Assembly: GCA_963663225.1 (NCBI GenBank)
Contig: OY760142.1
Span: 1,440,001-1,504,000, forward strand
Reading direction: 5' to 3'
DNA length: 64,000 nucleotides
Source: Nitrospirota bacterium
GTDB lineage: Bacteria; Nitrospirota; UBA9217
Shown here: positions 1 to 64,000 of the stretch, one piece after another
How positions within the stretch are numbered: position 1 is the first letter of the stretch
Layout of the letters: each line of letters begins with the position of its first letter
Translations under genes and position numbers: made by a program
Notes under the pieces: generated by a model
Told to the model about the DNA's origin: nothing
The model's input: the letters and a program-made list of their open reading frames with translations, nothing else
Database searches by the model: none

Positions 1-391
1 TTGAAGGGTTTGCTTTCCAGATAAACGGCCATAAAAAAGGGTCTTTGAGAAAAGAACCTGAAATGTCCCAGAGCGTATCTCCCCTCTTAACGGTATAATA
101 AGTAGTTTTTTCTTTTATTGGAGGTGTTGGCGTTTCTTCCGACTCTGTTGGTTGAGTATCTTTTTCATTTACAACAGCTTCTGGATTGGTCTTTTGATTT
201 TCAATTTCAGCGGCAGTCGCATCATCAGGGGTAATCAACTGCCCTGATTGTTGCGGTGCAGATTCAGCAGCGGGCGTCTCCGGCTGTTGTGCGGGTGGTG
301 TCTGCTCCTGCAGATGGGCTGTGCCGGGAATGAGCATAAGAATAAAAAAAACACCTGCCGCAAGGTTGATGATTTTCTTGTGAATGGTCAT
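1..391 (-). CDS. LysM peptidoglycan-binding domain protein, secreted (runs off the window start)
   Basis: Not in the ORF track. Read by hand on the minus strand: GGAGG RBS, ATG at 391, signal-peptide-like [28 protein letters not shown], a Pro/Ala/Gln/Glu linker, then in-frame [32 protein letters not shown] (LysM). Confidence 0.88.
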
Positions 392-597
392 TCTGGCCTC
401 CAGACTTTTATTGCCGACGTGGCAGAAGAATGAAGCTGGGAAATTCTGCGCACCGTTTTCTGATGAAACCTGCACGCTCGAAAAAATACACAATATAGCG
501 CGGCTTATTTTGGAGTAAAGATATACGAGAAACCTCTTGTTTGTCAAGAGAATAAATCTTTCGGGGCGCAACCAACCCTTGCTTTTGAAGAGGGATT

Positions 598-2796
598 TTG
601 GTATGCTTTCTTGCCGTGAAAAAGAACAGCAACATAAGTGCCAGCGGATGGAGGCGCGTATTTTACCTCGTTATTTTCCTCGCCGTAACGGGGATTGCTA
701 CGGCGCTCCAGCTTGAATATCGGGGTTTCCAGGGGCCTCTCTCCGATAATATTCTCATTCTTATTCTTATCAATGCCGATCTGCTTCTGCTGGCGGCTGT
801 CATCTTTATGATGGCGCGGAGTTTGTGGAAGCTCTGGGTGGAGCGAAAGCAGGGGGTGCTGGGCGCCCGTTTTCGGACGAAATTGGTCACCGCTTTTGTC
901 AGCCTGTCGTTTATCCCGCCAGTCCTCCTGTTCTTTATCGGAAGCGGCATGTTCACCAGCAGCATCGAGCGGCTTTTTACACTCAGAATCGAGAGTGCGC
1001 TTAAAGACTCCGTTGTCGTCACCGAGGAATACTACAACAGACTGCAGAATGATGCGCTGATCTTCGGCAAGCAAATCAGCAGGCAAATGACGGAAACCGG
1101 ACTTGTCAACAGGGTTGAAAACCAAGTCCTGAAAGACTATCTGAGCAAGAAGGTCTCAGAATATAATCTTGATTCTGCGGAACTTTTTTCAGCACCCCGC
1201 GAGAAAATGGTGACCGTCGTTACCGGCCAGTACCCTGCAAAGGCTTTTGTGGCTACGCCTGTTGACCTAAGAGAACAAGCTTTTTCCGGAAAAGAGGCTG
1301 TAGAGGCGGCAACATCGGGAAAGAAAGCGGCTATTATGCGTGCCGTATTGCCGGTTTACGATCCCGAGGTGAAAAATCAGGTTGCCGCGGTCCTCGCGGT
1401 TACGTATTATATCCCGCCCAGCCTCGCTATTAAAACAGAGGAGGTCAAGGAAGGATACACACAATACCGATCAGCGTTTAAGAGCAAAGAACCAATCAAA
1501 CTGGCTTACCGGCTCGGATTTCTTGCTATAACGCTGGCGCTTTTGCTGGCGGCGATCTGGGTATCGCTGCGCGTTGCCGCCGGCATTACCGGTCCCATTA
1601 AAAAACTTGCGGAAGGCACTGCTGCTGTGGCAGCCGGCAAGCTTGATTATAAAGTAGACGAGGCCTCCGGAGACGAAGTGGGGATTCTTGTCGACTCGTT
1701 TAACCGGATGACCAGCGAGCTGAAAAACTCCCGGGAGCAGCTTGAGCAGGAAGGCAACTATAAAAAAACGATACTCGCGAACATTGATACCGGGGTTGTT
1801 TCTATTGACCGTGCTGGCAGGATTACAACGGTGAACCAATCGGCATCGGAAATGCTGGATGTCCTGGAGCAGGACGCACTCGGCAAGCGATATGATGAAG
1901 TTTTCGGTTTTGTCGAGCTGGGGCCAATCCGGAACCTGTTCCGCAAGCTTGAGCAAGGAGAGGGAAAAAGCGCAGAGGAGCTATCACTGAATGTACGGGG
2001 CCGCGTGCTGACGGTCAGTATACGGTTTTCCACGTTACGGGACGGGAGCGGCACGCCTATCGGGACCCTTATTACCTTTGACGACCTTACGGAGCTGCTC
2101 CGCGCGAAAAAGGCCGAGACCTGGCAGGATGTTGCGCGAAGCATTGCTCATGAGTTCAAAAACCCGCTTACGCCGATCAAGCTTTCTGCCGAGCGATTAC
2201 GCAAGAAGCACACCGAAAAGTCCCCTGATTTCGACAGGGTTTTTGAAGAATGCAGCAAAACGATCATTCAGGAAGCGGACGGACTGCGAAAACTGGTTGA
2301 TGAATTCGCGAATTTCGCGCGAATGCCGAGCTCGAATCCAACGCTTCAACCCCTTGCACCGGTGCTGGAAAACGTCGTCCAGCTTTATGCAGGAGCGCAC
2401 AAGGACATAATTTTTCATGAAGAGATTCCCGCCGATTTGCCGGATGTTTTTCTTGACCGGGAGCAGATCAAACGGGTTTTTATCAATCTTTTTGAGAACG
2501 CGGTAGAGGCGATGAGCGGAAAGGGCGGGCTCTCGATTTCTGTGAGGATGACAGCAAGCAATATGCTGCAGATTGACGTTGCTGATGAAGGCCCGGGCAT
2601 ATCGGCGGAGGACGTGCCTAAACTGTTTCAGCCTGATTTCTCGCGAAAAAAGAAAAAAAGCGGCTTGGGGCTTGCTATTGTGCTCAGAATTATCAAGGAT
2701 CATGGCGGTACCATCCGCGTGGAAAAAAACAGCCCCCAGGGGGCTCGATTTGTCATGGAATTACCGGTAAAAAAGGGACACGTGATTTCCGGCTGA
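598..2796 (+). CDS. NtrY-like membrane sensor histidine kinase (TM-HAMP-PAS-HisKA-HATPase)
   Basis: N-terminal TMs with [13 protein letters not shown] ([13 protein letters not shown]), H-box [27 protein letters not shown]-box NLFENA, DEGPG, GLGL. The start may be GTG at 616. Confidence 0.9.
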
Positions 2797-2845
2797 AACA
2801 AAAATTTCGGCGGAATGATCGTGATTACGCGCATGGAGGCCTGCT

Positions 2846-3214
2846 TTGGACACTGCATCGACAATACTACTGGTTGTTATTGGTGGATACCTGGCGTTTA
2901 GACTATTCGGCTTACTGGGCCGATGGGGCGTTAAGCAGATTTCACCAAAGGAGCTTGATTCGAAAAAAGGGATAGTGCTTCTCGATGTCAGGACAGACAA
3001 GGAATATGCAAATGGGCATATTCCCGGTTCAGTTCATGTACCGCTTGCCGACATCGGAGATAAAATCAAAAAACTGAAGAAGGACAAAGAGCTTGTGGTT
3101 TATGATCAGACGGGGCATAAAAGCATCTGGGCAATCAAACGGCTGATGGGAATGGGCTACAAGAACCTTTATAATCTGAAGGGCGGATACAGTGCCTGGA
3201 AGAGAACGCATTAA
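2846..3214 (+). CDS. Membrane-anchored rhodanese-like domain protein (active-site Cys replaced by Asp)
   Basis: LLDVRTDKEY..GHIPGS, NLKGGYSAW; the active loop reads YDQTGHKS. Confidence 0.85.
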   Translation: MDTASTILLVVIGGYLAFRLFGLLGRWGVKQISPKELDSKKGIVLLDVRTDKEYANGHIPGSVHVPLADIGDKIKKLKKDKELVVYDQTGHKSIWAIKRLMGMGYKNLYNLKGGYSAWKRTH

Positions 3215-3845
3215 CGATCTGAAGCGGGACTATCGAAAAAAAAAGCCGCTGATCGTAAAACGGCTGAACGAGTTCCGCACTGTATACGAACAGGGTGACC
3301 GTGCAATTTTTGAGGAACTCTGCTATTGTATTTTAACAGCCGGCAGCAGCGCCAGGATGGGCATGCGCACGGTGGCCGCATTACGCGATATTCTGCTTAC
3401 CGGAAGCCTGCAGGACCTCCAGCAACGGGCACATGACAATCGTGTGCGATTTTGGCGCATACGCCCTTTCTACATTGTCCAGACCCGGGATTTTATCAAA
3501 AAAAATTATGGATTGAAATTAAAGAGGCTGGTTGATTCCTTTGACTGCAGGCACGCCCGGCGTGATTTTTTTGCGAAAAGCAAGGAAATTAAAGGACTAG
3601 GATATAAGGAGGCAAGCCATTTTCTCAGAAACATAGGCTTTCCAGGATACGCCATTCTGGATAAACACATTCTGAACAGTCTTAGAGATCTGGGCGTGAT
3701 CAGCAGGCAGGTACCGCCTGCAAGCAGAAAAGACTATCTGGCTATTGAGGAGCGACTGGCGCATTTTGCAGAAGAGATAGGGATTGATATGGATCATCTC
3801 GATCTGCTGTTGTGGTCCCGCAAAACGGGTGAAATACTAAAGTGA
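3192..3845 (+). CDS. ogg: 8-oxoguanine DNA glycosylase/AP lyase (OGG2 type, HhH)
   Basis: FEELCYCILTA, HhH motif IKGLGYKEASHFLRNIG, AILDKH, C-terminal LDLLLW...GEILK. Confidence 0.88.
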   Translation: MPGRERINDLKRDYRKKKPLIVKRLNEFRTVYEQGDRAIFEELCYCILTAGSSARMGMRTVAALRDILLTGSLQDLQQRAHDNRVRFWRIRPFYIVQTRDFIKKNYGLKLKRLVDSFDCRHARRDFFAKSKEIKGLGYKEASHFLRNIGFPGYAILDKHILNSLRDLGVISRQVPPASRKDYLAIEERLAHFAEEIGIDMDHLDLLLWSRKTGEILK

Positions 3846-4100
3846 AGACAGTACGATGTGAAAAGTAAAATAGGAGGGAACCAAACTCTGTCTTTTTTCT
3901 GCGTAAGGCGATGCTTATTATTCATATAAATTTTATTACATTTATTATAATTAATAATTTATGTTATATTGATTAGATTGTCATTGAAAACAAGCATAAA
4001 GATTGTTTATTTTTGCCTACCATAATCTAGGTTATATATTCATGTAGTATTCCTCAAAACAACCGTTCTGTAATCAAAGAAAAAACATTCTCAAAACTGC

Positions 4101-4116
4101 TGGCACATTCCTTGCA
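4101..4116 (+). promoter_or_regulatory. sigma54 (-24/-12) promoter
   Basis: TGGCAC-ATTCC-TTGCA, an exact consensus with correct spacing, downstream of an AT-rich tract. Confidence 0.75.
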
Positions 4117-4307
4117 AAAATATAAGCTTACGTAGTTATGTAGTTATAGCGATCATTCTTGCTCACTAGTTTTTATTCATAGTATAAAACGCTGAAACGT
4201 GAACGAACAATTCAAGATTAGATAAAGGAGGGGTGGAATTCTAAGGAAACTGCACGGTATTTGCTAATCATATGTTGTATGCTGTTAAGATAGTAATGTT
4301 TTTTTTA

Positions 4308-4336
4308 TTGACAAGCACCATGGCATCTGATATACA
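4308..4336 (+). promoter_or_regulatory. sigma70-type promoter for the ligase/lyase operon
   Basis: TTGACA-N17-TATACA, about 50 nt before the AGGAGG RBS of the gene at 4384. Confidence 0.55.
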
Positions 4337-4383
4337 CATTAAGTTGAAGTAGGTATTAAATTTATAGCCTTTAGGAGGAGGTT

Positions 4384-5637
4384 ATGGCTCGATTACATGA
4401 GCATGAAGGTAAGGAGTTGTTCAAGATTGCCAAGATGCCGATTCCCCAGGGTGGAGTAGCAAAAACACCCGAAGAGGCCAGGAAAATCGCGGAGAAGATT
4501 GGAAAACCCGTGGTGATCAAGGTCCAGATCTGGGCAGGAGGTCGTGGTAAGGCAGGCGGTGTGAAATTTGCTGACACGCCGCAAGAAGCGGAAAAAATAG
4601 CTGCATCGCTGCTGGGCATGACGATCAAAGGCCTGTTTGTTGAAAAGGTCTTGGTTGAAGAGAAACTCGCAATTGAGAAAGAATACTATGCCGGTATCAT
4701 TGTCAATGCGCAGGCGGATGCGCGCTGCCCCGTGGTGATGTTCTCCACGGAAGGTGGTATGGACATTGAGTCAGTTCCTAATGACAAGATTGCTCTCTTC
4801 AATGTTGATGTTGTACGGGGCTTCAAAATCTACGACGCCCTGAATCTCGCCAATAAACTCAAAGTTCCCAGTCAGTATATTACCCAAGTTGCAAAACTCA
4901 TTGTAGGCTTGTACGATACATTCAAAAACTACGGCGCCAGATTGATCGAAATCAACCCCATGGTCATTACAAAAGACGGAAAGGTGCTCGCAGGCGACTG
5001 CCGTCTTTCGATTGACGATTCCTCGGCTATTCGCCATCCGGAATTGGGAATTGAGGTTGCCCGTGAATCATCAACGCCTCCAACAGAACTTGATAAAATT
5101 GCATGGTGGGTGGAAGAGAAGGATCTGCGCGGTACCTGCTATTTTGCAGAAATGAATAACCAGCTCAAGGGCGAGGTGTTCGGCACGATCGGATACCATG
5201 GCATGGGTGGTGGCGGTGCCATGCTCGGTGTCGATGGTCTTAACAGGCAAGGGTTGCGGGTTCCTGACTTTGCAGATACAAGCGGAAATCCGCCGGCCTC
5301 CAAAGTGTATCGCGCAGCCAAACTGGTCTTCTCCCAGCCGGGAATTGACGGGTACATGCTCGGCGGTTTCATGGCGGCCAACCAGGAACAGTGGCATCAC
5401 GCACATGGAGTTGTAAAAGCGTTGCGTGAGGAGCTTCCCAAGCGTCCCGGTTTCCCCGTCCTTCTTCTTCTCGCGGGAAACAAAGAGAAAGAATCTCTTG
5501 AAATTCTGAGAGAAGGGACGAAGGATCTTAACGCCAGAATCCGCATTTACGGCGGCGACCGCGTGTACGATACCGTTGGGCTTGCAGCTGAGATGAAAGA
5601 AATGGTTCTCGAATACAAGAAGGAAAGAAAAGGGTAA
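4384..5637 (+). CDS. ADP-forming acyl-CoA ligase beta subunit (succinyl-/malyl-/citryl-CoA synthetase family, ATP-grasp)
   Basis: LHEHEGKELF, VIKVQIWAGGRGKAGGV, STEGGMDIE, IEINP. The C-terminal domain (GMGGGGAM..DTSGNP) differs from canonical SucC. Confidence 0.85.
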   Translation: MARLHEHEGKELFKIAKMPIPQGGVAKTPEEARKIAEKIGKPVVIKVQIWAGGRGKAGGVKFADTPQEAEKIAASLLGMTIKGLFVEKVLVEEKLAIEKEYYAGIIVNAQADARCPVVMFSTEGGMDIESVPNDKIALFNVDVVRGFKIYDALNLANKLKVPSQYITQVAKLIVGLYDTFKNYGARLIEINPMVITKDGKVLAGDCRLSIDDSSAIRHPELGIEVARESSTPPTELDKIAWWVEEKDLRGTCYFAEMNNQLKGEVFGTIGYHGMGGGGAMLGVDGLNRQGLRVPDFADTSGNPPASKVYRAAKLVFSQPGIDGYMLGGFMAANQEQWHHAHGVVKALREELPKRPGFPVLLLLAGNKEKESLEILREGTKDLNARIRIYGGDRVYDTVGLAAEMKEMVLEYKKERKG

Positions 5638-5649
5638 AGGAGGCTGCCC

Positions 5650-5931
5650 ATGCAGGAGTTTCAGGAACAGACAATTAAGATCACCATTGATGAAAGTAAG
5701 TGCAAGCAGTGTGAATCGAAGGCCTGTATAGCGGCCTGTAAGGCCTATGCTCGGGGAATGCTGGTTCTTAAAGACGGCGTTCATCCGGTTGTGGAAGGGG
5801 ATGCCAAGCGTCTCGGAACTGAGTGTTTGGCTTGTGAGTATGAGTGCTGGTTCAGGGGGAAAAAGGCTATCAAGATAGAAGCGCCAACTCCAGGACTGGA
5901 AGAATACCGTAAGAAACACGGAATATCCTAA
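5650..5931 (+). CDS. Small 4Fe-4S ferredoxin-like protein
   Basis: IDESKCKQCESKACIAAC and CLACEYEC Cys clusters; AGGAGG RBS. Confidence 0.8.
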   Translation: MQEFQEQTIKITIDESKCKQCESKACIAACKAYARGMLVLKDGVHPVVEGDAKRLGTECLACEYECWFRGKKAIKIEAPTPGLEEYRKKHGIS

Positions 5932-5948
5932 AAGAAGGTGGTGCATAT

Positions 5949-6863
5949 ATGGCTATCTTGCTGACAAAAACAACGAAAGTCGTAGTTCAGGGGATCACGG
6001 GAAGAGAAGGCTCAATGAGAGCCAAGTTCATGCGGCGCCTCGGGACAAACGTCGTTGCCGGTGTTACGCCGGGACGCGGCGGTGAGGAAGTCGACGGAAT
6101 CCCCGTATATAATACAGTAAAAGATGCAGTAAAAAATCACGGTCTTTTCGATGTGTCGGTTACCTTTATTCCGGGAACAGGACTGAAGGATGCTGTTTGT
6201 GAGGCGCTGGATGCCGACATAAAGTGGATCGTTATGCCGGTTGAGCGTGTTCCGCTTTATGATATCCTGGAAATGGTGGCCTATGGAAAACAGAAGGGTG
6301 CAATGCTTCTGGGACCCGGCTCTATCGGTGTCAACACCCCGGGCGTAGGAGCGCTGGGTTGGCTGGGCGGTTCTGTTGAATTTGCCAACAAGCACTTCGT
6401 TCCAGGACATGTCGGCGTTATTTCCCGCAGCGGCGGTCAGTCCGGCACGCTTCCGTACGTGATTGCCAAGGCCGGCTTCGGTGTGAGCACTGTTATTCAC
6501 GTCGGGACTGAACCGGTAACAGGAATGTCCTTCTCAGATATTCTGCCTCTGTTCCAAGAAGATACTGAGACGGATGCCGTTGCAATATTCGGTGAAATGG
6601 GCGGTTCTCATGAAGAGGAAGCAGCCCAGTTGGTGAAATCAGGAAAATTCACTAAACCGATCATGATTTATGTATCAGGCGCTTGGGCACCGGCGGGAAT
6701 GAAATTCTCCCATGCCAGCGCTATCGTGGAGCGCGGCAGCGGATCAACAGCCGACAAAATCACGCGCCTCAAGGAAGCAGGAATTATCGTGGTGGATAAT
6801 CCTATCGAAATTCCGGCACACCTTGTGGAGCTGAAAAAGCAGGGAAAATTGAGAGTAAAATAA
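5949..6863 (+). CDS. ADP-forming acyl-CoA ligase alpha subunit (SucD-like, CoA-binding)
   Basis: VVVQGITGREG, VAGVTPGRGG, VISRSGG, GEMGG, phospho-His loop FSHASAI. Confidence 0.88.
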   Translation: MAILLTKTTKVVVQGITGREGSMRAKFMRRLGTNVVAGVTPGRGGEEVDGIPVYNTVKDAVKNHGLFDVSVTFIPGTGLKDAVCEALDADIKWIVMPVERVPLYDILEMVAYGKQKGAMLLGPGSIGVNTPGVGALGWLGGSVEFANKHFVPGHVGVISRSGGQSGTLPYVIAKAGFGVSTVIHVGTEPVTGMSFSDILPLFQEDTETDAVAIFGEMGGSHEEEAAQLVKSGKFTKPIMIYVSGAWAPAGMKFSHASAIVERGSGSTADKITRLKEAGIIVVDNPIEIPAHLVELKKQGKLRVK

Positions 6864-6900
6864 TCCGTACTATTTTCACAAAGAGGAAAGGAGAACTACT

Positions 6901-7797
6901 ATGCCTGTAATGAGATCAGTTTTTTATGTTCCGGGTAACAATGAAAAATTTGTCAGCAAGGCGTCGGAAATTCCCGCGGATATCATCACGCTGGACTTGG
7001 AAGATTCCGTTCCCCCGGCAGAAAAAGTAAAAGCCCGCGAGATGGTGAGAGAGAATCTTAAGAACGCAGGAAAAGGCGGAGCAAAGGTTTTCTCCCGCAT
7101 CAACAACTGGGAAACCCTGTTAACGAATGATGACCTTGAAGCAATCGTTCATGAAGGGCTTGATGGCGTTTGCCTGGCCAAGGCAGGTCATCCTGATGAT
7201 ATCAAACGCTTGGATTGGAAGCTTGAAGAGCTCGAAAGACGCCGCAATCTGCCTGTGGGCGGCATCCAAGTTCAGCTTCTCATCGAAACCGCAAAGGGCA
7301 TGATCAATGCCTACGGTTCAGCTACCGCCAGCAAACGTATCGTCGGACTTATTTTCGGCGCCGTCGACTACTGCAAAGATATGCGTGTAAACCTGACCAC
7401 GGAAGCGACCGAGCAGCTGTATGGCCGTTACTATACCGCTGTTGCAGCGCGCGCAGCCGGTGTTATTGCCATCGACTGTCCTTTTGTTGACTTCAGCAAT
7501 GTGGCAGCTTTCGAGAAGAGCGTCATGGAAGGCAAACAGATGGGTTATGAAGGCCGCATGCTGATCCATCCCAGCCAGGTTGAACCCTCCAACCGTCTCT
7601 ACAAGCCTTCACCGGAGCAGGTTGAATGGGCTGCCGGCGTTGTGAAGGTCTTCGAAGAAGAAGCGATCGCAAAAGGTAAGGCTGCCGTTTCCTACAAAGG
7701 GAAAATGGTGGACATCCCGGTTTACGACAACGCCCGCATTATTCTTCAGCAGATGAGCGAGATTAATGCATTTGAAGCAAAGCGCAACAAGAAATAA
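6901..7797 (+). CDS. CitE/HpcH-family CoA-ester lyase (malyl-/citramalyl-/citryl-CoA lyase-like)
   Basis: RSVFYVPGNN, LDLEDSV, RIN, LIETAKG, FGAVD, LIHPSQV. Confidence 0.88.
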   Translation: MPVMRSVFYVPGNNEKFVSKASEIPADIITLDLEDSVPPAEKVKAREMVRENLKNAGKGGAKVFSRINNWETLLTNDDLEAIVHEGLDGVCLAKAGHPDDIKRLDWKLEELERRRNLPVGGIQVQLLIETAKGMINAYGSATASKRIVGLIFGAVDYCKDMRVNLTTEATEQLYGRYYTAVAARAAGVIAIDCPFVDFSNVAAFEKSVMEGKQMGYEGRMLIHPSQVEPSNRLYKPSPEQVEWAAGVVKVFEEEAIAKGKAAVSYKGKMVDIPVYDNARIILQQMSEINAFEAKRNKK

Positions 7798-7809
7798 ATA
7801 AAACCAGAC

Positions 7810-7864
7810 AGGCTGCTTTTTGACTACTTTCAACAAAGATAGTGCAAAAAGCAGCCTTTTTTTT
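7810..7864 (+). terminator. Intrinsic terminator (long hairpin plus T8)
   Basis: AGGCTGCTTTTTG...CAAAAAGCAGCCT followed by a T run. Confidence 0.8.
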
Positions 7865-7874
7865 GAGTTTTATC

Positions 7875-8780
7875 ATGAAAATTATTTTGGTAGGACAAGG
7901 GCCTTTCGGTGAAAAAGTTTTAGAGGCCCTGATAAAAAGCAAAGAAGAAATAGTTGCATCTTTTTCTCCCGCAGACAAAAGGGGAGAGGGGATGCATATC
8001 GTGGCTGAAAAAGCGGGGATTTCCTCTTTTCGTCCGAAAGCCATGAAAGATCCGGGTGTTTACGATCTGTTTGTTAAACTGCAGCCGGATGTAGTCGCCC
8101 TCGCTTTTGTTACGGAGATTATTCCTGAAACACTGCTTACTGTACCTGTCTTAGGAAGCATTTGCTATCATCCCTCTCTTTTACCGAGGCATCGCGGAGC
8201 GAGCGCCATTAATTGGTCTATTATTCAGGGTGATACACGAACAGGTCTGACGGTCTTCTGGGTTGACAAGGGTATAGACACCGGCCCGATCCTGCTGCAA
8301 AAGGAAATTGATATCGGTCCGGATGACACGACAGGATCGTTGTATTTTAACAAACTATTCTCCATGGGCGTGGATGCCATGGCAGAGTCCATTGCGCTCA
8401 TTAAAAGCGGGCAAGCTCAAAAAATTCGGCAGGATGAATCCCTGGCCACCTACGAACCCCCGTGTGATGATAAGGTCGCGCAGATAGATTTTAAAAAGCC
8501 CATCGATGAAATCTATAACCTGATTCGTGGATGTGATCCCCAACCGGGTGCCTATGTTGTTTTTGAAGGAAAAAAAATAAGATTTTATGACACAAAAAAA
8601 AGTCCTCAAAAAACGGGCAAACAGCCGGGCGAAATTGTTTCAATCGACGATGCAGGACTCTCCATCGCTGTTAACGGCGGCTCTATAAAAGCTGGAAAAG
8701 TCAGAGTGGACAAGGGCGAAAAAGTAAACCCGATTGAATTTGCCCAAAAAATGAACCTGAAGCCCGGCGATCGTTTGTAA
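7875..8780 (+). CDS. Formyltransferase family protein (Fmt / 10-formyl-THF hydrolase-like)
   Basis: YHPSLLPRHRGASAINW, DKGIDTGP, YNLIRGCDPQPGA. These resemble the formyl-THF dehydrogenase N-terminal type more than canonical Fmt. Confidence 0.8.
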   Translation: MKIILVGQGPFGEKVLEALIKSKEEIVASFSPADKRGEGMHIVAEKAGISSFRPKAMKDPGVYDLFVKLQPDVVALAFVTEIIPETLLTVPVLGSICYHPSLLPRHRGASAINWSIIQGDTRTGLTVFWVDKGIDTGPILLQKEIDIGPDDTTGSLYFNKLFSMGVDAMAESIALIKSGQAQKIRQDESLATYEPPCDDKVAQIDFKKPIDEIYNLIRGCDPQPGAYVVFEGKKIRFYDTKKSPQKTGKQPGEIVSIDDAGLSIAVNGGSIKAGKVRVDKGEKVNPIEFAQKMNLKPGDRL

Positions 8781-8936
8781 CCTGAATTGAGTTTCCCGCT
8801 TATCAGAACCTTAGTAAATACATCCTCCAACCAACGTTTTAATCAAAACAAACCACATTGCTTTTCCATTGACAGCATCCAGCGTCTCAATTATATTTAG
8901 TTTAACAATCTAGCTTTTTTGAATATCGAGTACACT

Positions 8937-9326
8937 ATGGTCTGGCTGGCTATTACACTAGCAGGGTTGATACTGGTTGTTCTCCTCCTCAGTAACCGAA
9001 AGCAGCACACATTTCCCCCCAAGATAGACAGGCATGACAGTGATGACTGGAAATACGGCGATATCTGGAAACAGGATTCCCTGGATGAATCCGGCACTGA
9101 TCAGAGTCAAGAGTTTGTTCCGATACTTCGCGGTGAAACAGGTTGGGGGTATGATGATACTCTTATGAATGATTTTGTTCTGTACCTGGGATCAAAGGGC
9201 ATCCGTGCAAGCTATGACTCATTCCCGCTCGATCAGGTTAATGTATACGTGCTCAAAGTTGAAGTTGGAAAAGAGAATGAAGCGAGAAAAATATTACAAG
9301 ACAAATTTTCTGAGGAAGTCAAATAA
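8937..9326 (+). CDS. Hypothetical single-TM protein with a small C-terminal alpha/beta (DUF2007-like) domain
   Basis: Hydrophobic N-terminus; YLGSKGI...LKVEVGKENEARKIL pattern. Confidence 0.6.
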   Translation: MVWLAITLAGLILVVLLLSNRKQHTFPPKIDRHDSDDWKYGDIWKQDSLDESGTDQSQEFVPILRGETGWGYDDTLMNDFVLYLGSKGIRASYDSFPLDQVNVYVLKVEVGKENEARKILQDKFSEEVK

Positions 9327-9368
9327 ACTCGCAGCAAAAAGTATTTTGTTGCTGCCATTGGATTATTC

Positions 9369-10496
9369 ATGACGAACATCCGTCTTCTGAAGAACGGAGT
9401 GGAGGCTTTCCCCGCGATGTTCGCGGCCCTGGATCGAGCCGCATCTTCCATCGCACTCGAAATGTATATTTTTTCAGATGACGATACCGGCAAAGCGTTT
9501 CACGATCATCTTTTTGCTGCGGCCAGGAGGGGAGTGCGAGTTCAGATTCTCGTTGATGCATGGGGCTCGTGGAGTTTGCCTGATGCCTACTGGAATGCTA
9601 TTCGCTCTGTTGGCGGAGAGATTCGATGGTTCCATCCTCTTTTAAAAGGACTTCTTCCGTTTCGCAACCACCGGAAACTTTTGCTTATTGACAACCGTCT
9701 TGCCTATATTGGAGGAATGAATATCGCGGACGAGTACTATCGAGGAGCAAAAGGCGAGTTGCCATGGCGTGATAATGTTGTTGAAATTTCCGGTCTGGAG
9801 GTGACTCAACTCAGACGTTCTTTTTCGAGGATGTGGGCCAAAGCAGATATGCCCTATCGACGACTGTTCCGCTGGCTGAACACTCGGCATCGCATGAAGA
9901 TTACTAAATGTAAAAAAGTGCAATTTTTAGAGAGCGGCCCCGACAATCCTATGCGGCCGGTGCGACAAGCGTATCTGCTGACAGTTCAGGACGCACGGAA
10001 AAGCATTGATCTGGCCATGAGCTACTTCTATCCACACGGCAGAATACTTTCTGCGCTAAAGCGCGCAGCCGCTCGGGGTGTTCGTGTACGATTGCTCGTT
10101 CCTCGGAAAATTGATGTAACAGTAGCACGCTGGGCCGCATGCGGGCTGTACGGCAGACTGCTCAGGGCAGGCATGGAAGTATGGGAATACGAGCCTGCAG
10201 TAATGCATGCAAAGCTTGCGATAGCGGATGATGCAGTCATTGCAGGATCAGCAAATCTTGATATCCGTAGCGGTAGAATCAATCATGAATTGGTTGCAAT
10301 AGTAGCTGAACCGACCATTGCAACGAAAGCTCGCGAGGATTTTGAAGACGATCTTCGATGTTCGCAGCGGATTTTTCTTAAGGATTGGGAGACGAGGCCG
10401 CTTGTGCAAAAGCTTAAAGAACGCATTAGTTATTTTTTGCTGGCACGGACGGATGTTTATGTTGCCAGATTCTCAATGGCAAGAAAGATGAGGTAA
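9369..10496 (+). CDS. Phospholipase D family cardiolipin synthase (ClsB-like, no N-terminal TMs)
   Basis: Two HKD motifs: NHRKLLLID and MHAKLAIAD..GSANLD. Confidence 0.9.
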   Translation: MTNIRLLKNGVEAFPAMFAALDRAASSIALEMYIFSDDDTGKAFHDHLFAAARRGVRVQILVDAWGSWSLPDAYWNAIRSVGGEIRWFHPLLKGLLPFRNHRKLLLIDNRLAYIGGMNIADEYYRGAKGELPWRDNVVEISGLEVTQLRRSFSRMWAKADMPYRRLFRWLNTRHRMKITKCKKVQFLESGPDNPMRPVRQAYLLTVQDARKSIDLAMSYFYPHGRILSALKRAAARGVRVRLLVPRKIDVTVARWAACGLYGRLLRAGMEVWEYEPAVMHAKLAIADDAVIAGSANLDIRSGRINHELVAIVAEPTIATKAREDFEDDLRCSQRIFLKDWETRPLVQKLKERISYFLLARTDVYVARFSMARKMR

Positions 10497-10591
10497 GAAA
10501 CCTGAGGACAGAGAATATGCGGATTCACTCCGTTTTCTGGGTTTAAGAAAGGGTTCTTGGTGAAAAATTGTGGTATGAGAAGGAGGATTAT

Positions 10592-11164
10592 ATGGGTATC
10601 AAAGGAACTAAAACTGAACAGAATTTGCTTGCAGCTTTTGCAGGAGAATCACAGGCTCGAAACCGGTATACTTTTTTTGCAAGCGCTGCCAAAAAAGAGG
10701 GGTATGAGCAGATTGCGGCAATATTCCAGGAGACCGCTGACAACGAAAAAGAGCACGCGAAGCGATTTTTCAAATTCCTCGAAGGCGGTATGGCTGAATT
10801 CACGGCAACTTTTCCTGCCGGACGAATTGGTACTACGGCAGAAAACCTGAAGGCAGCTGCAGAAGGCGAGCATGAGGAATGGGAAAAGCTATACCCTGTT
10901 TTCGCGGAGGTTGCAAAGAAAGAAGGTTTTTCCGATGTTGCAGCGGCGTTCATGTGCATTTCCCAGGTTGAAATTGAGCATGAAAAACGTTATTTGCATT
11001 TGCTGGAAAATATTCAGCAGGGCAAGGTGTTTAAACGAGATACGGCCACGGCCTGGAAATGCCGCAATTGCGGCTACCATCACGAAGGGCAAACGGCGCC
11101 AGAGCAGTGCCCCGCTTGTTTGCATCCGCGGAGCTTCTTCGAGTTGTTTACAGAAACATATTGA
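10592..11164 (+). CDS. rbr: Rubrerythrin
   Basis: AFAGESQARNRY, EKEHAK, GEHEE, EHEKRY, C-terminal WKCRNCG...CPAC; AGGAGG RBS before ATG 10592. Confidence 0.95.
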   Translation: MGIKGTKTEQNLLAAFAGESQARNRYTFFASAAKKEGYEQIAAIFQETADNEKEHAKRFFKFLEGGMAEFTATFPAGRIGTTAENLKAAAEGEHEEWEKLYPVFAEVAKKEGFSDVAAAFMCISQVEIEHEKRYLHLLENIQQGKVFKRDTATAWKCRNCGYHHEGQTAPEQCPACLHPRSFFELFTETY

Positions 11165-11202
11165 ATTGAGCGGCCGGTCTTTTTGCTAAAAGCGGGGTTG
11201 TC

Positions 11203-12630
11203 CTAACGGGTTTCCAGGCTTTTTACTTCCCCAACACGGTGAATTTTGATCATATTCGTGGCGCCGACGACGCCAAGAGGAACTCCCGCGGTGAGCACGA
11301 TCATGTCTTTTGCCTTGATAAGTTTTTGGGCAAGCATGGTATGCTCAACAGCGGCGATCATGTCGTCGGTGGTCCTCTTTGTCCGTAAAATTACCGGTGT
11401 TACCCCCCAATACAGGGATATTTTTCTGGCAACTTTCTCGAAAGGTGTTGCAGCGATAATCGGGACTGTCGGTTTATGTTTGGAAACGAGCAAAGCAGTA
11501 GATCCGGAATGTGTGAAGGTGACAATAGCGCGTGCTTGAAGTTCTGCCGCAGCTCTGCAGGCAGCATGAGCCATGCTCTCGCCGGTACCGAAAATATTGA
11601 CATCAGGCGGGCGGGTGGGCAGGGACTTTTCAGCCTGCACGGCAATTTTTGTCATAAAAGCAACTGATTGTATCGGGTAGTTTCCGACTGCGGTTTCTCC
11701 TGAAAGCATAACGCAGTCCGAACCATCCAGAATCGCGTTTGCCACGTCTGATGCTTCAGCACGAGTAGGCTGCGGATTTTCAATCATGCTTTCGAGCATT
11801 TGTGTGGCCGTAATCACGGGTTTCTCAGCTTCATTGCAGGCCTTGATAATCCGCTTCTGAAGCAGGGGGACTTGTTCCGGGGACATTTCTACCCCAAGAT
11901 CGCCGCGGGCCACCATGATGCCATCCGCCTCACGGATTATATCCTCCAGATTATAGATAGCCTCAGGTTTTTCAATTTTCGCTATGATCGGAATGTCGGC
12001 TTTCAGTGACCGCAGAAAACGCCTGGCGCGAATGATGTCATCCGCCCGCCGGACGAAGGACATAGCGATATAATCCACACTTTGTTTTACGCCAAAAGCC
12101 AGATCTATCTTGTCCTTGCGTGAAAGAGACGGAAGGGTGAGGTGGGCGCCGGGAAGATTGACCCCTTTATGGCTTTTCAGAACACCCCCGCGAACAACTT
12201 TGCAGACCAGGTGAGCAGAATTTTTCTTCGCAACCGTGAGCTCGAGTCTGCCGTCATCCAAAAGAACGGTATCATGAAGCTTGAGATCTTTTATCAGGCG
12301 CGGGTATGTTACGGAAATCTGTTCCCGTGTGCTGAGAATATTTTTTGTTGTGAGGGTCAGAAAATCCCCCCGCCGCAGAGTTATAGAACCATTTTGTATT
12401 GTTCCAACACGCAGTTTTGGCCCCTGCAAATCCTGAATAATTGCAATTTGCTTCCCGGCTTTTACCGCCTCTTGTCGGATTACCCTGATTCGGTGCACGT
12501 GGTCTTTTCGTTCGCCGTGTGAAAAGTTTAATCGCGCAGCATCCATTCCCGCATAGATAAGCCGGGCAATAGTAGCCGGTGAGCTTGAGGCTGGTCCGAT
12601 GGTTGCAATAATTTTTGTACGCTTCGTCAT
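11203..12630 (-). CDS. pyk: Pyruvate kinase
   Basis: TKIIATIGP, RLNFSHG, DLQGPKLR, MVARGDLGVE, TATQMLESM, MLSGETA. Confidence 0.97.
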   Translation of the reverse strand: MTKRTKIIATIGPASSSPATIARLIYAGMDAARLNFSHGERKDHVHRIRVIRQEAVKAGKQIAIIQDLQGPKLRVGTIQNGSITLRRGDFLTLTTKNILSTREQISVTYPRLIKDLKLHDTVLLDDGRLELTVAKKNSAHLVCKVVRGGVLKSHKGVNLPGAHLTLPSLSRKDKIDLAFGVKQSVDYIAMSFVRRADDIIRARRFLRSLKADIPIIAKIEKPEAIYNLEDIIREADGIMVARGDLGVEMSPEQVPLLQKRIIKACNEAEKPVITATQMLESMIENPQPTRAEASDVANAILDGSDCVMLSGETAVGNYPIQSVAFMTKIAVQAEKSLPTRPPDVNIFGTGESMAHAACRAAAELQARAIVTFTHSGSTALLVSKHKPTVPIIAATPFEKVARKISLYWGVTPVILRTKRTTDDMIAAVEHTMLAQKLIKAKDMIVLTAGVPLGVVGATNMIKIHRVGEVKSLETR

Positions 12631-12852
12631 GAAATCTCCTTTGCTGGTTCAAAACACGATGAAAATGCAGAGGTTGAAAAACGGCGACTTTTGAACAGTA
12701 TATCATATTTAACTTGCCAAAATGGATGTTTGAAGATAAAAAAGTTGCCGGCTGAAAAAAGGATGTTATAATAACACGGCAGCGCGAAAAAATCAAAAAA
12801 AGCCCGCGCTGAGCGAACAATTTACAGAAACACAGAATGCGGAGTTTTAAGC

Positions 12853-13998
12853 ATGCTCGAGACCATTGCTTCCCAGTTTCAAATCGAAGGCACGTTTATA
12901 AAGGCTGAACGTTTTGGAAGTGGCTTAATTAACGATACCTATCTGTGCGAATATAAAGAAAACGAAAAAACCAGCAAACATATTTTGCAGCGGATAAATT
13001 CCTTCGTGTTTAAACAGCCCGAACATGTTATGCGCAATATCGAAGTGGTAACTTTGCATATTTTGAAGCAACTCTCTCAAAAAGACATCGACAATTTAGA
13101 AATTATTACACCGACGCTGCTGTACAGCAAAAAAGGACAGCCATATTTTCGCGACAGCCTCGGCTCCTACTGGCGGTTATTTCGCTTTATCGAAGTCGGC
13201 AGCGTTTTTGATACTATACAGGATATTGGGCACGCATTTGAGGTTGGGTGCTGTCTCGGAAAGTTTCAATCCCTTGCGTCGGATATCAAGCCGCAGTTGC
13301 TCCGGGTAACGCTTCCCGGCTTCCATGACACACCGAGATATCTGAAGGAATACGATAAAGCGTTGAAGGAAAACTGCAGGGACCGTTCTGGCCTGATAGA
13401 ACGCGAAATTGCTTTTGTAGAGCAAAGAAGACTGCTCGCTCCAATCCTTATGGAATTGATGACCTCCGGAGGCATTCCGCTTCGTGTTGTTCATAATGAC
13501 CCCAAAGTAAATAACATCATGATTCACACAACGACTCACAAGGCCTTGTGCATGCTGGATTTAGATACAGTCATGCCGGGGATTGTGCATTTTGACTATG
13601 CAGATTGTGTGCGCTCTGCTGCCAATCCTGCGGGAGAAGAAAAGGACGATCTGAAAAAAGTTGATTTTGATTTGAGCTTTTTTGAGGCGATAACGAAAGG
13701 ATATCTTCAGGAAGCGGGCAAGTTTCTTACCCGTGAGGAACGTGATGCACTTCCCGTATCGATAAAGGTCTTAACGTTTGAACTAGGAATCCGCTTCCTT
13801 GCCGATTACCTTCGCGGTGACAGCTATTTCAAAATTAAATACCCAGCACAGAACCTTGATCGTGCGCAAGTCCAGTTTAGACTGCTTGAACGCATAGAAG
13901 CAAAGTACGCACAGATTGCATCAGTGGTCGCTTTGCTTGCGTCGCATAGCAGCAAAACATGCACAAAGCATCCAGGACCAGAAGAATTAAAGCATTAG
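12853..13998 (+). CDS. Aminoglycoside phosphotransferase / N-acetylhexosamine kinase-like protein
   Basis: GSGLINDTY, LQRIN, FHDTP, HNDPKVNN, LDLDTVMPG, RFLADYL.GD.YF. Confidence 0.85.
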   Translation: MLETIASQFQIEGTFIKAERFGSGLINDTYLCEYKENEKTSKHILQRINSFVFKQPEHVMRNIEVVTLHILKQLSQKDIDNLEIITPTLLYSKKGQPYFRDSLGSYWRLFRFIEVGSVFDTIQDIGHAFEVGCCLGKFQSLASDIKPQLLRVTLPGFHDTPRYLKEYDKALKENCRDRSGLIEREIAFVEQRRLLAPILMELMTSGGIPLRVVHNDPKVNNIMIHTTTHKALCMLDLDTVMPGIVHFDYADCVRSAANPAGEEKDDLKKVDFDLSFFEAITKGYLQEAGKFLTREERDALPVSIKVLTFELGIRFLADYLRGDSYFKIKYPAQNLDRAQVQFRLLERIEAKYAQIASVVALLASHSSKTCTKHPGPEELKH

Positions 13999-14026
13999 CA
14001 TATCCGGAGAAAGGAGGTGGCGCTCA

Positions 14027-14095
14027 ATGGCATGCGGCAAGAAATGTGGTGCGAAGAAAAAGGCAACGAAGAAAAAAGCTACGAAGAAAAAATAA
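14027..14095 (+). CDS. 22-aa Lys-rich microprotein MACGKKCGAKKKATKKKATKKK
   Basis: AAGGAGGTG RBS 7 nt upstream, clean ORF, intrinsic terminator directly downstream. Below the ORF-track cutoff. Confidence 0.75.
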   Translation: MACGKKCGAKKKATKKKATKKK

Positions 14096-14103
14096 AATGG
14101 TTG

Positions 14104-14133
14104 AGGCGGGTGCGATAACGCCCGCCTTTTTTT
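14104..14133 (+). terminator. Intrinsic terminator
   Basis: AGGCGGGTG-CGATAA-CGCCCGCCT followed by a T run. Confidence 0.85.
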
Positions 14134-14271
14134 AAGCCCGGCCGATAGACTGTTTCCCAGTATTACATTGACATTTAAAACGAGGTGTGATAGAAAAATT
14201 TGCTGATTCAAGTCCGTACTAAAAGCATATAAAATTTTTCCAGAACAGATAATAATGAGCGAGGTTTCTTA

Positions 14272-15489
14272 ATGTTTTCCGCAAAAGAACAGTTGAATGT
14301 AATAAAACGCGGTGCTGTAGAGGTTATTATTGAAAGCGATTTGCTGAAGAAGCTTGAAAAATCACTTGCTACCAATAAACCGCTCCGCATTAAGGCAGGC
14401 TTCGATCCCACGGCTCCTGATATTCATCTCGGGCATACCGTGCTGTTAAACAAGATGCATCAATTCCAGGAACTGGGGCACGAAGTTATTTTTCTCATCG
14501 GCGACTTTACGGGCATGATTGGGGACCCCACAGGGAAATCTGAGACGAGAAAACACCTTTCCCGGGAAGAGGTCCTGGACAACGCCAAGACGTACCAATC
14601 TCAAATCTATAAGGTTCTTGACAAGCAAAAAACGAGAATTGCCTTTAACAGTGCATGGATGGCGGACATGAAGGCAGAGCAACTGATCCAGCTTGCAGCA
14701 CAATACACTGTTGCCCGCATGTTGGAGCGTGAAGATTTTAAAAAGCGCTATCAGGCCGAACTCCCGATCAGCATTCACGAATTTCTTTATCCGCTCATAC
14801 AGGGGTACGATTCTGTCGCGCTCCAGGCCGACGTAGAACTTGGCGGCACAGACCAGAAATTTAATCTGCTTGTAGGGCGGGAGCTCCAGAAGGGGTGCGG
14901 GCAGGAACCTCAGTCAATCGTATTGATGCCGCTTCTTGAGGGTTTGGACGGATTAAATAAAATGAGCAAAAGCCTTGGTAACTATATTGGCATCAACGAG
15001 CCTGCCAAGGATATATTCGGCAAGATAATGTCCGTAAGCGACAAGTTGATGATTCGTTATTACGAGCTGCTCAGCGCTGTTTCTCTTCAAGACGTTGAGA
15101 AAATACAAGCCGACATCCAGACCGGCAAGCTCCATCCTATGGAAGCGAAAAAGATGCTTGCCTCGGAATTTGCGGACCGTTTTTGCGGATCCGGTGAAGG
15201 GCAAAAAGCCCGGCAGGAGTTTGAGAAAGTATTCAGTAAAAAAAATCTGCCGGAGGATATCCCCATTGCTGAAATAGTTTGGGATGGAGAAAAGATGAAG
15301 CTCACAAAAATCATGTCGACATCAGGAATTGTAGCGAGCAACTCTGAAGCGCGTAGAATGATTCAGCAGGGCGCAGTAGAGGTAAACGAAAAACCGGTCA
15401 AGGATATTGATGCAGAGTTATCAAAAGATGGTGAATATGTAATGCGGGTCGGGAAAAAACGTTTTGTGAAAATTGTCTCAAAGAAATAG
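14272..15489 (+). CDS. tyrS: Tyrosine--tRNA ligase
   Basis: [35 protein letters not shown]-terminal S4 domain. Confidence 0.97.
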
Positions 15490-15614
15490 GGCTAAAATTG
15501 CTTAAAATATTCAACCGCGCATGCCTCTACAGGTGGCGGATAGTTAATAGCTATATCTTATTTTCTTATTGGGGTCAGGAAGAATAAAAAAATGCATTTA
15601 ATACGAAAAAAGAC

Positions 15615-15763
15615 TTGACAGAAGGTCCGGATTCTGATAAATTGCGCCCTCGTTGGCCGTAAAACCTCGGGCAAAACCTCGAAGCTTTATTACTACCAAC
15701 CAGCTTAAATAATAAAAAATTGAAGTTATTTTTCTTGACAAAATAAATTAAGTCTGATAATAT
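15615..15763 (+). promoter_or_regulatory. Tandem rRNA promoters (P1/P2)
   Basis: TTGACA at 15615 and 15735, each with A/T-rich upstream tracts and a -10-like hexamer about 17 nt on. A boxA-like GTCTTTGAAAA lies near 15797. Confidence 0.65.
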
Positions 15764-15916
15764 TATTATTCTGCGATGTAGGCAGTATGTGCATGGTCTT
15801 TGAAAACTAAATAGGTGTAGAAACTCAAATCACTAACCAAAGTGGTTTGAGTGTTGGCGGGTTTTTGAGTATATAAAAGTCAAGTTACCTTGAGTAACAT
15901 TGCATAAGGATCAGAT

Positions 15917-17488
<1,572 letters not shown>

Positions 17489-17647
17489 GGCTTACAACGA
17501 ACAAGTTTTCGTTGTCATCCAGGTCGTTCGCCAGCACCTATTTAGTTTTGAAGGACCATGAGCAATGCTCAGGGCTATAGGCATGGGCTCGGAGCTTTAC
17601 CCCCGGGAAAAGTCCTGAGCCTGATCGAAGCGAAGTATAATCGTGAC

Positions 17648-17724
<77 letters not shown>

Positions 17725-17762
17725 AGCCAATTAAGATCATATGGTTTGATCTGGTTGCTGTC

Positions 17763-17838
17763 GGGGCTGTAGCTCAGCTGGGAGAGCACCTGCTTTGCAA
17801 GCAGGGGGTCGGCGGTTCGATCCCGCTCAGCTCCACCA
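17763..17838 (+). tRNA. tRNA-Ala(TGC)
   Basis: GGGGCTGTAGCTCAG...TTTGCAA...GTTCGA...CTCCACCA. Confidence 0.97.
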
Positions 17839-17971
17839 TTAAAATTTAAATATTATTTTTTTGATCTTTGCGTATTACGCAAAGCGTTCTTTGACAACTG
17901 AATAGCAAGATACAAGTAAAAAGCTGAGGCGAAAATCAAGAAACGCTGAATCTGCCAGGAGCAGATTTGGT

Positions 17972-20969
<2,998 letters not shown>

Positions 20970-21050
20970 ACTAAATTTTCTGCTTCTGACAGATTCGGCT
21001 TTTTGTATATCTTGCTTATTCAGTGTCAAATACATATGTCGTTTAAGGTT

Positions 21051-21168
<118 letters not shown>

Positions 21169-21176
21169 TATTTTTC

Positions 21177-21210
21177 AAGCCCATCATTCATTTGAGTGAT
21201 GGGCTTTTTT
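21177..21210 (+). terminator. rrn operon terminator
   Basis: AAGCCCATCATTCA-TT-TGAGTGATGGGCTT followed by a T run. Confidence 0.85.
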
Positions 21211-21300
21211 AATATCCGAACTCTGCGCTGTGTCTTGCAATCAATACGTCAATCGTTTTTATATTTATAAAAAACAATTCTTCGTGCTATACTGTCGGCC

Positions 21301-22572
21301 ATGCGATTGATAGCAGACCTCCATGTCCACTCCCATTATTCCCGCGCAACAAGTAAAGATATGTCTCCTGAGGGCATCTGGAGATGGGCACAGCTCAAAG
21401 GTATTTCCGTTATTGGCACCGGTGATTTTACCCACCCACAGTGGCTTAAAGAACTGCAGGAAAAAACTGAACCAACAGGGAACGGCCTGCTCACGCTCAA
21501 GAAAGAATTTCAGACTGCTGACGTTCCTGCATCCTGCAAGGCCGATGTGTCTTTCGTTCTCTCCGCGGAAATCAGCTGTATCTACAGTAAAAATGGAAAG
21601 ACGAGGAAAATACACTCAGTCATTCTTGCACCGGACTTTGCCAGTGCTGCACGGCTGAATCTGGCTCTGACAAAAATCGGAAATCTAACCGCTGATGGCA
21701 GACCCATTCTCGGCCTCGACGCAAAAGAGTTGCTGAAAATTACGCTTGAAGCGTCCCCCGAGTCTTTGTTCATCCCTGCTCATGTGTGGACCCCGCATTT
21801 TTCCGTTTTCGGAGCGGCATCGGGGTTTGATTCCCTGGAAGAATGTTTTGAGGAACTGACGCCGCATATTTATGCTGTTGAAACAGGGCTTTCCTCGAAT
21901 CCAGCGATGAACTGGCGACTTTCCATGCTTGATCGGATAACACTGGTATCAAACTCCGATGCTCATTCAGCAGGAAAAATCGGACGCGAGGCGAATATCC
22001 TTGACACCGACCTCGCGTATTCATCTTTAACGGATGCAATCAAGACACGGAAGAATTTTCTCGGCACTATTGAGTTTTTCCCTGAGGAAGGAAAGTATCA
22101 TTTTGACGGCCACCGCGAGTGCAGTGCCAGTTTATCACCCCTGGAAACGATTCATCATAACTATCTCTGCCCGGTCTGCGGCAGGAAAGTCACGGTTGGT
22201 GTGATGCACCGGGTTGAAAAACTGGCCGATCGGCAAGAAGATTTCAAGCTTTCCGGTGCTCCCCCGTATCGCTCCATTATTCCGCTGCCTGAGATCATTG
22301 CAGAAAGCCTGAACGTAGGCGTAAACACAAAAACAGTAAATACTCAATATTTTCGCATGCTCGAAAAACTGGGCAATGAATTCAAAATACTCCTTGATAC
22401 CACGCCGGAAGATATCGAATGCGCTGGTACCCCTCTGATTAAGGAAGCCATCTCCCGCATGCGGAAAGGCAATATTCATATTGCGCCCGGATACGATGGT
22501 GAATATGGAAAGATCAGTATATTTAAAGAAACGGAACGAACGGTGGACAAGAGGCAGATGAAATTACTCTAA
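21301..22572 (+). CDS. Endonuclease Q family protein (PHP domain plus Zn ribbon)
   Basis: ADLHVHSHYSRATS, GTGDFTHP, PAHVWTP, ETGLSS, SNSDAHS, GKYHFDGHREC, CPVCG, PGYDGEYG. Confidence 0.9.
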   Translation: MRLIADLHVHSHYSRATSKDMSPEGIWRWAQLKGISVIGTGDFTHPQWLKELQEKTEPTGNGLLTLKKEFQTADVPASCKADVSFVLSAEISCIYSKNGKTRKIHSVILAPDFASAARLNLALTKIGNLTADGRPILGLDAKELLKITLEASPESLFIPAHVWTPHFSVFGAASGFDSLEECFEELTPHIYAVETGLSSNPAMNWRLSMLDRITLVSNSDAHSAGKIGREANILDTDLAYSSLTDAIKTRKNFLGTIEFFPEEGKYHFDGHRECSASLSPLETIHHNYLCPVCGRKVTVGVMHRVEKLADRQEDFKLSGAPPYRSIIPLPEIIAESLNVGVNTKTVNTQYFRMLEKLGNEFKILLDTTPEDIECAGTPLIKEAISRMRKGNIHIAPGYDGEYGKISIFKETERTVDKRQMKLL

Positions 22573-22652
22573 GATACCTGTTACGACGCAGACATGCAGA
22601 TTTTGTCGAGATACAGCCGTCTGGGGCGACCACTCTTCCAAAGGTTCTTCAC

Positions 22653-24257
22653 ATGCAGTTTACACGCCAGATACTTGATGGATTAAACGAAAACCAAACA
22701 AAAGCCGTTTCTGCACCAGAAGGCCCCCTGCTGATTGTTGCGGGGCCGGGAACGGGAAAGACGCTGACCATTGTTCGCCGGATCGCTTATCTTGTAGAAC
22801 AGGGAGCTACTCCGGAGGGCATTCTTGTCGTGACGTTTACAAACCGTGCGGCGCAAGAAATGAAAACTCGGGCAGAAGCGCTGCTGGAAAACAAAGCATT
22901 ACGCCTCTTTATAGGCACGTTCCACCTTCTTGGACTCAAAATTTTAAAAGAAACTTCCGGGGAAAGATTCATTCTGTTCGACAAAGAAAGCCAGTTGCAA
23001 CTCATCAAAACTGTTTCGAAGCTTCCGAACAAACGAGCAGAAAAACTGATGGAAAAAATATCGAGAGTGAAAAATTTTCAGGAGAATAACGACGGAGAGA
23101 TGCAGGAGATGCTCACGCTGTATCACTCTGCACTAAGACAGCGCAACGCCTATGATTTTGACGATTTGATTCGTGTTCCTCTTGCATTGCTTGAGAGTAA
23201 CCTGGAAATTCGCAAGAGATATCAGGAGAGGTTTAAACACATCGTGGTGGATGAATACCAGGATATTAATGCCGCCCAATATCGATTACTAAAAATTCTT
23301 ACACCAAACGACAATATCTGCGTTGTGGGAGATCCAGATCAGGCAATCTATGCTTTTCGGGGTGCGGACGTCCGGAATTTTCTGGATTTTGAACATGATT
23401 TTCCCGGGGCAACAAAAGTTACGCTCACAGAAAACTACCGATCCACCGGCAGTATTCTTCAGGCTGCTGGAACCGTAATAAAAAACAATGCAAAAAGGAT
23501 TGATAAACCCCTTGTTTCCAGACAGGGAAAAGGCGCAGATCTTACGATTATTTCCGTTCCTGATGAAAAAAGCGAGGGGAGTACTATCGTGAGGGAAATC
23601 GAGAGGAGAATCGGAGGAACGAGTCATTATCAAATGAGGCATGATCATGCCATTGAATGTGGTAAAAACCACTCTCTCAGATTTTCTGATTTTGCCGTTT
23701 TATTCAGGACCAATGCCCAGGCAAGGGTTCTGGGAGAAGCGTTTCGTACATCGGGCATTCCTTATCAAGTGCTTGGCCGCAATAAAAACGCACAGACAAA
23801 AGAAAGAGAAGAGACGGTTGCCTATCTTCGCTCCCTTCTGCGAACCGATGAAAGCCCCGGCGCAACTCCTCCGGAAGATCAAGAAGCAAAGCTTATCACG
23901 CCGGAGGACTACTTTGACCCGCGGGCAGATGTTGTTACACTTATGACACTGCATTCAGCGAAGGGACTGGAGTTTCCGGTTGTATTTATAGCAGGGTGTG
24001 AAGAAGGGCTTATTCCATACACCGCGCTGCAAGGCAGCATGGATATTGAAGAAGAGCGCAGGCTTTACTATGTGGGAATGACTCGCGCAAAAGAGGAGTT
24101 GCTGATCCTGCATTCAAGAAGGAGGTTCCTTTTCGGCTGCCAGTCATCGCCGGGGCCTTCCCCTTTTCTTGACGAAATTCCTACCGCACTCGTGCAACGA
24201 AGAACGATACCTGACAAAAAAGAAGCAAAGCAGAACCAGCAGATCGGATTGTTTTAA
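22653..24257 (+). CDS. UvrD/PcrA-family SF1A helicase, short form lacking most of subdomain 2B
   Basis: AGPGTGKT, TFTNRAA, VDEYQD, GDPDQAIYAFRGA, NYRS, TLHSAKGLEF, EERRLYYVGMTRA. Confidence 0.92.
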   Translation: MQFTRQILDGLNENQTKAVSAPEGPLLIVAGPGTGKTLTIVRRIAYLVEQGATPEGILVVTFTNRAAQEMKTRAEALLENKALRLFIGTFHLLGLKILKETSGERFILFDKESQLQLIKTVSKLPNKRAEKLMEKISRVKNFQENNDGEMQEMLTLYHSALRQRNAYDFDDLIRVPLALLESNLEIRKRYQERFKHIVVDEYQDINAAQYRLLKILTPNDNICVVGDPDQAIYAFRGADVRNFLDFEHDFPGATKVTLTENYRSTGSILQAAGTVIKNNAKRIDKPLVSRQGKGADLTIISVPDEKSEGSTIVREIERRIGGTSHYQMRHDHAIECGKNHSLRFSDFAVLFRTNAQARVLGEAFRTSGIPYQVLGRNKNAQTKEREETVAYLRSLLRTDESPGATPPEDQEAKLITPEDYFDPRADVVTLMTLHSAKGLEFPVVFIAGCEEGLIPYTALQGSMDIEEERRLYYVGMTRAKEELLILHSRRRFLFGCQSSPGPSPFLDEIPTALVQRRTIPDKKEAKQNQQIGLF

Positions 24258-24369
24258 TTCAGGGACTCCACTTGCGTTCTCTCTTTTTTTGTGATAGAAC
24301 AGGGGTGCGTATCGATGCCGAATCCCTTTTAACGAGTGTTCTGCCGGATACCAGGAAGAGGTTGATTCC

Positions 24370-24744
24370 ATGCCAACGAAAATAAAAATTTCAATTCAAA
24401 ATATCTCGCTTGATGCTGAGCTTTACGATACTGCCTGTGCCAAGGCAATTGCAGCAGTGCTCCCTCTTGAAACAACACCCAATAAATGGGGCGATGAGTT
24501 TTATTTCGGCATTCCGGTGAAAAACGGACCAGATGAGACGGCAACGTCAAAAGTAAACATTGGCGATATCGGCCTTTGGCCTCCCGGAAATGCACTGGCG
24601 ATATTTTTCGGACCCACGCCCATGAGCAGCGGCAATGATCCTGTACCGGCAAGTGACGTAAACATAGTTGGGAAAATTACCGGTGATGCAACAGTGCTGA
24701 GAAAAGTAAAAGGGACAGCAACGATTAAAATCGAAAAATCCTAG
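24370..24744 (+). CDS. Cyclophilin-like fold protein (TM1367/DUF369-like)
   Basis: WGDEFYF, GDIGLWPPGNALAIFFGPTP, PASDVNIVG. Confidence 0.8.
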   Translation: MPTKIKISIQNISLDAELYDTACAKAIAAVLPLETTPNKWGDEFYFGIPVKNGPDETATSKVNIGDIGLWPPGNALAIFFGPTPMSSGNDPVPASDVNIVGKITGDATVLRKVKGTATIKIEKS

Positions 24745-24854
24745 GAGAGGACTGCTACCGAGACGTCTTCCGGGGCGGCTCGCGAATGCCGACGCTCCGT
24801 CCTTGCATCTTTTGTCTCTTTCGTTTCCGCTTTTCTTGTGTTAATATAATCCAC

Positions 24855-26441
24855 GTGAATAATACACAACCAACGATCATTCCCCGTTCTGCCCACACGC
24901 TTTCCCGTAAATGGATCAGCCCTAACGCACTCCGCGTACTCTACCGATTGAAGGAAGCCGGATACCTTGCCTATCTGGTGGGCGGAGGCGTGCGCGATTT
25001 GCTGCTTGGCCGTGAACCCAAGGACTTCGACATCGCAACGGACGCCACGCCGGGGGAGGTTAAAAAACTGTTCCGCAACTGCCGCCTCATCGGACGGCGT
25101 TTCCGCCTTGCCCATATTCACTTTCATAACGAGATCATTGAAGTTGCCACGTTTCGTGCTCAAATTGCCGCAACCGCAGACGCTGCCCAGGAGGCAACAG
25201 CGGCAGATTTCCCCCACGGTTGTTCCTCTGCCTCTGCTCCGGCATGCACAGCGGGCGGATCGTCAATTCAAACCGCCGACTCTCAAGCCAACCAGCCACA
25301 GCACAAGCCGGTTCTGCCCCGTGTGTTGAAGACCGAAGAAGGAATGATCCTGCGTGACAATGAATTTGGCTCACCGGAGGAAGATGCGCTCCGCCGGGAT
25401 TTTACGGTAAATGCCTTGTTCTACAATATTGCGGATTTTTCCGTGATTGATTACGTAAATGGAATGGGGGACCTTCAGAGTGGCGCGATCCGGGTCATCG
25501 GCGATCCGATGGTGCGTTTTACAGAGGACCCGGTGCGGATGGTGCGCGCGGTCCGTTTCGCCGCCATGCTTGGATTTGATATTGAGGAGACCACCTACCA
25601 CGCAATTGTACAGCTAAAGGAAAAAGTTTCCCTTGCCTCCCCCGCGCGTATGTATGAAGAGGTGCTGAAACTGTTTTTGCTCGGCGAAGGGGAAAAAACG
25701 TATCAATTGCTGAGGAAAACAGGCTTGTTCGGCGTGATTTTCCCCCTTTTGAATGAATGGGTGGATGCGGAATCGAACGGTTTTCCCCACACGTGGATCG
25801 GAAAAGTGCTCGATTGGGTGGATGCTGCCGTGCAGTCCGGGAAGCCGGTGTCGGCGACCTTTTTGTTTGCACTTCTGTTCGGCCAATGCATTGCAGAGAA
25901 GTCCGCCGAGTTACGAGAAGACGGCCTTGTTCGGCTTGATGCCGTCACCAAGGCAGTTCATGGGGCCCTTGCCGTACAGGCGCCGCGGGTGCAGATACCG
26001 AAAAAAACCGGACTTGCGATGCGTGACATCTACTGGAACCAGCAGCGTTTTGCGAAGCGGGAAGGAAAATATCCGCATTATTTTCTCCATCGGCCCGGAT
26101 TTGGCGATGCATATGAGTACCTGTGTTTTACGAGCGAAGCTTTGGGTGAACATAAAGATCTGTGCGCGTGGTGGAAGGCCTTCGCTCTGACCAATCCTCC
26201 AGCGCTTGCTCCGAACGAGCATAAGAAAAAACAGGTACAGGCCGGAAAGACCTCGTCTGCCAGGCGAAGGAAAAGACCGAGGAAACAGCACGGAGCGCAA
26301 AAACAGAAATCGGTGAAAACGTTGCCGGAGAAAAATGCAGGACCCGTAAGTATTGCGGGAACGCACATCGAAGAACCTATCGGAAACCGTAAAAGATCGA
26401 GTGATGCCGAGACAGCCCGTCCACCGGAGCAGGGGCATTAA
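24855..26441 (+). CDS. pcnB: Poly(A) polymerase I
   Basis: VGGGVRDLLLG..PKDFDIAT, PAP signature LIGRRFRLAHIHF, RRDFTVNAL, EDPVRM, Arg-rich tail. Start GTG 24855 preferred over the track start at 24786. Confidence 0.92.
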   Translation: MNNTQPTIIPRSAHTLSRKWISPNALRVLYRLKEAGYLAYLVGGGVRDLLLGREPKDFDIATDATPGEVKKLFRNCRLIGRRFRLAHIHFHNEIIEVATFRAQIAATADAAQEATAADFPHGCSSASAPACTAGGSSIQTADSQANQPQHKPVLPRVLKTEEGMILRDNEFGSPEEDALRRDFTVNALFYNIADFSVIDYVNGMGDLQSGAIRVIGDPMVRFTEDPVRMVRAVRFAAMLGFDIEETTYHAIVQLKEKVSLASPARMYEEVLKLFLLGEGEKTYQLLRKTGLFGVIFPLLNEWVDAESNGFPHTWIGKVLDWVDAAVQSGKPVSATFLFALLFGQCIAEKSAELREDGLVRLDAVTKAVHGALAVQAPRVQIPKKTGLAMRDIYWNQQRFAKREGKYPHYFLHRPGFGDAYEYLCFTSEALGEHKDLCAWWKAFALTNPPALAPNEHKKKQVQAGKTSSARRRKRPRKQHGAQKQKSVKTLPEKNAGPVSIAGTHIEEPIGNRKRSSDAETARPPEQGH

Positions 26442-26461
26442 CTATTCTGTGAGAAAATCAG

Positions 26462-27205
26462 ATGTCGAAACCTCCGCGCTATTTTGTAAAACCGGAACAG
26501 ATTTCCGGCACGACCATTCTTCTTTCTGATGAAGATGTGCGGCACATTGCCACTGTACTGCGCATGAAGCCCGGTGCGATATTGAGCCTGTGTGATGGCG
26601 TCGGTTCGGAATACACGGCAAAAATAATCGATATCGTTCGCACAAAAATTACCGCAGAAATTATCAGCACGTCCAAAGCAGCGTTGCCTGTCCCCTCCGT
26701 AACCCTGGCCCAGGGTTTGCCGAAATACGACAAAATGGATTGGATTGTACAAAAAACCACGGAACTTGGCGTCAGCCGGATTGTGCCGGTGGAAACTGAA
26801 CGGACAGTTGTTAAGTTAAAAGATCAGCAGAAACGCCTTGCACGGTGGCAGAAAATTTCCCGTGAGGCAGCCATGCAAAGCCGGAGAGCCAGCATCCCAA
26901 TCATTGCTCCGCTGGCTGGATTTGACGATTTTGTCGGAACTTCCGCTCACGCCGGACAATCTGTGCTGAAACTTCTCCCGTGGGAAGAAGGCGTACAGCC
27001 TATTCAAGAAGTTCTCCAATCGCATCCAGGCATACAGGATTGTATCGTTCTCATCGGCCCGGAAGGTGGATTTTCAGCGTCAGAGGCGGACCGGGCAACG
27101 GCCAGTGGTTTCCACCTGGTGAGCCTGGGGCCGAATATCCTTCGGACCGAGACAGCAGCCGTCGCTGCCGTGAGCATGCTTCTCTATCATTACCAATCCC
27201 GATAA
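26462..27205 (+). CDS. rsmE: 16S rRNA m3U1498 methyltransferase
   Basis: HIATVLR, QKTTELGV, EAAMQS, IGPEGGF, LGPNILRTETA. Confidence 0.95.
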   Translation: MSKPPRYFVKPEQISGTTILLSDEDVRHIATVLRMKPGAILSLCDGVGSEYTAKIIDIVRTKITAEIISTSKAALPVPSVTLAQGLPKYDKMDWIVQKTTELGVSRIVPVETERTVVKLKDQQKRLARWQKISREAAMQSRRASIPIIAPLAGFDDFVGTSAHAGQSVLKLLPWEEGVQPIQEVLQSHPGIQDCIVLIGPEGGFSASEADRATASGFHLVSLGPNILRTETAAVAAVSMLLYHYQSR

Positions 27206-27345
27206 TGGGTGGCCTGATCAGGAAGCGGCATATTCAGCGCACGCCATGTGTTCCTGAATTTATGTTGAGTTTTTTGCGAACAGGTATTTCCCTTGACACA
27301 AAAACAGGAGAGATGTTAATATCAACGGCTACGAAAGGCGGTTTC

Positions 27346-27798
27346 ATGAAGCTTGCTCTGGGCTCTGATCACGGCGGATGGGAATTAAAGGCCGAAATTA
27401 TAAATTTTCTCAAAACTTTCAAGGATATCGAGCTGAATGACTATGGTACGAACAACGGTGATTCCGTCGACTACCCTGACTTCGGCAAGAAGGTTGCCGA
27501 GGCAGTCTCCGGGGGCACGGTTGACCGGGGTATTCTGATCTGCGGCACCGGCATTGGCATGTCTATCGTCGCAAACAAATATCCCCGCGTGCGTGCCGCG
27601 CTCTGCCACGATCATTTCACAGCACTGATGAGCCGTCTCCACAATGATGCCAATATTCTGGTGCTCGGTGAGCGGGTACTTGGCAAGGGAGTGGCGCTCG
27701 ACATTGTAAAAACCTGGCTCGAAACGGGGTTTGAGGCAGGAAGGCATCAGATCCGTCTTGATAAAATACGGACACTTGAACAAACAGTAAAGGAATAG
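27346..27798 (+). CDS. rpiB: Ribose-5-phosphate isomerase B
   Basis: [31 protein letters not shown]; start at ATG 27346. Confidence 0.95.
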
Positions 27799-27799
27799 A

Positions 27800-29059
27800 A
27801 TGGCCATGTCTGAACTGCGGGAAACAGATTTTGAAATATACAGTGCGATCAAGGGTGAGGAAGAGCGTGAGCTTTCCAAAATTGTCCTTATTGCTTCTGA
27901 GAATTATGTAAGCCGTGCGGTGCTTGAGGCGCAGGGGTCGGTCTTCACGAACAAGTACGCGGAAGGGTATCCTCACCGCCGCTACTATGGCGGATGCGAA
28001 TTCGCGGACAAGGCGGAGGAGCTTGCCATCGAACGCGCGAAAAAATTGTTCGGCGCCGAGCATGTAAATGTGCAGCCGCACGCCGGTTCGCAGGCCAATA
28101 TGGCCGTGTACTTCAGCGTGCTGAAGCCCGGCGACACGATCCTCGGAATGGGGCTTGCGCACGGTGGGCATCTGACGCACGGCGCACCGGTGAGTTTTTC
28201 CGGGTCGCTGTTTCACGCGGTCTCATACGGTGTGGACAAGGAAACGGAACTGCTCGACTACGACGAGGTGGAGAGGCTCGCGCTTGAACACAAGCCCAGG
28301 CTTATTGTCGCAGGCTTCAGCTCATATTCGAGAATACTTGATTTTGCCCGGTTTAGAAAAATTGCCGACAGGGTCGGTGCTTATCTGATGACGGATGTTG
28401 CTCACATAGCCGGTCTTATTGCTGCCGGCGAACATCCCAGTCCCATCCCCCATGCAGACTTTGTCACCACCACGACCCACAAGACCCTGCGCGGCCCCCG
28501 CGGCGGCATGATCATGTGCAAGGAAAAATTTGCGAAGGCCGTTGACAAGCAGATTTTCCCCGGACTTCAGGGCGGGCCGCTCATGCATGTGATTGCGGCC
28601 AAGGCGGTTGCATTCAAGGAGGCGCTCACGCCGGAGTTCAGAGAATACCAGCAGCAGATCATCAAGAACGCGAAAGCGCTTGCCAAACGGCTGACGGAGG
28701 AAGGGTTCCGCATCGTTTCCGGCGGGACAGAGAACCACCTCATGCTGGTTGATTTGACGCCCAAAAACATCACCGGAAAAGACGCGGAAGCGGCCCTTGA
28801 TGCCGCCGGGATCACGTGCAACAAGAACAGCATTCCCTTTGAGCAAAAACCGCCGATGATCACGAGCGGCATCCGTCTGGGAACGCCGATTGTGACCACA
28901 CGCGGCATGCGTGAGCCGGAGATGAAAATTGTCGGCGACCTGATCTGCGAAACCCTGAAAAATATGAATTCTCCGGAGAAGCTTGCCGCCATCAGAGCGC
29001 GGACAACCTCTTTCTGCAGCAAATTCCCGATGTTTGCTATAGAAAAAGCAGGCGTATAG
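27800..29059 (+). CDS. glyA: Serine hydroxymethyltransferase
   Basis: [39 protein letters not shown]. Confidence 0.98.
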
Positions 29060-29113
29060 CGCACAGTACCTGACCATAAGACATCAGGCCCCTTAGAGCA
29101 GCGAGGTACGAAT

Positions 29114-29581
29114 ATGCCCCGTCCTTCCTGGGACGAATATTTCATGGAAATCGCCCACCTGGTAAAGAAGCGATCCACCTGCGTCCGCCGCCAGGTCGGA
29201 GCCGTGCTGGTAAAAGACAAGAATATTCTTGCCACCGGATACAACGGCGCGCCCTCCGGCATCCGGCATTGCCTGGACGTCGGTTGCCTGCGCGAGCAGA
29301 TGGGCATTCCCTCAGGTGAACGGCACGAGATATGCCGAGGCCTTCACGCTGAACAAAACGCCATTATTCAGGCGGCCAAGCATGGCACGGGCATTGAAGG
29401 TTCGACGCTCTATTGCACGAACCAGCCCTGCGGCATCTGCGCCAAAATGATTATCAACGCGGGGGTCGACCGCATCATTTTTGAAGAAGGCTATCCCGAC
29501 CAGTTGGCCGCCGAAATGCTGAAGGAATCAGGCATCACGATAGTGCACTACAGGAAAAATCACGACAAAGAAAACGGCTGA
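29114..29581 (+). CDS. dCMP deaminase family protein (ComEB-like)
   Basis: [25 protein letters not shown]. Confidence 0.92.
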
Positions 29582-29619
29582 ACCGATTTCCGGCGTTTCG
29601 TTCTTGATGCAGGAGTTGT

Positions 29620-30162
29620 ATGCGCTGTCCTTATTGTTCCAGTCTCGATAATAAAGTCGTGGACTCCCGCATGGGCAAGGAAGGTGAATCCATCCGCAGG
29701 CGGCGTGAATGCCTGAAATGCGGAGGGCGGTTTACCACCTATGAACGCGTTGAAGAGATGCTGCCGTCGGTCATCAAGAAGGACGGCAGGCGGGAACCCT
29801 TCGACCGGAGCAAGATACTGAGCGGGCTCAAAAAGGCCTGCGAAAAACGGCCCATCAGCATGGAGGTCCTTGAACAGACTGCGGACGCAATCGAGAAGGC
29901 GCTCCAGGAAAAAGGGCTGAAAGAAGTTCCGAGCACGCTCATCGGGGAACAGGTCATGGAGCATCTCCACAAGCTCGACGAGGTCGCGTACGTCAGGTTT
30001 GCCTCGGTCTACCGGTCGTTTAAGGACATCAACGAGTTTATGAGCGAACTCAAAGACATCCTGAACAACAAGGAAATTGCGCCGAAAGAAGGGCCGGTTG
30101 AAAAAACCGGCAAGGCGGAAACCAAAAAACCTGAAAAATTGTCCCTCCCGCTTGATTCTTAA
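29620..30162 (+). CDS. nrdR: Transcriptional repressor NrdR
   Basis: [27 protein letters not shown]-cone, AYVRFASVY. Confidence 0.97.
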
Positions 30163-30179
30163 TCAAGGCACCCTTGCCA

Positions 30180-32351
30180 ATGTCCGACCTCGTTGTTGAT
30201 ATAGCCGTAGGCGTCTCCGTCAATAAAACCTTTCACTACCTCGCGTCAGAACCTGTAGCCAGTCGACTTGCACCGGGTTCCCGCGTCCTTGTGCCGTTTG
30301 GAAGCAGGCGTCTCATCGGCACCGTTGTAGGTTTTCCGCAGACTGCCGAGAAATCAGACCTCAAAAACGTAATCGAAATCGCCGAAGCCCCGATTCCTGC
30401 CGATCTTCTCACCCTGGCGCAGTGGATGGCCGATTATTACCTGTATCCGCTTGGACAGACGATCGAAACCATTGTGCCCAAAGCCCTCTCGCGGACGAAG
30501 CCGAAGAAGGAGGTATTCATCCGCTTGCTCGCTGATCCCGCTTCTCTTCAACTCAAAGGAAAGAAACAGACAGAGCTGGTGGCAATTCTTTCCGAACGGG
30601 GAAAGGTGCTACGCGATGATCTTGACAATATTCCGGCGCAAACGATAAAGGCCCTCCACAACGCCGGCGTTATCGAGATTACCGAGCGAAACACGGCAGC
30701 GGCGCAGGCAGCAGACAGTGTTTCACCGGGCAATCCGCCGCCGCTCATGCCCGAGCAGGCAGAAGCCGTGCGAAAAATCAGCGAGGCCATATGCAACGAG
30801 GACTTTGGGACATTTCTTCTGCATGGCGTAACCGGGAGTGGAAAGACCGAGGTATATCTTCACGCTATCGCGAAAATTGCAGGGACCGGGAAAGGCTCAA
30901 TTGTGCTGGTGCCGGAAATTGCACTGACCCCGCAGCTGGTCAACAGGTTCAAACAGCGGTTCGGCAACCGTACGGCTGTCCTGCACAGCGGGCTCACGGA
31001 CCGCGAACGTGCCGACGAATACCGCAGAATTCTGTGCGGCAGTGTGGATGTCGTGATCGGCGCTAGGTCCGCCGTATTCGCGCCGTTTGACAAGATAGGG
31101 ATCATTATTGTCGATGAGGAGCACGAGAACTCCTACAAGCAGGATGAAGGCCTCCGGTATCATGCCCGGGACGTGGCCGTCATGCGCGCGAAACTGCAGA
31201 ATGCCGTTGCCGTGCTTGGTTCCGCCACTCCCTCGCTCGAAAGCTATTACAACGCAAAAAACGGCAAGTACACGTATTTGCACCTCCCGAACCGAGTTGA
31301 CCACCGGCCCATGCCCGAAGTGACCGTGGTAGACGCAAAAACACTGCAACCCGCCTCGCTGTATTCCCCGCTTCTTATTGAGCACATCAGGCAGCGGCTC
31401 GCAAACAACGAGCAAACGCTTCTTCTTCTGAACCGCAGAGGATTTTCGTCCGTGCTCATCTGCCGGGATTGCGGCACCGCCGTCAAGTGTCCCGGCTGCA
31501 GCGTCTCACTCACGTATCACAAGTCAGAGCAAAAACTGAAGTGCCACTACTGCGGTTTTCACACCCGTCCTCCGGACAAATGCCCTGTTTGCTTCAGCAT
31601 CGAGATGAAACTTGTCGGTTCAGGCACGCAGAAGATAGAGGAAGAACTGCAGACGCTCTTCCCCGAAGCGCGGCTGCGCAGAATGGACAGCGACACTGTA
31701 AAGGGCAGAAATGCCTATGATTCCCTGCTGCAGCAGGTCGACCGCCGGGAGATCGACATTCTGCTCGGGACGCAGATGATAGCCAAGGGCCACGACTTCC
31801 CCGCGGTGACGCTGGTGGGCGTGGTGGACGCGGACACAGGACTGAATCTGCCGGACCTGCGGGCCGCGGAAAAAACCTTTCAGCTGATCACGCAGGCGGC
31901 AGGCAGGGCGGGACGGGGCGAACTGGGCGGCGGAGTGATTATCCAGACCATGAATCCGGGCCATTACTCGATCCGGCACAGCAGGACCCATGATTATGAA
32001 GGGTTCTACAACGAGGAAATCGCTTACCGGGCCGAGCTTCGCTATCCTCCCTTTACCCGCATCATCAAACTTGAAATCAAAAGCGCGCAGGAATCATGCG
32101 CGGCCGGGGCGGCCAAAACGGCCCATGACCGGATCCGCAGCCGTATGCGCGGCAAGGATGTCATGCTTCTCGGTCCGGCGCCCGCGCCGATATCACGTGT
32201 CCGTGGACAATACCGGTTTCATCTGCTGCTTCTTTCCGAGCATCGGGAAAAAATAAGAGCGCTTGCTGTTGAAGGCAAAAAAGCTGTAGAGGAAAGTAAT
32301 GGCCGGAAGTGCAGAGTGCTGATGGATGTGGATCCGGTGAATCTGATGTAA
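30180..32351 (+). CDS. priA: Primosomal protein N'
   Basis: GVTGSGKTEVY, DEEHE, SATPS, LNRRG, Cys-rich region, GTQMIAKGHDF, QAAGRAGR. Confidence 0.97.
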   Translation: MSDLVVDIAVGVSVNKTFHYLASEPVASRLAPGSRVLVPFGSRRLIGTVVGFPQTAEKSDLKNVIEIAEAPIPADLLTLAQWMADYYLYPLGQTIETIVPKALSRTKPKKEVFIRLLADPASLQLKGKKQTELVAILSERGKVLRDDLDNIPAQTIKALHNAGVIEITERNTAAAQAADSVSPGNPPPLMPEQAEAVRKISEAICNEDFGTFLLHGVTGSGKTEVYLHAIAKIAGTGKGSIVLVPEIALTPQLVNRFKQRFGNRTAVLHSGLTDRERADEYRRILCGSVDVVIGARSAVFAPFDKIGIIIVDEEHENSYKQDEGLRYHARDVAVMRAKLQNAVAVLGSATPSLESYYNAKNGKYTYLHLPNRVDHRPMPEVTVVDAKTLQPASLYSPLLIEHIRQRLANNEQTLLLLNRRGFSSVLICRDCGTAVKCPGCSVSLTYHKSEQKLKCHYCGFHTRPPDKCPVCFSIEMKLVGSGTQKIEEELQTLFPEARLRRMDSDTVKGRNAYDSLLQQVDRREIDILLGTQMIAKGHDFPAVTLVGVVDADTGLNLPDLRAAEKTFQLITQAAGRAGRGELGGGVIIQTMNPGHYSIRHSRTHDYEGFYNEEIAYRAELRYPPFTRIIKLEIKSAQESCAAGAAKTAHDRIRSRMRGKDVMLLGPAPAPISRVRGQYRFHLLLLSEHREKIRALAVEGKKAVEESNGRKCRVLMDVDPVNLM

Positions 32352-32641
32352 ATTGTTTCACTCCTTTTCCCCGCCTTATCCAAATGCAGTATCCAACTCT
32401 TTAAACCCTTTACAATACGTGCCCGAATATAGTATTCTTATTCGTAGGAATATTAATCAGAAGATAAAAGGATGGCTGTCTCAGATTCGGCATAGATGTC
32501 TCGCAAATGTTAAAGTCCTCGATGCCGAGATTGAAAACTGACATTGGACTGACAGCGTTGGATCCTTCCTGAAATATGCACTGACATGCTGATAAGTCAG
32601 GGAGTAATTTTCAGCTAGAATTCTTGATAAGAGAAAATATT

Positions 32642-33253
32642 ATGTTTTGCCCGAAATGCAGAACTGAATATAGAAAAGGTTTTTATATTTGTGCTGACTG
32701 CGGTGTAACGTTAGTGCCAGAATTACCGCCAGAGGAACAAGATCAACCAGTGCCTGAATATGTGAGCAAGGCCGAAGAAAAATTAGGCTTAAAGTTATTA
32801 GCAGAAGCGCCAAGTAATACAATTCTGCTTAAAACGACTAACGATAGTATGGAAGCCATTACAATAGCTGGTTTACTCGATGTAAATGGTATTGCGTCGT
32901 ATACGATATCTAAAGGACCTTCTTCGGATATCGGAAGGTTAGATTGGTCATTACTCACATATAATATATTTGTAGATGATAATTTATTCAATCAAGCACA
33001 AAAAATTATTAATTCTCAAGATACCAATACAGACGTAGATCGTGAATGGATGCTATATAAGCAAAAAGAAGAAAAAAAAGAGGCATTTTGGGGTCGTACA
33101 ACCGGTTTGATCATAGCTATATTTTTTTACACACTTTCTCTTTTGCCAATGAAAGAATCCGATGCAACCATGAGGCATATATTAGAAGGTGCCTCAATAT
33201 GTTTCGTTTTACTCGTGTTAATCTCATGCTATCGAGGCAAGAAAAGTAAATAA
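32642..33253 (+). CDS. Zn-ribbon / DUF2007-like membrane protein (AT-rich islet)
   Basis: MFCPKCRTEY...CADCGV.LV, EAITIAGLLDVNGI, two C-terminal TMs. Confidence 0.7.
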   Translation: MFCPKCRTEYRKGFYICADCGVTLVPELPPEEQDQPVPEYVSKAEEKLGLKLLAEAPSNTILLKTTNDSMEAITIAGLLDVNGIASYTISKGPSSDIGRLDWSLLTYNIFVDDNLFNQAQKIINSQDTNTDVDREWMLYKQKEEKKEAFWGRTTGLIIAIFFYTLSLLPMKESDATMRHILEGASICFVLLVLISCYRGKKSK

Positions 33254-33376
33254 ACTACTTCCTGAACTAGTGATGTTTGGATTCTGACGAAAAGTGCATA
33301 GTTCTAATGGAATGTGTGACCCAGTATAGATTGTACCCATCGCGAAAGTCATATATTACAGCAAGGAGAATTCAAT

Positions 33377-34027
33377 ATGTCAAATGACTCTCTTCCATTT
33401 GGGAAAATACAAATATTAACTCTTGTGTTGACATTAATAATTTCGCTGCAATTAGTGGGTTGCGGCATAGTTGGGTATTCGACATTTAAGATGGAAGAAT
33501 GGAACATGCCTCAACAGCCGGCCAATTTCGAAAAGACAGAGATATCGTTATATGGTAAAAATCAGGAAGTGGAGGGCTATTATGTTGAAGCATCACATTT
33601 TGAACCATACTTTGGGCTCACTAAAGTGCTTCGAGAGCGGTTCAAAATTGCTGACGTATTCTCAGAAAGTCAAAATAGATTTCTGATTAAAATAGAAGAA
33701 TCTATTGAGGGCCGGCGACAAAATAAACCTACAGTATGGGAATTAATACATATCTACACATTTAATGTCATACCATATATATGGACGGATAAGCGCTCTA
33801 TCACATATACTATTACAGCGCCCAATAACGAAATAAAATCGTTTACGCATAGCTATGTCGTGCAAAATTATAGTTGGTTCCCCTTTCTATTTTTCAATCC
33901 TGGCTTTGAGACTGGCCTTTATGGAGAGATGCATAATTACTATCAAAAGGACCGGGTCAAAATATATGAAGTGTTTGCTACTCGTTTTTTAACTGAATCA
34001 GCACTATTTATTGTATCTCACCGATAG
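33377..34027 (+). CDS. Putative lipoprotein (AT-rich islet)
   Basis: AGGAG RBS; hydrophobic leader ending LVGC. Confidence 0.65.
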   Translation: MSNDSLPFGKIQILTLVLTLIISLQLVGCGIVGYSTFKMEEWNMPQQPANFEKTEISLYGKNQEVEGYYVEASHFEPYFGLTKVLRERFKIADVFSESQNRFLIKIEESIEGRRQNKPTVWELIHIYTFNVIPYIWTDKRSITYTITAPNNEIKSFTHSYVVQNYSWFPFLFFNPGFETGLYGEMHNYYQKDRVKIYEVFATRFLTESALFIVSHR

Positions 34028-34061
34028 ATATTTTTGCCAACTCATACTGGAGGCATGTAAC

Positions 34062-34724
34062 GTGAGCAATCCGAATCGTTATCTATGGTGCATGTTATTT
34101 ATTTCGATATTTTATGTGTCAAGCTGTGGATATAGCAGAATAATTAAGCCAGAAACTCAACCCCTATCTGCCAACCTGGCAAACACTCATAGCGTAAATA
34201 AGCTTAAATTTTCTTATATTATTTATGACATTTATCTAGGCGGGAAAATTTCTGATCGTCCCGCAGAGAAAGCCCTGCTTGATAGTTTTGCAACATTTGG
34301 AATAATCGATGTTACTAGATCAGATAATGCAATGCAAGATCACACGAATATTTTTGTATATGTTTACAGGCCTATAACAGAAAGCAAAACAGGTTACATC
34401 GAGCCATGGTTGAGTTTACTTTATATAGGGACATTAGGTGTTGTTCCGGTTTATGACGTAAGAATTTATCCGGTTGAAATTCATTTGATAACACAACGAA
34501 GAGGGCGTGATAAACAAATTCAGATTATTAATACAGAATACGTAATAGAAAGTCAAGATTGGCTACCCTACGTTTTTATGCCCAAAGACGAAACACTACG
34601 AAACAGGCATGCTTTGTATGATAAATTTCGTGCTAGGAATGAAGGCGATTACTTAGCTTATTTAGGCTTTAGACGTATATATGAGCGCGTTATATCGGAG
34701 TCGCTAAAGGATTTGTTACAGTGA
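34062..34724 (+). CDS. Putative lipoprotein (AT-rich islet)
   Basis: GGAGG RBS before GTG 34062; leader ending VSSC; TLGVVP motif. Confidence 0.65.
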   Translation: MSNPNRYLWCMLFISIFYVSSCGYSRIIKPETQPLSANLANTHSVNKLKFSYIIYDIYLGGKISDRPAEKALLDSFATFGIIDVTRSDNAMQDHTNIFVYVYRPITESKTGYIEPWLSLLYIGTLGVVPVYDVRIYPVEIHLITQRRGRDKQIQIINTEYVIESQDWLPYVFMPKDETLRNRHALYDKFRARNEGDYLAYLGFRRIYERVISESLKDLLQ

Positions 34725-34969
34725 GAACCTCAGCCAGCGCCGGCAGCCGGTGTACCTGCATACACGCAGACATTTTCATTATTAAACGGTGTGAAATTAT
34801 TTTGTATAGTACAGTGCAGGTCGCATAAATGTCCATGTTTCAAACGGCATTTCACAGCTTTTTCGCAGCACCGCTTGTGCATGATTGTAGGTGAATTATG
34901 CAAACCCTATGCTCACTGATTTAACAGTATCCCGCTCCCTTTCTTATGCCTCTAATCCAATAATTGCAA

Positions 34970-35893
34970 CTATATGCCCTCCGATTTTTTGTGCTTAAGA
35001 AACGTTCCTCTTTGATATTCTTCAAATGCCAACTCCAATTCTTCATCGGTGTTCATCACGATTGGGCCATACCATGCCACAGGTTCACCGATGGGCTTGC
35101 CGGAAACAAGCAGGAACCGCACGGGCTCGCCCTGCGTTGAGATGGTCACCTGGTCTCCGTCGCTGAATAGCGCCGCGGTCCCATTATGGATGTACTGATC
35201 TCGTTTCATGTCGAAATAATTCTCACCGAGAGCACCATAAGCAAAAGGATTTTTTTCGTTGCAGAAAACGCCTTTCCCGCCGATTACGTAAGCAAAGACG
35301 GTATGGCCTCGCGGGGTCTTATGGACGAATTCGGAATGTGCCGGAAGGGAAACATCGAGATATTCAGGTTCTATGACAATGTCCCTGACCGGCCCCTGTT
35401 GTCCTTCCACGCTTCCGCAGATGACTTTGATTTTCGCGCCGCTTTTTGTCGTGACCTCCGGCACCTGAGAGCTTTTGATATCACGGTATCGGGGCGTCAT
35501 CATCTTATGAGCCCTGGGAAGATTTGCCCAGAGCTGAAAGCCTTCCATGATGCCGTTGTCATCTCCTTGCGGCATTTCCTGATGGATGATGCCGCTTCCC
35601 GCGGTCATCCACTGCATATCGCCCGACGAGATGATGCCTTTGTTGCCCATGCTGTCTCCGTGCTCTACGTCACCTTTGAGCACATACGTAATCGTCTCGA
35701 TGCCGCGATGAGGGTGCCAGGGGAAGCCCTTGATGTATTGATAAGGATCGGTATTGCGAAAATCGTCCAGCAGGAGGAACGGATCGAAGAGCGGGACCTC
35801 GCTGTTTCCGAAAACCCTCCGGAGATGTACTCCCGCCCCTTCCATTGTGGGTTTGCTTTTGAACACTTTTTTGATTCTTCTGTTGGTCATCAT
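34970..35893 (-). CDS. Pirin family protein
   Basis: EGAGV, DPFLLLD, HPHRGIETITY, WMTAGSGIIHQE, QLWANLP, YGPIVMNT. Confidence 0.95.
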   Translation of the reverse strand: MMTNRRIKKVFKSKPTMEGAGVHLRRVFGNSEVPLFDPFLLLDDFRNTDPYQYIKGFPWHPHRGIETITYVLKGDVEHGDSMGNKGIISSGDMQWMTAGSGIIHQEMPQGDDNGIMEGFQLWANLPRAHKMMTPRYRDIKSSQVPEVTTKSGAKIKVICGSVEGQQGPVRDIVIEPEYLDVSLPAHSEFVHKTPRGHTVFAYVIGGKGVFCNEKNPFAYGALGENYFDMKRDQYIHNGTAALFSDGDQVTISTQGEPVRFLLVSGKPIGEPVAWYGPIVMNTDEELELAFEEYQRGTFLKHKKSEGI

Positions 35894-36060
35894 GATCTGG
35901 AGTCCTCCCTGCTCAAACTTATTCTTTAAATGGTGATCTATTACGCATTATTAGTATAACAGCTTTTTCTCAAGAGGCCGGTCATTCCATCGTTCTGCAT
36001 TCATTGCCTGCTGATTGAATCATCTTGCATCCGGCTTCATAAATCGTGTATCATTGCGGC

Positions 36061-36528
36061 ATGGCGGAGAAAAAAGAAAACACGGCAGTTGCGACGAACC
36101 GCAAGGCCCATCACGATTACTTCATTGAAGAAACGCTTGAAGCAGGAATCGTCCTGCAGGGCACGGAGGTAAAGTCGCTGCGCCTGGGCCTCGCGAACCT
36201 GACGGACAGCTATGCCATTGTAAAGAACAATGAAGTGTTTCTTTTTAATGCGAACATCAGTCCCTATCCCCATGGCAACATCATGAACCATGAACCGCTG
36301 CGGACCCGCAAACTCCTTCTTCATCGCGAAGAGATACGAAAGCTTATCGGAAAAATAAACCAGAAGGGCTTCACGCTTGTTCCGCTCAAGATTTATTTTG
36401 CGCGCGGAAAAGCCAAGGTGCTCATCGGCCTTGCCAAAGGCAAAAAGGCGTACGACAAGCGGGAAACGATCAAAGAGAAGGAATCAAAACGCGAAGTAGA
36501 GCGCGCAGTAAAAGAGCGCAGCCGATAG
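36061..36528 (+). CDS. smpB: SsrA-binding protein
   Basis: [41 protein letters not shown]. Confidence 0.97.
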
Positions 36529-36584
36529 GTGTCCTTCCTGCCGGTGTTCCAACAATTAATCCCACAGAGCATCTGAACTTCCAT

Positions 36585-36617
36585 GGTCGGCGCAGGAGCG
36601 CCGGCCTTTGCTATTTT
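36585..36617 (+). terminator. smpB terminator
   Basis: GGTCGGCGC-AGGA-GCGCCGGCC followed by TTTGCTATTTT. Confidence 0.65.
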
Positions 36618-36648
36618 TGATATACTGGAGGCAGGGAAAGGAGGTGAG
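36618..36648 (+). promoter_or_regulatory. Extended -10 promoter and strong RBS of the peptide gene
   Basis: TGnTATACT at 36618-36626; AAGGAGGTGA just upstream of ATG 36655. Confidence 0.6.
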
Positions 36649-36654
36649 GCCGGG

Positions 36655-36777
36655 ATGAAAAAGATCGTAAGCGAGTCAGCGCTGATCAAGGAAGCTGCCC
36701 TGTGGGAGAAAATGAAGGACGCGGTTCAGAAGCATCCTGCAACGGTATGCCACAAGTGAAAGAGCTGAAAGAGTTAA
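36655..36777 (+). CDS. Putative selenocysteine-containing RiPP precursor MKKIVSESALIKEAALWEKMKDAVQKHPATVCHKUKSUKS (34 aa if the first UGA is a stop, 40 aa with two Sec)
   Basis: Strong RBS; codons TGC CAC AAG TGA AAG AGC TGA AAG AGT TAA; downstream hairpin; adjacent to a radical SAM/SPASM gene. Confidence 0.7.
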
Positions 36778-36780
36778 AAA

Positions 36781-36813
36781 GCTGCCGGTCGGTAGCGAAA
36801 GTATCAAGGCAGC
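36781..36813 (+). promoter_or_regulatory. Candidate bacterial SECIS hairpin
   Basis: GCTGCC/GGCAGC lower stem, GGTA(G)C/GTATC upper stem, GAAA apical loop lying 28 and 37 nt after the two UGAs. Confidence 0.5.
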
Positions 36814-36886
36814 AGGAAGGCGGCATGACCGCAAAGACGTTCCGCGGCGGTCTATCCGCCTCCCTGCCCGTTTGTTATTTTCTATC

Positions 36887-36907
36887 GGCCGCCAGGGCGG
36901 CCTTTTT
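36887..36907 (+). terminator. Intrinsic terminator/attenuator between the peptide and rSAM genes
   Basis: GGCCGC-CAGG-GCGGCC followed by TTTTT. Confidence 0.65.
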
Positions 36908-36927
36908 GCTGAGCCTGAAATCATACT

Positions 36928-37977
36928 ATGTCCATAGGCAAGGAATTCGAATTCATTATACAATGGCATCTTACAGAACGATGCAACCTGCAGTGCTCCC
37001 ACTGCTACCAGGACGGAACGCATAAGCAGGAGCTTTCGACGGATGAGGTGCGGTCCGGATTCGAAGAGCTACAGGATCTGTTTTCCGCGTGGTCGGAGAT
37101 TCACGGTCTTGTCTTGATTCCGAGCTTTAATATTACCGGAGGAGAACCGCTTCTCAGGAATGATCTCTTTGAGATTCTGGAGGACCTTGCCGGCCGCGGC
37201 TGGGAAACGTTCGTGCTCACGAATGGAACTCTCGTCAACGAGCAGATCGCCCGCCGGTTCGTCGACCTGGGCATCAAGGGCGTGCAGGTAAGTCTGGAAG
37301 GCCCTGAAGCGACGCATGATGCGCTCCGTGGACCAGGAAGCTTCCATGCCTCGCTTTCCGGCATCCGCGCGCTTCTTCGCGAAGGCGTATCGGTGACTGT
37401 CAATGCCACGCTGTCGGAGATTAATGCCGAGGGGTTTTTCGATCTTGCCGAAACAGTTGCCCGACTAGGTGTCCCGCGCCTTGGGTTCTCGCGGCTCGTG
37501 CCTTCGGGGAAAGGTGAAACGTTGGCCGGGCGCATGCTCGCTCCCGATAGAGTGCGCAGTCTGTACCAGCGGATCATTTCGCTCTCCTATGAGAGTATGA
37601 CGATGACGACGGGTGATCCCGTGGCTGCATGCATGCGTACTGCAGAAGACGGGACTGATGACCAGGGAGATGTTGCTTTTGGTGGGTGCGCGGCCGGCGT
37701 GTCAGGACTTACGATCCTATCCGACGGGACGATTGTGCCGTGCAGGCGGCTTTCCATACCGATAGGGAATATACGGACCGAGTCGGTCCGTGAGGTCTGG
37801 GCGACCTCGCCGGTGCTCGACGCACTGCGAACGCGGGCGCGCTACGAGGGGAAGTGCGGCGCTTGCAGACACTGGGCGACCTGCCGCGGATGCAGAGCGA
37901 TTGCCTTCGCCTGGTCTCTTATCCGGGGGGAGGGAAACTTCCTTTCTGATGATCCTCAGTGTTTCCTGAGAACATGA
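36928..37977 (+). CDS. Radical SAM/SPASM domain protein (putative peptide maturase)
   Basis: QWHLTERCNLQCSHCY, TGGEP, TNG, QVSLEG, seven-Cys SPASM motif GCAAG..PC..KCGAC..TCRGC..DPQC. Confidence 0.92.
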   Translation: MSIGKEFEFIIQWHLTERCNLQCSHCYQDGTHKQELSTDEVRSGFEELQDLFSAWSEIHGLVLIPSFNITGGEPLLRNDLFEILEDLAGRGWETFVLTNGTLVNEQIARRFVDLGIKGVQVSLEGPEATHDALRGPGSFHASLSGIRALLREGVSVTVNATLSEINAEGFFDLAETVARLGVPRLGFSRLVPSGKGETLAGRMLAPDRVRSLYQRIISLSYESMTMTTGDPVAACMRTAEDGTDDQGDVAFGGCAAGVSGLTILSDGTIVPCRRLSIPIGNIRTESVREVWATSPVLDALRTRARYEGKCGACRHWATCRGCRAIAFAWSLIRGEGNFLSDDPQCFLRT

Positions 37978-38030
37978 TATAAAGCAAGAATACCGGCTAG
38001 AAAAAATCCGTTTTTTTCAAGTGACTGGCC

Positions 38031-38588
38031 TTATTTATTAGCAGAGGCCTCATCTTCTTCAAGGTCGAGTTCTGCACAGAACGTGATATCAACACGTTTT
38101 CCCACCATAAATCCCCCGCCTTCGATGTCCAGATTCCAGATCATGCCGAAGTCCTCTCGTTGAATGGTGGCGGTGGCGTTAACACCGTAAGTCGTATACG
38201 TTTTATCATCGTCGGCGAAATAGGACGGTCCCAGATAGGTAACATCAAAAAGTACCGGACGGGTAATCCCGCGGATTGTAAGATTTCCGGTAACTTTTAA
38301 AAAATTCATTCCCATGACTTCTACTGCTGTGCTTTTGAACAGTATGGCGGGAGACTTATCAACGTCAAAAAAATCCTCACTCCGTAAGTGGCTGTCTCTC
38401 CGGTCCACGCCGGTATAAACGCTGGCAGCGTCGACTTCAAGCTCTATGGTTGTTGCTGCGAGTTCAGCCGGGTCAAAAAAAATTGCTCCGCTGACCTTGG
38501 TAAAGAGACCATGAACGGCTGTCACCATCATGTGACGGACAGAAAAACCCGCCGATACATGATCCGGATCGATTTTCCACTTTGGCAT
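38031..38588 (-). CDS. YceI family protein
   Basis: WKIDPDH..FSVRHMM, RDSHLRSEDFFD, GNLTIRGIT, REDFG. Confidence 0.93.
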   Translation of the reverse strand: MPKWKIDPDHVSAGFSVRHMMVTAVHGLFTKVSGAIFFDPAELAATTIELEVDAASVYTGVDRRDSHLRSEDFFDVDKSPAILFKSTAVEVMGMNFLKVTGNLTIRGITRPVLFDVTYLGPSYFADDDKTYTTYGVNATATIQREDFGMIWNLDIEGGGFMVGKRVDITFCAELDLEEDEASANK

Positions 38589-38791
38589 TATTATAGACCT
38601 CTCTGACCAAGTTTGGATAAAATGGTATCACACGGGAGTACTGTTTTCAAGCAGTCCCGATGATCATCCTCCTTCCCCCGGTTCTTCCCTATTCTGCTAC
38701 AATTAATGCCATCAGACACAGCAGTTTTATGAAGTCGATAAGACCCAGCTGCATCTTTAGTCATATCGCAGTGTGCAGAAGGAGGTTCAGT

Positions 38792-39598
38792 ATGAAACGA
38801 ATGGCGATTTTTTTAGCGGCAATATTTCTCGGGACATTGACCGCAGGATTAACACCGGCTGATGCGAAGGTTATAGGGAAGAATGTCGAGTATTCGGCTC
38901 AAGGCGTTGTCTTGAAAGGCTACCTCGCCTATGACAGCAAGGTTACTGCCAAACGTCCCGGCATTTTGGTGGTCCACGAGTGGTGGGGATTGAACAATTT
39001 TGCGAGGACACGTGCGCGGATGCTGGCATCGGCAGGGTATACTGCCCTTGCCGTTGATATGTACGGTGATGGAAAACAGGCCATGCATCCGGATGACGCG
39101 GGCAAGTTTTCCGGAGAAATCATGAAGAACTTTGACATCGGTAAGGCGCGGTTTCTTGCGGCTCAGGACTTTTTGAAAAAGCAGCCGACCGTTGATCCGG
39201 ACCGGATTGCGGCAATCGGATATTGTTTCGGCGGGGGAGTGGTCCTGAACATGGCGCGACAGGGTGCAGATCTTTTGGGGGTCGCAAGCTTCCACGGGAA
39301 CTTAAAGGCAGTAAAGCCAGCGGAACCGGGAATGATAAAAGCCAAAATCAGGGTATATACCGGTGGTGCTGACAAACTTGTCCCACCCGAGGCAGTAGAA
39401 GCGTTTAAACAGGAAATGACCAATGCAAAAGCTGACTACCGGGTTACCGTATATCCGGGAGCACTGCACAGCTTCACGAGTCCGGAGGCGACCAAACTCG
39501 GCAAAAAATTCAAACTGCCGATGGCCTACAATGCAAACGCTGATGTGGAGTCCTGGAAAGATCTGATGAAATTTTTGAACGAAATTTTCAAGAAATAA
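38792..39598 (+). CDS. Dienelactone hydrolase family protein, exported
   Basis: Signal peptide, HEWWGLN, GYCFGG, SFHG, HSFT; AGGAGG RBS before ATG 38792. Confidence 0.92.
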   Translation: MKRMAIFLAAIFLGTLTAGLTPADAKVIGKNVEYSAQGVVLKGYLAYDSKVTAKRPGILVVHEWWGLNNFARTRARMLASAGYTALAVDMYGDGKQAMHPDDAGKFSGEIMKNFDIGKARFLAAQDFLKKQPTVDPDRIAAIGYCFGGGVVLNMARQGADLLGVASFHGNLKAVKPAEPGMIKAKIRVYTGGADKLVPPEAVEAFKQEMTNAKADYRVTVYPGALHSFTSPEATKLGKKFKLPMAYNANADVESWKDLMKFLNEIFKK

Positions 39599-39835
39599 CA
39601 ATGCACATACGGGCGCGGCCACCGCAAATGTGTCCGCGCCCGAAAAATTTTTTCCGGAGCATAACTGTGCTCACCCCGTTGTATACTCCGTAAGACAGTC
39701 TTTCTTGTCATTATAATTTTCTGCGTCGAATTATGATCAAAAACAGAGCAAGACATATTGTAAGGAATATGCCATTTATGCTATAGTAACCGCCGATGCA
39801 ATACGTTACGCAACTATACTCCAACCGGACTTCCC

Positions 39836-41320
39836 ATGAATGAAACAATACCGCTGAACGGCAACGTAAAAGACATGATTGTCCCCTGGCTCTTCCTTGC
39901 ACTGAACGCTGCAAAGAGGAACGGTACCGTTGTGTTCGAAAATGACGACGTGGTCAAGAAAGTCTATTTTTCTGCTGGAGACATTATTTCCGCTTCATCC
40001 AGCCAGAGTGAAGACCGGCTTGGTGAATGGCTCGTCCGGACAGGAGTGATAACCAGGCAGCAGTGCGATTCCGTCTCCGAACTTTTCAAGCAGACAGGGG
40101 AAAAAGAGGGGAAAATACTCGTTGACCAGGGGATCATCACCCAGGCGGCGCTGATGGAAGGCGTCAAGTCCCACGTCAAGCAGATTATCGTTTCCATACT
40201 TAACTGGCGGGACGGCAGTTATGTTTTTGAGGAAAACGTCCTTCCGGCATCGGATATCATCCCCCTTCAGATCAGCACGGGCAACCTGATTATTGAAGGA
40301 CTGCGCGAAATAGATTGGAAAGTCATACGCAAGTCCCTCCCTCCGCTTCGGACAATCGTTCGGCCCACGGAAAATCCATCGCACCTTTTCCAGGGTGCGG
40401 ACCTTGAGCGGGATCATTGGGATGTTTTTTCCCTTCTTGACGGCACAAAGAGCATGGAGGAAATCTGCGGGATCTCCGGGATCGGGGACTTTAATACGCT
40501 GAAAGCGATCTATGTGCTGCTGGCGCTGCGGATGGCGGAAGCCGGGGAATTGAAAACGGAGGAAGAAAAGAAATTTGCCAAAGAGGTTGTGCAGGAAGCG
40601 GTTCCTCCGAAAGAAGAAAAACGTGCGCCTGCCCGCGTGATCACCAGAGAAGAATTAAAAACCGTCTATGCCACTCTGGAACAACAGAACTATTATGAAC
40701 TGCTGAACGTCAGCCGCGGCGCCACCGGCCCGGAAATCAAGAAAGCGTACTTCGGTCTTGCCAAACTGTACCATCCGGACAGGCATTTTCAGCCAGAGAT
40801 GAGCGACATGAAGGAAATACTCGAAGCGCTGTTCGGAGCCGTGCATGATGCCTATGAAACGCTTTCAAACCAGGTTAAGCGCGACCAGTACGATCTTGCC
40901 CTTGATAAACCGGCAGCAAAGTCCCGCGTGGAAGAAAAAGCAAAACCAGGCCCGGCGGACAGCAAGGACAATGCCGACGCCCAGTATCAGGAAGGAATAA
41001 ACCGGTTTAAAGCAGGCAATTTCTGGGGTGCGGAAGAAGCTTTTCGCTGGGCCATGCGGCTTGACCCGGACAATGCCGAATATGTCTTCCGGCGGGCACA
41101 GACGCTCTCCCGCATACCGCGAAGAGGGCATGAAGCGGAGGAAAATTTCGTTAAGGCGGTCAAAATGTCGCCGAAAAAGATCGAGTACTATCTGCAACTG
41201 GGCGGTTTCTATGAAAAAATAGGTTTAAAATCGAAAGCACTGGCTGTGTATAATGACGCACTAAAAATCGAACCAACCTCGGAAAAAATCAAGGAAGCTG
41301 TTACAAAAATCAGTGGATAA
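39836..41320 (+). CDS. DUF4388-like domain plus J-domain plus TPR protein
   Basis: N-terminal KKVYF..G.I..ASS...RLGEWL..WRDGSYVF, J-domain NYYELL..IKKAY..YHPD, C-terminal TPRs. Confidence 0.85.
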   Translation: MNETIPLNGNVKDMIVPWLFLALNAAKRNGTVVFENDDVVKKVYFSAGDIISASSSQSEDRLGEWLVRTGVITRQQCDSVSELFKQTGEKEGKILVDQGIITQAALMEGVKSHVKQIIVSILNWRDGSYVFEENVLPASDIIPLQISTGNLIIEGLREIDWKVIRKSLPPLRTIVRPTENPSHLFQGADLERDHWDVFSLLDGTKSMEEICGISGIGDFNTLKAIYVLLALRMAEAGELKTEEEKKFAKEVVQEAVPPKEEKRAPARVITREELKTVYATLEQQNYYELLNVSRGATGPEIKKAYFGLAKLYHPDRHFQPEMSDMKEILEALFGAVHDAYETLSNQVKRDQYDLALDKPAAKSRVEEKAKPGPADSKDNADAQYQEGINRFKAGNFWGAEEAFRWAMRLDPDNAEYVFRRAQTLSRIPRRGHEAEENFVKAVKMSPKKIEYYLQLGGFYEKIGLKSKALAVYNDALKIEPTSEKIKEAVTKISG

Positions 41321-41477
41321 GGTATGTAAGACGTATACTATACACTGGAAGCGATGATTATTTAGTATACATTTTTTCTCAAATTGATATTCCTCCCTGC
41401 ATTTTTTTCAATTATTTCAAAATATTACGAAAAATAAATAATTAAGCAGTTTTTGCTTGACAAAAATTCAATATTAA

Positions 41478-41501
41478 TATACTAGTATACTAGTTTACTA
41501 G
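41478..41501. promoter_or_regulatory. Palindromic GntR-type operator overlapping the promoter
   Basis: Perfect 14-bp palindrome ACTAGTATACTAGT (41481-41494) downstream of TTGACA (41457); further GTATAC half-sites near 41333 and 41365. Confidence 0.6.
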
Positions 41502-41520
41502 AATGCAATACGGGAGCCCT

Positions 41521-42204
41521 ATGCTATTAAAACCGACAGAGACGATAGGCGAGCAAATTTATAAAGCCCTTCGCCGTGAGATCATTGAGATGAGAATAAA
41601 GCCGGGCGAAAAACTCTCTGAAGCTCAGATGGCAGAAAGATTCAAAGTCAGCCGGGCTCCGGTACGGGACGCTATCAGACGGTTGGAACAGGAGAAGCTT
41701 GTGCTGGTCAAACCGCAAATCGGCACGATTGTCTCTGAGATATTTCCTGACCAGGCCGCCGAGATATGTGAAGTGAGGCTCCTGCTGGAACCCCATGCCG
41801 CTTTCGTGGCAACCAGCCGGATTTCTGAGGATGATTTGGCGCTTTTAAAGACGGCTTTTGATCGGTTGTTGACACTGCCGGAAGGGAGTGAAGAGAGAAG
41901 GGCATTGGTTTTTCAAACCGACACTGATCTTCACGGAATGATCTGGCGGGCATGCAACAACCGTGAAATTGACAATATTCTGGAGCGCTATCGGGACCGA
42001 ATGCGCAGAATCCAGCTGACAACCATGGAGCTGGCAAACCGCCTGGCTCCCTCCGAGCAGGAGATGCGGAAGATTTTTGAAGGACTTGTGGCTCGTGATG
42101 CTGAATGCGCGCGGGGAGCCATGTACTGCCATATTTCCAATATTAAAAAAGCCTTCGAATCAGCGATGAAAAACAGGATATCAGCGGAGGGTGCTGAAAA
42201 ATGA
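41521..42204 (+). CDS. GntR/FadR (FCD) family transcriptional regulator
   Basis: PGEKLSE..MAERFKVSRAPVRDAIRRL, EVRLLLE, LH...N. Confidence 0.93.
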   Translation: MLLKPTETIGEQIYKALRREIIEMRIKPGEKLSEAQMAERFKVSRAPVRDAIRRLEQEKLVLVKPQIGTIVSEIFPDQAAEICEVRLLLEPHAAFVATSRISEDDLALLKTAFDRLLTLPEGSEERRALVFQTDTDLHGMIWRACNNREIDNILERYRDRMRRIQLTTMELANRLAPSEQEMRKIFEGLVARDAECARGAMYCHISNIKKAFESAMKNRISAEGAEK

Positions 42205-43610
42205 ACGCTGGCCTGCCTGCTGCCGATTTTTACCAGAACTACGAGGAACTCACCGCACATGGACAAATATCCATGCGCCGCGATGCCTTGCAAATTATCC
42301 GGGATGGAATCCGTGGAGCCGCGCCGGATCTCGGAACGGCTGCGATCATAACCTTGGAAGGAACTATGCTTCGGGTCGGCAGCCGTACTTTTTCCCTCAA
42401 AGAGTTCGAGCATATTTACGTTGTCGGGGCAGGCAAGGGGTCCTTTCCGATTGCTGAAACATTAGAAAAAATTCTCGGCGACCGGCTGAGCGGCGGCGTG
42501 GTGGTTGTCAAGGAAGGCGAGAAGAGACGTCTGAAGAAGATTGAGGTCCTTGAAGCAGGCCACCCGATTCCCAATGAAGCCAGCGTTACGGGAGCCCGGA
42601 AGGTTCTTGAAATGGCCCAACGGGCGGGAAAAAACGATTTGGTATTCGCCGCGGTAACAGGCGGCTCTTCAGCCCTGGTCACGCTCCCTCCTGAGGAGAT
42701 CACGCTGTCTGACATTCAAAAAGCAAATGACCTGCTTCTGAAGTGCGGCGGCACGATCAAGGATATCAACACCGTCAGAAAGCACTTGTGTCTTCTGAAG
42801 GGCGGGCGCCTGGTTGCCTCCATACAACCGGCCCAGGCCATCACGCTTACCCTGGATACCGCGCCGGAAGGTTTGCCCTGGCCTGATCTCTGCCTGGCGG
42901 ACCCTTCCACGTTTCAGGACGCCATCGATGTTTTGAAGCACTTTGACATATGGGATGCCGTCTCTCCCGCAATCCGCGGTTACCTCCAGAAGGGACTGGA
43001 CCACCCGGAACTGGAAACAATAAAGAGTTTGTCAGGCTTTAAGGCGGAACTCTTCAGTGTGGGAAGCCCTGTGTCCGCCTGCGAGGCGGCTTCGGAGAGT
43101 GCCAAAAAACTTGGATATCTGCCAATAATTCTCAGCACAAACCTGGAGGGAGAATCCATTGATATCGGCATCTGCCTGGCAGGAATAGCCAAAGAGGTGA
43201 TCCGCTATGACCGGCCTTTTCCCCGGCCCTGTGCCTTGATAACGGCTGGAGAAACGACCGTGACGATCCGCGATCAGCACGGCAGCGGTGGCCCCAACCA
43301 GGAAGTGGCTCTTGCGTTCGCGCAGAAGCTTGGCAAAAAACCGGACGTCTGCTGTGTCGCGATCGATACGGATGGAACAGACGGCCCGACGCAGATCGCC
43401 GGCGGTATCTCCGATGGAGAGACGCTGGAGCGCGCCCAAGCCATGGGACTGAGCATCGCCGAGCACCTGCGGCGGCACGACAGTGCCAATGCTCTTGGCC
43501 GGCTGGGTGATGCCATCGTTACCGGCCATACAGGAACAAACGTGATGAATCTGAGGGTCATCGTCATCGGACCAAAGCACAAAGTGGAGACAACCGCATG
43601 CAAGAAGTGA
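42201..43610 (+). CDS. Glycerate 2-kinase family (MOFRL/TtuD-like)
   Basis: VGAGK, AGHPIP, TGGSSAL, NTVRKH..KGGRL, GETTV, GGPNQE, TDGTDG, TGTNV. Confidence 0.9.
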   Translation: MNAGLPAADFYQNYEELTAHGQISMRRDALQIIRDGIRGAAPDLGTAAIITLEGTMLRVGSRTFSLKEFEHIYVVGAGKGSFPIAETLEKILGDRLSGGVVVVKEGEKRRLKKIEVLEAGHPIPNEASVTGARKVLEMAQRAGKNDLVFAAVTGGSSALVTLPPEEITLSDIQKANDLLLKCGGTIKDINTVRKHLCLLKGGRLVASIQPAQAITLTLDTAPEGLPWPDLCLADPSTFQDAIDVLKHFDIWDAVSPAIRGYLQKGLDHPELETIKSLSGFKAELFSVGSPVSACEAASESAKKLGYLPIILSTNLEGESIDIGICLAGIAKEVIRYDRPFPRPCALITAGETTVTIRDQHGSGGPNQEVALAFAQKLGKKPDVCCVAIDTDGTDGPTQIAGGISDGETLERAQAMGLSIAEHLRRHDSANALGRLGDAIVTGHTGTNVMNLRVIVIGPKHKVETTACKK

Positions 43611-44893
43611 TTCGAGCGATAGAGGCATATGAAATTCTTACCGGCCCCGGCAGGCCGACCGTCGAAGTAGAATTGACCACCTCCAATGGATTTCGGGTGA
43701 CCGCGTCGGTTCCGAGCGGGACCTCCACCGGTACCCATGAGGCAAAATCACTCTTTGACGGCGGAAGCCGGTTCAGAGGATATGGAGTGAAAAAAGCGGT
43801 GGACAATGTGAACCGTATTATCGCCCCGTCTCTCTGTGGCCGGGAGGTGATCCGCCAGAACCAAATCGACCGGCGGCTCATTGAGCTTGACGGCACGCCG
43901 AACAAGGAAAAGCTGGGCGGCAATGCCATCCTTCCGGTCTCGCTGGCCGTTGCTAAAGCAGCGGCAGCCTCTCTTAACATGCCCCTGTACCGCTATCTCG
44001 GCGGGATTGGTGCAAACCGACTTCCGGCACCGATTGCAACAGTCATTGCCGGAGGTGCCCACTCTCCTGCCCCGCTGGACTTCGAGGACTACATGGTCAA
44101 CCTCGATGGTTTCAATGATTTTTCCTCCGCTGCGGAGGCTCTTGCATCGATCCATTATATGTTAGGCGACCTGCTGAACAAACGGTACGGTGACGTTCCC
44201 AATTCCGGAGGAGCGTACGCCCCGCCTTTGAACGGAACCGAGCAGGCGTTTGAGATAATTCTTGAGGCAGTTGAGAAAGCGGGTTGCTCCGGCATGGTCT
44301 CCCTCGGGCTTGACATCGTTGGCACCGACCTCTTTCTTCGTGAGAAAGGCAGCTACTTGATATGCGGGCGGGAGATGTGTGTTGACGAGTATATCAGTTA
44401 CCTGGCGGAACTGGCCAAACGATACCCGCTGCAGTTGATCGAAGACGCCTTTCATGAGGACGATTACGAAAGCCAGGCGAAATTGGCGGCGCTTTTGCCG
44501 AATACATCCATCGTCGGTGACGACCTTTTCGCAACGAATGCGGCCAGACTCTCCCGGGGGATAGCTGTCCGGGCGGGCAACACCCTTCTTTTGAAAGTGA
44601 ATCAAGCAGGGACAGTGACCGAAGCTCTTGAGGCTGGCATGCTGGCAAGAAACAATGGGTTCGGAGTGATTGTCTCCCTGCGGTCCAATGATACGAATGA
44701 TGATTTTATCGCCGATCTGGCTGTGGCAGTAGGGGCCGGGAAAATAAAACTGGGCGGGCCTGTTCGGGGTGAACGAAACGCCAAATACAACAGACTGTTG
44801 AGAATTGAACAGCAACTGGGGCTGGATGCCCGGTTTGCAGGGGCCGTTAAAAGCTCGAGACGGATTCCTGAATCCGGCAGCAACAGAGGATGA
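43598..44893 (+). CDS. Divergent enolase paralog
   Basis: PTVEVE, VPSGTSTG.HEA, DGTPNK..LGGNAIL, IED, VGDD, KVNQ, ERNAKYNRLLRIE; several catalytic positions are altered. Confidence 0.88.
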   Translation: MQEVIRAIEAYEILTGPGRPTVEVELTTSNGFRVTASVPSGTSTGTHEAKSLFDGGSRFRGYGVKKAVDNVNRIIAPSLCGREVIRQNQIDRRLIELDGTPNKEKLGGNAILPVSLAVAKAAAASLNMPLYRYLGGIGANRLPAPIATVIAGGAHSPAPLDFEDYMVNLDGFNDFSSAAEALASIHYMLGDLLNKRYGDVPNSGGAYAPPLNGTEQAFEIILEAVEKAGCSGMVSLGLDIVGTDLFLREKGSYLICGREMCVDEYISYLAELAKRYPLQLIEDAFHEDDYESQAKLAALLPNTSIVGDDLFATNAARLSRGIAVRAGNTLLLKVNQAGTVTEALEAGMLARNNGFGVIVSLRSNDTNDDFIADLAVAVGAGKIKLGGPVRGERNAKYNRLLRIEQQLGLDARFAGAVKSSRRIPESGSNRG

Positions 44894-44965
44894 CGAACAT
44901 CACAACGTAAAATTGTGTCCGTTCCGGGAGACGCTCGACGGAGAGGCGGTATTGCAGGACAGAAT

Positions 44966-45454
44966 ATGAAAAATAAAAGTCAAAAAGATTTTGTCAGCGG
45001 GTTAATGTTTACAATCATCGGCATTGCCTTTGCCTGGGGTGCCAAATCCTATGAGATGGGGGAAACCTCTCGCATGGGGCCGGGCTATTTCCCCCTGCTG
45101 CTGGGGATCATACTGGTAATTCTGGGCATTGCCATTACCATTCAGTCAATGGTGATAAAAACGATTGACGGTGAAAAGATCGGATCATGGGCCTGGCGGC
45201 CGCTGCTTTTTATCATTGGCGCCAATGTGGCCTTCGGCATACTGCTTACAGGACTCTCTTCCATAAAACTGCCGTCCATGGGGATGATTCTGGGCATTTA
45301 TGCTCTGACGATCATAGCAAGCTTGGCCAGCCGGCAGTTCAAGATTGGCGAGGTGCTTATTCTGGGCACGGTCCTGGCTGTGGGAAGCTATCTGGTATTT
45401 GTGCTTCTGCTTAAATTGCAGCTTCCGGTATGGCCTGTCTTTATCGCAGGCTAA
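44966..45454 (+). CDS. tctB: Tripartite tricarboxylate transporter TctB
   Basis: KDFVSG, MGPGYFP, four TMs, C-terminal LPVWP. Confidence 0.9.
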   Translation: MKNKSQKDFVSGLMFTIIGIAFAWGAKSYEMGETSRMGPGYFPLLLGIILVILGIAITIQSMVIKTIDGEKIGSWAWRPLLFIIGANVAFGILLTGLSSIKLPSMGMILGIYALTIIASLASRQFKIGEVLILGTVLAVGSYLVFVLLLKLQLPVWPVFIAG

Positions 45455-45464
45455 GGAGATAATA

Positions 45465-46976
45465 ATGGATTTTCTTGCAAACTTATCCCTGGGGTTCAGT
45501 GTAGCGCTGACTCCAATAAATCTTATCTATGCCTTCCTCGGTTGTTTTTTGGGCACGCTGATAGGCGTTCTGCCGGGATTAGGTCCGGTGGCAACAATCG
45601 CCATGCTGATGCCAGCCACCTACGCGCTGCCTCCGGTCTCGGCTCTCATCATGCTTGCGGGTATTTATTACGGAGCTCAATACGGAGGTTCCACGACCGC
45701 CATTCTCGTAAATCTGCCGGGCGAGGCCTCTTCGGTGGTGACTGCCATGGACGGCTACCAAATGGCCCGTCAAGGAATGGCCGGCCCCGCGCTCTCCACC
45801 GCGGCTCTCGGTTCGTTTTTTGCCGGATCCGTGGGAGTATTGATTCTGGCCGCATTCGCTGTTCCCCTTACAAAGATAGCGTTCAAGTTCGGCCCCGCCG
45901 AATACTTTTCGCTCATGGTTCTGGGGTTGATCGCTGCAGTTGTCCTAGCCTCCGGATCTCTGCTGAAGGCACTCGCCATGATTGTCCTTGGCCTTCTTTT
46001 GGGCCTTGTGGGCACCGACATCAATTCCGGCATCCCGAGATTTTCATTCGACATTCCGGAACTCACGGACGGCATCGGTTTCGTCACGATCGCAATGGGC
46101 ATATTTGGCTACGGAGAGATCATCAGCAACCTGAGCCATACTGATACGAACCGTGAAATCTTTACCGGCAAGATGCAGGGGTTGTGGCCCAATCGCAAGC
46201 AGGTCGGCGATATGACACCCGCCATTTTTAGAGGAACTGCATTGGGATCAGCAATCGGAATACTTCCCGGAGGAAGCGCGACCCTGGCCTCCTTTTCTGC
46301 CTATGCCCTGGAAAAGAAAATCAAGATGAAAAAAGGGGAGTTCGCTTTCGGGAAGGGAAACATACGGGGAGTGGCAAGCCCTGAGGCTGCCAACAACGCG
46401 GCAGCGCAAACCTCCTTCGTTCCGCTCCTGACCCTGGGAATCCCTCCCAATGCGGTGATGGCTCTTATGCTCGGGGCCATGATCATCCACAATATCCAGC
46501 CGGGTCCGCTGGTCATGACGAACAATCCGCAGCTCTTCTGGGGCCTGGTCGTATCCATGTGGATCGGGAATGTGATGCTCGTGGTGCTGAATCTCCCGCT
46601 GATCTGGATCTGGATCAAACTCCTGACGGTTCCGTACCGATATCTTTTCCCGGCAATCGTCCTGTTCTGCGCCATCGGGGTGTACTCCATCAACAACACA
46701 ACGTTTGACATCTGGATGCTCGGGATTTTCGGTTTTGTAGGATACCTGTTCATCAAGCTGGGCTGCGAACCAGCGCCGTTGCTTCTGGGCTTTATACTCG
46801 GCCCAATGATGGAGGAATACCTTCGTCGCGCCCTGCTTATTTCTTCAGGAGACTGGAGCACGTTCGTTACGCGCCCTATATCGGCCACCCTCCTGGCGAT
46901 GTCGGTTTTGCTGCTGCTCATCATGCTTTTGCCGACTGTCAAAAAGAAACGCGAAGAAGCCTTTGTGGAGGAATAA
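45465..46976 (+). CDS. tctA: Tripartite tricarboxylate transporter TctA
   Basis: GVLPGLG, YYGAQYGGSTTAILVNLPG, PEAANNA, LTLGIP; start ATG 45465. Confidence 0.95.
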   Translation: MDFLANLSLGFSVALTPINLIYAFLGCFLGTLIGVLPGLGPVATIAMLMPATYALPPVSALIMLAGIYYGAQYGGSTTAILVNLPGEASSVVTAMDGYQMARQGMAGPALSTAALGSFFAGSVGVLILAAFAVPLTKIAFKFGPAEYFSLMVLGLIAAVVLASGSLLKALAMIVLGLLLGLVGTDINSGIPRFSFDIPELTDGIGFVTIAMGIFGYGEIISNLSHTDTNREIFTGKMQGLWPNRKQVGDMTPAIFRGTALGSAIGILPGGSATLASFSAYALEKKIKMKKGEFAFGKGNIRGVASPEAANNAAAQTSFVPLLTLGIPPNAVMALMLGAMIIHNIQPGPLVMTNNPQLFWGLVVSMWIGNVMLVVLNLPLIWIWIKLLTVPYRYLFPAIVLFCAIGVYSINNTTFDIWMLGIFGFVGYLFIKLGCEPAPLLLGFILGPMMEEYLRRALLISSGDWSTFVTRPISATLLAMSVLLLLIMLLPTVKKKREEAFVEE

Positions 46977-47037
46977 GTTTTTTCGAGGGACGCTCGGAAT
47001 GAGCCGCCCTCTAATTTGAAATGAGAAAGGAGAAAAA

Positions 47038-48033
47038 ATGTATCAGTGTAAGAGTGTTTTATTGAAAAAATTATGCATGGCCGTTCTGGTCGCCCTTTGC
47101 CTGATCGTACCGTTAAGCCCGGTCCAGGCTGCAGATCCGTCCTTCCCGAGCAAGGAAATACATATCATTGTTCCCTGGAGCCCCGGGGGAGCGGTGGACA
47201 TGACGGCCAGGATTATACAAAAAATTGCCGCTGAGGATGGCGTCAAAATCATTGTGGAAAATGTCCCGGGCGCCACGGGCAGCATCGGCCTGGCCAAAGT
47301 GGCTTCATCTCCTGCTGACGGCTATACGGTCGGACTTGCGACCACGTCGCTTCTGGCTCTGATCGCTCAGGACATGACGAAGGTCCGCAACGAGCAGTTC
47401 AGCTATCTGAACCAGACCTCCATCGAGCAGTTGCTCATGCTGGTTCCCAAAGGAGGACCGGCGCAGACCCTGGAACAATTTATCGCTTACATGAAAAAGA
47501 ATCCGGGAAAGGTGTCCATCGGCACCCCCGGCAACAACAACCTGAATCATATTTTTGCCGCCATGGCGGCAAAATCGGCCGGAGTTGATTTTGTCAATAT
47601 TCCGTATCCGGGCGCTTCCAAGGCGATCAGCGACCTTTCCGGTAAGCAGATTGACGGTGCGGTGCTGAAGACCTCGGAAAGCCGCGCGCAGATTGAAGCG
47701 GGACTGGTCGTGGCTGTCGGCGTCTTCAGCAAAACCCGCAATCCTGCGCTGCCCAATGTTCCAACCTTCAAGGAAAAAGGCTTCGATGTCTTTCCCTATG
47801 GCACATTGGAGCAGATATGTTATTTGGTGGGACCGGTGAACCTTCCTGCCGACGTGGCTGCAAAACTCATAGCGATATTCAAGAAGGTCCTGAAAAATCC
47901 CGAATACGCGAAGTTTGCCAAGGATAACGGTTTTAGCAATTCCGACATATCCGGCAATGCGCTTCGTCAGAAGGTCTACAATATGCAAAAGTCCTTCGAC
48001 AAGGCGGCGCCCAAGCTTTTCAAGAAGCAATAA
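47038..48033 (+). CDS. tctC: TTT substrate-binding protein TctC (Bug family)
   Basis: Signal peptide, IVPWSPGGAVD, VENVPGATG, ADGYT, PNVPT. Confidence 0.92.
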   Translation: MYQCKSVLLKKLCMAVLVALCLIVPLSPVQAADPSFPSKEIHIIVPWSPGGAVDMTARIIQKIAAEDGVKIIVENVPGATGSIGLAKVASSPADGYTVGLATTSLLALIAQDMTKVRNEQFSYLNQTSIEQLLMLVPKGGPAQTLEQFIAYMKKNPGKVSIGTPGNNNLNHIFAAMAAKSAGVDFVNIPYPGASKAISDLSGKQIDGAVLKTSESRAQIEAGLVVAVGVFSKTRNPALPNVPTFKEKGFDVFPYGTLEQICYLVGPVNLPADVAAKLIAIFKKVLKNPEYAKFAKDNGFSNSDISGNALRQKVYNMQKSFDKAAPKLFKKQ

Positions 48034-48051
48034 AGACTTGTTTCCTGTTCT

Positions 48052-48093
48052 TCCGCTGCGGAATGCACCCGGGTTCCGCAGCGGAGTCGTTTT
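48052..48093 (+). terminator. Intrinsic terminator after tctC
   Basis: TCCGCTGCGGAA...TTCCGCAGCGGA followed by a pyrimidine-rich tail. Confidence 0.65.
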
Positions 48094-48237
48094 CCTCTCT
48101 TTCCCCGCACGATACTGTTTCTTCCATTTGTCTGTGCAAGCGGTATGTTTTTATCTCCGTTTGCTCTCCTTTCGACTTTATGTTACCATGCGGCCGTTTA
48201 CCTGCAATCTCATGGCTGACAGCACAGAGAGGAGCGT

Positions 48238-48942
48238 ATGAGCGCAGAGATAATTCGAAAGAAGCTGCAAAAGCTTTCCAACAAGAAAAAAGCAAAAATT
48301 CTTCAGGGCTTTTTTAAAACCGGGCCCGGAGAATACGGCGAGGGCGATATTTTTCTCGGCATAACCGTGCCGGTTCTCAGAAAAGTGTCAAAGGAATATG
48401 CAGGCGTGCCGCTGAGCGAAACTGTTCAGCTTCTGAAATCTTCCATCCATGAAGAGCGCCTCCTATCTTTGTTCATGCTCGTACATGCTTTTGTAAAAGG
48501 CGAGGCCGCTGTTCGGAAAAAAATTTTTAGCTTGTATCTCAGGAACTCGAAATATATCAACAACTGGGACCTTGTCGACCTGACCGCCCCGAACATCGTG
48601 GGGGCTTATCTCCTGGACAAAAGCAGGAAACCACTGTACGCACTGGCGCAATCGGACAATATATGGAAACGGCGGATCGCCATGTTGGCAACGTTTCAGT
48701 TTATCAAACAACAGGACTTCAACGATGCGCTCAGGATAGCAAGAATACTCCTGAGGGACGAGCACGACCTCATTCATAAGGCAGTGGGCTGGATGCTGCG
48801 GGAAGTCGGCAAACGGTCGCAGCCGGTCGAAGAGCAGTTTTTGAAGCAGCATTACAAGAACATGCCGCGTACCATGCTGCGGTATGCAATCGAGCGATTT
48901 CCCGAAGCGAGAAGGAAGAAATACCTGAAAGGGGAGATCTAA
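48238..48942 (+). CDS. DNA alkylation repair protein (AlkD-like HEAT repeat)
   Basis: FFKTGPGEYGEGD.FLG, NNWDLVD, IHKAVGWMLRE, MPRTMLRYAIE. Confidence 0.92.
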   Translation: MSAEIIRKKLQKLSNKKKAKILQGFFKTGPGEYGEGDIFLGITVPVLRKVSKEYAGVPLSETVQLLKSSIHEERLLSLFMLVHAFVKGEAAVRKKIFSLYLRNSKYINNWDLVDLTAPNIVGAYLLDKSRKPLYALAQSDNIWKRRIAMLATFQFIKQQDFNDALRIARILLRDEHDLIHKAVGWMLREVGKRSQPVEEQFLKQHYKNMPRTMLRYAIERFPEARRKKYLKGEI

Positions 48943-48948
48943 CAGGGC

Positions 48949-50202
48949 ATGAATAAAAAACAGATCCTCAGCTGGTGCCTTTTTGACTTTGCGAACTCAA
49001 GCTATTCCGCGGTCATTGCTGCGGTCGTCTTTCAGGTCTATTACATCAACGTCATAGCGGGGAATTCAAACGGCAACGGTGATCTCTGGTGGGGGCGGGC
49101 CATTTCGCTGAGCATGCTGGTCGTGTCGTTCTCATCTCCGTTTCTCGGCGGGATTGCCGATTATGCAGGCCGCCGGAAAAGCCTGCTGGCCGCTTACACG
49201 TTTGCCTGTGTTGCCGCGGTCGCCGGGTTCTGCCTTCTTTCGCCCGGCGATGTCTTCATCGGCTGCGCGCTGATCGCACTTGCGAACATCGGCATGGAAG
49301 GGGGGCTTGTTTTTTACAATTCGTTTCTGCCGCAGATTGCGCGAAAGGACTGCCAGGGCCGGGTCTCCGGCTGGGGGTTCGGCGTGGGCTACGCAGGCTC
49401 GATTATTTCATTGCTGATCGCGCTCCCGCTTGCGCAGTCAGGACGCTTCGATCAAATCTGGCTCATGGTCGCCTTGTTTTTTGCGCTGTTTTCGCTTCCC
49501 GCTTTTCTGTTCCTGCCTCATGACCGACCTACAGGCATCACAGCACTGCAGGCCGGAGTCAGCGGCAGCAGAAACGCGCTGAAAACGTTGCGTGAAATCT
49601 GGGGTCGTATAGAGCAGCGGAAGTTTCTCATCGCCTACCTTATTTACGAGGACGGGGTAAACACGGTGATCGTGTTTTCGAGCAGTCTTGCCGCCACGAC
49701 GTTCGGTTTCCTGCAAAGCGAACTTATCATGCTGTATCTTGTGGTGCAGGTGACGGCACTTGCCGGCGCGTTTCTTCTTTCCAAACCGACGGATGTCTGG
49801 GGGCCGAAAAAAGTGGTGATCGTCTCTCTTCTTCTTTGGGCGGCCGTATCCGTGTCGGCATATTTTGTTCAGACCAAGGCCGGGTTCTGGCTGATAGCCT
49901 GCACTGCCGGACTGGGGCTCGGATCAGTACAGGCCGGGACCCGTGCATTTTATGCCCAGTTTGTTCCGGAAGGGAAGGAAGCCGAGTACTTCGGCGTCTA
50001 CTCCCTGGTCGGAAAGTCCTCCGCTGTCATTGGTCCGCTTTTGTTCGGTCAGGTTTCAGTCGCATTCGGCAGCCAGCGTCCGGCGATTCTTTCCATCGGC
50101 GCATTTTTTGTTTTCGGCCTGATTCTGCTCAGCAGGGTAAAAGGCGGCGGGCCGAATGTGGAAGCATTGCATGAGAGCCGAACCGGGAATTCCGTTGTCT
50201 GA
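48949..50202 (+). CDS. MFS transporter (UMF1/Atg22-like)
   Basis: WCLFDFANS, FYNSFLP, GRVSGWG..GY.G, about 12 TMs. Confidence 0.9.
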   Translation: MNKKQILSWCLFDFANSSYSAVIAAVVFQVYYINVIAGNSNGNGDLWWGRAISLSMLVVSFSSPFLGGIADYAGRRKSLLAAYTFACVAAVAGFCLLSPGDVFIGCALIALANIGMEGGLVFYNSFLPQIARKDCQGRVSGWGFGVGYAGSIISLLIALPLAQSGRFDQIWLMVALFFALFSLPAFLFLPHDRPTGITALQAGVSGSRNALKTLREIWGRIEQRKFLIAYLIYEDGVNTVIVFSSSLAATTFGFLQSELIMLYLVVQVTALAGAFLLSKPTDVWGPKKVVIVSLLLWAAVSVSAYFVQTKAGFWLIACTAGLGLGSVQAGTRAFYAQFVPEGKEAEYFGVYSLVGKSSAVIGPLLFGQVSVAFGSQRPAILSIGAFFVFGLILLSRVKGGGPNVEALHESRTGNSVV

Positions 50203-50369
50203 AAGCGGCTGTCATAAAAAATCCGGCAGGTGATATAAATCATACGTGCTGACAAAGAGGGTATGCTACTCTTTTCCCAGAGTATGCTATAATCATTTCA
50301 TGCTCAGCGTGACAGTCTGACAAACTTCCGTTTTTCTCGTTCTCGTTTCCATAATGGTGATCCACGCTT

Positions 50370-52397
50370 ATGGCTCATAAACTTACTACCTGCACGTTCT
50401 GCGGCGTCGGCTGCGGGCTTTATCTGGAAACCTCCGGCAACCACGTTGTGGGCGTCTCTCCGAGTATTTCTCATCCTGCAAACGAGGGAAGAATATGCAT
50501 CCGCGGCTGGAACGTGCACGAAGTCATCAGTTCTCCGGATCGTCTGAGAAGGCCGCTGCTCAGAAAGAGAGGCGCCCTTCGGGAGGTGGAGTGGGACGAG
50601 GCAATTTCATTTATCGCCTCCCGTCTGGAAAAAATCAGGGACAAATACGGCCCTGATTCAATAGCGCTGCTGAATTCCCCCCGGTGCTCTAACGAGGAAG
50701 CCTACCTGCTTCAGAAGCTGGCGCGAACGGTCATCCAGACCAATAATGTGGACCACGGTGCGGGAGTTTACAGCAATTATTCAATTGATGTCCTGCTTGA
50801 GATGCTTGGGGTGTCGGCCAGCACCAGCTCTTTTGAAGACTTGTCCCACAGCGACGTTATCATTTCGGCCGGCGTTGACCTGGCCCAAAAAATGCCCACG
50901 CTCGGAGGGACGGTCATCCGGGCAAAGCTGAAAGGCGCGAAGCTTATCATTGTTGATGAACGCCGCCATCGGGTGGCGGAAAGCGCCGATTTGTTTCTTC
51001 AGATCAAACCCGGCACGGATGTCCAGCTTTTCGGCGCCATGGCGAAAGTGGTCGTTGACCACGGCCTGATGAACCTGCCGTTTATCAAGATGTCTTGCCG
51101 AAATTATCAGGAGCTCCTTGCAGCCGTGGCGAGCTATGATCTGCTTGAGGCCGCCGATGCCTGCGGTGTTCCGGCAGAGCTCATCGAGGCCGCCGCACTG
51201 GCGTATGCCCGCGCAAAATCCGCAACGCTGCTGTACTCCACCGGAATCCGGGCGCGTGATGTGGAATCGATTATGGCCAAGGTGAATCTTGCCCTTCTGT
51301 GCGGCCAGGTCGGCAGGAAAGGGGCCGGCATCTTCGCCCTGACGGAGCATAATAATCTGCAGGGGGTCTGCGACATGGGAGTGCTGCCGGACCGCTTGCC
51401 GGGCTACCGTCCGGTCGCGAGCGAAACGGCACGGGCAGAATTCGAAAAAATCTGGAAAACAAAAATTCCCGCACACCCCGGAGTGTCCGCACAGCCGGTG
51501 CTGAAGGACCGCGCCAACGGTACGATCCGGGCCGTATGGCTCTGCCGCTACGATCCTGTCAGCTCCGCTTTCTTCGGTGACGTTGAAAATTCACTGCAGC
51601 AGTGCGATCTTGTGGTCCTGCAGCATGTATACCGGAATAAAACAGCCGATTATGCCCATGTGGTTTTGCCGACAGCCGTGTTCGGAGAGGAGCAGATTAC
51701 CTTTACCAATGCGGAAAGGCGTATCCAGCTTGCGACACAGGTCATTGATCCTCCGGACGGAATCACCTCTGCATGGCAGCAGATTGTACAGGTGGCAAAG
51801 GCGATGGGCGTGGATTGGAAATACCGGTCCTCGGCCGATGTAATGAACGAGATCGGACGGGTGGTGCCGTTCTACAGTGGTGCAAGCTACGACAACCTGG
51901 CCCGCGAGTACGGCCGCCAGTGGCCTTGTACCACGGACCGGCCGCTCGGCACGCCCCGCCTTTTTACGGAGGATAGCAACGATCAACCATTCAAATTTCT
52001 ACCTGTCGAGAAAAAGCTTCAGCCAATCCTTACGGATAAAGAATATCCGTTCATGCTGATTTTCGGGCATACCCTTTACTACTGGCACCAGAACGTATTT
52101 ATTCTCCGCAGCGAGACGCTCAAACGTGAATATATCGTTCTCCTGAATGATTATCCCGGCGGTTTCGCGGAAATCAATGAGAAGGACGCGAAACAGCTCG
52201 GTGTCCGGAACGGCGATACGATACGGCTGCGCTCCCCCAACGGTTCCGCGGTCACCCTGGCGAGGGTCACCCCTGAAGTGCGCAGCGGCAGCGTGTTCGT
52301 GCCCTACTTTGTCAGGCAGGTTCGGAACCAGATGTGCGGCAGCACGGAGTTCGATTGCCGGCTGGTGCCTGTCCGCGTGGAAAAGGAGGCGGAATGA
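50370..52397 (+). CDS. FdhF/NuoG-like molybdopterin oxidoreductase-fold subunit lacking catalytic Cys/Sec-His
   Basis: CTFCGVGC...C 4Fe-4S motif, SNEEAY..QKLAR...TNNVDH, NNLQGVCDMG, FTNAERR; the active-site segment reads DHGAGVYSN. Confidence 0.85.
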   Translation: MAHKLTTCTFCGVGCGLYLETSGNHVVGVSPSISHPANEGRICIRGWNVHEVISSPDRLRRPLLRKRGALREVEWDEAISFIASRLEKIRDKYGPDSIALLNSPRCSNEEAYLLQKLARTVIQTNNVDHGAGVYSNYSIDVLLEMLGVSASTSSFEDLSHSDVIISAGVDLAQKMPTLGGTVIRAKLKGAKLIIVDERRHRVAESADLFLQIKPGTDVQLFGAMAKVVVDHGLMNLPFIKMSCRNYQELLAAVASYDLLEAADACGVPAELIEAAALAYARAKSATLLYSTGIRARDVESIMAKVNLALLCGQVGRKGAGIFALTEHNNLQGVCDMGVLPDRLPGYRPVASETARAEFEKIWKTKIPAHPGVSAQPVLKDRANGTIRAVWLCRYDPVSSAFFGDVENSLQQCDLVVLQHVYRNKTADYAHVVLPTAVFGEEQITFTNAERRIQLATQVIDPPDGITSAWQQIVQVAKAMGVDWKYRSSADVMNEIGRVVPFYSGASYDNLAREYGRQWPCTTDRPLGTPRLFTEDSNDQPFKFLPVEKKLQPILTDKEYPFMLIFGHTLYYWHQNVFILRSETLKREYIVLLNDYPGGFAEINEKDAKQLGVRNGDTIRLRSPNGSAVTLARVTPEVRSGSVFVPYFVRQVRNQMCGSTEFDCRLVPVRVEKEAE

Positions 52398-53479
52398 AGG
52401 CCCGCATTCTTGACCGCGCCGATGTGCTTAAGATTGTTGACCTGCTCCGGAAGGACGGATACGAAGTCATTGCTCCGTTTCTCGGCCGCGGCCGCGATAC
52501 CTATTTCGATACGGTCACCAACGAGAACCGTGATCGGATTCAGATTCATGTGCCGAATCCGTATTACCCTCCGAAGCGTTTTGTGCTGCCGCATATGGAA
52601 CGCCTGATGAAGATCAAGAAGGGCAACGGTAAGCTGATCATCGAACCTTCCTATGAACAGCCAAAGCGCGCCATATTCGGGATGCGCTCCTGTGATGTTG
52701 CCGGTCTTTACCACCAGGACCTTTTTTACCGCGGGCGGACATTCCGGGACGTGTACTACGAAAACCACCGCAAGAACTTGCTTGTGATAAATGTTGTCTG
52801 CACCATCCGGGGGCAGGACATCAATCCCGAATGTTTTTGCATGTGCGCCGACACCGGTCCCGCCGCACGCGATCACTTTGATTTGCAGTTGATGGACCTG
52901 GGCGATGAGTTTATGGCAGTGGCGGGGTCCCCGGCCGGCGAGACGATGTTTGCCGATGCCATATTCAAAAAAGGCGCGGAATCGCACAAGGAAAAACGCC
53001 GCAGCATTCTGAACGGGGTGAGACGACATTTTAAAAATACCAACAGCTGGTTCTCCGCCACGGTCCGATACATTACGCAGAGCAAGGTGCTGGAAAAGAC
53101 CTGGGAGGAGGTCGGCAACCGCTGTCTTGAATGCGGAGGCTGCACGTATGTCTGCCCGGCCTGCACTTGCTTTACGGTCACGGACCGTCATGTGGATCAC
53201 GCGGAGATTGAGCGCGTGCGGACATGGGACGCCTGCGCGCTCGCCGGCTTCACCCGCATGGCGGGAGGCCACAACCCCCGGCGGGCCGTGCATGACCGGA
53301 GGAACCGGCGATTTTTCCGTAAACTCGCGCATTATTTCATTCAGCGCGAACTCTCAATGGCCTGCGTCGGTTGCGGACGGTGCGCCACGGTCTGCCACGG
53401 CGACGTAGGAATGCCGAACGTGGTCGAAATGATACGCCGGGCGACAGCGGAGATTGACACCAATGAACCAGTCAAGTGA
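52394..53479 (+). CDS. 4Fe-4S dicluster protein, AsrA/sulfhydrogenase beta-like
   Basis: RSCD, CFC, CLECGGCTYVCPACTCF, WDAC, CVGCGRCATVC. Confidence 0.88.
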   Translation: MKARILDRADVLKIVDLLRKDGYEVIAPFLGRGRDTYFDTVTNENRDRIQIHVPNPYYPPKRFVLPHMERLMKIKKGNGKLIIEPSYEQPKRAIFGMRSCDVAGLYHQDLFYRGRTFRDVYYENHRKNLLVINVVCTIRGQDINPECFCMCADTGPAARDHFDLQLMDLGDEFMAVAGSPAGETMFADAIFKKGAESHKEKRRSILNGVRRHFKNTNSWFSATVRYITQSKVLEKTWEEVGNRCLECGGCTYVCPACTCFTVTDRHVDHAEIERVRTWDACALAGFTRMAGGHNPRRAVHDRRNRRFFRKLAHYFIQRELSMACVGCGRCATVCHGDVGMPNVVEMIRRATAEIDTNEPVK

Positions 53480-54314
53480 AAACATCTATCTGCCGAAGGT
53501 CGCGATCCTGGACCGCGTGACAGACGAGATTGAAGAGGTCAAGACGTTTTACTGGCACTTTGAGGATGAGGCGGAGCAGAAGGCCTTCAAGCGGTTCCGG
53601 CCCGGCCAGTTTGCGGAAGTATCGCTCTTCGGCATCGGCGAGTTCCCGACCTCGCTGCCTCCCAGCCCGACCGAGGATGAAACATTTTTCACCGTCCGTT
53701 CGGTCGGCAGCTGCACGGCGGCGCTGCATCAACTGAAGCCGGGAGACCGCTTCGGCGTCCGGGGCCCCTACGGAAACGGTTTCCCGATGGAGGCGTATTA
53801 CGGAAAGAACCTTGTTTTTGTCGCCGGCGGCATCGGACTGATACCGCTGCGCTCCTGCATTGTGTATGCGCTGAAACATCGGGAAAAATATGATCGCATC
53901 CAGATTTTTTACGGGTCGAAGACGCCGAAGGAACTGATGTATCTGTCCGATCTGCGTGAATGGGAAAAATCAGCCGGAATCGAGTGCAAGCTCACCGTTG
54001 ATAAAGAGTGTCCGACTGAGGTCTGGACCGGCAATATCGGCGTCGTGGGAAGCCTTCTCAAAAAAGCGGACACCCATGTTCCGGTGGACAATACCATCGC
54101 GTTTGTATGCGGCCCCCCGGTCATGTTCCGGTTTGTCATACAGGATCTCCTGGCGCTGGGATTTCAGGAAAAAAACATCGTTTCGACGCTGGAGCGCTAT
54201 ATGAAATGCGGAGTCGGCAAGTGCGGCCATTGCTGCATCGGCGTAGCGTATGTGTGCATGGACGGTCCCGTTTTCAGCTATGAACAGATCAAAAAGCTTG
54301 GAGAGGACATCTGA
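53463..54314 (+). CDS. FAD/NAD(P)-binding 2Fe-2S protein, AsrB/sulfhydrogenase gamma-like
   Basis: PGQF, RGPYGNGF, AGGIGL.P, CGPPVM, MKCGVGKCGHC..C.DGP. Confidence 0.92.
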   Translation: MNQSSENIYLPKVAILDRVTDEIEEVKTFYWHFEDEAEQKAFKRFRPGQFAEVSLFGIGEFPTSLPPSPTEDETFFTVRSVGSCTAALHQLKPGDRFGVRGPYGNGFPMEAYYGKNLVFVAGGIGLIPLRSCIVYALKHREKYDRIQIFYGSKTPKELMYLSDLREWEKSAGIECKLTVDKECPTEVWTGNIGVVGSLLKKADTHVPVDNTIAFVCGPPVMFRFVIQDLLALGFQEKNIVSTLERYMKCGVGKCGHCCIGVAYVCMDGPVFSYEQIKKLGEDI

Positions 54315-54886
54315 TGCAGGACCTCCGCGAAGATATCCGACGGTGTTTTTCAGGCAGAGTTTGTCTGATGGGACTGGGCAACACCGACTACGGTGACGAC
54401 GGCCTCGGTGTCCTGCTGGCCGAGACGCTGGCAGAGCGGTTGAACAGGGGGCGGCATGCTTCCGGTTCTGCCGAGGTGATCACTGCGGGAACATCGCCTG
54501 AGCGATTCATCGGAACCTTTGCAGACGCGGGATTTGATCATCTGATTTTCCTGGACGCGGTCGAGTTTGGAGGAGAGCCCGGCTCGGTCTTTTTTTTAGA
54601 CGCCAGGGAAATAACCGCGCGATTTCCCCAGATCTCGACGCATAAAATTTCACTCGGTCTTCTGGCATCGTTAGTAGAAAACGAAACAATGAAGGTTTGG
54701 CTGCTCGGAGTACAGCCGGGATCGCTTAAAACCGCGCAAAGCCTCACTTCGGAGGTACAGACAACGCTTGAAATGCTCGAAGAACTGCTCTGGGACATGC
54801 TGGCACCAGAGCGGGAGGACGCATGCCGGTATCCGCACCCCGGTGAGCGTACCACGGAATTGGCAGAGGAAAAGGTGATCGCATAA
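54314..54886 (+). CDS. Hydrogenase maturation protease (HycI-like)
   Basis: GLGNTDYGDDGLG, GTSPE, LDAV, STH, GVQP. Confidence 0.9.
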   Translation: MQDLREDIRRCFSGRVCLMGLGNTDYGDDGLGVLLAETLAERLNRGRHASGSAEVITAGTSPERFIGTFADAGFDHLIFLDAVEFGGEPGSVFFLDAREITARFPQISTHKISLGLLASLVENETMKVWLLGVQPGSLKTAQSLTSEVQTTLEMLEELLWDMLAPEREDACRYPHPGERTTELAEEKVIA

Positions 54887-56799
54887 TGAGTCCGGAACAG
54901 GCCATTATTATTTCCATATTCGCTTGCATCGCGGGAGCAGTGCTGACGCTTGCTGTTTCGCGCAGAAAAACCCTCGCAGGCTGGATCACCTTCTTTACAA
55001 CGTCGTTCACCGCGGTCCTGATATGTTCAGCGGCCTTGAGCGTGCTGACAACTGGGCCTTCGCATGAGCCGGCGGCGCTTTCCTTTGTCGGGATTTTTGG
55101 TTTCACTGTCCGCTTCTACGTCGACGGTCTGGCAGCTGCGTTTTTAATGCTGGCCTCCTTCATCGCCGTTATGGCATCCTTGTATTCCATCCGGTACATG
55201 CGCCATTACGAACAATACGGCGTCGCAAGATACTATCCGAACTTCCTGCTGTTCCTTGGCGGCATGTACGGCATTTTGAGCACCACGGACATGATGTGGT
55301 TTTTCTTTTTTTTCTGGCAGATGATGACGCTCTCCAGCTACATGCTGATCCGGTTCGAAAACAAAAATCCCGCAAATATCCGTGCGGCGAACAAGTATCT
55401 TGTCATGATGCAGATAGCCTGCGGGGCGGTGATGGCGGGCGCCGCGCTGCTTGTTCCGGCCAGCTCCTCTTCAGGCGGTTTGAAGTATGATTTCGATGTA
55501 GTAAGTTCCACGCTGCCTGCGGTTCTTTCCGCTGATCCCGGAACGGCGGTTTTTGCCTTTGCGCTGTTTCTCATCGGATTTGGCATCAAGATGGGAATGT
55601 GGCCTTTCGGCCAGATATGGCTGCCGGACGCTCATCCTGCTGCGCCGTCGCCGGTCAGCGCGATGCTTTCCGGTGTCATGATAAAAACCGGCGTGTACGG
55701 CCTGTTGCGGTATTTCTTCTGGCTTATACCTCCTGCTGCAGGAGACCGATTCCCGCTCGCTGGATGGGGAATGGTCGTAGCCGTTCTCGGCACGGTCACC
55801 TTGTTTACCGGCACGATGCAGGCGCTCAAGCAGGAACAGTCGAAACGCCTGCTCGCCTTCCACAGCATCGGCCAGATAGGCTATATTCTTCTGGGAGTCG
55901 GCGTCTGCATGGCCCTGGTCTCTTCCCGGGACAGCGGCTTTACGGCTTTTGCCGCCATTGGCTTTTTGGGAGCGTTGTACCACGTAATAAACCACGGCAT
56001 TTTCAAAAGCCTGCTGTTTCTGAATGCCGGTTCAATGCTGTACGCAACAGGAACTCAGGATCTGAACAAGCTTGGCGGCCTGATGAAATTCATGCCGTTA
56101 ACGGCCGTCACGGCAATGGTGGCCTCGTTCTCCATCTCCGGGGTTCCCTTGTTCAACGGATTTGTGAGCAAATGGGCCATTTACGTCGCCGCGGTGCAGG
56201 GAAGCGGGAATGCCCACTACCTTGCTGTCTGCGCGGTCATTGCCATCCTGACCAGCGCTATCACCCTGGCATCCTTTATTAAATTTTTCGGGGTGAGCTT
56301 TCTCTCCCGAACGAGCGCACTGGTTGAGGAGAAGGCCGCAACGCATGACAAACTTGAAGCAACCTGGATGATGCAGGCCCCGCAGCTTCTGCTGGCCGCG
56401 GCCTGTATTATGCTCGGTGTCGCGCCTGCAGTCATGTTTAATGGCATGCAGATGGTGCTGGAGGCAAGCCGTCAGGGGTACGGTGCCGTGCTGGCCGGTG
56501 CCGCGCCAATGGCGGGCGCTCCGCTGGCAGGGGTGCAGGAGTATCAGGGCATGGCGCTGTTCGCTCCCTGTGCGCTTGCTCTGCTGGTCGGTATCCTTTT
56601 TCTGCTTTCCTACGGCATTTCAAAACTCGGCGGGGCCAAGCGGCGCGCTGTTGCTCCCTGGCTCTGCGGCTACGTGCGTGAGGCGGATTGCCATCGCTAT
56701 ACCGCGCATAATTTTTACGGTGAAATTAAACGATATTTCCGCTGGCTGGGCGGTACGGCTTCCCATCCTGATAAACACAATGAGGTGAAGGGACACTAG
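54886..56799 (+). CDS. Proton-translocating antiporter-like subunit (HycC/HyfB type)
   Basis: GIKMG.WP..WLPDAHPAAPSPVSAMLSGVMIKTGVYG, KRLLAFHSI, NHGIFKSLLF, GVPLFNGFVSKW. Confidence 0.9.
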   Translation: MSPEQAIIISIFACIAGAVLTLAVSRRKTLAGWITFFTTSFTAVLICSAALSVLTTGPSHEPAALSFVGIFGFTVRFYVDGLAAAFLMLASFIAVMASLYSIRYMRHYEQYGVARYYPNFLLFLGGMYGILSTTDMMWFFFFFWQMMTLSSYMLIRFENKNPANIRAANKYLVMMQIACGAVMAGAALLVPASSSSGGLKYDFDVVSSTLPAVLSADPGTAVFAFALFLIGFGIKMGMWPFGQIWLPDAHPAAPSPVSAMLSGVMIKTGVYGLLRYFFWLIPPAAGDRFPLAGWGMVVAVLGTVTLFTGTMQALKQEQSKRLLAFHSIGQIGYILLGVGVCMALVSSRDSGFTAFAAIGFLGALYHVINHGIFKSLLFLNAGSMLYATGTQDLNKLGGLMKFMPLTAVTAMVASFSISGVPLFNGFVSKWAIYVAAVQGSGNAHYLAVCAVIAILTSAITLASFIKFFGVSFLSRTSALVEEKAATHDKLEATWMMQAPQLLLAAACIMLGVAPAVMFNGMQMVLEASRQGYGAVLAGAAPMAGAPLAGVQEYQGMALFAPCALALLVGILFLLSYGISKLGGAKRRAVAPWLCGYVREADCHRYTAHNFYGEIKRYFRWLGGTASHPDKHNEVKGH

Positions 56800-56800
56800 C

Positions 56801-58483
56801 ATGATTGCTCGTGAAAGATTGAATCAGTTAAAAGAGAAACTCGGGCAATCGCTCCTGCGGGCCGACCTTCCGAGCGACCGAAGTCTGTTCGTCTATATCG
56901 AACCGTCGGCGCTCAAGGAAGCCTGCCGATATGTTTTTTATAATCTTGACGCCCGATATATCATCAGCATCGGGCTTGATGACCGCCCGTATTCCGGCTC
57001 GTTCATGGTTGCGCATAATTTCGCCTTTGATAAAGACGGACTGTTGTGCAGCCTGCTCGTTCGTGTTTCTGCAGAGAACCCGAAACTGGACTCCATTACG
57101 GACGTAGTGGCCGGTGCGAACTGGGCGGAGCGTGAGATGCACGACCTGTTCGGCATCGAGCCGGTAGGACATCCCTATCTGAAACGGCTGGTATTGCCGG
57201 ACGGATGGCCGGACAACATCCATCCCCTCCGGAAGGACGTGCCGCACGATCATGTGCCCGAAGGCTTTGACGAAGAGCGGGAATTCAAGTTCAGTGAACC
57301 GCCTGCGGGCTGCACCGTGGTGCCGTTCGGGCCGTTTCACCCGACCCTGGATGAACCGGAGCATTTCCGGTTGTATGTGGAAGGCGAAATGGTGCGGGGC
57401 TGCGAGTATCGCGGGTTTATGGTCCACCGAGGAATTGAAAAACTGGCGGAATCGGTCCTCGGCTACAACGATATCCCGATGATGGCTGAGCGCATCTGCG
57501 GCATTTGCGGCTGCGTGCACAGCGTCGCGTATGCGCAGGCGGTCGAGGCCGCCGCTGCCATCAAGCCGCCGCCGCGCGCCGAGTACATGCGCACCATCAT
57601 GCTCGAAATTGAACGCCTGCACAGCCATTTGCTGTGGGTGGGGCTTGCCTGCCATATCGTAGGCTTCGATACCCTGTTCATGCAGAGTTTCCGCATCCGT
57701 GAGCCGATCATGTGGATCGCTGAAAAGATAACCGGCAACCGGAAAACCTATGGTCTTGTTCTGATCGGAGGGGTGCGTTGGGACATTACACCGGACCTGA
57801 AAGCGGAACTGCGCCAGGTGCTGGACACGCTCGAAACGGAATGGCGTCCCGTCACGGCGGCCGTCAGCAAGGACAGAAACATTCAGAAGCGTACGCGAGG
57901 CGTCGGCATGGCGGATCAGGCGCTTGCTAAAAACATGGGTCTTGCCGGGCCGGTTGCGCGCGCCGCAGACGTCGACATCGACTCCCGGCGGGACCACCCG
58001 TACGCCGCGTATGACCGCGTTGATTTCAACGTTATTACTGCAGACGGCTGTGATGTCTGGTCGCGCATTGTAGTGCGGATGCAGGAAGTGTTCGAATCGA
58101 TAAAGATTATCCGCCAGTGTCTTGAGAAAATGGAGGAAGGCCCCCTTCGTCTGGACATTGCGGATGAGCTGCCGATAGGACGTCTGGGAATGACCTCTGT
58201 TGAAGCTCCCCGCGGCGAAAGCCACCATTTCGTCGTGACCGGCGAGAACAACCGCCCGCGGCGGTGGCGGGTCAGGGCCCCGACGTATCAGAATCTTCAG
58301 GCGGTGCCTGCAATGATCCAGAACCAGCAGATTGCCGATATGACGATTTCTCTCGGCAGTATAGATCCCTGCTTCTCCTGCACGGACCGGCTTGAAACAA
58401 TTGATCTGAAGTCAGGCCAGAAGAAAGTGTGGTCGCAGACGGAGTTGTTCAATTTAACGCGGAAAAGAAAGCGGGAAAACTGA
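56801..58483 (+). CDS. Group 4 [NiFe]-hydrogenase large subunit (HycE-like, fused NuoC/D architecture)
   Basis: GPFHP, HRGIEK, L1 RICGICGCVH, EAPRGE, L2 DPCFSCTDR plus a cleavable C-terminal tail. Confidence 0.93.
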   Translation: MIARERLNQLKEKLGQSLLRADLPSDRSLFVYIEPSALKEACRYVFYNLDARYIISIGLDDRPYSGSFMVAHNFAFDKDGLLCSLLVRVSAENPKLDSITDVVAGANWAEREMHDLFGIEPVGHPYLKRLVLPDGWPDNIHPLRKDVPHDHVPEGFDEEREFKFSEPPAGCTVVPFGPFHPTLDEPEHFRLYVEGEMVRGCEYRGFMVHRGIEKLAESVLGYNDIPMMAERICGICGCVHSVAYAQAVEAAAAIKPPPRAEYMRTIMLEIERLHSHLLWVGLACHIVGFDTLFMQSFRIREPIMWIAEKITGNRKTYGLVLIGGVRWDITPDLKAELRQVLDTLETEWRPVTAAVSKDRNIQKRTRGVGMADQALAKNMGLAGPVARAADVDIDSRRDHPYAAYDRVDFNVITADGCDVWSRIVVRMQEVFESIKIIRQCLEKMEEGPLRLDIADELPIGRLGMTSVEAPRGESHHFVVTGENNRPRRWRVRAPTYQNLQAVPAMIQNQQIADMTISLGSIDPCFSCTDRLETIDLKSGQKKVWSQTELFNLTRKRKREN

Positions 58484-58548
58484 TCCCTGCGGCAGGAATC
58501 CCTTGCCTTCTGCCGGAGGGGACTCCCCTTGCGAACTTGGTATCTCTT

Positions 58549-59475
58549 ATGGAAAACAATATAGGGGCAATGACCATAGGCGGACTCGTGAACGTGGCAT
58601 TGGTGCTGCTGCTGGCGCCCCTGTTTCACGGCGTTCAGCGCAGGATCACGGCGATTATTCAGTCCCGGAAGGGACCGCCACTGCTGCAATCCTACTTTGA
58701 TCTGCTGAAGCTGCTGGGCAAGGAAGACCTGGAATCGGGCCAGTCTCCGTTCATGCAGCGATTTGCCGCTTACCTGTCGCTTGCGACCATGCTGGCTGTG
58801 GCATGTTTCGTGCCGATGGGTTTCGCCGCTCCGATGAACGGGGGTGGAGATGCCATTCTCCTGATCTATCTGCTGACGTTCGCCGGCATCTGCATCATGC
58901 TTGCCGGGCTGGCGGCCGGTTCCACCTATGCGCTTGTGGGCATCAGCCGCCAGATGATGACCATGATAACGCTGGAGCCCTTGTTTGCCGTGGCCATTAT
59001 CATCGGCGCCGTCCATGTTCATTCATTCCGGCTCGATGACGTGCTCAGCGGATCAGTATATGCGGTCAATGGCTTCCCCTGGTCCGGCATTCTTATGATG
59101 GCCGTGATGCTCCTGTCGTTCCAGGCCTTTGTGGATCGCATGCCGTTTGATATCAGCGAGGCGGAAACAGAAATCATGGAAGGGCCGCTGATGGAGTATT
59201 CTGGCCCGAAACTGGCGGTGTTCAAATATGCATCCATGGTGAAACTGATTGTCTACAGTGCGCTTTTTGTGGCGCTGTTTGCACCGTGGGGAAGGGATCT
59301 TGCCGAACCGCTGGGGTGGCTGCTCTTCTGGATAAAAGTGTCTGCGCTGGTGCTGCTCGTGACGCTGGTGGCCGCGACGCATGCGCGGTACCGCATTGAT
59401 CAGGCCATCCGGTATTTCGCGGTTCTGCTGCTGTTTGCACTCGCCGCACTGCTTCTGGCGAGCTATGGATTCTGA
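58549..59475 (+). CDS. Membrane subunit HycD/NuoH-like
   Basis: QSRKGPP..Q.YFDLLKL, PFDISEAETE..EG..EYSG, ARYR. Start uncertain (58549 or 58570). Confidence 0.9.
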   Translation: MENNIGAMTIGGLVNVALVLLLAPLFHGVQRRITAIIQSRKGPPLLQSYFDLLKLLGKEDLESGQSPFMQRFAAYLSLATMLAVACFVPMGFAAPMNGGGDAILLIYLLTFAGICIMLAGLAAGSTYALVGISRQMMTMITLEPLFAVAIIIGAVHVHSFRLDDVLSGSVYAVNGFPWSGILMMAVMLLSFQAFVDRMPFDISEAETEIMEGPLMEYSGPKLAVFKYASMVKLIVYSALFVALFAPWGRDLAEPLGWLLFWIKVSALVLLVTLVAATHARYRIDQAIRYFAVLLLFALAALLLASYGF

Positions 59476-59487
59476 CCGAGGTGAGGC

Positions 59488-60012
59488 ATGTCTGTCCTGA
59501 GTAAGTTGAAAGAAGCGATTGTCTGCCTGAAGGCGGGGCGGGTAACGATGCCGTATCCGGCGCAACCCAAACCGGTGCCTCCGCGGTTCAGGGGCCGTCC
59601 CATCTGGAATGCGGCAAAATGCATCGGCTGCGCAGGCTGCGCGAACAATTGTCCGGCGCGGGAAATCCTCCTGTTTGACGTCTGCCAGGAGGTCCGCATT
59701 CTGAAATATCTCGGCCGCCGCTGCACCTACTGCGGACGGTGCGCGGAAGTCTGTCCCGAGAAAGCCATCACCATGAGCCAGGAGTTTGAGAACGCAACCA
59801 CCAGCATCAATGACATCAGCCAGAAACTCGACCTGTTCATGAGCACGTGCCAGCGCTGCGGACGGTGCTTCAAGGAGCCGTCGCCGCTGGAGCAGCTGAA
59901 ACTCAAAGGCTACCGGTTTGACGATTTGCAGAACGACCGGTGGGTGTTCCGCTCGCGGAGCTACGAAGAGGGCGAGCCGGTTCTCGACGATATCAAGATA
60001 GAAATGGATTAA
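59488..60012 (+). CDS. 2x4Fe-4S subunit HycF/NuoI-like
   Basis: FRGRP, CIGCAGCANNCP, CTYCGRCAEVCP, CQRCG. Confidence 0.9.
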   Translation: MSVLSKLKEAIVCLKAGRVTMPYPAQPKPVPPRFRGRPIWNAAKCIGCAGCANNCPAREILLFDVCQEVRILKYLGRRCTYCGRCAEVCPEKAITMSQEFENATTSINDISQKLDLFMSTCQRCGRCFKEPSPLEQLKLKGYRFDDLQNDRWVFRSRSYEEGEPVLDDIKIEMD

Positions 60013-60017
60013 CCGCC

Positions 60018-60554
60018 ATGTTAAAGGACCTCTGTAAAAAAATGTTCGGCCGTTCGCTCTGGGTGTATCACGCGAACAGCGGCGGCTGCAATGGCTGCGA
60101 TATCGAAGTGCTGAACGTGCTTACGCCCTACTATGACGCCGAGCGCTTCGGCATCAAGCTGGTCGGTTCTCCCCGCCACGCGGATGTCATGCTCTGCCAG
60201 GGGCCGGCCATGCGCTCCACCGCCAAAGCGCTGAAACGGGCGTATGAAGCGATGCCTGCTCCCAAGCTGGTGTTCGCAATCGGGCACTGCGCCTGCGGCG
60301 GCGGATTGTGGTATGATACGTACCCTGTCCTCGGGCCGGTTGAAAAAATCCTTCCCGTCAACTACTATATCCCCGGCTGCCCGCCGCGTCCGGAAGCCAT
60401 TATTTACGGCGTTGCGGTGGCCCTTGGCCTGGTGGAGAAAAAAGCGGCACCGGTGCAATTCAAGCAAACGGAATACGCCATTCCCCTTTACCATCCCAGT
60501 GATCTGCACGCACAGAATGAATTGGTAGTATACGAAAAGGTCGAGAAAATATAA
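60018..60554 (+). CDS. Group 4 hydrogenase small subunit (HycG/NuoB-like)
   Basis: GGCNGCDIE, SPRHAD, GHCACGGG, PGCPPRP; start ATG 60018. Confidence 0.92.
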   Translation: MLKDLCKKMFGRSLWVYHANSGGCNGCDIEVLNVLTPYYDAERFGIKLVGSPRHADVMLCQGPAMRSTAKALKRAYEAMPAPKLVFAIGHCACGGGLWYDTYPVLGPVEKILPVNYYIPGCPPRPEAIIYGVAVALGLVEKKAAPVQFKQTEYAIPLYHPSDLHAQNELVVYEKVEKI

Positions 60555-60777
60555 CCGGTGCCCGAACCGTATGTTGCCAGAGAGGAAATCGCGCGACCGG
60601 CATTTTCCTCGTGAAAAAAACTACCCGCCTCTGCTTACGCCTCAGATTCATCGGCCGCAGCAAACAACAGCGAATCACCTCTGTACCACTTGAAAAATAT
60701 CCTGATTTGTGTATACTCCATGCAGAAAAGCTGCGAGTATGACCCTCCGGTGATTTTAAGAAGAGAACAGGGCCCTT

Positions 60778-61689
60778 ATGACGTCATTCAGAAGAAAACG
60801 GATAGGCGATATTCTCATTGCCAAGAAACTTATAACGCAGGCGCAGATCAGCACCATTCTGCCGAAGACTGACGGCAGCCGGACGCGGCTGGGAGAACTT
60901 CTGGTAGCCGAAGGACTGGTCAGCGAAGAAGACCTTGCGAAGGCCCTGGCAGAGCAGCGGGACCTGCCGTACGTCGATCTTATGAGCTTCCGGGTAGACC
61001 CGAAGTTTTTTGAAACCATCTCCGTCGACCTGATGCGGCGGTACCTGTTTGTCCCTTTGGAAGACGGCGGCGACGTGCTGATCGTGGCAATGTCCGATCC
61101 GAATAATCTTCCCGCAATCGACGAACTCGAAATGATCTTGAACCGTCAGATTGAACTCCGGGTAAGTACGCCGCATGACATTGAAGCCGTTCTGAGCAGG
61201 GGCGACAGCCCGGCGCCGACACTTCCCGAAACTCCGGCAGCGAATGATTTTCCCGCCGTAAAAACAGAGGATATTCTTTCCTTCTCATCGTTCAGCAGCG
61301 TCAAGCAGCCGGCTGCCAAACACACGCACCGCGTACAAAACCTGATTATCGTCGGCGATCGCATTCTTGTCGATCCTGATGAAGGCGCGGACAAAACGCC
61401 TTCAGGCTTGTATCTTCCCCCGACCGTGAAGGAAAAGGAAAAAATTCTCGGTGGAAAAGTGGTAAAGGTGGGCCCCGGTTATCCTATTCCGGACGCAATT
61501 CCGCACGAATCCTGGAGCCCGGGAAAGAATGCGATAAAATATCTTCCGCTCCAGGCATTGGAAGGCGATTATGCCATTTTTCTCAGAGAGTCGGCGATTG
61601 AAATTGAACTTGAAGAAAAAAAATATTTAATTGTTCCCCACTCAGCCATTCTCGCTTTGTTCAGAACAGACCTGCCTGAAGAAATTTGA
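60778..61689 (+). CDS. Fusion of an MshEN/T2SSE-N domain to a GroES (Cpn10)-like domain
   Basis: RIGDIL...RLGELLVAEGLVSEEDLAKALAEQ, VAMSDP, a linker, then GDRILV.P...KTPSGLYLP..KEK..GKVVKVGPG...GD.AIF...Y.IV...IL. Confidence 0.8.
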   Translation: MTSFRRKRIGDILIAKKLITQAQISTILPKTDGSRTRLGELLVAEGLVSEEDLAKALAEQRDLPYVDLMSFRVDPKFFETISVDLMRRYLFVPLEDGGDVLIVAMSDPNNLPAIDELEMILNRQIELRVSTPHDIEAVLSRGDSPAPTLPETPAANDFPAVKTEDILSFSSFSSVKQPAAKHTHRVQNLIIVGDRILVDPDEGADKTPSGLYLPPTVKEKEKILGGKVVKVGPGYPIPDAIPHESWSPGKNAIKYLPLQALEGDYAIFLRESAIEIELEEKKYLIVPHSAILALFRTDLPEEI

Positions 61690-62096
61690 CCAATAAACTC
61701 CTTCCCATGCCTTTCGCATATCCAAAAGAGTAGCAGCAAGTGCCCAACTGAAGCGTGTCTCCGCGTTTTTCTTGCTTCACCTTCCTGCCGTTTTCCAAGA
61801 AGCGCACATTATGCCGTCCAGACCAGATCACACAGCGGTTGTTCTAAGTATGATAGAATTAGGCAGGAAAACAAAAGAATTGTGTCTTTATAAACTGTTT
61901 GTTCGTGACCACTATTCAAATATTCAGCCAGGATGTTCTTCTGTAGAAATTTCAAAAATAGAACTTTATGCGTACAGGAGTGGGAAAGAATGAGGAAACG
62001 TACGGCCGCGCTATTCGGACAGGTTGTTATGGGCGGCAGGTACTTATCTAAATGGCACGAAGATATCAGGAATACATTAAAAAAGGAGGCTGCCCA

Positions 62097-63143
62097 ATGC
62101 AGAATATTCCAGCGTATGCCGCATTAACAGCAAAGGCGCAATTGGTACCGTATTCCATCTCGCGCCGTGAACCGGGTCCAAAGGATGTTTTGATCGATAT
62201 TCTTTACTGCGGGATTTGTCATTCCGACATTCATCAGGTCCGAGATGAATGGGGTGGGGCCATCTTCCCCATGGTACCGGGCCATGAAATTGTGGGGAAA
62301 ATAGCGAAAACCGGCAGCGAGGTCAAAAAATGGAAAACAGGAGACATTGTCGGGGTCGGCTGTTTTGTTGATTCCTGCCGCAAATGCGATGCCTGCAAAG
62401 ACGGAGAAGAGCAATTCTGCGAAGAAGGGATGACTCTTACCTACAACAGCTACGAGCGGGACGGCAAGACGCCCACGTATGGAGGCTACTCCACCCGCAT
62501 TACCGTAAACGAAGACTATGTGCTGAGAATCCCAGGCGGACTGCCGCTCGAACGCGTGGCACCGCTTCTGTGCGCGGGCATTACCACATACTCGCCGCTG
62601 CGGCGTTTCGGTGTCAAATCAGGAGACGCCATAGCGGTAGTCGGGCTGGGAGGGCTTGGCCATATGGGGGTGAAACTGGCAAAAGCCATGGGGGCGCACG
62701 TAACGGTGCTGAGCCATTCGCCGAGCAAGCGCGACGATGCGCTGCGTCTCGGTGCGGACGATTTCATCGCCACCCGCGACGAACAGACGTTCAAGCACAA
62801 TGCGAAACGGTTTGATTTTATTCTCGACACGGTATCGGCGATGCACGACTATAATGCGTATCTTAACCTGCTGCGCCACGACGGAACCATGGTGTTGGTC
62901 GGAATTCCCGATCCGACACCGCTGTCGGCCGCGCCTCTTGTCATGCAGCGCCGCAAGTTGGCGGGGTCGCTTATTGGAGGAATCCGCGAGACCCAGGAAA
63001 TGCTGGATTTTTGCGCGAAACACGGAGTGGCTTCCGATGTTGAAGTGATTCCGATTCAGAAAATAAATGAAGCATATGAACGCGTGGTCAAAAGCGACGT
63101 GCGATATCGCTTTGTAATCGATATGGCCAGTCTTAAATCCTGA
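62097..63143 (+). CDS. Zn-dependent NAD(P)H alcohol dehydrogenase (cinnamyl-ADH/YahK-like)
   Basis: CGICHSD, GHEIVG, CxxCxxC, LLCAGITTY, GLGGLG, RYRFVID; AGGAGG RBS before ATG 62097. Confidence 0.95.
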   Translation: MQNIPAYAALTAKAQLVPYSISRREPGPKDVLIDILYCGICHSDIHQVRDEWGGAIFPMVPGHEIVGKIAKTGSEVKKWKTGDIVGVGCFVDSCRKCDACKDGEEQFCEEGMTLTYNSYERDGKTPTYGGYSTRITVNEDYVLRIPGGLPLERVAPLLCAGITTYSPLRRFGVKSGDAIAVVGLGGLGHMGVKLAKAMGAHVTVLSHSPSKRDDALRLGADDFIATRDEQTFKHNAKRFDFILDTVSAMHDYNAYLNLLRHDGTMVLVGIPDPTPLSAAPLVMQRRKLAGSLIGGIRETQEMLDFCAKHGVASDVEVIPIQKINEAYERVVKSDVRYRFVIDMASLKS

Positions 63144-63219
63144 GCAGGAGTCGCAACCATCGTGATCCGGCAGCGGATCAATCTGCATTTCTTGAAGCTT
63201 CACCCGCGGCATGGAGCAG

Positions 63220-64000
63220 CTATGATGCCATTTCTTTTATGTGCTGAATAATCGAGTTCACAGCCTGCTGCGCGCTGCCATAAAGCATGCGGGTATTCTC
63301 AGCGTAGAAAAGCGAATTTTCGATGCCAGAATATCCCGCCCCTTTGCCGCGCTTGATCACGATAACGTTTTGCGCTTTGTCTGCGTCCAGGATAGGCATG
63401 CCGTAAATGGGGCTCGACTTGTCAATGCGCGCGACGGGGTTAACCACATCGTTCGCGCCGATGACGAGGGCCACATCAGCCTGGGGAAACTCTGCGTTTA
63501 TTTCCTCCAGGTCAAAAATCTTGTCGTAGGGGACTCCGGCTTCGGCAAGCAGAACGTTCATGTGGCCCGGCATGCGCCCTGCCACAGGATGTATCGCAAA
63601 CTTGACTTCCACGCCCGCTTCCTCCAGAAGTTTGGCCATTTCCCATACCTTATGCTGTGCCTGCGCCACCGCCATGCCGTAGCCAGGCACAATAATGACC
63701 TTGCGCGCGTAGCGCATCATTGCAGCCGCATCAAGCGCGGTGACTTCCTTCATGGTGCCGCTCATGCCTGCAGCGCCTGTCTGCACCTCGCCGGTGATGG
63801 GATTAAACAGGATGTTTGTCAGCGAGCGGTTCATTGCTTTTGCCATGAGCTGGGTAAGCAGTGTTCCTGCCGCACCGACCACAATCCCGGCGATGATAAG
63901 GGCGGGGTTTGCAAGCACGAAACCTTCGAAGCCAACGGCAAGACCGGTCGTTGCGTTAAACAGGGAAATTACGACAGGCATGTCGGCACCGCCTATGGGG
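63220..64000 (-). CDS. pntB: NAD(P) transhydrogenase beta subunit (5' part outside the window)
   Basis: IGGADMPVVIS, MNRS, PGYGMAVAQAQH, HPVAGRMPGHMNVLLAEA, GANDVVNP. Confidence 0.96.
   Translation of the reverse strand, partial: PIGGADMPVVISLFNATTGLAVGFEGFVLANPALIIAGIVVGAAGTLLTQLMAKAMNRSLTNILFNPITGEVQTGAAGMSGTMKEVTALDAAAMMRYARKVIIVPGYGMAVAQAQHKVWEMAKLLEEAGVEVKFAIHPVAGRMPGHMNVLLAEAGVPYDKIFDLEEINAEFPQADVALVIGANDVVNPVARIDKSSPIYGMPILDADKAQNVIVIKRGKGAGYSGIENSLFYAENTRMLYGSAQQAVNSIIQHIKEMAS

What the first reader, a model, noticed from the sequence alone, without database searches (positions are those of the whole stretch)
36655..37977. Candidate selenocysteine RiPP: C-x-x-U-x-x-U peptide next to a radical SAM/SPASM maturase
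Seen: an unannotated ORF with an extended -10 promoter and AAGGAGGTGA RBS encodes a helical-looking leader (MKKIVSESALIKEAALWEKMKDAVQKHPATV). It continues TGC CAC AAG TGA AAG AGC TGA AAG AGT TAA. The two UGAs sit in exact 3-codon register with the Cys, and a UAA closes the frame. A seven-Cys SPASM radical SAM gene starts 150 nt later on the same strand. Established: rSAM/SPASM enzymes make thioether crosslinks from Cys in sacti- and ranthipeptides, and Sec-containing precursors are described for the selenobiotic (SbtA/SbtM) system. Inference: the core is CHKUKSUKS and the enzyme forms thio/selenoether or related crosslinks. I do not recognise this leader or core as a described family. Caveats: no RRE/PqqD, protease, exporter or sel genes occur in the window.
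Basis: partly seen in the sequence, partly recalled or inferred. Interest (0 to 1): 0.92.

Follow-up and report, generated by a model that had tools for sequence, protein, structure and literature searches.

The report
Double-selenocysteine peptide with radical SAM partner
A tiny, so far unannotated gene encodes a 40-residue peptide with two selenocysteines, and it travels through many anaerobic Nitrospirota genomes with one dedicated radical SAM enzyme that most likely modifies it.

Summary
Window 36655-36777 encodes MKKIVSESALIKEAALWEKMKDAVQKHPATVCHKUKSUKS*. A hairpin with a GGUC loop that fits the bacterial SECIS model follows it at 36781-36796. The genome has selA, selB, selD and tRNA-Sec.

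In 60 distinct homologous genes both TGAs are invariant (60 of 60). The closing stop varies (TAA 31, TGA 23, TAG 6). Third-codon-position variation continues past the first TGA. The hairpin shows compensatory changes.

Of 401 genomes sampled from the phylum:
- 72 carry the peptide, always with two TGAs.
- 73 carry the orthologue of the downstream radical SAM/SPASM gene.
- 71 carry both. The genes are adjacent in 63 of these and on different contigs in 7.

A complex model places the leader helix on the enzyme (score 0.85; best control 0.03).

Neither protein reaches any NCBIfam or Pfam family-specific model. Public annotations truncate the peptide at residue 34 as a hypothetical protein.

It is not SbtA/SbtM: the motif differs, the N-terminal extension is missing, and the score is below cut-off.

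The most likely reading is a new family of selenocysteine-containing peptide precursors with a maturase that lacks an RRE. The chemistry (selenoether/thioether crosslink or seleno-heterocycle) is inferred, not shown. I found no expression or mass-spectrometry data.

The parts
36618..36626 (+). Extended -10 promoter-like element (TG-n-TATACT) of the peptide gene
   Evidence: Read. Similar TGnTAnnAT elements lie at the same distance upstream in the 12 related loci printed. The consensus scan did not list it because there is no good -35. Function is inferred.
36638..36647 (+). Shine-Dalgarno AAGGAGGTGA, 7 nt before the ATG
   Evidence: GGAGGTGA or GGAGATGA is kept in the 12 related loci.
36655..36777 (+). 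Peptide gene of 40 codons plus TAA. The leader is residues 1-31 and the core is C32-H-K-U35-K-S-U38-K-S40. The Sec codons are at 36757-36759 and 36766-36768.
   Evidence: The family alignment is A1. In 60 distinct genes the TGA is 60/60 at both sites and the coding pattern continues after the first TGA.
36781..36796 (+). SECIS-type hairpin GCUGCC-GGUC-GGUAGC. It starts 3 nt after the stop; the loop lies 18 nt after UGA2 and 27 nt after UGA1.
   Evidence: On 58 sequences, 99.1% of cells pair and 3 of 6 pairs show compensatory changes. The model constraints were read in the Fig. 2 legend of PMC13188914.
36808..36868 (+). Long imperfect hairpin between the SECIS and the terminator
   Evidence: MFE fold. 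Many related loci have a comparable long hairpin that starts with a GGCAGATATGG-like motif. Its role is unknown.
36887..36907 (+). Intrinsic-terminator-like hairpin (GGCCGCC-AGG-GCGGCC) plus a T run, between the peptide gene and the rSAM gene
   Evidence: Of the 59 related loci examined, 57 have a run of at least four T within 230 nt after the stop. Attenuation is inferred.
36928..37977 (+). Radical SAM/SPASM enzyme of 349 aa. It has CxxxCxxC at C19/C23/C26 and seven invariant Cys in the SPASM half. There is no N-terminal RRE.
   Evidence: Pfam. All NCBIfam matches are below cut-off. The model has pLDDT 89.4. The closest folds are SkfB, BlsE, SuiB, PqqE and anSME.

Best explanation
This is a two-gene cassette.

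- The small gene is translated through two UGA codons as selenocysteine. One SECIS hairpin placed just after the stop codon directs this through SelB. The product is a 40-residue peptide with an amphipathic leader and the C-terminal core C-x-K-U-x-x-U-K-S.
- The radical SAM/SPASM enzyme encoded downstream has no RRE domain. It binds the leader helix directly on a surface made by its SPASM helix 287-293 and helix 38-59.
- The enzyme then modifies the Cys/Sec core.
- By analogy with other SPASM enzymes that act on Cys, the most likely reactions are chalcogen-to-carbon crosslinks (seleno/thioethers). In these the Sec or Cys would first ligate the open site of an auxiliary cluster. The alternative is beta-carbon oxidation that ends in a seleno-heterocycle, as SbtM does.
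- A terminator between the genes would keep the peptide in excess over the enzyme.

Shown here: the gene family, the conserved UGAs, the hairpin, the Sec machinery, the genomic coupling and a modelled interface. Inferred: Sec insertion itself, that the peptide is the substrate, and the chemistry. No protease or exporter is conserved nearby, so I lean towards an intracellular redox or metal-binding product rather than a secreted antibiotic.
For: Coding through the UGAs:
- In 60 distinct genes both sites are TGA (60/60) while the final stop is TAA 31, TGA 23, TAG 6.
- After the first TGA the changes are K AAG/AAA, G GGC/GGT/GGG, S AGC/AGT (one TCC seen) and S AGC/AGT. Entropy peaks at third positions.

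SECIS:
- The stem is 6 bp and 99.1% paired. Three of 6 pairs carry compensatory changes in 32 cells, and 0 of 500 shuffles reach the covariation score. Slid controls pair at 13-59%.
- The loop is GGUC(N), GUC, GUU or GGU in 59 of 60.
- UGA2-to-loop spacing is 15-18 nt in 57 of 60, 38 nt in 2, and mis-picked in 1. UGA1 lies 9 nt further.
- This fits the published constraints of a 3-9 nt loop, G in the first two loop positions, and 16-37 nt spacing.

Machinery in the genome: selD 372 bits with its own in-frame TGA, tRNA-Sec 62.8 bits and called by ARAGORN, selB 376 bits, selA 597 bits.

Coupling across 401 genomes:
- Peptide in 72 and rSAM orthologue (at least 389 bits) in 73; both in 71.
- Adjacent in 63, separated by an IS-like insertion in 1, and on different contigs in 7.
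- The rSAM is the only conserved neighbour across 21 loci of 16 kb.

Binding model: ipSAE 0.85 (runs 0.86, 0.85, 0.85), best of 3 controls 0.03. The mark was reached by 58 of 80 solved complexes and 2 of 110 mismatched pairs. Runs agree in at least 73% of contacts and the partner's pLDDT is at least 75. The tool notes that its counts hold only roughly with my own alignments.

Interface residues W55, R288, E289, W291, A292 and R301 are kept in the 8 orthologues sampled. In two paralogues the W55 region is deleted and R288 is T.

Precedent: PapB and Tte1186 accept Sec for Cys and form Se-C links through an auxiliary cluster (abstract of PMC10177961). SbtM converts Cys/Sec to a thio(seleno)oxazole (passages of PMC9204691).
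Against: - I found no RNA, ribosome-profiling, proteomic or 75Se evidence.
- No homologue has Cys in place of Sec: 0 of 72 genomes and 0 of 132 database proteins, all of which stop at residue 34. The usual Cys-homologue criterion for a selenoprotein is therefore not met.
- The mini-hairpin alone averages -7.5 kcal/mol (range -5.2 to -12.5). In many loci it is -5.4, weaker than the model's -7.5 threshold.
- UGA2 sits at the lower edge of the allowed spacing (16 nt in 37 of 60, 15 nt in 1).
- One hairpin serving two UGAs 9 nt apart is untested in this lineage.
- Seven of the 72 peptide-bearing genomes gave no selB at E <= 1e-70. They are 63-96% complete.
- A terminator separates the genes in the window.
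- No RRE, protease, exporter or immunity gene is conserved nearby.
- The complex model covered only the table-11 product (34 aa), so it says nothing about where the Sec core sits.
- The rSAM's best family scores are to AhbD/NirJ2, which are tetrapyrrole enzymes.
Confidence: 0.7

Rival explanations
1. The 40-residue double-Sec peptide is a finished small selenoprotein, for example a CxxUxxU metal- or cluster-binding or redox peptide. On this reading the rSAM uses it as a partner rather than a substrate: as a selenium or electron donor, or as a scaffold, for a reaction on another molecule.
For: CxxUxxU resembles metal and cluster-binding CxxCxxC motifs (my own knowledge). UxxU metal-binding selenoproteins are listed in the table of PMC13188914. 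No protease or exporter is conserved nearby. Co-occurrence and the modelled binding fit a partner as well as a substrate.
Against: The architecture of a conserved leader helix plus a short invariant C-terminal core next to a SPASM enzyme is the standard one of rSAM-modified peptides. The closest folds are peptide maturases (SkfB, SuiB, PqqE, anSME). I know of no precedent for a peptide as selenium donor to an rSAM.
Confidence: 0.15
2. The small ORF is a selenium-sensing regulatory leader. Whether the ribosome passes the two UGAs (that is, whether Sec-tRNA is available) decides if the downstream hairpins and terminator form. That in turn decides whether an AhbD/NirJ-like rSAM is expressed. The peptide itself would have no function.
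For: The layout resembles an attenuator: a short ORF, then the SECIS, a long hairpin and an intrinsic terminator before the rSAM. The best NCBIfam scores of the rSAM are to AhbD/NirJ2.
Against: The leader is conserved at the amino-acid level, with invariant K12, E13, A14, A15, W17, K21 and P28 and free third positions. In 7 of 71 genomes the peptide and the rSAM lie on different contigs yet both are kept, and one genome has two extra orphan copies. A cis-acting leader should not survive that. The model places the leader on the enzyme. The AhbD score is 187 against a cut-off of 500.
Confidence: 0.06
3. Translation ends at the first UGA, giving a 34-residue Cys-containing peptide. The conserved sequence downstream is only RNA, for example a SelB-binding or stabilising hairpin.
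For: This is how every public annotation reads it: 132 of 132 database homologues end at residue 34. The 34-residue form alone gives the strong complex model.
Against: An RNA-only constraint does not explain several observations. A second TGA is kept exactly 9 nt later in 60 of 60 genes. The third in-frame triplet is always a stop but varies among TAA/TGA/TAG. The changes between the TGAs are synonymous or G/S/A. Also, the first TGA never becomes TAA or TAG in 60 genes, while the true stop does so in 37 of 60.
Confidence: 0.05
4. The conserved stretch codes in another frame, as an overlapping ORF or an upstream extension of the rSAM. Alternatively the region is a non-coding RNA next to smpB.
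For: The +2 frame is open through the core and hairpin (107-aa ORF at 36702-37025). In two loci it runs straight into the rSAM frame. tmRNA genes often follow smpB (my own knowledge).
Against: In the window the +2 ORF is out of frame with the rSAM. Peptide-frame third-position changes become first-position, amino-acid-changing differences in the +2 frame (read from the alignment). Rfam gave no hit at E <= 1 in 35500-38500 and ARAGORN found no tmRNA. The fold z-score is only -1.35. smpB is not a neighbour in the related loci.
Confidence: 0.02

Closest known systems
SbtA/SbtM 'selenobacteriocin' system (TIGR04081 peptide, TIGR04082 rSAM; thio(seleno)oxazole RiPP)
   Same: A ribosomal peptide with in-frame UGA(s) and a SECIS right after them, encoded beside an rSAM/SPASM enzyme. 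The latest annotations give SbtA at least two Sec (passages of PMC9204691; PMC11002830). A small residue (G, S or A) precedes the second Sec here, and Gly precedes Sec in SbtA.
   Different: - The peptide matches no NCBIfam model, TIGR04081 included.
- The motif is C-x-K-U-x-x-U-K-S at the very C-terminus, not GGUG/SGUG.
- The rSAM scores 146 bits against a cut-off of 350 and aligns only to positions 199-505 of the 516-position SbtM model. The roughly 190-residue N-terminal part is therefore absent.
- The taxa differ: here records are labelled Nitrospirota/Thermodesulfovibrionia, whereas PMC9204691 places SbtA/SbtM in Geobacter and Desulfobacteria.
SCIFF peptide with its rSAM maturase (Tte1186-type), and ranthipeptide/sactipeptide maturases (PapB, CteB, SkfB)
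   Same: A two-gene peptide-plus-SPASM cassette, single copy and spread through an anaerobic lineage with no exporter or protease attached (my recollection for SCIFF). The core is rich in Cys-type residues. Tte1186 and PapB accept Sec and make Se-C bonds (abstract of PMC10177961). SkfB is the best sequence and fold match in the PDB.
   Different: All specific NCBIfam models are far below cut-off (PapB 76 against 340, StsB 103 against 625). No RRE domain is present. Sec is genetically encoded here rather than substituted in the laboratory. Crosslinks are not demonstrated.
AhbD / NirJ family (heme b and heme d1 rSAM/SPASM enzymes)
   Same: Best NCBIfam scores, the same length of about 340-350 aa and no RRE. 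JGI labels some orthologues 'AdoMet-dependent heme synthase'.
   Different: The scores are 187 and 174 bits against cut-offs of 500. The orthologue set tracks the peptide gene and not any tetrapyrrole gene in the 21 loci examined.
'UXX-star' and UxxU bacterial selenoproteins (NF041114, NF041211, NF041115, TIGR02605 forms)
   Same: Sec lies three residues before the stop, and there is a UxxU pair served by nearby RNA structure. The table in PMC13188914 lists such families.
   Different: hmmscan of the peptide (C for U) against NCBIfam found no family at E <= 10. Those families are domain proteins, not 40-residue peptides paired with an rSAM.

Membership tests
Bacterial selenoprotein gene (Sec-UGA plus bSECIS) | In-frame UGA conserved among homologues, with coding signal continuing after it | tested here: met
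   TGA in 60/60 genes at both sites. Changes after UGA1 are synonymous or conservative. The final stop varies among TAA/TGA/TAG.
Bacterial selenoprotein gene (Sec-UGA plus bSECIS) | Stem-loop downstream with a 3-9 nt loop, G in the first two loop positions, a 4-16 bp stem, and 16-37 nt from UGA to loop (constraints read in PMC13188914) | tested here: met
   In the window the stem is 6 bp, the loop is GGUC, and spacing is 18 nt (UGA2) and 27 nt (UGA1). Across 60 genes UGA2 spacing is 16-18 nt in 56, 15 nt in 1, 38 nt in 2, and mis-picked in 1. Covariation is shown.
Bacterial selenoprotein gene (Sec-UGA plus bSECIS) | MFE of the SECIS <= -7.5 kcal/mol | tested here: inconclusive
   The mini-hairpin alone is -8.2 in the window. 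The mean over 60 genes is -7.5 (range -5.2 to -12.5), and many are -5.4. Lower-stem pairing was not modelled.
Bacterial selenoprotein gene (Sec-UGA plus bSECIS) | selA, selB, selC and selD in the genome | tested here: met
   selB was found in 65 of the 72 peptide-bearing genomes.
Bacterial selenoprotein gene (Sec-UGA plus bSECIS) | Homologues with Cys aligned to Sec | tested here: not met
   None among the 72 genomes or the 132 database proteins.
Bacterial selenoprotein gene (Sec-UGA plus bSECIS) | Selenium shown in the product | not testable with these tools
   Needs 75Se labelling or mass spectrometry.
SbtA/SbtM thio(seleno)oxazole system | Peptide matches TIGR04081, with Sec in a GGUG/SGUG motif | tested here: not met
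   No NCBIfam hit at E <= 10. The core is C-x-K-U-x-x-U-K-S.
SbtA/SbtM thio(seleno)oxazole system | rSAM reaches the TIGR04082 cut-off (350 bits) over its full 516 positions | tested here: not met
   146 bits, covering model positions 199-505 only.
Radical SAM / SPASM superfamily | CxxxCxxC motif, and a SPASM domain with its seven Cys | tested here: met
   PF04055 at 5.6e-20 and PF13186 at 4.4e-10. Invariant C19/C23/C26 and C254, C272, C310, C313, C319, C322, C345.
AhbD heme synthase (TIGR04545) / NirJ2 (TIGR04055) | Score over the curated cut-off of 500 bits | tested here: not met
   187 and 174 bits.
RiPP precursor with rSAM maturase | Conserved leader plus short core, encoded beside the enzyme and co-inherited with it | tested here: met
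   Both genes are present in 71 of 401 genomes and 3 genomes are discordant.
RiPP precursor with rSAM maturase | RRE/PqqD-like recognition element | tested here: not met
   The rSAM starts 18 residues before its CxxxCxxC, and Pfam finds only Radical_SAM, SPASM and Fer4_12. No conserved extra gene is present in the 21 loci.
RiPP precursor with rSAM maturase | Enzyme binds the leader | tested here: inconclusive
   Model only: ipSAE 0.85 against a best control of 0.03. This supports binding but does not show it.
RiPP precursor with rSAM maturase | A post-translational modification of the core | not testable with these tools
   Needs co-expression or in vitro turnover with MS/MS.

The most novel reading that the evidence does not exclude
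This would be a second, independent and more widespread natural class of selenocysteine-containing ribosomal peptides. An rSAM/SPASM enzyme without an RRE reads an amphipathic leader directly and converts a C-terminal CxKUxxUKS core into a doubly selenium-modified product (selenoether bridges or seleno-heterocycles). That product would act inside anaerobic Nitrospirota cells as a redox or metal-binding cofactor, not as a secreted antibiotic.
Probability: 0.4. Interest if true: 0.88.

Novelty: new variant of a known kind. Interest (0 to 1): 0.8.

Why it matters
To my knowledge from the papers read here, only one natural Sec-containing RiPP system (SbtA/SbtM) has been characterised. PMC9204691 calls it the first SeCys-containing RiPP installed by an rSAM enzyme.

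This cassette gives a second, unrelated peptide-enzyme pair with two genetically encoded Sec. It is present in 72 of 401 sampled genomes of one phylum, which is 65 of the 190 genomes that have selB.

- It is small enough (40 aa plus 349 aa) for direct reconstitution.
- It would test what SPASM chemistry does with native Sec.
- It would test how one SECIS placed after the stop codon serves two UGAs 9 nt apart.
- It would test how a maturase recognises a leader without an RRE.
- It shows a blind spot of annotation: all 132 public homologues are truncated at the first UGA and unnamed, so selenoproteome counts for these lineages miss it.

Tried and rejected
- tmRNA or another known RNA after smpB: ARAGORN found no tmRNA in the window. 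Rfam at E <= 1 found nothing in 35500-38500. The 293-nt transcript region folds no better than shuffles (z -1.35).
- Repeat or mobile element: within the own genome the region has only trivial matches of 18-37 nt.
- Overlapping or +2-frame ORF and pseudogene readings: see the rival explanations.
- Sister family with Cys: the only paralogues found (36-39% identity, six genomes of one family) sit between a secreted protein of about 495 aa and a large membrane protein, and they have no such peptide.
- Other conserved neighbours: none beyond the rSAM. A YceI gene follows the rSAM in 4 of 21 loci.
- Expression: no RNA holder listed.
- Protein Atlas on the 34-aa product: only unnamed clusters at 0.89-0.90, which is uninformative.
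- Literature:
  - Full-text searches were for selenocysteine + radical SAM + SPASM + precursor peptide, SbtM, SECIS/RiPP, core motif strings (one irrelevant hit) and selenocysteine + SPASM (40 of 76 listed). None turned up a description of this peptide.
  - Haft & Tolstoy 2025 (mSystems), the most likely place for a prior description, is not held.
The tables of the 2026 review and of BSepDB may list more families than I could see.
  - I read passages, not whole texts, of PMC9204691, PMC11002830, PMC13188914, PMC3531188 and the 2022 bioRxiv preprint. For PMC10177961 I read the abstract and outline.
Most hits were chance matches in AT-rich genomes. 15 of the first 80 loci were true peptides, so it gives labels, not a census.
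Full report
THE LOCUS

The window at 36046-36528 encodes SmpB (Pfam 7.3e-64). A terminator-like hairpin follows it at 36585-36606. After that come, in order:
- a TG-n-TATACT extended -10 element (36618-36626);
- AAGGAGGTGA (36638-36647);
- an ATG at 36655.

The ORF reads MKKIVSESALIKEAALWEKMKDAVQKHPATV, then TGC CAC AAG TGA AAG AGC TGA AAG AGT TAA. Read with TGA=U it gives a 40-residue product ending CHKUKSUKS.

Three nucleotides after the TAA lies the hairpin GCUGCC-GGUC-GGUAGC (36781-36796). Next come a long imperfect hairpin (36808-36868) and an intrinsic-terminator-like site (36887-36902 plus a T run).

The 349-aa ORF at 36928-37977 has Radical_SAM and SPASM domains. Two elements that it did not see (the hairpin and the terminator) matter for the interpretation.

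IS IT MORE THAN CHANCE?

The bare codon pattern occurs once in the window against 0.06 expected, and 6 of 100 shuffles reach one match. On its own that is weak. The comparative evidence is what decides.

A DNA search of 40 relatives found window 36634-36800 conserved at 69-88% identity in 12 loci of the same family. A profile of 13 peptides (A1) was then searched, with stop codons read through, in 401 genomes sampled from the phylum. It hit 74 genomes. Of these, 72 carry a full-length match with exactly two TGAs inside, and the other two are weak partial hits.

From all loci held I collected 60 distinct gene sequences. One search shows:
- both Sec positions are TGA in 60 of 60;
- the closing stop is TAA 31, TGA 23, TAG 6;
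- third-position entropy exceeds first- and second-position entropy along most of the ORF, and this continues after the first TGA (K AAG 47/AAA 6; G GGC 31/GGT 11/GGG 1; S AGC/AGT; K AAG 56/AAA 4; S AGC 49/AGT 10).

One gene encodes the Ser between the two Sec with TCC rather than AGY. The family core is C-[HRL]-K-U-[KSN]-[GSA]-U-K-[SA]-stop. A true stop at the first TGA would be expected to drift among stop codons, as the real stop does. It never does.

SECIS AND MACHINERY

On 58 aligned sequences the six-pair stem is paired in 99.1% of cells. Three pairs carry compensatory changes (32 cells), and 0 of 500 shuffles reach the covariation score. Sliding the partner by 1-3 columns drops pairing to 13-59%.

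The loop is GGUC in 31 genes, GGUCN in 15, and GUC, GUU or GGU in 13. The distance from the second UGA to the loop is 16 nt in 37 genes, 17 in 10, 18 in 9, 15 in 1 and 38 in 2. In one locus my script picked the wrong hairpin. The first UGA lies 9 nt further away.

The published bacterial model asks for:
- a 4-16 bp stem;
- 16-37 nt spacing;
- MFE <= -7.5 kcal/mol (Fig. 2 legend of PMC13188914).

The first three are met. The mini-hairpin energy is borderline (mean -7.5, many at -5.4).

The genome holds selD (372 bits, itself with an in-frame TGA followed by a GUU-loop hairpin). It also holds tRNA-Sec (62.8 bits, called tRNA-SeC with anticodon TCA by ARAGORN), selB (376 bits) and selA (597 bits, next to selB).

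Across the 401 genomes selB is present in 190. It is present in 65 of the 72 peptide-bearing genomes, and the seven without it are 63-96% complete. Families without selB have no peptide.

THE ENZYME AND ITS LINK TO THE PEPTIDE

All NCBIfam matches to the rSAM are far below their curated cut-offs:

| NCBIfam family | Score (bits) | Cut-off (bits) |
|---|---|---|
| AhbD | 187 | 500 |
| NirJ2 | 174 | 500 |
| ACGX | 171 | 400 |
| SbtM | 146 | 350 |
| PapB | 76 | 340 |

It has CxxxCxxC at C19/C23/C26 and exactly seven invariant Cys in the SPASM half. From what I recall of CteB-type enzymes, that would leave one open iron site on an auxiliary cluster for a substrate thiolate or selenolate.

It starts 18 residues before the first cluster motif, so there is no RRE. 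The AlphaFold model is confident (pLDDT 89.4). Its nearest folds are SkfB, BlsE, SuiB (TMq 0.72-0.75), PqqE and anSME.

Searching the same 401 genomes with the protein gave a bimodal result:
- 73 genomes have an orthologue at 389-466 bits (50-58% identity; G000 itself scores 797);
- after a gap, six genomes of one family have 36-39% paralogues at 209-231 bits.

Compared with the peptide list, 71 genomes have both genes. One has the peptide only, 65 bp from the end of its contig. Two have the rSAM only; in one of them the gene is truncated and carries a TAA, and in the other the upstream region has no recognisable peptide.

Among the 71:
- the genes are adjacent (gap under 400 bp) in 63;
- they are split by a 319-aa IS-like ORF in 1;
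- they lie on different contigs in 7.

One genome has three peptide copies, one of them beside the rSAM. In 21 loci of 16 kb the rSAM is the only gene shared by more than nine loci (19 of 21). That both genes are retained even when unlinked argues for a functional pair, not a cis-regulatory leader.

DOES THE ENZYME SEE THE PEPTIDE?

I folded the rSAM (41-row alignment) with the table-11 product of the small ORF (34 aa, 13-row alignment). The result was ipSAE 0.86, 0.85 and 0.85, with the best of three controls at 0.03.
- The mark was reached by 58 of 80 solved complexes and 2 of 110 mismatched pairs.
- The runs agree in at least 73% of contacts.
- The partner's pLDDT is at least 75.
- The tool notes that its counts hold only roughly with my own alignments, and that a model supports binding but does not show it.

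Peptide residues 3-27 lie on rSAM residues 5, 7, 47, 55, 58-59, 61, 246-251, 258, 284-293, 301 and 317-318. W55, R288, E289, W291, A292 and R301 are kept in the eight orthologues sampled. In two paralogues the W55 region is deleted and R288 is T. The Sec core was not in the model, so its position is unknown.

WHAT IT MOST LIKELY DOES

The shown facts are a conserved double-UGA peptide gene, a covarying SECIS-type hairpin, the Sec machinery, strict co-inheritance with one SPASM enzyme and a modelled leader interface.

From these I infer a precursor peptide translated with two Sec and modified in its C-terminal core by the rSAM.

The chemistry is inference from relatives:
- SPASM enzymes acting on Cys make thioethers. 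PapB and Tte1186 also accept Sec and form Se-C bonds through an auxiliary cluster (abstract of PMC10177961).
- Alternatively they oxidise the beta-carbon, as anSME does. SbtM goes on from there to a thio(seleno)oxazole within a Gly-Cys/Sec motif (passages of PMC9204691).

The second Sec here is always preceded by G, S or A, so an SbtM-like heterocycle is as open as a crosslink.

The terminator and long hairpin between the genes fit the common arrangement that gives excess precursor over enzyme. No protease, exporter or immunity gene travels with the pair. I therefore lean towards an intracellular role, but that is a guess.

COMPARISON WITH WHAT IS KNOWN

The closest described system is SbtA/SbtM. 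The resemblance is in kind: a Sec peptide with a SECIS beside a SPASM rSAM. Membership fails on every tested feature: there is no TIGR04081 match, the motif differs, the rSAM is below cut-off and it lacks the N-terminal 190 residues.

It also resembles the SCIFF-type two-gene cassettes in layout. AhbD/NirJ membership fails on score.

The peptide matches nothing in NCBIfam release 20.0 or Pfam at E <= 10. Those libraries include the UXX-star, UxxU and selenobacteriocin models listed in the 2026 review.

All 132 homologues in the 5.8-billion-protein collection end at residue 34 and are unnamed or 'hypothetical protein'. rSAM orthologues are named only generically, or as 'AdoMet-dependent heme synthase'.

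Named records that carry the cassette are labelled Nitrospirae/Nitrospirota, Nitrospiraceae, Thermodesulfovibrionia or Thermodesulfovibrionales. Single records are labelled Deferribacteres, delta proteobacterium and 'bacterium'.

My text searches found no description. However, Haft & Tolstoy 2025 is not held and supplements are closed, so priority is not settled.

VERDICT

The modification itself and Sec insertion still need an experiment.

I rate it a new variant of a known kind, with interest 0.8. Confidence in the main reading is 0.7. The rivals are:
- partner rather than substrate, 0.15;
- selenium-sensing leader, 0.06;
- stop at the first UGA, 0.05;
- other frame or RNA, 0.02.

Noticed in passing
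G000:C1:522308-522451 (locus L005), just downstream of selD: A second match to the Rfam tRNA-Sec model lies beside selD. It scores 48.9 bits (gathering score 47) and is 144 nt long. ARAGORN calls no tRNA there. The ARAGORN-confirmed tRNA-SeC is elsewhere, at C1:3214210-3214304.
   Followed up: partly
L085 (G190) and L087 (G133); also G248 and G281 by coordinates: In these genomes only 24-42 nt separate the end of the peptide match (the last sense codon) from the start of the rSAM match. In L085 and L087 the rSAM reading frame is also open back through the SECIS hairpin and the Sec core in the +2 frame. The two genes therefore probably overlap, and the terminator seen elsewhere is missing. L087 has two hairpins, and the one with the GGUC loop is the second, 38 nt after UGA2.
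   Followed up: partly
window 36808-36868 and the corresponding place in many related loci: A long hairpin lies between the SECIS and the rSAM gene. In many loci its 5' arm begins with a GGCAGATATGG-like motif, and a T run usually follows. It could be a conserved attenuator or stabiliser, and it matches no Rfam family.
   Followed up: partly
L081 (G343:C3), L089 (G236), L111, L136, L154: These are orphan copies of the peptide gene with intact TGAs and hairpin but no adjacent rSAM. In G343 one orphan copy lies about 1.6 kb downstream of an ORF that looks like a YeeE/YedE-type transporter by its first residues; no family search was run on it. G343 has three peptide copies in all.
   Followed up: partly
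L212 (G157:C39), between the peptide gene and the rSAM: A 319-aa ORF with the look of an IS transposase or integrase is inserted between the two genes.
   Followed up: no
window 38031-38588 (-); L073, L074, L086: A YceI-like gene follows the rSAM in 4 of 21 loci. It is on the opposite strand in the window and on the same strand in the other three. This may be coincidence within related genomes.
   Followed up: no
window 36046-36528 and downstream: smpB is not followed by a tmRNA gene here. ARAGORN finds no tmRNA anywhere in the 64-kb window.
   Followed up: partly
window 17648-17838: tRNA-Ile(GAT) and tRNA-Ala(TGC) lie 38 nt apart. This is the usual spacer pair of an rRNA operon.
   Followed up: no
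L215-L218 (G122, G219, G102, G254): The 36-39% paralogues of the rSAM sit in a different conserved trio, between a secreted protein of about 495 aa and a 540-718-aa multi-pass membrane protein. This is an uncharacterised cassette of its own.
   Followed up: no
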